Source of the DNA: Tubiluchus corallicola
Lineage: Eukaryota > Animalia > Priapulida
NCBI GenBank assembly: GCA_030141605.1
Contig: JAQGDQ010000164.1
Location: 186,001 to 250,000 of the forward strand
DNA: 64,000 nt
Reading direction: 5' to 3'
Part shown: positions 1-64,000 of the stretch, piece by piece
Layout: every line of letters starts with the position of its first letter
Numbering within the stretch: the stretch's first letter is position 1
Program-made: the position numbers and the translations under genes
The notes under the pieces: generated by a model
Database searches by the model: none
Told to the model about the DNA's origin: nothing
What the model saw: only the letters and a program-made list of their open reading frames with translations

Positions 1-12
1 TGGTGCAGCATA

Positions 13-680
13 ACTAGAAACATTAGTCTGTTCCCCAGAAATGGACTGCTGATCAATTATTGGTCTAGGGTATTCTTGCTGGTAAATCTCCGCTTGAGGC
101 TACAGAAATTTTATAATTTTGACAAACAAGAAAACAAAAGTGTTAAAAGCTAGTCTAAGGGAACAAGTAAAGTGCATTTTGTTGTTAAGCTAAGCAGGTG
201 ATTTGTTTGACTTGAATTTATTGGTCAATGGAATTCACTGAACTCAAGATGAGGATAGAAAATGACGTCATTGCCAATTTGTGGAGACCCTGGATTTTTT
301 CAAAAATGAATGACCACCTTCCTCTTGATTTCAAAAATCGAACTCCGTCAATCGATGACGAATTCATTCTAGCTTATTCCTACAAAGTTTCATGATGACT
401 TGATCTGATGAGAAATGACTTTTTTTGAAAATGTTACAGCCACCATCTTGAGTTTAAGAGAACAAATAAAACATCTGAATCAGCAAGTTGAATTTGTTCT
501 AGTATGTTCTTATAAAGCTTTATGACAAACCACTGCTAATTAGCACTGATTTACGCTTTTTTTAAAAAAATGATGACATTATCGCTACTATCTTGAACTC
601 AAAATGGCTGATGAAAAATCCAACACCGTCAAACGACACAGAATTCATGGTAATCCATTGTGCATTGACAGAGCCTTAGA
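13..680. mobile_element. Degenerate non-autonomous DNA-type interspersed repeat (Helentron/HINE-like)
   Basis: Starts AACTAGAAAC and contains GCCACCATCTTGA, CAAAATGGC and AAAGTTTCAT motifs typical of such invertebrate repeats. Boundaries approximate. Confidence 0.3.
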
Positions 681-1030
681 TTTTATCAAAAAGTCATCCC
701 TTCTGATAAAGGTGATATCAGTAGTATTATGTCCTTTGAATGCATGCTCCTCATAGAGTTTAACTCCTTCAGGATCACAAAGCTCAAAATAGGACTTATG
801 AGACCTGTGATGTTTCTGCTATTTATGAACACAGACATAACTGAATGATTGCAAATTAGGAACTGTTCATTTCACGAGAGTCTCAGCTATTTAGTCATGC
901 TATTTGTTTAAGCATTTATAATGATTTAGTTGTTTAATATAGAAAAACACACATTTTCAGGCACCCCAACTTAGCGTATCAAGTACCTGAACCTGCTTTA
1001 CACTTGTACAATACTGATTGCATAAAAAAA

Positions 1031-2440
1031 CAGTCTGCTGCACAGAGTTCCAGGAAAAGTAATCCAGTCTGCTGCACAGAGTTCCAGGAAAAGTAATCCA
1101 GTCTGCTGCACAGAGTTCCAGGAAAAGTAATCCAGTCTGCTGCACAGAGTTCCAGGAAAAGTAATCCAGTCTGCTGCACAGAGTTCCAGGAAAAGTAATC
1201 CAGTCTGCTGCACAGAGTTCCAGGAAAAGTAATCCAGTCTGCTGCACAGAGTTCCAGGAAAAGTAATCCAGTCTGCTGCACAGAGTTCCAGGAAAAGTAA
1301 TCCAGTCTGCTGCACAGAGTTCCAGGAAAAGTAATCCAGTCTGCTGCACAGAGTTCCAGGAAAAGTAATCCAGTCTGCTGCACAGAGTTCCAGGAAAAGT
1401 AATCCAGTCTGCTACACAGAGTTCCAGGAAAAGTAATCCAGTCTGCTGCACAGAGTTCCAGGAAAAGTAATCCAGTCTGCTGCACAGAGTTCCAGGAAAA
1501 GTAATCCAGTCTGCTACACAGAGTTCCAGGAAAAGTTATCCAGTCTGCTACACAGAGTTCCAGGAAAAGTAATCCAGTCTGCTGCACAGAGTTCCAGGAA
1601 AAGTAATCCAGTCTGCTACACAGAGTACAAAGGAAAAGTAATCCAGTCTGCTGCACAGAGTTCCAGGAAAAGTAATCCAGTCTGCTGCACAGAGTTCCAG
1701 GAAAAGTAATCCAGTCTGCTGCACAGAGTTCCAGGAAAAGTAATCCAGTCTGCTGCACAGAGTTCCAGGAAAAGTAATCCAGTCTGCTGCACAGAGTTCC
1801 AGGAAAAGTAATCCAGTCTGCTGCACAGAGTTCCAGGAAAAGTAATCCAGTCTGCTACACAGAGTTCCAGGAAAAGTAATCCAGTCTGCTACACAACCAA
1901 AAAAACAAGTTCCAGGAAAAGTAATCCAGTCTGCTGCACAGAGTTCCAGGAAAAGTAATCCAGTCTGCCAGAGTTCCAGGAAAAGTAACACCCACAACCA
2001 AAAAGTAATCCAGTCTGCTCACAGAGTTCCAGGAAAAGTATCCAGTCTGCTCACAACCAAAAATCCAGTCTGCTGCACAGAGTTCCAGGAAAAGTAATCC
2101 AGTCTGCTGCACAGAGTTCCAGGAAAAGTAATCCAGTCTGCTACACAGAGTTCCAGGAAAAGTAATCCAGTCTGCTGCACAGAGTTCCAGGAAAAGTAAT
2201 CCAGTCTGCTACACAGAGTTCCAGGAAAAGTAATCCAGTCTGCTGCACAGAGTTCCAGGAAAAGTAATCCAGTCTGCTGCACAGAGTTCCAGGAAAAGTA
2301 ATCCAGTCTGCTACACAGAGTTCCAGGAAAAGTAATCCAGTCTGCTACACAGAGTTCCAGGAAAAGTAATCCAGTCTGCTGCACAGAGTTCCAGGAAAAG
2401 TAATCCAGTCTGCTGCACAGAGTTCGAGGAAAAGTAATCC
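1031..2440. repeat. 34-bp minisatellite, about 41 copies (CAGTCTGCTGCACAGAGTTCCAGGAAAAGTAATC), intronic
   Basis: Direct tandem periodicity with a scrambled stretch at ~1890-2065. Accounts for the repetitive ORFs at 957-2544. Confidence 0.97.
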
Positions 2441-2812
2441 ATCAAGCAATGACAAATTGAGGGGGTAGACTTGGGGCAAAAATGTATCAGACTGTTGTGT
2501 CTGCCGATTTCACACAAGTGATACTGTAAATTGTTATGGTGCAAACACTGCAGTTACTGAAAGCTGTTTTCAATTTTTTTGTTAAAAATTGATTTTTAAT
2601 TTTCCTAAGATAAGCAAATGCCATTCATATATAATTTTACATAAAAGACCATTATGTGAGTAGATAGCTACAAAAATTATTAAATATGTAATCGTTGCTT
2701 AGTGAGAGCAGTTTTTCACGAACCCAAGCAAAATGCAGTGATGAAACAGTTAAAACAGCACAGATTGGCATGTCATGAAACAGTTAAAACAGCACAGATT
2801 GACATGTCCTAC

Positions 2813-16008
<13,196 letters not shown>

Positions 16009-16488
16009 CTGCATTTGATGGTATAGACAAGTTTTAGATGTATTCTGTTGAAAAGTGATCACTGTTAAACTTCCTTTTAACAGCTTAAGATCTGTAAAAT
16101 CATATTTGCAAATTAACAACAAGAAAGCAAGAAACATTCGCTAACCTGGAAAACAAGTAAATCAAAAATAGTCTAACTGCACGTTCCAATTCCTTATCAT
16201 TCTCATTCTGCATATGACAACCAAGCATATCAAAAACTTAAATTACAGAGAAAGGACCACTGACTGATTTTGCAACTTATCATACTGAAATAGTATTACT
16301 CAAAAACTGAAATAATGATAAGGTTTTTATAACTGTTGGTAATAATGGTGGCTAGGTTATAGAACTGAACTTTCTACAGCCAGTTTTTAAGATGTCCTAT
16401 GCATTAATTTTTAAACTATGCAGATTTGAGGAGGTCACTGCTTTAAAATTTAACTTGTATAAAAAGCATAATTGAGTTACGTCTCCTA

Positions 16489-16740
16489 GGGTACAGTCTA
16501 GTTCTGCTTGCTAGATTGACAGATTTTGGACCATGTGGGTACGGTCTAGTTTTGCCTGCTAGACTGGCAGATTTTGGAACATGTGGGTATGGTCTAGTTT
16601 TGCCTGCTAGATTGACAGATTTTGGACCATGTGGGTATGGTCTAGTTTTGCCTGCTAGATTGACAGATTTTGGACCATGTGGGTATGGTCTAGTTTTGCC
16701 TGCTAGACTGACAGATTTTGGACCATGTGGGTACGGTCTA
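16489..16740. repeat. 48-bp minisatellite, about 5 copies
   Basis: Unit gggtatggtctagttttgcctgctagattgacagattttggaccatgt. Confidence 0.95.
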
Positions 16741-18269
16741 GCATCAGTCAATCGTTCTGTTTAGGCAATTTGTGAACAACTCACTGCTCAGTTGATTGCA
16801 AAACATTAAAAACAAAATGTTTTTTCTAGAACTATTTCTTGTAGGCAAAAACTGTCTATATTCAAAAAACGGAACTTATTACATAAAATAAAAACAAAAT
16901 TATCACAAAATTACTGAAGTAGAATGTAAGACAAGACATATGATTCAACTTATTTGATTTCACATAATTCCAAGCAATAAACAAATTACATGTCAAATGA
17001 ATTGAATGTGTAAAGCAGAATCAATTGAAAAGAATGTCCTGGCACCCAGGTAAATGGAAGAAAATGATTGGTGCCCAGTCATTTCAAACAACTCGACAAA
17101 AGAATCTATTCCCACCTGACCGGCTGATTAAACCACACAAAAAAAAATCAATAAGCGTAAACTGCTTTTAGCAAAACAACCTGTTCAACAAAAACTGTCA
17201 AATACATGAACAATGAATGAATGAATGAATGAATAAATCAACAAAGAACATACTGATCCTCAGTATACAATAAAAAGCAGAATTTTAAAGTCAAAGAAGA
17301 CGAGCATTCATTTGTAAAAGACGAACAAAAAGATCATATGGCGAGTCGCCATCGCATAATGATCCATTTCATGCCTATTGTATCAAATTTTTAAAAATCC
17401 CAGTTAGACAGGTGGGGTTCCTTCCTGTGAGACAGAGTCCCGATTTTTCCTTCCCACCCAAGAAAACAATGGAATGACATAATAACTGGGAAGATCAATC
17501 TTCCCAAATTTCTTAAAAATCTGACCATTCTTTGTCAATCACTTTGATGACAATTTTGTAACGTTCCACTTGCATTTTGAATCTTCTCATCATACGTGGC
17601 CATTGTCTTGTTGTGTCTTATGTCATTCAAATAAAAGAATGCTTCTGGCCGATTTTCACTCAATCACACGAGTTAAGACATAAATTATCTGATACAAATA
17701 AATAAACAATTTGCCAGATGAAAAATAGATAAAGAATCAACACATCAACGTTCATTCCTTACCTATCATCAATCAATCATAAGCTACAAAACCAATTTCG
17801 TAAAATCGTGAAATGCAGCAATTCCATGCTTGCCGGGTGTTCAGGTATTGATTAAACACACACGAGTTGACGATACGACACTCCATGATCGTCAGAAATT
17901 TGCCAATAAACCGTCAACTGAATAGAAATATGCAACTTTAGAATTCATTGAAGTGCGCAGAATGAGCATTGCCTGCGGAACAGCTAGAAATTTAAATTTT
18001 GAAGCATCTCGATGTGGCATATTTATGAATAGCAAGACGGACAAGCAGGTATGGTTTGTAAAGATGAAAACTCAATGCGCAGTTCACAAACATATGTCTA
18101 CTATGCAAGAAGACTCACAGTTTAATCACAGTTATCATATATGTACATGGAACAGCATTTACTGCTTTGACAAGTTTACGCATCTCTTCTCAGCGAAAAT
18201 GATCCCATTATCAACGATCAGTCAACATTTCCAACTCTGTATAAATATTAACATTGGATTAATGCATTT

Positions 18270-21200
18270 ATGAAGCTCTTCCTCCACAAACTGTTCTTAG
18301 CGATGATGCTGCCCGCTACCATAGCAACTGCTGCGGGAAATGAACCGGTGACAGTAATGTCATTGAATGTGTCAATACCACTCGATCTGGACATCGAATA
18401 TACGGTCGTGGAAGTTTTCTTGGGCTTCATGTCATTTGTCAGCAATCTCGTGGTCTTCTGCATGATTCTCGCAAGACCGATGTTGCGGAAACACACTAGC
18501 AATCTGTATGTGGCATCATTGGCAGCAGCTGACTGTTTGTTTGGATGCATTGTCTGCCCATTTGCCATCCTCAACAGCATTGGACTACCCAGAAACTATC
18601 CAGCCTGCCTTATGATGCAGAGTGCTATCATGATTTTAGCAGGCAGCACCACTACATGCTTGACCGCTGTGACAATTGACCGATGGATAGCTATTTCACA
18701 ACCATTCAGGTATGATAATAAATTTAACAAATCTTTATTGACTGTCTTGCTGATATACCAAGCTTGTATTTGGTGGGTCATCTTTATTCTGTACAAGAAG
18801 GACTTGTATTTGGTGGGTCGTCTTTATTCTGTACAAGAAGGACTTGTATTTGGTGGGTCATCTTTATTCTTTACAAGAAGAACTTATATTTGATGGGTAA
18901 CCTTTTTTCTATACAAGAAGGACTTGTATTTGGTGGGTCGTCTTTATTCTTTACAAGAAGAATTATTTACATTTCTCAGTTTATCAAACTGTTAATAGTA
19001 ACCCATGCATAGGAATTCAGTGTAAAGAATTGCAAAGAATAAATGCCTGTCACAAATATTTTAACTAATCAGTTTACGCCAAACTTCTTTCAAGTAAATT
19101 TCTTGTCAAGCAGAAAAAACAATAAAGCTACAAAGGCAGTAGAGATTTTTAGCTGCAACAAAAACTACAGCTACCAATGATATCCCCATGCATGACATAC
19201 GAGTGACTAAGTATAAGAAAATTAGAAACATTACACAAAGCTAAACAGTTAGCAACAAAGTGAATAAAAAAATTGTTTCACAATTAAATGAAAACACTAG
19301 ATGAAAAATTTCAATGGTAAATCACTTAAATATAAATAGGAAGTTAAATGCTGCGTCGCCTGTTATTTTCTGCTGTCTGTCTAGTTAAATGTTATCAGTC
19401 TATCTACATTACTTTTTTGATCGGGCTCAGGATCTGTAAAATTTGGCCATATTGGGGGGACGGCAGTTGTTGTGGTCAAATTTGTTTCTGAAAGCTGTCA
19501 CAAGTCATAGTTTTCATCACAGGAGGCCGAAATTTTACCAGATACTATAGACCATTGTACAGACCAGTAATGGATCCGATTTTTTCACTTTCACTTTCCC
19601 AATAGGGACCTCAGATATGCCCATTAAACGGATCATATGCCCATTATTATTTGTTATGTTGTTTATTGTTCCTTTCACTATACTTTACAAATGAATCTAT
19701 CTAGCAATATGCATTCAATTTTTTTTTACAAAAAATGTATTTTATGACTATGGCAACTGCTTCTACATTTTACTTATGGAAACTTTAGCTACACAAGAAA
19801 ACAGCAAGTAGGACAATGCCAGCTGCAAGCACATTAGTGTTTCCATTCTAGTTCACTGATCTCTATTACTTTTTTGCAGATACACAGAATGGATGACAAC
19901 AAACAAAGCACTGATTATAATAACTATTTGCTGGATTGTTGCAATATTCATAGGACTTATACCAGCCATGGGATTCAACATGGGTATGCCAGTAGTTCCC
20001 AGGTAATACACTATTGGAAAAGATGCATGGGGTGATTGCTTTCTTAAAATCCTTTCTTAGATATGTTACAATACACTGTAAGCGCTATTATGTATTAAAT
20101 GATATTCTGCAGTAAGTTTCGCGTAAGGTGAATGAGTTAAGAAAAATCATGGTAGCCATCTTGTATGGCATTTGTTAAAAAACCTAATGAATTTTTTGTT
20201 TATCCAGAGTGGTACGGATCATTCCTCAATCACTGACTAATTATTGTAATAAAGAATGAACTCAGTCAATCAGGAAATGATTCTGCTAGCCATTGTAATA
20301 GTTTGCTACTTCAATGGATGCAGGACTTGCAACCAGTGGCGGCTCCTGTATAGACACTGTGGTACTCCAACACCCTCTATTTTTGCACAATATAGTGCTC
20401 AATATAATGACTATTTTTTCTTTAATTCTTTCTTTATACTTGTACAGAACCAGAGCACATGACGGAACTGGGCACTTCACGGGTTCAGCAATGTGCTGTT
20501 TAGCTGTTGTGTGCATGCGAGCCATGCATACATGTCTGAGACAAGATGCTGCACTCTATCTAGAGAGAGCACTGTTGCTCACACAATCTGTGTTGTCTGT
20601 TGTCACTGGCATATTCTTGAATGTGATAAAGTGTAGCATTAGATTTTGACTCAACGTGTGTTGTGCTTAAAATTCAAATAATTTAGTCATGGCCTTCTTG
20701 CATTCCCAAGAAATAAGTTCTGTGACTATAAGTAAACTTCAAAAGCTTAAGTTTTCACAGTTGTCTTTCCAGGAGAAAGTAGCAGTTAAGAAGAGGCTGT
20801 TCAACAATGCAGAAACAATGGCCATAAAATTTCAGAAGCAGCACCCCCGCGAACTCTAGCTACGAGCGGCTACTGCTTGTAACTACAAACAAAAATCACT
20901 TTTTTCAACAGGGAATTCCGTTATTTCCATGACAGGCATTTTTGAAATGCCATGACAGTTTATGATATACTGAAAAGTCTGAACTGAGAACATACATTAG
21001 AAATAAGCATTAGTTAACGGGCAAAGCAAAATTTCTGGGGCACGCAGATATCAATTTCACATAACAATTTTCAATTACTTACGACTTGTGTATTGTTTGA
21101 CCCGTGAAACGAAATATCCACACAATAATACAATTCAGATTCACATTAACATCTAGACAAAATTATCTCAAATAGATTAAAACATTGTATGAAAATGCAG

Positions 21201-22966
21201 TTTTTGAATAACGCGCCAATGCTACAAGACCTATGTGTTCATGTGTTTTATCGAATTTACAACACATAATTAAGACTGCTCACTCGTGTTTTCACTTTTT
21301 CACACTGGTACTATTGTTCCTCTAGCAAATTTTTCATTTGTGCGGATCCACCACTGAGTTTTTATTTTAGATGCAAACAATGGAAATGATCATATCAAAA
21401 ATTGTTTTCATGCAGAGAGATTGTGGAAGATGTTGAATTTATGATGTTAAACTAAAGAATCTATTTTACAGGTGCCTGTTTATGGAAATCATAGACTTGA
21501 AATACATGGCCTTCTTCATGTTTGTCATCGTAATTCCGTCATCAATTGTCATTTCCGTATTTTACGTAATAATATTTCTCAATGTTCGCAAACATGTAAG
21601 TAATGCACTATGTGGTAACATCAAAAAGTATCAACTCTTAGATGCTACTAAACTTGTACTTGCTAAACTTATTTCAAGTATGTTACTATTTAAAAAATTA
21701 CGGATAAAGATTTCCGAAAAAGTTCCCAAAAAGTGTACGTTTTCGACAGAATAAAATTAGACAAGTGCAATGAAGTAAACACAGCTATTTTTAGCATATG
21801 ACAGTCTAATGCAGTATAGTATAGCATAGCATAGTATGCCTAAGTATGGTGTTCCATAGCATATCAGAGAATAGGACAGCATGCATAGAATGTAATTTTC
21901 ACCTACATTAAAGCCGTGATTATTAATCTGAAGGAACGCCCCACACAATTTAGATAGCCTAACCCTATTCCTAAACCTTACCCTAACCCCAACCCATCCT
22001 TAAACCTAATCCTAACCCTAAACCGAATCCACTTCATGAACTAATTTTTTGTAAACTTTAGCCCATTAATTTATATTGAAATGAGGTTATTATAATAGAC
22101 AGACAATGCAACTGAAATAACTGGTTCCAATTTGAGGACATTGGTCAAACAGTTTAGTTTCTCTTTTTATATATCTAGCTACTTGAAGCCAAAAAAAGAC
22201 CTGTAGTGTATACTCGAATTAATAAGAAAGTATTTCACTATATCTCAGCATCAGAGCTTATAGATATCTTGTCTAATATCTTCTATATAAGGTCTTTCAG
22301 AGGTCTAATAAGTTTCACTGCATTGGGATAGCAGTAGAATTTACCTTATAAACTGGGAAGATTTTTCCTTTTCATTTTGCATTTTTTCTTCATTTCTGAT
22401 TTGCTACTATAATAATTAATGTATTTAATAATACATGCAGTCTAAATCATTTTACTAATTGTTATTTTTCATTTTTCAATACCGTTACTTAAGCAAGTTT
22501 ATAGCTAACATTCAACTTGATTAACTGTTTCGTCCATCAAATGCTACACAACAACACTTTTATGTACGACACGTAACTGCGACTTTCACAATTACAGATT
22601 CGACAAATTGCCGCACAGGAGATGCTTCCGTCAATCACGTCACATGACAAGCAGCATGTGTCCGTCTGGAAACGGGAAGTTCGTGTCGCAAAGATGCTCT
22701 TCTTTATCGTTATCTGGTTCATGATTTGCTGGTATCCCATCTACATTGTTGACATTATTCTTGCATTTGCAGGCGGCACCATTGACATTTCACTAGACGT
22801 TATCCGAAGTCTGGTGTACTTATCACACACAAACAGTGCGATCAACCCATTCTTGTACGCATTTGGTAGCCAAGAATTCCGAAAAGAAATAAAATCCATG
22901 CTGCCTAAGTGTGTTCACAACCTTGGTCAGACAGAAACCTTAAGAGATTCGTCATCAGAGACTTGA
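18270..22966 (+). CDS. AdoR: Adenosine receptor-like class A GPCR, about 351 aa. Exons 18270-18709, 19880-20002, 21472-21595, 22598-22966
   Basis: Phase-compatible GT-AG exons. TM1 YTVVE, TM2 SLAAADCLFGCIVCPFAI, TM3 DRW, ECL2 CLF, TM6 CWYP, TM7 LSHTNSAINPFLYA are adenosine-receptor family signatures. Confidence 0.9.
18762..18960. repeat. 40-bp minisatellite, 5 copies, in GPCR intron 1
   Basis: Unit gacttgtatttggtgggtcRtctttattctKtacaagaag, starting ~50 nt after the donor. Confidence 0.93.
21956..22025. repeat. Degenerate (CCCTAA)n-like tract
   Basis: cctaaccctattcctaaaccttaccctaacccc...; commonly found inside invertebrate DNA transposons. Confidence 0.6.
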
Positions 22967-23871
22967 GTGTTATTTATGGATTCAGTTTGCAGCAAAACTC
23001 TTCTAAGTCATTTTGCGCGCTTCGCTAACAACTGTATCTATTTGGTCTCTAAGGCTAAAGCAGCTAAAAAGTAAACTAACTAATAAATAGGTGAGATTAA
23101 TGCAGAGTAATAGTTTAAAATAAGATTCTTTACATAGACAGTAGCGGCAAACAGTAGGAAAGAAATGAGATAAAACAAACCCAATCAAGAGCAAAATATG
23201 ATGTAGTAAACATGTGAAATTAATTGCTGTTAATGCCTGCTGCTAATTTCAATGGGGTTTGCAGTGGCAAAAACTTTGTTCACACCGTCGTGTGTTTCGT
23301 TATTATGATTAACACATAATGTGTTTTGTAAAATAATCATCCAAAAACTATAAGATTACAAATCTGATAAGACTTCATTTAGCAATGTCATCTTTAGTAA
23401 AAATAAAGCTAAATTGCTGGTTAATCAAGCAAGATCTAAAACTAGTATTGAGTTTTATTTATAAGCAGCTAAACTAGTAACAACAAAGATAATAATAAAA
23501 AGAGTTAGGGCCACTTCAGCACGAAGAGATGGAAATTAAAAGCTTAAATTACAGAGAGGATTATGGTATTGTAATATTTTTTATAGAAAGTTACATCTAT
23601 GCAGCTAAAAGGACGAGAATCGCTCTAAGCAAGACAATGAAGCAACGGCCAGCTGCAAAACAAAAAACAAATTTCCCCCAAAAAACACTGCAAAGAATAT
23701 AAAAAATACAAATCATATATTCGATGCAGTGTTTTTGCATAGTCACACAATCAATATTGTGCTTTCATACGACAGACATCATAGAAAAAATAAGGTAATA
23801 TGATCATCTAGCATGCGCTATTAAATATTTATACTAACTACTACAATGATCGAAAAAAGTGTAATCATTAC

Positions 23872-23903
23872 CTGCCTTGTTTGCTATAACGATCTGATCC
23901 AAT
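23872..23903 (-). CDS. RBM5: Putative first coding exon segment of RBM5/10 ([I]GSDRYSKQGR)
   Basis: CAG|gtaatg phase-2 donor fits the 16008 acceptor; GSDR resembles human RBM5 MGSDKR. No ATG in frame. Confidence 0.45.
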
Positions 23904-24049
23904 CAATTAATCAAGATTCTGAGCATTTGATGAGATATTCCAAATAAAGTTTGCTTTGAACAGCATCTCAGCCGTTCAATGCACAGCAGTTTAATTATTA
24001 AAGCAAACACCGTATGTCAGCAGAATGAAGAACCGTATTTATCCATTCA

Positions 24050-24710
24050 TACATCTATCACAGAATATCCTTGTAGAGCAATCATTTGCTTGCCTTTCTT
24101 AAAAGGATTAAATGAAGAATGGTGAGGGGGGTGAGAGTATCTTTGATAGACATAACAACAGTGATGTTTACCTTCCAACAATAACAGCAATCTGTTCTAG
24201 TAAAAAACATACAAATTAGAGATGTGACAAATGCAGTATTTGATGAATACCAAAATTATTTCATTTTGTCTCAAATAAAGAACTGTACAAAAAAATAAAA
24301 GAGAAACTTTCAGCAAAATAAAAAGGCAGCGTTTAAGATAGGTTGGGCATAGGCTTAGACTACTTGGACATAGTCTAGTGAAGACAGCTCATCCACAAGC
24401 AGCAGAACCAGCAAGGAGTCAACAGGAGGACAGATGTTAACATATAGTTCAAATAAAACTACGAGCGCCAATTTTACTACTCAAATACTTATTATCAAAT
24501 ATTCAAGAATATATATATGTATACTCATTCATATATCTATCACAGAATATCCTTGTAGTGAAATCATTTGCTTGCCTTTCTTAAAAAGATTAAATGAAGA
24601 ATGGTGGGAAGTGGAAGTATCCTTGACAGAGACAACAACAACAGCGTTTAGCTTCCAAGAACAAGAGCAATCTGTTCTAGCAAAAAACATACAAATTAGA
24701 GAAGTGACGA
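24050..24710. repeat. About 180-bp direct duplication (24050-24230 and 24530-24710) flanking an RTE-like 3' fragment (24240-24445)
   Basis: atctatcacagaatatccttgtag... occurs twice; the middle fragment matches 57150-57275. Confidence 0.7.
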
Positions 24711-26199
24711 TATATTTGTACAGGGTACCTGCAGGTAATTTTCTATAAACATAAAGTGACACTTTCTGACAATCAGGCACCAAATTTATAACACTATAAT
24801 GAAAGTAGCACAGAATAAGAAACACTAATTTACTCATATGTAAGCACATGTACGACACATGCAAGCACATATGTTTTACTATGCATACATCACACATGCA
24901 AGCACATGTTTTACTCTCATTTGAAAAGCACTAACATCAGTAACAAGCGATGTTTCATATGATGTCCTTCTGAGAATTCTATGTGACGTCACAACAAAGC
25001 ACTTCACAGAAAAACATTAGATAAAGAAAAAATAACAATGACAAAAACCAGAATGAAAGAGACCTCGTTATAAGTCACTCAGTTTGAAGGAAGAAACCGT
25101 AAATGTGGGTACATAATCAGACAAACTTGTCACCTGATCAAATTACCAGCAGATAGCAAAATTTTAATAATATCCAGTTTTAATCCTTTTTTAAAATTTT
25201 TCATACAATAATCCAATCTAGGTATGTTCTATTACCATTTTACATTTCATTGGTATGTATTCACATTGACTACATTAGTCAGGTTTGGAGTCTGCACCAA
25301 AAGGTAGAAGAACTGAAAAGGTTCAAGAGTGTTCGTGGCATTATTGAAGGTCTTGAGGTTTGTAATTCTAAAATGAATCTGTAGAATGCAATTCACGAAG
25401 AAACTGTAAATGCTGTTAAAGTAAAAACCCAGCCTCACGATGGTTTTTAGCAAAAGTTCAAGGAACATTTTCTGAAACAATATTTCCAATAAAGAATCAA
25501 ACATTTGAGTAAATATGCCATGCAATTTTCAGATCATATCACTGTTGGGTGATAACATCATGATAAGCAGGCTTGAGGTATGAATAGTACTTTTCAAGGG
25601 TGAACGGGCCTAAACAGACACCTGAATATAACCAGTTAGACTAGTGTTCTCCTAATGCACTTCGTTAAAATGCCAACTTTTTATCATTCGAAAGTAGACA
25701 GTATAAAGAGGTTTTACTGTATTCGGATATTATATATAGGATACCTGATATTTAGCAAAATTCCAACATTTCCGGATAAGACGAACTGCTGACATTTGCT
25801 TAAATATTGTATGATTTTTTCTGCTTACCTTTCAAACATTAAAAAACCATACAAGATAAAGCATGAGAGTGAGTAAGTTTACATAATATCCAAAGCCAAT
25901 AATGTAATACAAAAAGTGCATTTGTTTTGAACAGAGATTGTGGCAAAACTAGTATAACTGTCTGTGGTTTGAAAAATTGATAAAATTCTTTTTTCTGAAT
26001 GAAAATGAATAACTTGCCTTCGTATTCTAAGTCTTTGGTGAGACAGCTGTCATCCAGACAGACCTAACATTATGCCCAAGTCAACAAAAATTTTAATGTC
26101 TGGATATATACCAAATTTACTAGGCCTACACAAACTTCATAATGGGTGGTACTAAATATCGTAAAGTGCATCCTAATAAAGAAAAACTGTAATACATAG

Positions 26200-27100
26200 T
26201 ACTGCTCTTTGGAAGAGCCTCATTTGAGCAATTAATTTACTAGATATTCAGTCCTAGATAGATAATGCCAATTAATTAAGGTTGACAGGTTAATTAACTG
26301 ACCAGTTGAAGATCCTAAAATTGCAACGAGCATACACTAGACGAAGAGGTGACATAACAGAAGCTTAACGGCACCTTCAAGGAGACCCTGAATATATATA
26401 TTCCAGGATAGCAATATATAAGATTTAGCTAGAAGCAAAGATGTGCGGTTACCACTTTCTTGTTTAACTGCAACCACAAAATCTGCAGATTTATATGAAA
26501 GTTGAATATCTGCAACAGCCTCAAAAATGTAGGTAAAAACAAGACTTAATATGTGTGCCCAATTGTTAAAAGCCATTTTTGTATCAAACTAGGAGTTATA
26601 ACCAGTAACAAATAATAAATCACTAACTAGATCCCACAAAGGAATTTTGCATGCAAACCCTCAATGACAACTCACACCACACTGCGTACATACATCAATC
26701 CACCACATCATGCCCATCACACTAAACACACATCATATTGAATTCAATATTCAATTCAGTACATAGCTTCTTCTACACTATGTGCCCTTCCGAGATTTAA
26801 TCGAAGACTTGATTTTGTCAAAGACCCAGTTTTCCAAGTTTCTTCAATTACATACAGGCTACACTAAACTTAATGAATACTTTCATAACATTGGAAGCAT
26901 CTATTCTCCACTCTGTACAGTTTAGTGGAATCTACAGAACATTTTTTTGTCAGAGTGTTTACTTTATTCTGGTCAAAGGGATGTGCTGTTATACAACATT
27001 GCCCGGCATACCTAATTTCAAGTTGGCAGATATATTATCATGTGAAGATGCATACCCAAAAGATTTTGATATAATAATTAAAGATTTTTATTCTTTTATA
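26200..27100 (-). mobile_element. Decayed CR1/L2 LINE fragment
   Basis: AHILSLVFTYIFE...YKSADFVVAVKQESGNR...ILLS resembles the N-terminal part of a LINE RT; many stops. Confidence 0.5.
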
Positions 27101-28194
27101 GATAGCATTTAGATGTTTAAACAAGAAAACACACTTCTAGTCTTATATTTTATAATATATATTAGTTAGTGGAGCATAGATAAATTACTACTGACTAGGA
27201 TGTATGCTAGCAAACTGTTGGAACTAAAATATAATGAAAAACGAGTGAACAGTAAAGGCAAGTTGAGGTAAAACGTATTTACTGTGATTCGGAAAAAAAT
27301 AAAGTTTATTGTGTTGTTGATGTCATAAACAGACATTTTTTGTTGATGCTGTTTACTCGCACTGGTGAAGAGGACCCAGTGTATCCACGGTAGTGTGCCA
27401 TGATAAAAATTTTGCTTATAACATATATTGTCCAGGACTTAAGAGTCACATCAACGTGAACTCTTTTTTTCATTCCTTGTGATAACCCTCTCGTTTTGTT
27501 GATTAAAGCACTTCGACAGCATTTTGTCTATAAACTTAATTAGATATGGAAAATCCTAGACTCAATATGACAAAAACTAAATCGTTCATAAGAGGAATAC
27601 ACACCTGATCACACAATTTTGTGGATTATGCTCAAAATATTTAGTAATAAGCAGTATTCCTTAAGTTTTTGACAATGCACTCTGCGTTTCCTCAAGACCA
27701 TAAAAATAATCCATCCATTGAAATTTTCAACTTTTCTATCAAGAAATTTGCGCACAAAATAGCTAAAGTTGAAAATGTAATTATGGAAGAAATGATTTAT
27801 AATCTGTGTGCAAAGTCTCAGACCATAGATTGACATCTGTATCGAGGTGATTCGTTCAGTAAGTCGACGATGGTAACGCCATGTTTTCGCCACCTCTTCT
27901 TATTTAGATGTATTTTACTCGTATACGTATGTGTATATCTTTTTTTATGTGAGGGATAAATAAATTTGATTTGATTTGTAAAGTAGAAAACAATATCTCG
28001 ATCTGTTCCATTGTCATTGTCTCGTGACCTTGATCCCGTTGAGCAGGTATGTGTGTGTGTGTGTGTGTTCAGTGCTTTTGTTTTTTGATTACCAGTGGTC
28101 AAAATATCAATGTTAAGAGTGGCATGAGAATGGTCACTTAATGGATGAGTGAACTGTTTTAATTCCTTGCCAGAGTTTAACTATTGCCCACTAC

Positions 28195-28588
28195 TAGGAG
28201 TGAGCATAGAAAGTTCGAGTTAAAATTTAATTCGAACGAGTTTTTTAGCTCGAACTCGATTCAAATCTAAAACTATAGATTCGAATAATTCTGCACTTCA
28301 ATAACACATGTTCTTTATCATTAAAATGATTAAAACATCATACAATTAGCATAATTTCAATGTGCTTTCTGTGCACAATTTTAAGCAAATTGTGAGTTGT
28401 TTTATTGCGAAACAAAATCGAGTGATATGCATGATCTTTGTAAGACTAATTTTTACTGGTGGTTCGAAAATCTTTCAATCTCAGTTTGAATTTGGTTAGA
28501 ATTCGAAACATTGAAGTTTGGTTCGATTCAAATGTCACAAATTTGGTTCGATTTGAATTCGCTTTCTGGAAGAGAATGCTCACCCCTA
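28195..28588. mobile_element. hAT-type MITE, 394 bp
   Basis: TIRs TAGGAGTGAGCAT / ATGCTCACCCCTA, perfect 8-bp TSD CCCACTAC (28187-28194, 28589-28596), subterminal TTCGA repeats. Confidence 0.9.
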
Positions 28589-29058
28589 CCCACTACAATA
28601 ATTTGTCTACTGCATGCAAGAGCAACTACTGTTATAGCAGGGGGATCAATTAATTTTAATATTTAATTTGCTTATTGTCTAACTTCTGTAGATCAATTTC
28701 AAGTTTGCAAAGTCTAGAATATTTATATTTTGAAGTCTGGACTCCAATTGTCAACCTCCTCATGCAGTCATCCAGATAATTTTTTGTGCTTTAAATAGCT
28801 GCCTAATTATTTTAACTTTGATCATCGAAAATCACTCTTATACATTCGCTTGCTTATGCACGACTATAACACACAACCTACAGAATTGTTTGCAATGTAA
28901 TTTTTTATTCGGGCTTTTTTCCCTGCATGATCTACTTATTGTTATGTAAATATATAGTTTCAGTATATATCTCAGTTTAATATATATATATATATATATA
29001 CATAATGTGAATATGAATGTAAGACAGCAGTTATAGGTAAACCTCAACGTGTTTATTT

Positions 29059-29333
29059 AAAGTATACATTGCGTTAATTAGGTGCAACAATCTAATCATG
29101 GCACGACATGGTAAAATGATAAATGGTCACTACCATGATGTGAATATGAGTCATATGATATATCAAGTAATTTAAGTAAAACTAAACTTATTAGACATTA
29201 CTTGCCTATTCTTTATAAGCAAAGAGCCTGACCAAGGGCCCGACTTATCTTCCCAGCCCTAATTACCATAGTAAAACTTTCATTCAGTTTCTTTTCTGTG
29301 AACTCGTTGTTCAGCTCTTTGCATGATATGGCA
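29059..29333. repeat. Isolated, diverged partial copy of the ~790-bp array unit
   Basis: Aligns to the first ~290 bp of the units at 32.3-41.8 kb. Confidence 0.9.
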
Positions 29334-29344
29334 ATTCTCAAACG

Positions 29345-32255
29345 TGTTGTTAGAGCCCGCGTGTCGCAAAGCAGTTAAATATTCGCGAGGAACGTAGGGA
29401 ACAACAATTTTCTTCTTTTTTGTTAATGTTGAACTATTTGGCAAGGAAGCGGAGTTTGAAATTATTTTTTAGCAGACGGAAAGAAAACCGCTTTTGCGTT
29501 AATTTTTTTACATAGAGTTTTGTGTTGTTTTGCATCTTTGTAAGTTTTAATAAATGCCTTTAGAGTTCTGATTAATCCACGAGTCTGAAGCATTTGTTTT
29601 CGCCTGCCTGCGTTTATTATTTGCAGGTTGTCTGTCTTGTTTGAAACGAGCGCTTACCCGGACATCAGAGGGGACGCCCATTTCTTCCCCTCGCACAGGT
29701 GAAGTTTTTTGTTAAATTTAATCATCAATGACCAATGATAGAAGTGCTACTCGGAACGTAAAAGGTGGGCATTTTCAATTATGGTGCCGGAGTAGCCGGG
29801 ACATTGAACCCAATTACAGAATAAAACTAAGTAAAAGTAATGTAAAAGGCTGCACTCGCAAGTGTAAAATACAAAGGTGCTAAACTCATCTCAGTTACTA
29901 TGGCATATTGCAACTATAAAACAGAGTGCACAAATTCAGAACAGTCTGTGACTATAGATATAGGGATGAATGGAGACAAGGTTTACGATTCCAAGTGCAC
30001 CTTTGGAACTGCTCTTCAAAGAAGTGGTTAAAATTTATCGCAGTAATTTAGAAAGGCACTTACAAGTAGCCGAGGAATTGTTGAGCAATTTTATAGGTTC
30101 GGCCGAGCAAGCGAAATTGACAAAAGAGTTTAATACAAAATTGCCAACATCGCTTACGAGATTCGGAAATACTTGTGTAAAGTTGGTAGACTGAACTGAA
30201 ACGTAAACAGCTATTCAGTATTTCAAGCTAGAGATGAATTATTGGAAGGAAATTGTGTGCTATTTGAAAAGACTTGTAATATAGTAGAAAGGTTAAAAAT
30301 ATTAGACATTTGTGCTCAACAAGCAATGAAATTTGTAAAAAGCCAATGTGAAAATGCTCTTGGGCCTACTGAATTTAATTTTGCACCCGAGAATCAAGAT
30401 GTGGCTAATGGTCACTTAAATGACTTTTCAACTAAAATAAAAGGTCCCCAATGTGTGAAAATGGAAGGTGGAGTACAGTTAAGCCTGAATGGTGCTTGTG
30501 GTGACATGGAAAACTACGTGGGAATACAACAAACAATTACCCTAAGCCCAGTAGTTATAAAGAGACTTACCACTATAAATATACTCTGCCAACTGAGTCA
30601 GATGTGACATATGAAACACCAAAATTTAGTGATTCTGGGCAGAATTTAACAAATGATTTCATTGTTAGTGATTGTGAGTCATTTAAAAATCACTTTTGTG
30701 CGAACTCCACAAATGCGCCTAATTATAACTTGAGCACTAAGAACGCCAACAGTCTGCTGTTTAATAGAGATTTAATATCTGACATCAGTGCGTTTCACGT
30801 AACACCTCCTTCTGTAACCAACTCTAGTACTGCTAATTGTGTGATTTGACATTGTAGTACTGTAAGATTTCTCAGCTTAGAGCTAGATAGATTTACAGGC
30901 AATCCCCTACAATGGCCCAGTTTCCTACAAGTCTTCCTTGCGAATGTGCATCACAATGAATCTATTAGCACGAATGAAAAATTCAGTCTTTGCTGCAGAG
31001 GCAATCATGTTAGTTAATTGAAAGTTTGGTTCTTGATGATGCAAATTATGAAAATGCAATGGAATTGTTACATGATGAGTATGGTGATCCTGATAATACT
31101 GTGGCATAAAACCACTATTAAACAATGCTACTGAACTGAAGTTGTTTCTAAGAACATTTGTTATAGTGGCTAGAAATTTGGCTTCTTTGGGTCAAAATAC
31201 AGAAACTCCAATCTTGGCACAGCAAATGCTAGAAAAGCTGCCCAGAAGTTTTTTCCTATTATTATTAACATCGCCGAGGTGGTCCGAAAACTGTATCAGC
31301 TTCTGTGAGCTTATGCTCGTGTGCTAGCTGAGACTGAAGAGACAATTAACAATGCACATCGTAATGATTTTACTGATGTCTCCATGGTCTATAGCAATCG
31401 AGCATATAATACACATTCTGTGCATGAAAATGCACATTCCTGCACGTCACATAGTGAACGAGCAAACACATTTAGAACACAAAATGCAGATGTAGCAAGA
31501 CACCAAACTTATTAAGATAAGCCCTTGCAACACACGACTTTGTTCAAAAGTAATAGTAACAGTGCTTCATTTCAAACTACATCTGTCACTGCAATAGACG
31601 GTAATAGGGCATTAGCATATAGCTACAGTAGCAAAAATAATAGCAATTCAAAACCCAACTGGCCCTGCTATTGTTGTCAAGAAGTAGCAAAAAGACCATT
31701 TTGCCGCTGATTGCAAACAATATTCAACTGCACAAGAACGTTCACTAATTCTAATAGATAGGTGACAGAGATGCTTAAAGTTGGGACCACATAACTTATT
31801 ACTAATGCAAAACTAAGGGTCACCGTGACTCGCTCTGTCCTATACAATTTCCCACACCAAATGAACAAACTGAAACAGCATTTTGACCAATTCAGACACA
31901 CTTGTAGTACCTGAGTGGCAATGACTACTTATCTAAATTTTTAACAGGAGAAAACCTAGAAGTTCAACCGGATGTGTATGTCATTGGTTCTGTGCTCAGA
32001 TTCTTATTAGGAGGGTTCTACTTGTCACATGAGCTAATTGGACAGCAGATTAGTCTAACGCTTGACCCAGTTTTACATTTGAATGAAAACACGGGTCTAT
32101 TGTCAGATGAACAATGGATGTGAGGCCAGAATCAGAACTCATCAAAGGTTTCCAACCTACAGAAGGTTCACTGTTCACAACAGTATCAGTCATCGAATCA
32201 TCAGTGACACACTTAAATAAAAATTGGGTCTCAGACCCAACCCAAGTTGTACTTG
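29345..32255 (+). mobile_element. Decayed BEL/Pao LTR retrotransposon: putative 5' LTR ~29345-29777, PBS ~29782-29801, gag remnant
   Basis: TG...CA ends with an internal AATAAA; PBS-like TGGTGCCGGAGTAGCCGGGA. LELDRFTGNPLQWPSFLQVF...NYENAMELLHDEYGDP (DUF1759-like), MLEKLP, and a CYCC...HFAADC knuckle. Many stops and frameshifts; no pol or 3' LTR seen. Confidence 0.8.
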
Positions 32256-32260
32256 AACAA

Positions 32261-35200
32261 ACATTGCGTTACATTGCGTTAAATTAGGTGCAACAATCTA
32301 AACATGGCACGACATGGTGGAATGATAAATGGTCACTACCACGATGTAAATATGAGTCATATGATATACCAAGTAATTTAAGTAAAACTAAACATATTAG
32401 ACCTTACTTGCCTATTCTTTGTAAGTAAAGAGCTTGACCAAGGTCCCCGTTTCTCTTCCCAGCATTAATCAACCTAGTAAAAGTTTAAATTATTTTCATT
32501 CAGTTTCGTTTCTGTGAACTCGTGTGGGCTGTGTGCAGCTCTTCGCATGATTTGACATGAGGTTTTGGCCCCTAAGCTACCAACTGCCTAATTAATGTGC
32601 ATGCATTATGCCCAACAATATCATCATCATTATCAACAGTGTTCATGTTTCATGCCAAATCATCCCAGAACTCACCACGAGGAGGTGGCTGCACTTGAGT
32701 TCCACCTAACTAACTTAATTAAAGGTAATAATAAGATATTATCTAATAGATCGATTAAATAATTACCATAATAAATTTGTCAAAAAAATTAATCCAGCAT
32801 TGCCTACTTGCAGTTGAAGTCTAACTACGAAAGGAGAAAGGAACTGATGTTAAAAGAGCAATACTAGCTAAAAGTTAGTAAGTCTATTGTTCTACATAAT
32901 ATACAATGTACTACGTACTAACTTAGGTGTAACATTCTAATCATGGCACGACGTGGTGGAACGATAAATGGTCACTACCATGATGTGAATATGAGTGATA
33001 AGATATAGTAGATGTAGGTAAACGTAAACATATTTAGATAAAGTATACATTGCGTTAAATTAGGTGCAACAATCTAATCATGGCACGACATGGTGGAACG
33101 ATAAATGGTCACTACCACGATGTAAATATGAGTCATATGATATACCAAGTAATTTAAGTAAAACTAAACATATTAGACCTTACTTGCCTATTCTTTGTAA
33201 GTAAAGAGCTTGACCAAGGTCCCCATTTCTCTTCCCAGCCTTAATCAGCCTAGCAAAAGTTTAAATTATTTTCATTCAGTTTCATTTCTGTGAACTCGTT
33301 TGGGCTGTGTGCAGCTCTTCGCATGATTTGGTATGAGGTTTTGGCCCTAAGCTACCAACTGCCTAACTATGATAAATAATTATTGCAAAATTTTACATTT
33401 GCGTGCATTATGCCCAACAATATCATCATCATCATTATCAACAGTGTTCATGTCTCATGCCAAATCATCCCAGAACTCACCACGAGGAGGTGGCTGCACT
33501 TGAGTTCCACGTAACTAACTTAATTAAAGGTAATAATAAGATATTATCTAATAGATCGATTAAATAATTACCATAATAAATTTGTCAAAAAAATTAGTCC
33601 AGTATTGCCTACTTGCAGTTGAAGTCTAACAACGAAAGGAGAAAGGAACTGATGTTAAAAGGGCAATACTCGCTAAAAGTTAGTAAGTCTATTGTTCTAC
33701 ATAATATACAATGTACTAACTTAGGTGTAACATTCTAATCATGGCACGACGTGGTGGAACGATAAATGGTCACTACCATGATGTGAATATGAGTGATAAG
33801 ATATAGTAGATGTAGGTAAACGTAAACATATTTAGATAAAGTATACATTGCGTTAAATTAGGTGCAACAATCTAATCATGGCACGACATGGTGGAATGAT
33901 AAATGGTCACTACCACGATGTAAATATGAGTCATATGATATACCAAGTAATTTAAGTAAAACTAAACATATTAGACCTTACTTGCCTATTCTTTGTAAGT
34001 AAAGAGCTTGACCAAGGTCCCCGTTTCTCTTCCCAGCCTTAATCAGCCTAGTAAAAGTTGAAATTATTTTCATTCAGTTTCGTTTCTGTGAACTCGTGTG
34101 GGCTGTGTGCAGCTCTTCGCATGATTTGGCATGAGGTTTTGGCCCCTAAGCTACCAACTGCCTAACTAATGTGCATGCATTATGCCCAACAACATCATCA
34201 TCATTATTATCAACAGTGTTCATGTCTCATGCCAAATCATCCCAGAACTCACCACGAGGAGGTGGCTGCACTTGAGTTCCACCTAACTAACTTACTTAAA
34301 GGTAATAATAAGATATTATCTAATAGATCGATTAAATAATTACCATAATAAATTTGTCAAAAAAATTAATCCAGCATTGCCTACTTGCAGTTGAAGTCTA
34401 ACTACGAAAGGAGAAAGGAACTGATGTTAAAAGGGCAATACTCGCTAAAAGTTAGTAAGTCTATTGTTCTACATAATATACAATGTACTAACTTAGGTGT
34501 AACATTCTAATCATGGCACGACGTGGTGGAACGATAAATGGTCACTACCATGATGTGAATATGAGTGATAAGATATAGTAGATGTAGGTAAACGTAAACA
34601 TATTTAGATAAAGTATACATTGCGTTAAATTAGGTGCAACAATCTAATCATGGCACACCATGGTGGAATGATAAATGGTCACTACCACGATGTAAATATG
34701 AGTCATATGATATACCAAGTAATTTAAGTAAAACTAAACATATTAGACCTTACTTGCCTATTCTTTGTAAGTAAAGAGCTTGACCAAGGTCCCCGTTTCT
34801 CTTCCCAGCCTTAATCAGCCTAGTAAAAGTTTAAATTATTTTCATTCAGTTTCGTTTCTGTGAACTCGTGTGGGCTGTGTGCAGCTCTTCGCATGATTTG
34901 GCATGAGGTTTTGGCCCCTAAGCTACCAACTGCCTAACTAATGTGCATGCATTATGCCCAACAACATCATCATTATTATCAACAGTGTTCATGTCTCATG
35001 CCAAATCATCCCAGAACTCACCACGAGGAGGTGGCTGCACTTGAGTTCCACCTAACTAACTTACTTAAAGGTAATAATAAGATATTATCTAATACATCGA
35101 TTAAATAATTACCATAATAAATTTGTCAAAAAAATTAATCCAGCATTGCCTACTTGCAGTTGAAGTCTAACTACGAAAGGAGAAAGGAACTGATGTTAAA

Positions 35201-38200
35201 AGAGCAATACTAGCTAAAAGTTAGTAAGTCTATTGTTCTACATAATATACAATGTACTAACTTAGGTGTAACATTCTAATCATGGCACGACGTGGTGGAA
35301 CGATAAATGGTCACTAAATGGTCACTACCATGATGTGAATATGAGTGATAAGATATAGTAGATGTAGGTAAACGTAAACATATTTAGATAAAGTATACAT
35401 TGCGTTAAATTAGGTGCAACAATCTAATCATGGCACGACATGGTGGAACGATAAATGGTCACTACCACGATGTAAATATGAGTCATATGATATACCAAGT
35501 AATTTAAGTAAAACTAAACATATTACACCTTACTTGCCTATTCTTTGTAAGTAAAGAACTTGACCAAGGTCCCCATTTCTTTTCCCAGCCTTAATCAGCC
35601 TAGCAAAAGTTTAAATTATTTTCATTCAGTTTCATTTCTGTGAACTCGTGTGGGCTGTGTGCAGCTCTTCGCATGATTTGGTATGAGATTTTGGCCCTAA
35701 GCTACCAACTGCCTAACTATGATAAATAATTATTGCAAAATTTTACATTTGCGTGCATTATGCCCAACAATATCATCATTATCAACAGTGTTCATGTCTC
35801 ATGCCAAATCATCCCAGAACTCACCACGAGGAGGTGGCTGCACTTGAGTTCCACCTAACTAACTTACTTAAAGGTAATAATAAGATATTATCTAATAGAT
35901 CGATTAAATAATTACCATAATAAATTTGTCAAAAAAATTAGTCCAGTATTGCCTACTTGCAGTTGAAGTCTAACAATGAAAGGAGAAAGGAACTGATGTT
36001 AAAAGGGCAATACTCGCTAAAAGTTAGTAAGTCTATTGTTCTACATAATATACAATGTACTAACTTAGGTGTAACATTCTAATCATGGCACGACATGGTG
36101 GAACGATAAATGGTCACTACCATGATGTGAATATGAGTGATAAGATATAGTAGATGTAGGTAAACGTAAACATATTTAGATAAAGTATACATTGCGTTAA
36201 ATTAGGTGCAACAATCTAATCATGGCACGACATGGTGGAATGATAAATGGTCACTACCACGATGTAAATATGAGTCATATGATATACCAAGTAATTTAAG
36301 TAAAACTAAACATATTAGACCTTACTTGCCTATTCTTTGTAAGTAAAGAGCTTGACCAAGGTCCCCATTTCTCTTCCCAGCCTTAATCAGCCTAGTAAAA
36401 GTTTAAATTATTTTCATTCAGTTTCGTTTCTGTGAACTCGTGTGGGCTGTGTGCAGCTCTTCGCATGATTTGGCATGAGGTTTTGGCCCCTAAGCTACCA
36501 ACTGCCTAACTAATGTGCATGCATTATGCCCAACAACATCATCATTATTATCAACAGTGTTCATGTCTCATCACCACGAGGAGGTGGCTGCACTTGAGTT
36601 CCACCTAACTAACTTACTTAAAGGTAATAATAAGATATTATCTAATACATCGATTAAATAATTACCATAATAAATTTGTCAAAAAAATTAATCCAGCACT
36701 GCCTACTTGCAGTTGAAGTCTAACTACGAAAGGAGAAAGAACTGATGTTAAAAGAGCAATACTCGCTAAAAGTTAGTAAGTCTATTGTTCTACATAATAT
36801 ACAATGTACTAACTTAGGTGTAACATTCTAATCATGGCACGACGTGGTGGAACGATAAATGGTCACTACCATGATGTGAATATGAGTGATAAGATATAGT
36901 AGATGTAGGTAAACGTAAACATATTTAGATAAAGTATACATTGCGTTAAATTAGGTGCAACAATCTAATCATGGCACGACATGGTGGAACGATAAATGGT
37001 CACTACCATGATGTAAATATGAGTCATATGATATACCAAGTAATTTAAGTAAAACTAAACGTATTAGACCTGACTTGCCTATTCTTTGTAAGTAAAGAGC
37101 TTGACCAAGGTCCCCGTTTCTCTTCCCAGCCTTAATCAGCCTAGTAAAAGTTTAAGATATTTTCATTCAGTTTCGTTTCTGTGAACTCGTGTGGTCTGTG
37201 TGCAGCTCTTTGCATGATTTGGCATGAGGTTTTGGCCCCTAAGCTACCAACTGCCTAACTAATGTGCATGCATTATGCCCAACAACATCATCATCATTAT
37301 TATCAACAGTGTTCATGTCTCATGCCAAATCATCCCAGAACTCACCACGAGGAGGTGGCTGCACTTGAGTTCCACCTAACTAACTTACTTAAAGGTAATA
37401 ATAAGATATTATCTAATAGATCGATTAAATAATTACCATAATAAATTTGTAAAAAAAATTAATCCAGCATTGCCTACTTGCAGTTGAAGTCTAACTACGA
37501 AAGGAGAAAGGAACTGATGTTAAAAGAGCAATACTAGCTAAAAGTTAGTAAGTCTATTGTTCTACATAATATACAATGTACTAACTTAGGTGTAACATTC
37601 TAATCATGGCACGACGTGGTGGAACGATAAATGGTCACTACCATGATATGAATATGAGTGATAAGATATAGTAGATGTAGGTAAATGTAAACATATTTAG
37701 ATAAAGTATACTTTGCGTTAAATTGGGTGCAACAATCTAATCATGGCACGGCATGGTGGAACGATAAATGGTCACTACCACGATGTAAATATCAGTCATA
37801 TGATATAGAAAGTAATTTACGTAAAACTAAACTTATTAGACCTTACTTGCCTATTCTTTGTAAGTAAGGAGCTTGACCAAGGTCCCCGTTTCTCCTCCCA
37901 GCCTTAATCAGCCTAGTAAAAGTTTAAATTATTTTCATTCAGTTTCGTTTCTGTGAACTCGTGTGGGCTGTGTGCAGCTCTTCGCATGATTTGGCATGAG
38001 GTTTTGGCCCCTAAGCTACCAACTGCCTTCCTATGATAAATAATTATTGCAAAATTTTACATTTGCATGCATTATGCCCAACAATATCATCATCATCATC
38101 ATTATCAACAGTGTTCATGTTTCATGCCAAATCATCCCAGAACTCACCACGAGGAGGTGGCTGCACTTGAGTTCCACCTAACTAACTTAATTAAAGGTAA

Positions 38201-41200
38201 TAATAAGATATTATCTAATAGATCGATTAAATAATTACCATAATAAATTTGTCAAAAAAATTAATCCAGCATTGCCTACTTGCAGTTGAAGTCTAACTAT
38301 GAAAGGAGAAAGGAACTGATGTTAAAAGAGCAATACTAGCTAAAAGTTAGTAAGTCTATTGTTCTACATAATATACAATGTACTAACTTAGGTGTAACAT
38401 TCTAATCATGGCACGACGTGGTGGAACGATAAATGGTCACTACCATGATGTGAATATGAGTGATCAGATATAGTAGATGTAGGTAAACGTAAACATATTT
38501 AGATAAAGTATACATTGCGTTAAATTAGGTGCAACAATCTAATCATGGCACGACATGGTGGAATGATAAATGGTCACTACCATGATGTAAATATGAGTCA
38601 TATGATATACCAAGTAATTTAAGTAAAACTAAACATATTAGACCTTACTTGCCTATTCTTTGTAAGTAAAGAGCTTGACCAAGGTCCCTATTTCTCTTCC
38701 CAGCCTTAATCAGCCTAGTAAGAGTTTAAATTGTTTTCATTCAGTTTCATTTCTGTGAACTCGTGTGTGCTGTGTGCAGCTCTTCGCATAATTTGGCATG
38801 AGGTTTTGGCCCCTAAGCTACCAACTGCCTAACTAATGCCGCGATGCTTCCACAATATCATCATCATCATCATTATCAATATAGTGTTCATACTTAGTGC
38901 TAACCATCCAGAACTCCACTAATGATGAGGCAGCTGCAATTTGGAGTTCCAGCCGCAATCACTTGTGAATGAAGGTAATAATAAGACATTATCTAATAGA
39001 TCAGATTAAATAATTTTTCATTTAGTAATAAATTGTCAAAAAATTAGTCCAGTAATGTCACTTCTTGTAAAGTTGAAGTCTAACAATTATATGAGAAAGA
39101 CAACCGATATACAGTATTAGATTTTTAAAAGTTAGTAAGTCTATTGTTCTACATAATATACAATGTACTAACTTAGGTGTAACATTCTAATCATGGCACG
39201 ACGTGGTGGAACGATAAATGGTCACTACCATGATGTGAATATGAGTGATAAGATATAGTAGATGTAGGTAAACGTAAACATATTTAGATAAAGTATACAT
39301 TGCGTTAAATTGGGTGCAACAATCTAATCATGGCACGACATGGTGGAACGATAAATGGTCACTACCATGATATGAATATGAGTGATAAGATATACCAAGT
39401 AATTTAAGTAAAACTAAACGTATTAGACCTGACTTGCCTATTCTTTGTAAGTAAAGAGCTTGACCAAGGTCCCCGTTTCTCTTCCCAGCCTTAATCAGCC
39501 TAGTAAAAGTTTAAGATATTTTCATTCAGTTTCGTTTCTGTGAACTCGTGTGGTCTGTGTGCAGCTCTTTGCATGATTTGGCATGAGGTTTTGGCCCCTA
39601 AGCTACCAACTGCCTAACTAATGTGCATGCATTATGCCCAACAACATCATCATCATTATTATCAACAGTGTTCATGTCTCATGCCAAATCATCCCAGAAC
39701 TCACCACGAGGAGGTGGCTGCACTTGAGTTCCACCTAACTAACTTACTTAAAGGTAATAATAAGATATTATCTAATAGATCGATTAAATAATTACCATAA
39801 TAAATTTGTAAAAAAAATTAATCCAGCATTGCCTACTTGCAGTTGAAGTCTAACTACGAAAGGAGAAAGGAACTGATGTTAAAAGAGCAATACTAGCTAA
39901 AAGTTAGTAAGTCTATTGTTCTACATAATATACAATGTACTAACTTAGGTGTAACATTCTAATCATGGCACGACGTGGTGGAACGATAAATGGTCACTAC
40001 CATGATATGAATATGAGTGATAAGATATAGTAGATGTAGGTAAATGTAAACATATTTAGATAAAGTATACATTGTGTTAAATTAGGTGCAACATTCTAAT
40101 CATGGCACGGCATGGTGGAACGATAAATGGTCACTACCACGATGTAAATATCAGTCATATGATATAGAAAGTAATTTACGTAAAACTAAACTTATTAGAC
40201 CTTACTTGCCTATTCTTTGTAAGTAAGGAGCTTGACCAAGGTCCCCGTTTCTCCTCCCAGCCTTAATCAGCCTAGTAAAAGTTTAAATTATTTTCATTCA
40301 GTTTCGTTTCTGTGAACTCGTGTGGGCTGTGTGCAGCTCTTCGCATGATTTGGCATGAGGTTTTGGCCCCTAAGCTACCAACTGCCTTCCTATGATAAAT
40401 AATTATTGCAAAATTTTACATTTGCATGCATTATGCCCAACAATATCATCATCATCATCATTATCAACAGTGTTCATGTTTCATGCCAAATCATCCCAGA
40501 ACTCACCACGAGGAGGTGGCTGCACTTGAGTTCCACCTAACTAACTTACTTAAAGGTAATAATAAGATATTATCTAATAGATCGATTAAATAATTACCAT
40601 AATAAATTTGTCAAAAAAATTAATCCAGCATTGCCTACTTGCAGTTGAAGTCTAACTACGAAAGGAGAAAGGAACTGATGTTAAAAGAGCAATACTAGCT
40701 AAAAGTTAGTAAGTCTATTGTTCTACATAATATACAATGTACTAACTTAGGTGTAACATTCTAATCATGGCACGACGTGGTGGAACGATAAATGGTCACT
40801 ACCATGATGTGAATATGAGTGATAAGATATAGTAGATGTAGGTAAACGTAAACATATTTAGATAAAGTATACATTGCGTTAAATTAGGTGCAACAATCTA
40901 ATCATGGCACGACATGGTGGAATGATAAATGGTCACTACCATGATGTAAATATGAGTCATATGATATACCAAGTAATTTAAGTAAAACTAAACATATTAG
41001 ACCTTACTTGCCTATTCTTTGTAAGTAAAGAGCTTGACCAAGGTCCCCATTTCTCTTCCCAGCCTTAATCAGCCTAGTAAGAGTTTAAATTGTTTTCATT
41101 CAGTTTCATTTCTGTGAACTCGTGTGTGCTGTGTGCAGCTCTTCGCATAATTTGGCATGAGGTTTTGGCCCCTAAGCTACCAACTGCCTAACTATGATAA

Positions 41201-41780
41201 ATAATTATTGCAAAATTTTACATTTGCATGCATTATGCGCTACAATATCATCATCATCATTGTCAACAGTGTTCATGTTTCATGCCAAATCATCCCAGAA
41301 CTCACCACGAGGAGGTGGCTGCACTTGAGTTCCACCTAACTAACTTAATTAAAGGTAATAATAAGATATTACCTATAGATCGATTAAATAATTACCGTAA
41401 TAAATTTGTCAAAAAAATTAATCCAGCACTGCCTACTTGCAGTTGAAGTCTAACTACGAAAGGAGAAAGGAACTGATGTTAAAAGAGCAATACTCGCTAA
41501 AAGTTAGTAAGTCTATTGTTCTACATAATATACAATGTACAAACTTAGGTGTAACATTCTAATCATGGCTCGACGTGGTGGAACGATAAATGGNNNNNNN
41601 NNNNNNNNNNNNNNNNNNNNNNNNNNNNNNNNNNNNNNNNNNNNNNNNNNNNNNNNNNNNNNNNNNNNNNNNNNNNNNNNNNNNNNNNNNNNNAACGATA
41701 AATGGTCACTACCATGATGTGAATATGAGTGTTGATATACCAAGTAATTTAAGTAACACTAAACATATTAAACCTTACTT
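32261..41780. repeat. Tandem array of ~750-800-bp units, 12 before the gap, unresolved length
   Basis: Unit starts near 32261, 33039, 33838, 34610, 35390, 36182, 36931, 37703, 38505, 39290, 40062, 40864; N-gap at 41594-41693. Confidence 0.97.
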
Positions 41781-43449
41781 GAGACAGAAATTATTTATTA
41801 TTAGAGCTGAGAAGAAATTTATAACTTCAGATCATTGAAGCCCAAGTTGGCACGTATAAATGATTGAACGGTAACCTGCATCTCTAAATAGATTTGCGCA
41901 TGTTGTAGCAAATAAGCTAGATGGCCTTGGTCAGCTGAGACCTAGCCGCAGGCCTGAACCCATCCGTGGGAATCCGTAACGACTGTCATGATTATGAGTA
42001 AGCCAGCACATCAGTAGTAACCTCATACTTAGGCAAAAGGTTTTCAGAATTTTTCAGGCAAAATGATTTCTTTTCTGGGCAGTTTTTATAAACCTCAATG
42101 AGATCTTTAAAAATAAGCCAAATATGGTCAAAACTTAGATTAGACATCAATGTAATGTTAGTTAATTTTACCCTATTTTTCTGCTTGTAATTCGGGCATT
42201 TAATGTAAGGGTTGCTGATGGAATGGAGCAATCAAATTTATTCCATTTGCATAGCCTAACGAATGGAAAAATGCAAAAACTGAGTAAATCTTGCAGACGA
42301 GCACATGATCAATTAATATAGAAAAAATACATCACAGGCATGATGTTTGTATGTTCAAAGGCAAGCGACACAATATATTTGTTGCTTAGTTATTGTAAAG
42401 CAAGGCTAACTGGCTTAGTTTCTTTATTATACTTATGTCTCGGTATTTTGTAGTGCTTTGAAACTTCGTCTCTACATTTTGTTTACATTTAAAAGTCATT
42501 TTTCCCTACTTGAAGTGTAAATTTTGTGTAAAAATAGCTGCAGCTCTTGCAAATTTGTGTTTATGAAAAAGTGAAATCAGTTTATTTGCTGGTTAGATAT
42601 TATTTGTGACTGTCATGTTGTTTAGTTTACTGACAATTGTTATCCAGTATCTGGTGTTGTTCTGAATCCCGCTGGGTATGCTTACATCACAGTGGAGGCG
42701 GAGCAATAGACCAATATATGTGACGTCAATTACCTAGATGCTCGATATCCTGTCTGTCCAGCTTCAAACACAGCACAGCCTTATTATAAACTTGAGGACT
42801 TGAGGTGAGCATTGAGGTGAGTGCCTGGTTATGTTTCTGCTGAATGTGTAATCTTACGTCATTGACTTCACATCTTGTGATGAAGTTTTCCAATTTTTTC
42901 TATTGATACTGCCATTGTACAATGTTGTATATCCTGTTACAGGAAAACACCTTTAGATTTGTGGCTGAGGAATCATCCATGTTAATGTTTCTGTTGATTT
43001 TTTGCATGTTTGCAGCTTCGGTTTTTTCCGCATTTTCGATTTTTGTGTTCAGCAGAAAAGATTTAGTCAATTTTGCATCACTAAGCTAAGATCCCATTAA
43101 GTTTTTGTTTCATGTGGAGGTCACCACATCTGTATTTTTGCTATTTAGTTCTAAATTCTGCACATTCTTTCAGTGCATATTACTTTCATTGTTTTACCAC
43201 ATTTCCAAGACTGTAACCCTCAAATAGCCCTGACCATCACTTGGACTGCCTCCGTCACCAGTCATAGAAATATGAGTCGAATTTGTATCTACTGTTGTAG
43301 TCGTAAGAGCATCACATACCAGCGTCTGGATCAACATTGTCCATGCCCGTAACCATCACTTCTGACTGCTTAGTTTTCAGGTTTAGATTCGGGTTCAGTG
43401 CTTTTGACACGTTTATCTCAGAGTAAGTTGCCAAAAAAAGGCTATCAAT

Positions 43450-43900
43450 CGGCTATCACATTAACCAGCACTGTCAAACTATACACGAATATTTGTCGTA
43501 TTATCTTTTTCCTTATTTCATAAAGAAAGTTTTTAGCATCATTAAGATTGTCTCCAAATAACAACCAGTTAATTTTCTCCTCTGCAGTATTTCCTTGCCA
43601 ATTTATCTTCTCTCTTTCTTGATCATAAAATGAGCAATGTAGTAACACATGCTTCAAATCTTCAATACTATCATTATATTGACAAACTCTTTGATTTTCA
43701 AGATTTCGGAATATAACCTCAGCAGCGTACAAGAGCCTACTTAGAAAAGCTAAACAAAACTTGGCACAAAAGCAATCTTAGAAAATTGCTTATGTATTTC
43801 ATGATAGCATCTCTGATAGACTTACCAAATGCCTTGAAGATGTCAAGCTTTATTAACTTAGCTTCGAGTATAGCACATCAGTAATGAATCAAGAACAGAG
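43450..43900 (-). mobile_element. Non-LTR retrotransposon 3' remnant
   Basis: RVCQY...IEDLKHVLLHCSFYDQER, a C-terminal zinc-finger motif of LINE ORF2. Confidence 0.65.
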
Positions 43901-45502
43901 AAAGCTCATGCAGTACGTAGCAAAAAGTTGTTTATTATTATTAAAGGCAAATGCTGATTAATATGACTTGGCAGGCTTTACCAATGACAATGACAATGAC
44001 AATGACAATGATAATACTTTTCTCACTCTTGCAATTATTTAAAGGAATAAATTAACTGAAGTAAGCTAATTTCCATAAGGACCGAAAACATACAAATGTA
44101 GAAAAGCCTAGCCAGCGCACAAGGCAGTTTGGGTTTGCATCTTTTTAAGAAGAGCAGTCATGTCATTCCATCTTGCTCAGACAGTGTACTTAGATTCAGC
44201 ATTAAAATCATGGAAGCAACTTTTCTAGGTGTGATGCACAGTCAAAGACTGAAGAATCGATTTGTGGCAATGACTGCCGTATTACGACTCAGCTTTGGTA
44301 GTTATATAGGATAGGATAATTACGTTAGGTAGACGAATTAAACCACTTTATGTGAAGTTAAATTACTAATTTGTTCTGTTTAATTAAGTAACTTCTCCCT
44401 ATCAATAATATTTTGTCTATTTTGTTTTTATTAATTTTGCATCCCTAAGTTTTGCCGAACACATTATGTAGTTATAAATCAATCTAATCTGACACTCTAT
44501 TAACTTACATGAGATTTTGTCGAAATAATAAGAGTTGACATTAATTAAACTAAAGACCACAAAATTATTTGTTTACAATTATCCAAAATGAAGTAGGAAA
44601 AGTTACTACTTACATGTCGCAAATTTTCTACTTAACGATGTGTCTAACAAAATGCAACACTGTTGTGCTATGAAAACTATATTTATTATTACTAATGTAA
44701 TGAAACCTGTCAATGTTCTCTAAGTCAACCAACAGCCTTGCCCAGGTAAATACAGATAAGTACAGGTGAATGGTCATAGTCAAGTAATCAACAAGATACA
44801 TGGCAAAATTCCCATTACCGCCCCCTTAAATGCGACGTCACAGAGCATTTTCCATTTGCAATTCATTTACTTACTGCTTCTCTCAGTCATGCATAACTAG
44901 TTGATGTAACATTTCAGTGAACATTCTTGAATCTTTAAGGTAGCTGTCTGGACAATTCTATGGCTAGGATGTACTTCTTGTACTTTTCGAAGGCATCAAT
45001 AACTTCTAGGAGTATATTCGTCTTTTTATGAGTATCACGTCTTCTATGCGAATTAGCTCTTTCAACTTGCTCCATTTGAATTGTACTTAAAGTAGGAGAA
45101 GATATTCCTTAAGCCATCTTCTCCAAAATGTGTAAGCCATATGTTGGATTTGCTGCCAAAGTTTTCTGTAAATCTCAAAGCTGCTAAAGCCCCTGGAGCG
45201 ATTTGATTAAGGTGTCAGTGCTTCACTGAGAGAGGTTGAAGAATTCAACACGTGAATAATTCCCACCCGTATGGGTCTACTTAAAGTCCAACCCAAGCCT
45301 ATCTTGGTGCATGGGGTGCTGAATGTGCCGGCTTTGTCTAACTTCCAGGGCATCGGAGTGAAGAGTGGTAAATCTTCCATGTATGACCACTTAAGGGTGT
45401 ATGTGCTTCTCTAAAAATTGGATCAGAAAATCGGTTGATACAATAAGTTGATACAACTATTTCGCTATCTCTACTGCTGACCTTAACACAAAAGGCAAAA
45501 CT

Positions 45503-46287
45503 ACATTGTGTTCTTGGCTGCTATCAAATGTAACACATTGTCTTGTTGGCTGCTATCAAATGTAACACATTGTCTTCTTGGCTGCTATCAAATGTAACAC
45601 ATTGTATTCTTGGCTGCTATCAAATGTAACACATTGTATTCTTGGCTGCTATCAAATGTAACACATTGTCTTCTTGGCTGCTATCAAATGTAACACATTG
45701 TCTTCTTGGCTGCTATCAAATGTAACACATTGTCTTCTTGGCTGCTATCAAATGTAACACATTGTCTTCTTGGCTGCTATCAAATGTAACACATTGTCTT
45801 CTTGGCTGCTATCAAATGTAACACATTGTCTTCTTGGCTGCTATCAAATGTAACACATTGTCTTCTTGGCTGCTATCAAATGTAACACATTGTCTTCTTG
45901 GCTGCTATCAAATGTAACACATTGTCTTCTTGGCTGCTATCAAATGTAACACATTGTCTTCTTGGCTGCTATCAAATGTAACACATTGTCTTCTTGGCTG
46001 CTATCAAATGTAACACATTGTCTTCTTGGCTGCTATCAAATGTAACACATTGTCTTCTTGGCTGCTATCAAATGTAACACATTGTCTTCTTGGCTGCTAT
46101 CAAATGTAACACATTGTCTTCTTGGCTGCTATCAAATGTAACACATTGTCTTCTTGGCTGCTATCAAATGTAACACATTGTATTCTTGGCTGCTATCAAA
46201 TGTAACACATTGTATTCTTGGCTGCTATCAAATGTAACACATTGTATTCTTGGCTGCTATAAAATGTAACACATTGTATTCTTGGCT
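45503..46287. repeat. 32-bp minisatellite, about 24 copies, inside the BEL element
   Basis: Unit acattgtcttcttggctgctatcaaatgtaac. Confidence 0.97.
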
Positions 46288-47379
46288 TCTAATTGTTACT
46301 CTTCTGTGGTCTGGTTTTCTGTCATGAAGAAAGCCTCACGAAGTAAGACTGAGTGCTTCCACGAAGATGATAGTAAACAGCTTTGTGGTTTCCGTGACCC
46401 AAATGCTTAAAACAAAGTTAAATCTTCTTTGCGAATCAGACTTGGTTTGTTTACCTCTTAAATTGCCTGCAATTTTGTAACTGATTTTTTTTCTGAGCAT
46501 AAACTGCATTATGTAAGCACAATTTTCTTCGAAAACTGCTCAAAACTTCAGCTGCAAATCTTTTCACTGTGCTTGCTTTTCCTGTGTGCTCTTAGTAATT
46601 TGCCTCTTTTTTGTTTCACTGATCAAGCAACCAAAACACGAGATGAGCAATTTCATCAGCTGCTTATTGAAGAAAGCTCACAGCATCATGTATGTCACGA
46701 TTTCTTCTTTCCCAATTTAAGTACTAGTGTCTGTCTGCCACCAGCTTCATTATTTAAAGGTTGACAGTTGTCTTATTTGCAAGCGGTTACTCCTAGTGTT
46801 AACTTTATTCAAGCAGTTTATTGAAGCTAAAGTATCTGTACATCTGCTCAGTAAATCAGCACAGTTTTGTAGCTTCTCTCCCTTCTTGGGACATTATGCT
46901 TCTAAAGCTGAGTATTTCTTTTATTCATGTTTGTGTGACCAAAAATCACCATAAGGCTGACTAAACATGTTGCCTGAGCAGATAATTTTGCTCACTGATA
47001 GTTTTTCATGACTCGTGTAGGTACACTTTTCCCTTAATTGTTTTGTTTTTCCACTACATAGTTGTGAGAATCGGGCAAATCTAGCTGATTTGTCATCGGT
47101 ATATCTCTCGACTCTTGCTTCGTTTTGATTCATAAAATTCCTCAAATGTAAACTGTTCACTATCAAAACGTTTCTACTTCTGCTTTAGAAAGCCCTTAAG
47201 TTTGATATGTATTGTGCTGTTGGGCCTGATTTTCCGGCATGAGTTTGGCTATTATAGTTAAATCGTCTTGCCAGGTGCCAACCTGTTTTTCATCTAAGTT
47301 TGCTCTTTTGGCTGCACATCGGACTTGAAAGTGGGCACTGAAGCATTTAACTGAGAAGACCCCTTTAGACACCCAATCA

Positions 47380-48110
47380 ATAAAAGACGGCACATGCAAT
47401 AATACATTTCCAACCAGTGTCTGTGATAAAGTGTTATCGACGGCATTACACTCATTATTTTAAATACTGCCAAGGTTTTCCTTGCCCAATAAAATCAATA
47501 ATTTTGATATTATCACGAAAAGTTTGACTGCAGAAAGTTAGATGTAAGGCAGTTCTGTAAGAGTGTTCATATCATAATAGGTAAATGGCAGGTGGTTTGA
47601 TTCCAATTAGCAACCCCAGTCATCATAACTACCATTCTCATTAGCTAAATATGATAATTGCTCATAATAAGTGTTCTGACTGAGTTTACAAACATGAACT
47701 CCAGAAATGAATTTATAGGGCCAGCTGATGTCGGGTGCAGGTGAAAACTTTTTGCTACCAAATAAATCATCAATGTTTTTAACGCAAATATCTAGTTTCC
47801 AGTCAGCATCCAGGAACACACATTTGGAAAACTTAGTCACCCGCCAGCTTTGTAGTTTTGCAAACATAATGCCAACTTCTGATCAACCCAGCAACTCCAC
47901 AAGAACACAAAATTCAGAGTCAAAAATTTTGACTTTCTCAACATGGTCAAATACCTGGTGAAATAGCAGCATCATTTTGTTTGAGATGCCATCCATTGTC
48001 ATAACAAATAATTTGAGTGAAGTTTCTATCACTTTCAGGAAATTCTCTAGAACTATGGCACCCACAGCATATTCATCCCTTGTGGCTGGTGTGACGTAGG
48101 CCTGATCATT
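47380..48110 (-). pseudogene. GYG1: Intronless glycogenin catalytic (GT8) domain, disabled, embedded in BEL gag
   Basis: NDQAYVT..TRDEYAVGAIVL...QVFDHV...KLQSWRVTKFSKCVFLDAD...NIDDLF..KFSPAPDISWP..FISGVHV...HLPFTY...IIDFIGQGKPWQY is colinear with glycogenin MTDQAFVTL...KCVFMDAD...ELSAAPDPGWP...HLPFIY...VHFLGRVKPW. Contains stops and frameshifts. Confidence 0.92.
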
Positions 48111-49224
48111 TATTTCAGTTTTTAGGAAATTTTCTTCAATCCAATTTTTGGCACTAGGTGGTACTACTAACTTGTCTGCCTGAATTTAATCGAAAAAGCA
48201 GCTGTCAGCACCTGAATGTTCATAATCATATGCTATTTCATATTTTTAATTTTCTGATATATAAGATATTGTTTTCTAGTAGTACTCAATTGTTTCATCT
48301 TATTTTTCAAGTATTGCCTTGTTTTCTTCAAAAGCTGCTCCTCGTCATCAAATACTGATGCAGCCTGCAAAGGTTTTTCTTCTTTTCCTCTAGTTCTAAC
48401 AATGCTTTGCAAAACGTCTGCCTTTTGGGATAAAGAAGCTGATTTTACCTTAGACTTGATTCGACATGATTTAACCTGGAAGTTGAGACTTGACTTGTGC
48501 TATCTGTAAGTGAGACTTCTGCATTGGATGAGCACGCTCTTTTCACTGTGGACTTCTGAAGTTTAACTAGTTTAATTTTAGTTCCAGAGACTTTCAACCC
48601 TTTTGTCTACAACTATTTTTCAGCTGTTCCACAGTAAGGCTACCGAACTGATCTTGTGATATCTCAGCAATGAACTTGATTTTCAATTGATAAATATTCA
48701 GGTCTCAGCTGTGATTTTTCTAGCAGCACACAAATAAGCCTCCTAAAATGCTGAATCTACATCAAAGCCTGACTTATTTAGTCCACATACTATGCTCGCA
48801 TAAGGTATACAACCCTGTTTTCTTGATCGTGAAGACTATAAATGACAGTACTAGAATCAATGACTACCATATTCCAACTCACTTTTCTGGTGTCTATAAA
48901 ATAAAAAAGTCACTACAATTTTGTACTTGCAATGAGGATAATTACGTCAGTTCGACAAATTAAACCCATTTATATGACGCTAAGATAATGAAATTTACTC
49001 CAATCTAATAAACTTTTCCATATCAATAATAATTTTTGATAATTTGTCTATTTTGTCACAGTTAATTTTGTAGTTCTAAATCTTACTAAACACAATATCT
49101 AGTTATAAATAAACTTCGCTAGTCATCGATTAATAAGAGTTGGCATTAATTAGACTAAATTGCTGGATTATAAAAATACAATATAATTAAAAAATATGTA
49201 TTTACTTACATTGTATGTTTCCAT

Positions 49225-50699
49225 AGCAGGTAAGATCCTGGCACGTGTCCTACTAAATCAATTGTTGCTGCACCTGGAGAAAGACCTCCCAGAAAGCCAG
49301 TGTGGCTTTAGAGCAAGCAGAGGAATGGTGGATATGATCTTTGCTGCAAGACAACTTCAAGAGAAGTACCAAGAACAGAACGTCTGCCTCTTCACAACAT
49401 TCACAGACCTCACCAAGGCTTTTGATACTGTCAGTAGGAATGGCCTCTGGAAGATCATGGAAAAATATGGATGCCAAAAGAAGTTTATTGATATTATGCG
49501 GCAGTTTCATGAAGACGTGATGGTCAGAGTCCTAGATGATGGAGATATGTCTGAAGCCTTTGAAATAACAAATGGGGTGAAACAGGGCTGTGTACTCGCT
49601 CCAACACTCTTCAGCATGATGTTCTCTACCATGTTACATGATGCGTTTGAAAACACCCAGGATGGCATTAAGATAAAATACAGAACAGATGGCAGCCTCT
49701 TCAATTCCAGGTGCTTGCAAGCTACCACAAAGACTCTCAGTGCTACCTCCCAAGAACAAATGCAAAAAGAGATGGACCACTTTGCATCAGCCTGCAAGAA
49801 CTACGGCCTAACAATCTCTACAAAGAAAACTGAAGTTATGTACCAACCAGCCCCAGGCGCCCCACAGATTCAGCCAAAGATCTTAGTGAATGGTCAAGAA
49901 CTTATCTCTGTTGACAGCTTCACATACCTGGGGAGCACCGTTACCACAGCTGTCAACAATGATACAAAAATCAGCAACAGAATTGCCAGGGCTAGCATTT
50001 CATTTGGAAGACTCCTCTCCAACGTATGGGACAGGAGAGGCATCAGAACCACCACAAAATTGAAGGTGTATAGAGCTGTCGTCATCACTACTCTCCGCTA
50101 TGCCAGCGAATCCTGGACATTATATAGGAGACACGTAAAACAGCTTAACTACTTTCACATGGGCTGTCTGAGGAAAATCCTGCACATCAAGTGACAGGAC
50201 AAGGTGCCAGTCACAGAGGTACTTAAAAGAGCTGACCTCCCCAGTGGGCAGGCCATGTGATTCGCATGCCAGACAACCGCATACCAAAGAAGATGCTCTA
50301 TGGAGAACTTGTGTCGCAAAAGAGAAAGGTTGGACGACCAAAGAAATGCTTCAAAGACAGCCTGAAGGCCTCACTCAAGGAGCTCAGCATGGATATCCGC
50401 TCAATGGAAACCCTTGCACAATATCGCTCAGCATGGCGGAGTGCCATCACCACAGGTGCTGTTAGCAGAGGCGAAAAGAATTGAGGAGGCAGAGGAGAAG
50501 TGCAGGAGATGCAAGGCATGTGACACTGCCCATCAACAGGTCCAAACACCCAGCCTCACCTGTGCCAAATGCCAAAGAAGTTTCCAGGCCAGAATTGGCC
50601 TAGTCAGTCAACTTCGAGCTCATCAAAGGAATGACAACCCCCCAAACTGACCCTTTATCCCTGTCACTATGGTCATCTTCGATTCGAAGGACGAACATC
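49225..50699 (+). mobile_element. 5'-truncated RTE-clade LINE with 10-bp TSD ATGTTTCCAT
   Basis: RT motifs PESQCGFR, DLTKAFDTV, GVKQGCVLAPTLF; C-terminal CAKCQRSFQARIGLVSQ. TSD at 49215-49224 and 50700-50709. The FADD motif is deleted. Confidence 0.93.
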
Positions 50700-52239
50700 A
50701 TGTTTCCATTAAACAAATTTACGTATTATGAAATTAAATGCTTGTACGAAATTACAATAACTAAAGTAAACTAAACAATGATGGGTAGATAATACCTGGT
50801 TTTTGGCAATGATGCATTCGTAAAATGTGCAATGGAAAGAGATCACACATAAAACGTCAAAATAATAAGCTGCTGAGTAAAATTATTTGGAGTTGATGAT
50901 TGATAGTGGTTTACAAAAACTTGCTCAAATCTAACAGCAAACAATTTTTACCTACTTTAAACATTACAATTACACCAACTCCCCCACAGAACGGTTGATT
51001 TTCAATAACATTTTTTCTAGAAAGTATTATAGTTAACAAGTGTTATATATTCTAAATAATAAAAACCTGGGGGAAATCTATAAGATTCAGTTATGTACCT
51101 GAACACGATCGTTCACTATACATAGTGTGAGTCGTGCAACATACTGTTCAGAAAATATTAAAAATAACTACTGCAAGACCAGTATCAGGTATAGACTTGA
51201 TGAGGTTTTTGACTGTGTCAAAAACACTGGTATCTCATATTCAGCAGTGCAGAGTAAGTCGACCCTTAATCACACATAAATTGCAGCCTATCTCAAATAC
51301 TAAAGGGGCACATACAGCCAGGAGAAAATAAATATTCGTCCACTTCACAAATTTTGATCCAGGGCTATACCGTTGCCTGAGCCCTTACCCTTAGTGTCTA
51401 CTGTACAAGTTTGGCAACTCTAGGTACTCTAGTTTTGGAGTTATTCGCTGTTGTAGTGGAGAAACAATAATGAACGATTTATTTCAATAACATTCTGCAA
51501 ATATTGCATAATCTTAAATAATTGAAACCTAGGGCAAATCAATAGGATTCAGTTATGTATCTTAACAAGATTGTTTACTATGCAAAGTGTGGCTTGTGCA
51601 ATAAACTGTTCAGAAAAAATTAATAATAACTACTGCAAGACCAGTATAAGGTATAGACTAGATGACGTTTTTGAGTGTGTCAAAAACAGTGATAACTCAT
51701 TTTCAGCCATGCACAAAAACTCAACTTCACTTAATCGCATAAACTGTGGTCCTGGCTCAAAAACAGGAGGACACAGCACTGGACAGGACACAGAACATTC
51801 ATATAAACGTAGTTTCTCTTGCCTAGTAAGTGTTCACTATGAGCTGCATGGATAACTCTGCGCACATGCAATTATTAAAGATGCACGAAAATAAATATAA
51901 ATAATAAAAACCGAGGACAAATCAAGAAGATACTGCCACATAGCAGAATATTAAAAACATGTCAACAAGTATGGCTAAACATGCAAACTTACCAGATCGA
52001 TGATTTTCATGTTCAGTTCGTGACATCATATATCCCTTTCCACTGCTCATCTACTGACATGATCATTCCAGAATTCCTTATCCCTTACCAAGTACCAACA
52101 TTCTTGCAGTTCATTTATTCTTCAGTTTACTGAAATAAAATAGACGAGTAAGTTCAATATAATTTTGCTTTGGCCGTGACCTGATCAGCAAACTTAAGCA
52201 CACTTTAGTTTAAGTACTTACCTGTTGTTTACCTGAAAA

Positions 52240-53730
52240 TTTTCCATATCAATAATAATTTTTGATAATTATTATGTCTATTTTGTCATTGTTAATTTTG
52301 CAGTTCTAAGTCTTACTAAACACAATATCTAGTTATAAATAAACATTGCTAGTCATCGAATTAATAAGAGTTGGCATTAATTAGACTAAATTGCAGGAAA
52401 TTGCTGCATTATAAAAATACAATATAATTAAAAAATATGTATTTACTTACATTGTATGTTTCCATAGCAGGTAAGATCCTGGCACGTGTCCTACTAAATC
52501 AACTGTTGCTGCACCTGGAAAAAGACCTTCTCCCAGAGAGCCATTGTGGCTTTAGAGCAGGCAGAGGAATGGTAGATATGATCTTTGCTGCAAGACAACT
52601 TCAAGAGAAGTGCCAAGAACAGAATGTCTGCCTCCTCACAATATTCATGGACCTCACCAAGGCTTTTGATACTGTCAGTAGGAATGGCCTCTGGAAGATC
52701 ATGGAAAAATATGGATGGCCAAAAAGTTTATTGATATTGTGTGGCAGTTTCATGAAGGCATGATGGTCAGAGTCCTAGATGATGGAGATATGTCTGACGC
52801 CTTTGAATTAACACACGAGGTAAAACAGGGCTGTGTACTCGCTCCAACACTCTTCAGCATGATGTTCTCTGCCATGTTACATGATGCGTTTGAAAACACC
52901 CAGGATGGCATTAACGTAAAATACAAAACAGATGGCAGCCTCTTCAACTCCAGGCGCTTGCTAGCTACCACCAAGACCCATGTAACCACATTCAAAGACT
53001 TTCTCTTTGCTGATGACTGCACTCTCAGTGCCACCTCCCAAGAACAAATGCAAAAAGAGATGGACCACTATGCAAAGTGTTGCTTGTGCAATAAACTGTT
53101 CAGAAAATATTAATAATAACTACTGCAAGACCAGTATAAGGTATAGACTAGATGACGTTTTTGAGTGTGTCAAAAGTGATAACTTACATTCAGCCATGCA
53201 CAAAAACTCGACTTCACTTAATCGCATAAACTGTGGTCCTGGCTCAAAAACAGGAGGACACAGCACTGGACAGGACACAGAACATTCATATAAACGTAGT
53301 TTCTCTTGCCTAGTAAGTGTTCACTATGAGCTGCATGGATAACTCTGCGCATATGCAATTATTAAAGATGCACGAAAATAAATATAAATAATAAAAACCG
53401 AGGACAAATCAAGAAGATACTGCCACATAGCAGAATATTAAAAACATCTCAACAAGTATGACTAGACATGCAAACTTACCGGATCAATGATGTTCATGTT
53501 CAGTTCGTGACATCATATATCCCTTTCCACTGCTCATCTACTGACATGATCATTCCAGAATTCCTTATCCCTTACCAAGTACCAACATTCTTGCAGTTCA
53601 TTTATTCTTCAGTTTACTGAAATAAAATAGACGAGTAAGTTCAATATAATTTTGCTTTGGCCGTGACCTGATCAGCAAACTTAACCACACTTTAGTTTAA
53701 GTACTTACCTGTTGTTTACCTGAAAATTTT
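52240..53730 (+). repeat. Second, internally deleted copy of the 49013-52240 segment
   Basis: 52240-53067 matches 49013-49780; 53068-53730 matches 51577-52240. Confidence 0.9.
52465..53067 (+). mobile_element. RTE LINE fragment, duplicate of the 49225 insertion, retaining LFADD
   Basis: Same 5' junction (tgtttccat|agcaggtaag); frameshift near 52715. Confidence 0.92.
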
Positions 53731-54139
53731 CCTAGGATCGCTATGATAAAACCTATTCCAACTTGCAGATTCGGCTTGGCCGAGTACCCAAGATTCTAGA
53801 GTATTTCTAGAGTACCCAAGATTCCCTATTTCTGGAGTACACAAGATTCTCTATTTCTACCGATTTAGACCTTACTACGCCACTAAAGACGCATATTACA
53901 AAGTAGTTTCTTATATTCATAAGTTTTAGTACATTTAGGCGAATTTCGGAAAACTGCTTGAACTGTGTAAACTGACGATTATAGTGGCGATGGCGACTGA
54001 ACTGTAAAAAATTTCATCCTGTAACTTTTTTCTGCTTGAACATATTGAATTTCTGAAGCAATTTCATTACAACTCTATATACTGTTTACTTAAAGTTGTG
54101 TTAATTTGCAGATCTGTTTTTTAGATACTGTATTTACAA

Positions 54140-55800
54140 AATAACTAATTTTCCAGCATGCCAGCTTCTCTTTAATTCGTTGAAACCAAACCAAATCACC
54201 CTGTTTTTAAATAGGCATTGTTATCATTGTATTGTGGTAAAGAGGTCAGCTAATTAAGTAATGACCCACTGTTTCATAAGCAGAACCACATTGACAATTA
54301 GGTGATACCAGCGACCCTGTCGTAATTTTTACATTTTCTGAGGTACAAATCATAATTAATTTGACAAAAACAAACTCTCATTCTAGTATGGTGTACAGAG
54401 AAATTTCAAATACCACTTGAAAAGTAAGTAGGCCGCTTATTAAAACACGAGATTTAAAGATATTTAAAGAGTTAGAGTTACGGATATTAAGAGCTAAATT
54501 ATTCCAGCACCGAGGCAAGAAAAAAGAATTATCAAAAGCAGTTGAGTGACAGGTGTAATTAGAAAAGTTTTCGTTATTACGGACTGGATACAATGTAATA
54601 TTCCCTACACGACGAGGTAAAATATTAAAGAGGTAATGGGGAGCTAAGTGATTCACAATTTTATAAAAGAAAGTTAGAAACACAAGAAAGTAGAGAAATT
54701 GTGCTATAATTAACTAACTATACGCTCAGACAGGTCAACGGTTGACAAAACACTATCAGTGATCAAAGAGAAAGGAGGACGTATGGTATTACCGCAATTT
54801 ACACTACAGTTATCAGGAAAAAATTGTTAAATATATTACATTTGAGCTTGGTATTAGCTATAATACAGTTGTTAACTTTAAGTGGTGGAATAACAAAGTC
54901 ATGTTTGCTTTTGTAAAATGAGTTGACACTGTTCCACCAGGCCTTGTGGTAGGTTTGTGAATCGAGTAATTTAGTATTTAGTTTCTTCATATAATCAGTT
55001 TTAGTTTTTTTTTTGAAGAATTATTATAAATATTCCTACATCACTTGTATTTCTCCTAAGATTTAGCAGTTTGATACAGTTTGCAGTATTTATGAGATTT
55101 TCTTTAGCTTTTCTCAATTTTCTGACGTAGCTGTTAATCCACAACTTGTCCCAAGTTGGTTACGGTTCTTAGTGGCACATAGTCATCAATCAAATTTGAC
55201 AAATTAGTAATAAAATTAGCACAAACAGAATCAACAGTTTCATTTGCAAAAGTAAATTCCAATCAGTAGCATGAATAGCTTGACTTAGACCACACCAGTC
55301 TACTCTATTATAATAAAAAAATTCTCTTTGGTAGGAAGCTGCAGTTGAAAGATTTATAAGCTTTTACCATAAATAGAGTTACGATCAGGTGTATATATAG
55401 GTGACATGCCACCACTCTCTGTTATTAAACCGGTAGCATCAGTTAAAATAAGGTCAGTCAAAGAGCTAGACACATCTGAAATACAGGTAGGATGTGTTTC
55501 TAACTGTGAAAGTTGATCCTGAACAGTAAATGTTTATAATTTTAGCGAACATTGCTAATTAGCATGTCGTGAGACAATTGTAACTGATTTATAAACTCAT
55601 CCACTATAGGAGCATCTTGAGTAGGAGACCGGTAGCTTAATTTCAAAAGATTAATTTCAAACCACATGAATTGAAAGTTAGTGTTAAAAACTAAATCCGT
55701 TCTTGTTGTGAAAGATATATCAAGGCGTAAAAAGCTATCCCCCCTCCCAAGCCATTACGATATTCACGGAAAAAGACTTAAAATTCCTTGCCATTCCTTG
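54140..55800 (-). mobile_element. Decayed CR1-like LINE: endonuclease remnant and 3' end, RT core missing
   Basis: EYRNGLGGG, SLTDLILTD, KAWWNSVN...IPPL, FYKIVNHLAPHYL...NSFF...WNNL, CQCG..ETVGHYL. Confidence 0.8.
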
Positions 55801-56149
55801 ATCATAGAGGATCTATTTGGGGGGGGGGTACTACACTAAGTAACTTTTGTCGGTACCTAAACGATGTTATTAGAACCTCTTCGGGACATTTCTTACATCT
55901 CATCAGTTTGCTCTCATGTTTTTCCTGGACATGCTTAAATGCTACACGATTCGCAATACAATTCTTTTGCGTTTCTTACGCAATTAACTATATAGAATTC
56001 TTTACCAGAAATTCATGTTCTTCTTAACTGCTCTGCCACTTGCTTCAAAAAGGACGTAAACAGGCATGACTAGCGTCACTAGCAGGCATTAATAGGACGT
56101 TAATGAACACATTAGTTATAAGAATAATATATTTCAGGACGTGTACGGA

Positions 56150-56345
56150 ACAGTAAGAGAATTTGAAGAAATTTCCAGGAGACTTACCCAGTGGTCTCTT
56201 TCAAATATTTCAGAACTTCAACAACACAACCTTCCTGTTAGAGTTCTTCAACTGTCTATTGAATGTGTGGCATAACCAAGAAAAGTTGCTATGACGTCCA
56301 AGCCTGTAGAGAATAAACGTTTATGACATCATTGAAAACGTCAGA
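56150..56345. repeat. About 190-bp segment duplicated at 60912-61095, with a minus-strand GTAAGT donor
   Basis: gagaatttgaagaaatttcca...cttacc...aaccttcctgt...aaccaagaaa...gctatgac found in both copies. Confidence 0.75.
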
Positions 56346-56559
56346 TAGCATCAGCCAGCCTATTTTAGATGTCTCACAGCTAAGGACCTTATCTATACAA
56401 GCCAAGCTAAAGTAAAGCAAACAGATGTTGTAAACATGAAAATTTGTACAAATATTATTAGAATAATCGTATTTAGGACTTATTTTATACTTATCATACA
56501 GTGACCATAATTACTTTGATATTATCGCGATTAGCTCTTACTGATCATGCATAACTCTC

Positions 56560-57400
56560 TCTCTAAGGACACAATTATAGCATTGAAAGATTTAGAATAT
56601 CACAATTACACGATACTTTATCCTGAATTAATACTAACTGAAATAAGACGAGAACACTGTTACAGCTTTCTACCAAACATCCCTATAAAGTGCGTTGATG
56701 ATGTGGCATGGATCATAAGAAACAAAGACGAATTAAATGCAATAAAAAACTCAATAGAATTAAATCTGAAAAATGGATCTTATACTAAACAAAAGTAAAA
56801 CTAACTCACATAATTCGTCATGGTGATGAATCATGGAAACATACAAATGTCTTGGTAGTCTGCTGGTAACAGAGAAATGCATCAAGACTGAAGATAGTGG
56901 CATTATCAGTACACTCAAAACCCACAAAAAGTTTCTGAGAACAGGGAAACATCTTTGAAAACAAAACCTTAGTTGAAACTGCACTACTGTATAACTCTGA
57001 GCTCTGAACATTTAAAGCAATTTATAAAGCTGAAATTGACGGATTTCAACGGTGAAATTACAGAAACATTTTGTATATCAGATGGGCAAAGAACATTTCA
57101 AATCATGACATTATATTAATAAATAAGAGAAAAACGTTGGAAAATAAAAATAAAACGGTGCTGTTTAAGATGGATTGGGCACATGCTTAGACTAACTGAA
57201 GATAGACTAGTGAAGACAGCTCTTCAGCAAGCAATAGAACCAGCCAGAAAACCTGCAGGAAGGCAAACGTTAACAAATTTAGATTTTGCACAGCAACATT
57301 AAAACACTTCAGCACAGATCAGTGAGTCCTGGAGTGAAGTGGTGAACAGAATCATGTCCCTGGATATTGAACGCATGATTCAATGGACGACGACAATTAT
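56560..57400 (+). mobile_element. Decayed RTE-like LINE, 3' half
   Basis: CVDDVAWI, YKCLGS, RNILYIRW, LRWIGHMLRL...VKTAL. Confidence 0.75.
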
Positions 57401-60400
57401 CATTATTATGATTATCATATCACAAAATAAACTAAAAATTATGAAAATGAACTAAGTTTGTGATGCCCACATTGCACCAGCCTTTTCATGTACGTTTTGC
57501 ATGTTTAATTACATCGCTAATATTGGGTTTCCTACCTGTGCGTTAAGTTCGGTTGGTTTTACTTCAGCGGCATTGATGATATAATTCAAAAGATTTCGGA
57601 TTAAGAATAAAATTATAACAAATGTATCGACCAGTTTTTTAATCAAACTAAAATTGACAAACAAAAACAGCCAGTCTAAACACCGAAACCGACGAGTATT
57701 TAGACGACATATTATCAAGTTTATAATAACTATTCAGCGAGGAGTGTCAGTCAAGTTATGGCGTCTATATTGGGCTAGCTTGTGTAATTAAAAAAGGAGA
57801 AATTGGACAGAAAAAAATTAAATGGAAAAAATACAGCGAAGAATTGAGAAAGCACAGTTACAGCCTAATTTCAAAGATCTAAACGCTTGACTATTTACTA
57901 CAAGAAGTTCAGTTTATCTAACCAAAGCCTGTATATTGTATAACAAAGTGATTCGCAAATTATTTCGTTCATTGATAGAAAGCAGTGCAGCAAAATCAGA
58001 ATTTTCTTTTTTTATTCTGAGCAAAATCAAAATCTATTTTCTATTACCACTGTTTCTGCCCAGCAAGTTCCAATAACATGGACATGTAAAAGTGTTGATC
58101 GTTGTACATGTACCACTTGCTGGATTAATAAATAAAAAAAATTTCACCCCCCCCCCCCGCTACGAAATGAACAATCGATATTAGGTAATGGGAGCGCGGC
58201 TGTTGAGTCTGAGTTTGTTGGTTTTTGTTTGATGAACTTAGGACGGTGTGATACCATCAAACTTTGTTTGTCAAACAAAAAGTTTGTTACTTTCGCTGTT
58301 TACACGATCAAAATGGTTTGTTAAACTAAAACTAACGAACTGGTTTGACGAAAAAACTGATCGTCTAAACGGATATAGAAGTTCACAATCAATGCTAAGA
58401 GTGTACACTGACCTTTTCTTACACAATTACTAATTAGTTTGATCTCAGTACTTTGTAATTTAAAAGACAATTTTAAAATACGCCTCAAAAAACTTTCCAT
58501 ACAAAGCTATATTACTTAGCATTATACTTCCTGTTTGAAAGACGTATTTAAATAGAAAAGAAAACTCTTGGTAATAATACGCAATGTTATTTAGACTTGC
58601 TTAAATTACTTGTTCAACGATTGACCCTTGTTCAACGGCTGCCCGGTCAGCGCAGGAATTTTAATCTACACATTTTATATAGCGCTACTGATAGTGCAAG
58701 CAATCAAAGCCACCATGTTATGTACGTGATACATATTTTCAAGACCAATTTTTTTTCAACTTTACGTAAGAAATGTGTATTCTTGCCCTTACGTGGTAAT
58801 GTCTCTTTATGCAGCATGCACCCTTTTTCGTGGCAATTTCTCTTTCTTGTAGCATTGCTCAAATTTTCTCAGTCTCTTGCTCGGCAATGCAGTTTGCTTG
58901 TTTTAAGGGTAGGCACATATACTGCAGTGTTACGAGCACCCACCAATTAAACATCCCTATATGCGACAAAAATGCAAAAATGTGAAATGCACTTTCCCAT
59001 ACCACAAGTGTAACCGAGTCGACCCACTCGTTAAGTGTTATCCCAGCATCACAGTATGTCCACTTTAAGTAGTACATCCTGGTATGCTGCTCTATGATGT
59101 TGTTGGGTAAGAGTGCTGACACGGGATGCACATTACCTTATACTTTGATCTTGGCTTGCATTATTAACAAATGTAAACTGGTGACAATGTTTCTGACCCT
59201 GCGGTCGGAAATTGAAGTCAATAGATACAAAATGGTGACTGAAAGCCTTTTACAAAATGGTTACTGATGCCAGCCTTTTCTTTGAAAGTAAAACTTTGTT
59301 TTATAGAATTCGCTTTGCTTGAATTCATAGGAACAGCACTTGAAAATGAAATCGCAACTTGTAACTTTTCAACCCGTGTCCTAAGGTCAGAGGTCAAACT
59401 ATCTCGGCATAACTTATACCATTCAATTTATGTCAAGGAGACGTTTCGCTTAATGTACTACTAGCTAGATCGGCTGATACTGGAGGCCTTTGTCTCCTCA
59501 ACCCATATTTTGTCCCCCAGAGGGTTCACAGGTTAGCCATTTCATTGTAACATATACCATTCGATTCGTCTCATCAAGACCTTTCATTTGAAATACTACA
59601 TGGTACTACTCGACACTTGGTGCATTTCTCTTCCCGACCCACATTTTTCAGATTTTGTCCCCTAGCGGAAATATTTTCTGTACGCGCACGTCTTGTTTTG
59701 CCGCAGCAAAATTTTAACTGAAACAAAAATGTAAGGCAAAGCGCGAGGGATCAGGAAAGAATGGGAAAGAGGATCAATTCTTCTGTAAGAATTTTAACTG
59801 CAGTTATACAGCACCACAGTATGCCAAAACCAGGTAAAACCAGGTGTACAGCCTATGAAGAAATATAGCCAAGTATGTGGAAGGACCGGAAAAACTATAT
59901 TTCATTATTCATTAATAAACAGTATAAAAATATTTTATGTACCTGTAAATTTTGGCTTCTGTGCGTATCTTTGCTGCTCCTCTTGGACCTCTTATAGGCT
60001 GCCTGTGGCTGAGTTTTCCTGCGATTCCTGCCTTTCCTGGATCTGGGATCCTGGATCCTAAGCAAGAAATGAAGAATAGGTAAGAGACCAACAAAGCTTG
60101 AGGGCTTTTGTCTTTTACTTTTTTGGATGTTTGAGTTTAACAGCAGAACCATCCTCGATAATTTAGCTAATTATGTTTCTCATGCAACTAAGAAGCTGTT
60201 GCTACGAGCTACAAGTGTTTATGATGTCACAGAAAATGACCCCATATGCGAAATCGGTAATCACGTATTTTAATCTAGACATTAAAATTATCTCATACAA
60301 ATCGATTCGGGTCATACAAATTGAAACGGGTCCAAAAACGGTGAAACAACAGATTTCGGAAAATGTAAGATCGAAAGTTCTGGTGTTTTGCTTAATACTT

Positions 60401-62099
60401 GCGTTAAAGCTACAGGTCTATAGTCATTAACTGTAGTAACTGGGTTTCTCTTTGGCACAGGAATAATGATAGACTGCTTAAACTGTTTAGGGAATTTACA
60501 AATACTTAAAGACCAGGTCCTGTTGTCTTAGCTCTTCGGGCTGAAAATTGGATTGCTATTCCCCAACACGGCTGTATGAAACTGTAATTTTTGGTAATGT
60601 GCTGCTTCCGGCTTTTTCTGTACTGTAATCCGCAAGAAATGAAAATATGTAAGACTGCAAATTAGAAAAGGCTCAGAGCTTTCTCTCTTATGTTTCGGGG
60701 GTTTGAGTAGAACAGTCGAACCATCAACAACACGCAGTTTGCTAATCAAAGCCAGCCTTGCACGGCAACTAAGAAGCTGTTGCTACATCCTTATCTACTG
60801 CAAGAAAGACGTGAACAGATATAACTAACATCATTAATAAGTAAAAATATGACATCAACAGGCAAATTACACGTGCGAAAATCAACCGTTTATGGATATG
60901 TATGGCACAGGAAGAGAATTTGAAGAAATTTCCACAACACTTACCTAGTCATTCCTTTTAACTTCAGAACTTCAGCCAAAGCAACCTTCCTGTGTGGACT
61001 CCTTCATCGTCTGCTGAATGTGTGTAGTGTAACCAAGAAACTACTGCTATGACTTCAAACGATGAGTAAACGTTTCTGACGTCATTGAAACGTCACATCT
61101 CAAGCCTGGAAGAAATGTAAGTACCTAGGCAGCTCTGCCAGATACAGAAGAAGGAAAAAACCTGACACTAGCAACTCTCCCAAGGCTTAGATCTTCAATA
61201 ACAAGAATATTAGCACAGGATCAATCTAAGACATTTTCATAATTGTCAATGATCATTAAATTAGTCGTTAATAACGAACCAGTTCTTATATATCAGTAAC
61301 AAAATACGGTTTAAGTGAGGCAACTATCACTTAGGCAGAGGAGAGAAGGTGAGATGACCAGAAGTATGAATATATTTTTGTATCATATTATAATTACTTG
61401 CAGGTTTCACCATAATTCACAAATAGTTTGATATTCACTTACTGTAATTTGCCTACCACAACTCAACAGTCCCCAAAAACCCTATAATTTGTTTGTCAAA
61501 AAATGTGTAAGATGATAATTGCAATCATTATCATATTGCCTGCAAGATGCAAATGCAACAGCTCTCTTTAAATTATCATTAATCTGCAGTTTTTAAATGA
61601 CCAAATCATAAAGCTACCTGCCTGTATGTAACAGCCGCCTGTCGACACACTGATGAAAAAAATCACAAAATATTCAAACATAAAATTACAAAACAGAGAC
61701 AACGTCACTCGTCGTTGTTTCAATCCGTTGAGGATGTCGTGAAGACAACAATATTACTTCAAAAATTTCTTAAAGACAAAATTTCTTAAACAAAATCTTA
61801 AAGACAATTATTGCGCCCATGTACCCATGGCATGCTAGCTTTTTTGCGGCACACATTTGAATGTTCTCTTCTAAAAACTCCATGATGATGAAAGTGAACC
61901 AGAACATTCCTGTTCAAGTCGCATTGCATTTCACTTCACACTAATGTTCATCCTGCAGTTCATTACGTTACATTTCATTACATTACGCTACGTTCGTTAC
62001 GCTGTGTTACGCTACATTATATTATAACTAAACGTGAACTTGTGTCACAATTCTAATTGTACTGCAGTTCAGTTATTCGCTCCACTGTCAGTAAACTGG

Positions 62100-62303
62100 A
62101 CATAGCCAAAAACTACTATAGACCTAGACTTACCATTCCAGTACCATTTCGTTTACGGTACTGTTCATGTTGCAGCTCATAAACTACTATAGCCATAGAC
62201 TTACCATCCAGTACCATTTCGTTTACGGTACTGTTCATGTTGCATAGACTTACCATTCCAGTACTATTTCGTTTACGGTACTGTTCATGTTGCAGCTCAT
62301 AAA
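62100..62303. repeat. Three tandem copies (50-70 bp) of an exon end plus GTAAGT donor
   Basis: gacttaccat(t)ccagtacYatttcgtttacggtactgttcatgttgca at 62127, 62198, 62247. Confidence 0.9.
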
Positions 62304-62353
62304 CTTATCATCTTGTAAAATATTCAGTTTATGATTTTTTTCATGAACTCCGG
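62254..62353 (-). CDS. Putative internal exon of an unidentified gene (GVHEKNHKLNILQDDKFMSCNMNSTVNEIVLE)
   Basis: tttttcactggtacag acceptor, TG|gtaagt donor, one open frame. Confidence 0.45.
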
Positions 62354-62514
62354 CTGTACCAGTGAAAAATTACCTAATTTTTGAACGGACCTGTAGAACT
62401 GGCTACATTGAAGGAACATAAGCAGCTATGCCAACAGAATGATATCACGTGTTGAAGGATCAGTGTGGCGTATCAAAGAAATGATATCAGACGTCAATTA
62501 AAAAACAACGTAAA

Positions 62515-62559
62515 TAATGACGATGATGATGATGGTGATGACGATGATGATGATCATGT

Positions 62560-62590
<31 letters not shown>

Positions 62591-62628
62591 ATAATGATGA
62601 TGATGACGATGATGATGATGATAATAAT
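62515..62628. repeat. (GAT)n microsatellite
   Basis: Direct observation. Confidence 0.95.
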
Positions 62629-63059
62629 CTTCATTTAAAGTCGGCTTTTTGGATAAACAATAAACACAAGCTCCAATAAGCTCCGATTGTAAATAGCAGT
62701 CTACAACTACATAACAGAGACTATTATTACCCCACTTTTACCCTAAATGCCATATGCCAGGCAAAGCAACAGCAGGTACCATTTTTAAAGTTTTTGGTGC
62801 GACCCGATGTCATAGAGCAGTTGTTCTACACAAAAATTAAATACTACAAGTAAATAAGCTATCACGAATCGATTGAGTTATTTTAACTCACAAGGAACGT
62901 AAGGAACCAAGGCAATTTTCGTTTGTGCGCAAAACTATCGTATTTCTTCTCTTTTTTTTTGGTTGAACTATTTTGGAGGTAAGCGTAATGATAGGGAACT
63001 ACTTGTGAAGAGCAGCACTGTGGAATACCTTATCCAAAGAAATAAAGACTAGATGGTAA

Positions 63060-63210
63060 CTGTCTGTAAAAGGTCCTCTCTCAAATGCCTTTTGAAACTG
63101 TTAACTAATGAAGCACTGATGGTTGATGATGTAAGATGATTCCAATGTTGAACTACGCGATGCCTAAAGAAATGTGATCTGATATTGGTTCTAGCTGGTT
63201 GCACAAATAA
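63060..63210 (-). mobile_element. CR1 LINE 3' end fragment
   Basis: RTNIRSHFFRHRVVQHWNHL...SLVNSFKRHL. Confidence 0.8.
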
Positions 63211-63699
63211 CGAAGCTTTAAACAATTATTTAATTAATTTTTTTAGTTAACTAAATTCTTTTAGTTAATTTGACTTCTGCTTCAACACAGTTGGTTTGAC
63301 TGTTTGTTTGGTTGTTTGTTTTTGTCTGTTACAGCAGTAAGCCATTTACTCAAAAACTATCTAGCAGATTTCCAGAAACTTTGTGAGGAAAGGCGGGTAT
63401 AGAGCACAAAAATTGGAATCGTTTCGCCAGTTCTCCTTTCGCAAAACTTGACCGAACACCGCATATAAAAAAAACACTCGAAAATCACTTCACGAGTAAC
63501 CTTTACTCATTAGTGTATAGCCTTATAGACTTGATACGCATATTATTGTCAGTCTATTAATTACTACCGCCAAAATTAATGATGAAAAGGGCAGATAAAC
63601 ACTATGTGGAACATTCGTCCATTACTCGATAGAAATCCAATCTGCTTCTTACTGAGCGCATTCTAGTTTTCTTATAAAATCAATTCCATCAAAATAACA

Positions 63700-63820
63700 C
63701 GTGCCTTTTTTACCTACTTTTCCATTTGTGCCGTTTTTTCTATACCATTTTTACCTGCGCCATTTTTCTGTGCCATTTTACCGTGTCATTTTTCCCTGTA
63801 CCATTTTTACCGCGCACCCT
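63700..63820. mobile_element. Subterminal repeat array (YCATTTTTnC) of a DNA transposon end
   Basis: About 8 degenerate copies ending in GCGCACCC. Confidence 0.45.
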
Positions 63821-64000
63821 ATAGTCTACATACGCCCATTTTAGAGCTGCTATGCGATTTAGATAGGAAGAAAGACCAATACTTGATAAATATGACGAAG
63901 TATAGGTGTAAGGATTCTCACTGAAATTCACGCTTGGCTCTTCCTCCATCCATATGGAATGTCACTGCGTTTTTGAACATTCATATGTAGTTTTCACGGA

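What the first reader, a model, noticed from the sequence alone, without database searches (positions are those of the whole stretch)
44812..48720. BEL/Pao retrotransposon whose Gag contains a captured glycogenin catalytic domain
Seen: an intronless glycogenin GT8 domain (47380-48110) lies in the same orientation between the N-terminal part of a BEL gag (SAP-like motif, DSTSQVS, coiled coil) and the DUF1759-like and zinc-knuckle part. At the 5' junction the frame runs KNWIEENFLKTEI straight into NDQAYVT with no Met. At the 3' junction HVPSFID continues in one frame to QT*GLSKAEVETF, the usual start of the BEL capsid-like region. No poly(A) tail or TSD is visible at either junction. The segment is trimmed to the catalytic domain: the DXD motif (FLDAD) and a Tyr aligning with the autoglucosylated Tyr195 are present, while the C-terminal glycogen-synthase-binding tail is absent. 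Known: LTR elements can capture mRNA by template switching, and glycogenin self-glucosylates and dimerises. Inference: an ancestral active family encoded a Gag-glycogenin fusion, possibly giving self-glucosylating or glycogen-associated particles. I know of no description of this arrangement. This copy is dead.
Basis: partly seen in the sequence, partly recalled or inferred. Interest (0 to 1): 0.92.

Follow-up and report, generated by a model that had tools for sequence, protein, structure and literature searches.

The report
Glycogenin domain captured inside retrotransposon Gag
An old, broken jumping gene carries the enzyme part of the glycogen-priming gene inside its particle-protein gene, likely picked up from host messenger RNA and present in a second diverged copy, but whether the two ever worked as one protein is untested.

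Summary
The core observation holds. An intronless glycogenin GT8 segment (firm 48113-47470, minus strand; E 2.5e-35 to human glycogenin-1) lies sense-wise inside the gag of a decayed, pol-deleted BEL/Pao remnant bounded by an LTR-like pair. Its invariant residues have decayed as far as the LTRs (about 0.2 changes per site), so it was likely already in the element, with an intact core, at insertion. In an independent run, one contig that is roughly 80% alike carries both GT8 and gag pieces across the 3' junction, so a second copy exists. Not confirmed: the frame at the 3' junction, the SAP motif, and the gag identity of the N-terminal part. Against a working fusion: no fused protein turned up in any search, one diverged record seems to share the frameshift inside GT8, and 12 core residues are missing. 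Best reading: template-switch capture of glycogenin mRNA by a BEL element, later copied, function unproven (0.6). A selected Gag-glycogenin family stays open (0.25). The scan had not noted glycogenin capture before; it had noted other cargo in LTR elements.

The parts
44219..44814 (-). 3' LTR-like repeat (ends approximate)
   Evidence: 246 of 367 aligned columns (67%) match the 5' repeat, against 50 of 113 beyond it; begins just after a purine run
44818..44827 (-). polypurine-tract-like run
   Evidence: read from the sequence; not tested statistically
45018..45251 (-). BEL integrase C-terminal remnant (DUF5641)
   Evidence: Pfam PF18701 E 1.7e-8; tblastn of BEL polyproteins, best E 5e-8
45503..46291 (.). 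32-bp minisatellite, 24.7 copies, lying where protease, RT, RNase H and the integrase core are missing
   Evidence: no pol-core hits
46388..47276 (-). BEL gag: linker end, DUF1759-type capsid and zinc-knuckle region, with several frame changes and stops
   Evidence: frameshift-aware alignment to L081 gag residues 166-454, z 17; L089, z 10; both carry DUF1759
47277..47469 (-). 3' junction zone: probably the last GT8 helix plus gag linker; boundary and frame undetermined
   Evidence: bridged by a diverged contig in run X3
47470..48113 (-). intronless glycogenin GT8 segment (host residues about 1-220): 3 stops, one frame change near 47517-47523, a 12-residue deletion near 47621, three small in-frame insertions
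48114..48720 (-). probable gag N-terminal part (SAP-like start, DSTSQ motif, coiled-coil-like stretch), by eye and position only
   Evidence: z about 1 against two BEL gags; no SAP hit; pieces shared with a diverged copy
48816..49225 (-). 5' LTR-like repeat, outer part replaced by an RTE-like non-LTR fragment
   Evidence: high depth and loose ends at 49225 in other copies; RVT_1 E 4e-26 next to it; the label RTE is recalled, not from a call

Best explanation
This is a decayed, pol-deleted BEL/Pao LTR-element remnant whose gag holds an intronless glycogenin catalytic segment, likely captured from host mRNA by template switching during reverse transcription, likely before this copy integrated, and present in at least one further diverged copy. 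Shown: the anatomy, the missing introns, equal decay of GT8 and LTRs, and one diverged contig carrying GT8 and gag together. Inferred: host glycogenin mRNA was packaged with element RNA, RT switched onto it and back, and the chimera was moved as cargo, by its own or a helper element's enzymes. On this reading the GT8 is a passenger that need not have been translated with the capsid.
For: Crosses four conserved intron sites without an intron. Both ends are cut within the coding sequence and the tail is missing, which fits two template switches and not a poly(A)-primed retrocopy. 49 of 75 near-invariant residues kept; neutral simulation gives 49.3 at d=0.20, and the LTR pair gives 0.19-0.22 per copy. 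X3 contig at depth 78.3 joins 47240>47297 and 47358>47518; the depth arithmetic reproduces all 6 bins tested within 0.2; the same four listed differences occur in X1 and X4. The mechanism is documented across animals (PMC5131818, abstract and passages). One diverged record (X4, 93 letters, 16 differences, 0 gaps) spans the GT8 frame change, which fits cargo that was copied although broken.
Against: In PMC5131818 the retrocopy replaced part of the element's ORFs in all 15 Drosophila cases; here gag spacing without GT8 (191-220 codons) lies between that of two GT8-less relatives (153, 232), so little seems replaced, as in a tolerated domain insertion. Variable positions are more diverged than neutral decay of a typical host glycogenin predicts (23 of 104; P about 0.03), which hints at a period under selection. 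The X1 and X3 pieces stop at 47518, right at the frame change, as a copy without that break would. The second copy's flanks are unseen.
Confidence: 0.6

Rival explanations
1. An active BEL family encoded a selected in-frame Gag-glycogenin fusion. The GT8 would sit between the N-terminal coiled coil and the capsid, and dimerise or self-glucosylate on or in the particle; this copy and the diverged one would be independent insertions.
For: GT8 lies in the variable linker with little gag lost and is trimmed to the catalytic domain; the 5' frame is open; core intact at insertion while variable sites are extra diverged; in the deepest run no host exon is laid at 80% over 47603-48006 although the second element copy is laid nearby; in X3 the diverged contig is 4.3 times as deep as this locus's contig.
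Against: No gag-fused GT8 among the 150 best of 923 representatives (41 of 165 proteins scanned in Pfam), the 15 hits, or 80 of 414 metagenome loci. X4 record without a gap across the frame change. 3' frame undetermined. The depth excess is not seen in X1 (1.4 times) or X4 (about 1), and contig depth is no copy number. The null uses hosts that are not independent and were picked by likeness to the query.
Confidence: 0.25
2. One capture event at this locus only, at about the time of insertion; the second copy is an old DNA-level duplication of the dead locus.
For: A break shared with the X4 record would follow directly. The second copy is about 83% alike in the one piece with a count (77 of 93), closer than the two LTRs are to each other (67-70%). 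Tandem duplication is common in this window.
Against: Laid pieces are the best-matching ones, so 83% is an upper figure. A diverged N-terminal contig differs in length from this copy by at least 174 bases (X2 record 15). The LTR-like part is far deeper than the interior, so the family did spread.
Confidence: 0.12
3. A processed pseudogene made by a non-LTR element landed later in an already dead BEL copy.
For: A non-LTR RT fragment lies 500 bases away. GT8 shows fewer breaks per base (4 in 644) than the aligned gag path (13 in 889), though that path is noisy.
Against: The 3' part of the mRNA, where such a copy would be primed, is missing; no A-run at the printed junction; GT8 decay equals LTR decay.
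Confidence: 0.03

Closest known systems
LTR-mediated retroposition of host mRNAs in animals (Tan et al. 2016, PMC5131818; abstract and 12 passages seen)
   Same: Intronless, sense-strand host fragment between two parts of one LTR element, no poly(A) or duplication at the joints.
   Different: There the retrocopy replaced part of the element's ORFs and most cases are young single loci; here gag appears nearly complete around the insert, the insert is one whole catalytic domain, it is old, and a second diverged copy exists.
BEL/Pao (Belpaoviridae) LTR retrotransposons (PMC3118150 and PMC12440569, passages seen; L081, L083, L089 as worked examples)
   Same: DUF1759-type capsid and knuckle region, DUF5641 integrase end, LTR pair, purine tract.
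   Different: Pol core missing; GT8 in the gag linker. The extra domains named in the passages seen are chromodomains on Gypsy pol and viral envelope genes, none a host enzyme in gag.
Animal glycogenin (GT8; PMC9188544, passages seen)
   Same: Catalytic domain, DXD, Tyr195 equivalent.
   Different: No linker and no 34-residue synthase-binding tail; 12 core residues missing; stops and a frame change.
Host-co-opted gag fusions Crtg10-KELP and Crtg14-PEX14 (PMC8321522, passages seen)
   Same: A gag joined to a host gene; Crtg14 is BEL-derived.
   Different: Those are host genes kept under selection at fixed loci; this is a host domain inside a decaying element with LTRs.

Membership tests
BEL/Pao LTR retrotransposon | DUF1759-type capsid gag | tested here: met
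   homology to 2 of 3 DUF1759-bearing gags, z 17 and 10; no direct Pfam hit
BEL/Pao LTR retrotransposon | zinc knuckles at the gag C-terminus | tested here: inconclusive
   the L081 alignment runs into its knuckle region; motif seen only by eye, broken
BEL/Pao LTR retrotransposon | protease, RT and RNase H (Peptidase_A17) in pol | tested here: not met
   no hit; filed as a deleted remnant, not a complete member, and no superfamily can be assigned
BEL/Pao LTR retrotransposon | DUF5641 integrase C-terminus | tested here: met
   E 1.7e-8
BEL/Pao LTR retrotransposon | pair of direct LTRs | tested here: met
   67-70% alike; outer part of the 5' repeat is lost
BEL/Pao LTR retrotransposon | 4-6 bp target-site duplication | not testable with these tools
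   the element's 5' end is replaced by a non-LTR fragment
glycogenin (GT8) | GT8 domain closest to glycogenin | tested here: met
   E 2.5e-35; of 10 top hits looked up, 8 carry animal species names
glycogenin (GT8) | DXD motif and Tyr195 acceptor | tested here: met
   alignment
glycogenin (GT8) | complete catalytic core | tested here: not met
   host residues 161-172 have no counterpart; 3 stops and a frame change
glycogenin (GT8) | C-terminal synthase-binding tail | tested here: not met
   no match in the element from 165 proteins
glycogenin (GT8) | self-glucosylation, dimer | not testable with these tools
   needs a bench assay
LTR-mediated retrocopy | intronless, sense, flanked by parts of one LTR element | tested here: met
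LTR-mediated retrocopy | part of the element's ORF replaced by the insert | tested here: inconclusive
   spacing within the range of two distant relatives; no close GT8-less parent on hand
LTR-mediated retrocopy | short shared sequence at the joints | not testable with these tools
   neither the host mRNA nor the parent element is held
LTR-mediated retrocopy | no poly(A) tail or duplication around the insert | tested here: inconclusive
   none seen by eye; low power at about 20% decay

The most novel reading that the evidence does not exclude
A BEL/Pao family adopted the host's glycogenin catalytic domain as a standing part of Gag, between coiled coil and capsid, kept it under selection and spread with it: a retrotransposon particle protein that glucosylates itself.
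Probability: 0.25. Interest if true: 0.8.

Novelty: new member of a known kind. Interest (0 to 1): 0.45.

Why it matters
As cargo it is one more, unusually tidy, case of mRNA capture by an LTR element. If the fusion was selected, it would be a host sugar-transferring enzyme built into a retroelement structural protein, which I did not find in print (searches; open-licence papers only, listings not read in full). It would raise testable questions on whether such particles coat themselves in glucan, use the GT8 dimer for assembly, or interfere with host glycogen priming. One look at an assembled genome would decide between the two.

Tried and rejected
No whole genome is held, so copies could not be pulled out. 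Pfam on whole frames and pieces: no GT8, DUF1759 or SAP hit; taken as decay, since phmmer and direct alignment succeed. One search used a frame that leaves gag after ten residues and is uninformative. The search for related loci with the window protein: 0 of 56 (metagenomes) and 0 of 2 (viral); with the alignment 0 of 56 and with the gag piece 0 of 87 in viral contigs; pattern scan of viral contigs 0. ESM Atlas: no usable hit for the two gag pieces, no evidence either way. Tree of the GT8 with 130 hosts: very long branch, placement without support, so no donor lineage is named. No RNA holder listed. X3 has no cover at 47603-48107: not used. Intron mapping succeeded for 11 of 14 exon pairs tried. 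The search for glycogenin with Tyr195 and His212 found 0 papers. A diverged contig's match ends at 48108, at the 5' junction; it may lack GT8 or simply end there, so it is not counted for or against. A closer look at the diverged contigs was not obtained, which leaves the 5' junction of the second copy and the shared-break question open.
Full report
What is there. On the minus strand, 48113-47470 encodes a decayed glycogenin catalytic domain. With stops read as X it matches 20 PDB sequences, 19 of them glycogenin-1 or -2, best E 2.5e-35. A frameshift-aware alignment to a profile of 130 glycogenins covers host residues 1-220 with stops at 47885, 47609 and 47540, one frame change (placed at 47523 by the script, 47515-47520 by eye), a 12-residue deletion near 47621 and three small in-frame insertions. 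The DXD motif and a tyrosine aligned to human Tyr195 are present. None of 165 related proteins matches the element outside GT8 at E below 0.8, so the linker and the synthase-binding tail (about 34 residues, PMC9188544, passages) are absent. Genomic glycogenin loci have introns at codons 48, 107, 161 and 203 (11 of 14 exon pairs resolved); the window copy crosses all four in 644 bases. It came through RNA.

The host element. Pfam finds DUF5641 near 45161-45018. To test gag I fetched nine contigs by an integrase motif; three hold full BEL coding regions with DUF1759. The stretch 47276-46388 aligns with the L081 gag over residues 166-454 (score 90 against 33 +/- 3 for 60 shuffles) and with L089 (78 against 35 +/- 4), not with L083. 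The part upstream of GT8 scores no better than shuffles (z about 1) and gives no SAP hit, so its gag identity rests on position and on a DSTSQ motif resembling DSVS in L081 and L089. A direct repeat pair, 67-70% alike, bounds the element at about 44219-44814 and 48816-49225, the 3' one after a purine run; a non-LTR RT fragment replaces the outer part of the 5' one. Protease, RT, RNase H and the integrase core are missing, and a 32-bp minisatellite lies in their place.

Junctions. The frame is open across the 5' joint, but the frame upstream is itself broken, so this does not show that gag read into GT8. The 3' frame is undetermined. Without GT8, the distance from the DSTSQ motif to the capsid start is 191-220 codons, against 153 and 232 in two relatives: GT8 looks added to the variable linker with little gag lost.

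Timing. Of 75 columns conserved in at least 90% of 130 hosts, the copy keeps 49. Neutral simulation gives 49.3 at 0.20 changes per site, with 49 inside the 95% range from 0.15 to 0.25; the LTR pair gives 0.19-0.22 per copy. So the GT8 core was likely intact, and in place, when this copy integrated. At variable columns the copy keeps 23 of 104 where about 39 are expected (P about 0.03). That would fit earlier evolution under selection inside the element, or simply a divergent host gene; the null is weak.

A second copy. Four sequencing runs (two samples, two studies) hold the stretch. In X3 one contig of depth 78.3 matches 47166-47240, 47297-47358 and 47518-47594 in order, bridging the 3' junction with 62 and 77 letters; this reading reproduces all six depth bins tested. 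X1 and X4 carry the same four listed differences. So GT8 beside gag is not unique to this locus. Limits: the letters between the pieces, the 5' junction and the flanks of this copy were not seen; 71 difference rows and 240 pieces were cut from the output. The X4 record spans the GT8 frame change with 16 differences and no gap, while a one-base shift at 47514-47525 would alone give 18 or more: that copy seems to share the break. Yet the X1 and X3 pieces stop at 47518, as a copy without the break would. I could not settle this. Depth is 4.3 times this locus in X3 but 1.4 in X1 and about 1 in X4, and is no copy number.

No intact fusion found. The 150 best of 923 representatives are 34-46% alike; none matches the gag parts, and 41 scanned in Pfam, chosen for length or internal GT8, show no retroelement domain. 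Word-based searches gave 2 and 13 glycogenins (over 2000 residues not searched). The best 80 of 414 metagenome loci show no gag match. These blanks only say no annotated close relative is held.

Mechanism. Most likely (0.6) RT switched from element RNA onto co-packaged glycogenin mRNA and back, and the chimera was copied as cargo. This process is described across animals (PMC5131818, abstract and passages), where 14 of 17 young Drosophila cases keep the parental frame without that showing function. A selected Gag-glycogenin fusion (0.25) is favoured by the clean domain boundaries, the linker site and the divergence pattern, and disfavoured by the apparently shared break, the core deletion and the blank searches. 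One event plus a duplication (0.12) and a late processed pseudogene (0.03) remain.

Known or new. Seven paper searches listed no title or abstract start on glycogenin in a retroelement; only listings were seen, subscription papers are not held, no supplements were read, and Repbase was not available. The scan's own notes hold no glycogenin case but two other captures in LTR elements, unchecked here; one pointed to PMC5131818. Verdict: a real, old capture and a new member of a known kind, with an open and cheaply testable chance of being a new Gag architecture. Interest 0.45.

Noticed in passing
window 47621 and 47517-47523 (also 47792): Two of the five indels in the GT8 copy fall at conserved glycogenin intron sites (codons 161 and 203) and a third within 3 codons of one (107); chance about 0.04 and 0.01, noticed after the fact. 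Could point to imprecise splicing at or after capture.
   Followed up: partly
window 46527-48022: Runs X1 and X2 hold a near-identical form lacking 1.5 kb, at about the depth of the full form (228.6 against 196.3 in X1): likely the other allele, which has lost most of GT8 and the capsid.
   Followed up: no
window 30862-31106: Weak match (E 0.002) to the DUF1759 part of L083 on the plus strand: possibly a second BEL gag fragment.
   Followed up: no
window 32270-41500: Tandem array of about 12 units of roughly 780 bases, mostly 94-98% alike.
   Followed up: no
window 49010-49734 and 52236-52977: Local duplication (92%) of part of the 5' LTR-like repeat together with the non-LTR RT fragment.
   Followed up: no
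L081, L083, L089: Full-length BEL/Pao coding regions lie in contigs of bacterial metagenome-assembled genomes; likely animal DNA binned by mistake.
   Followed up: no
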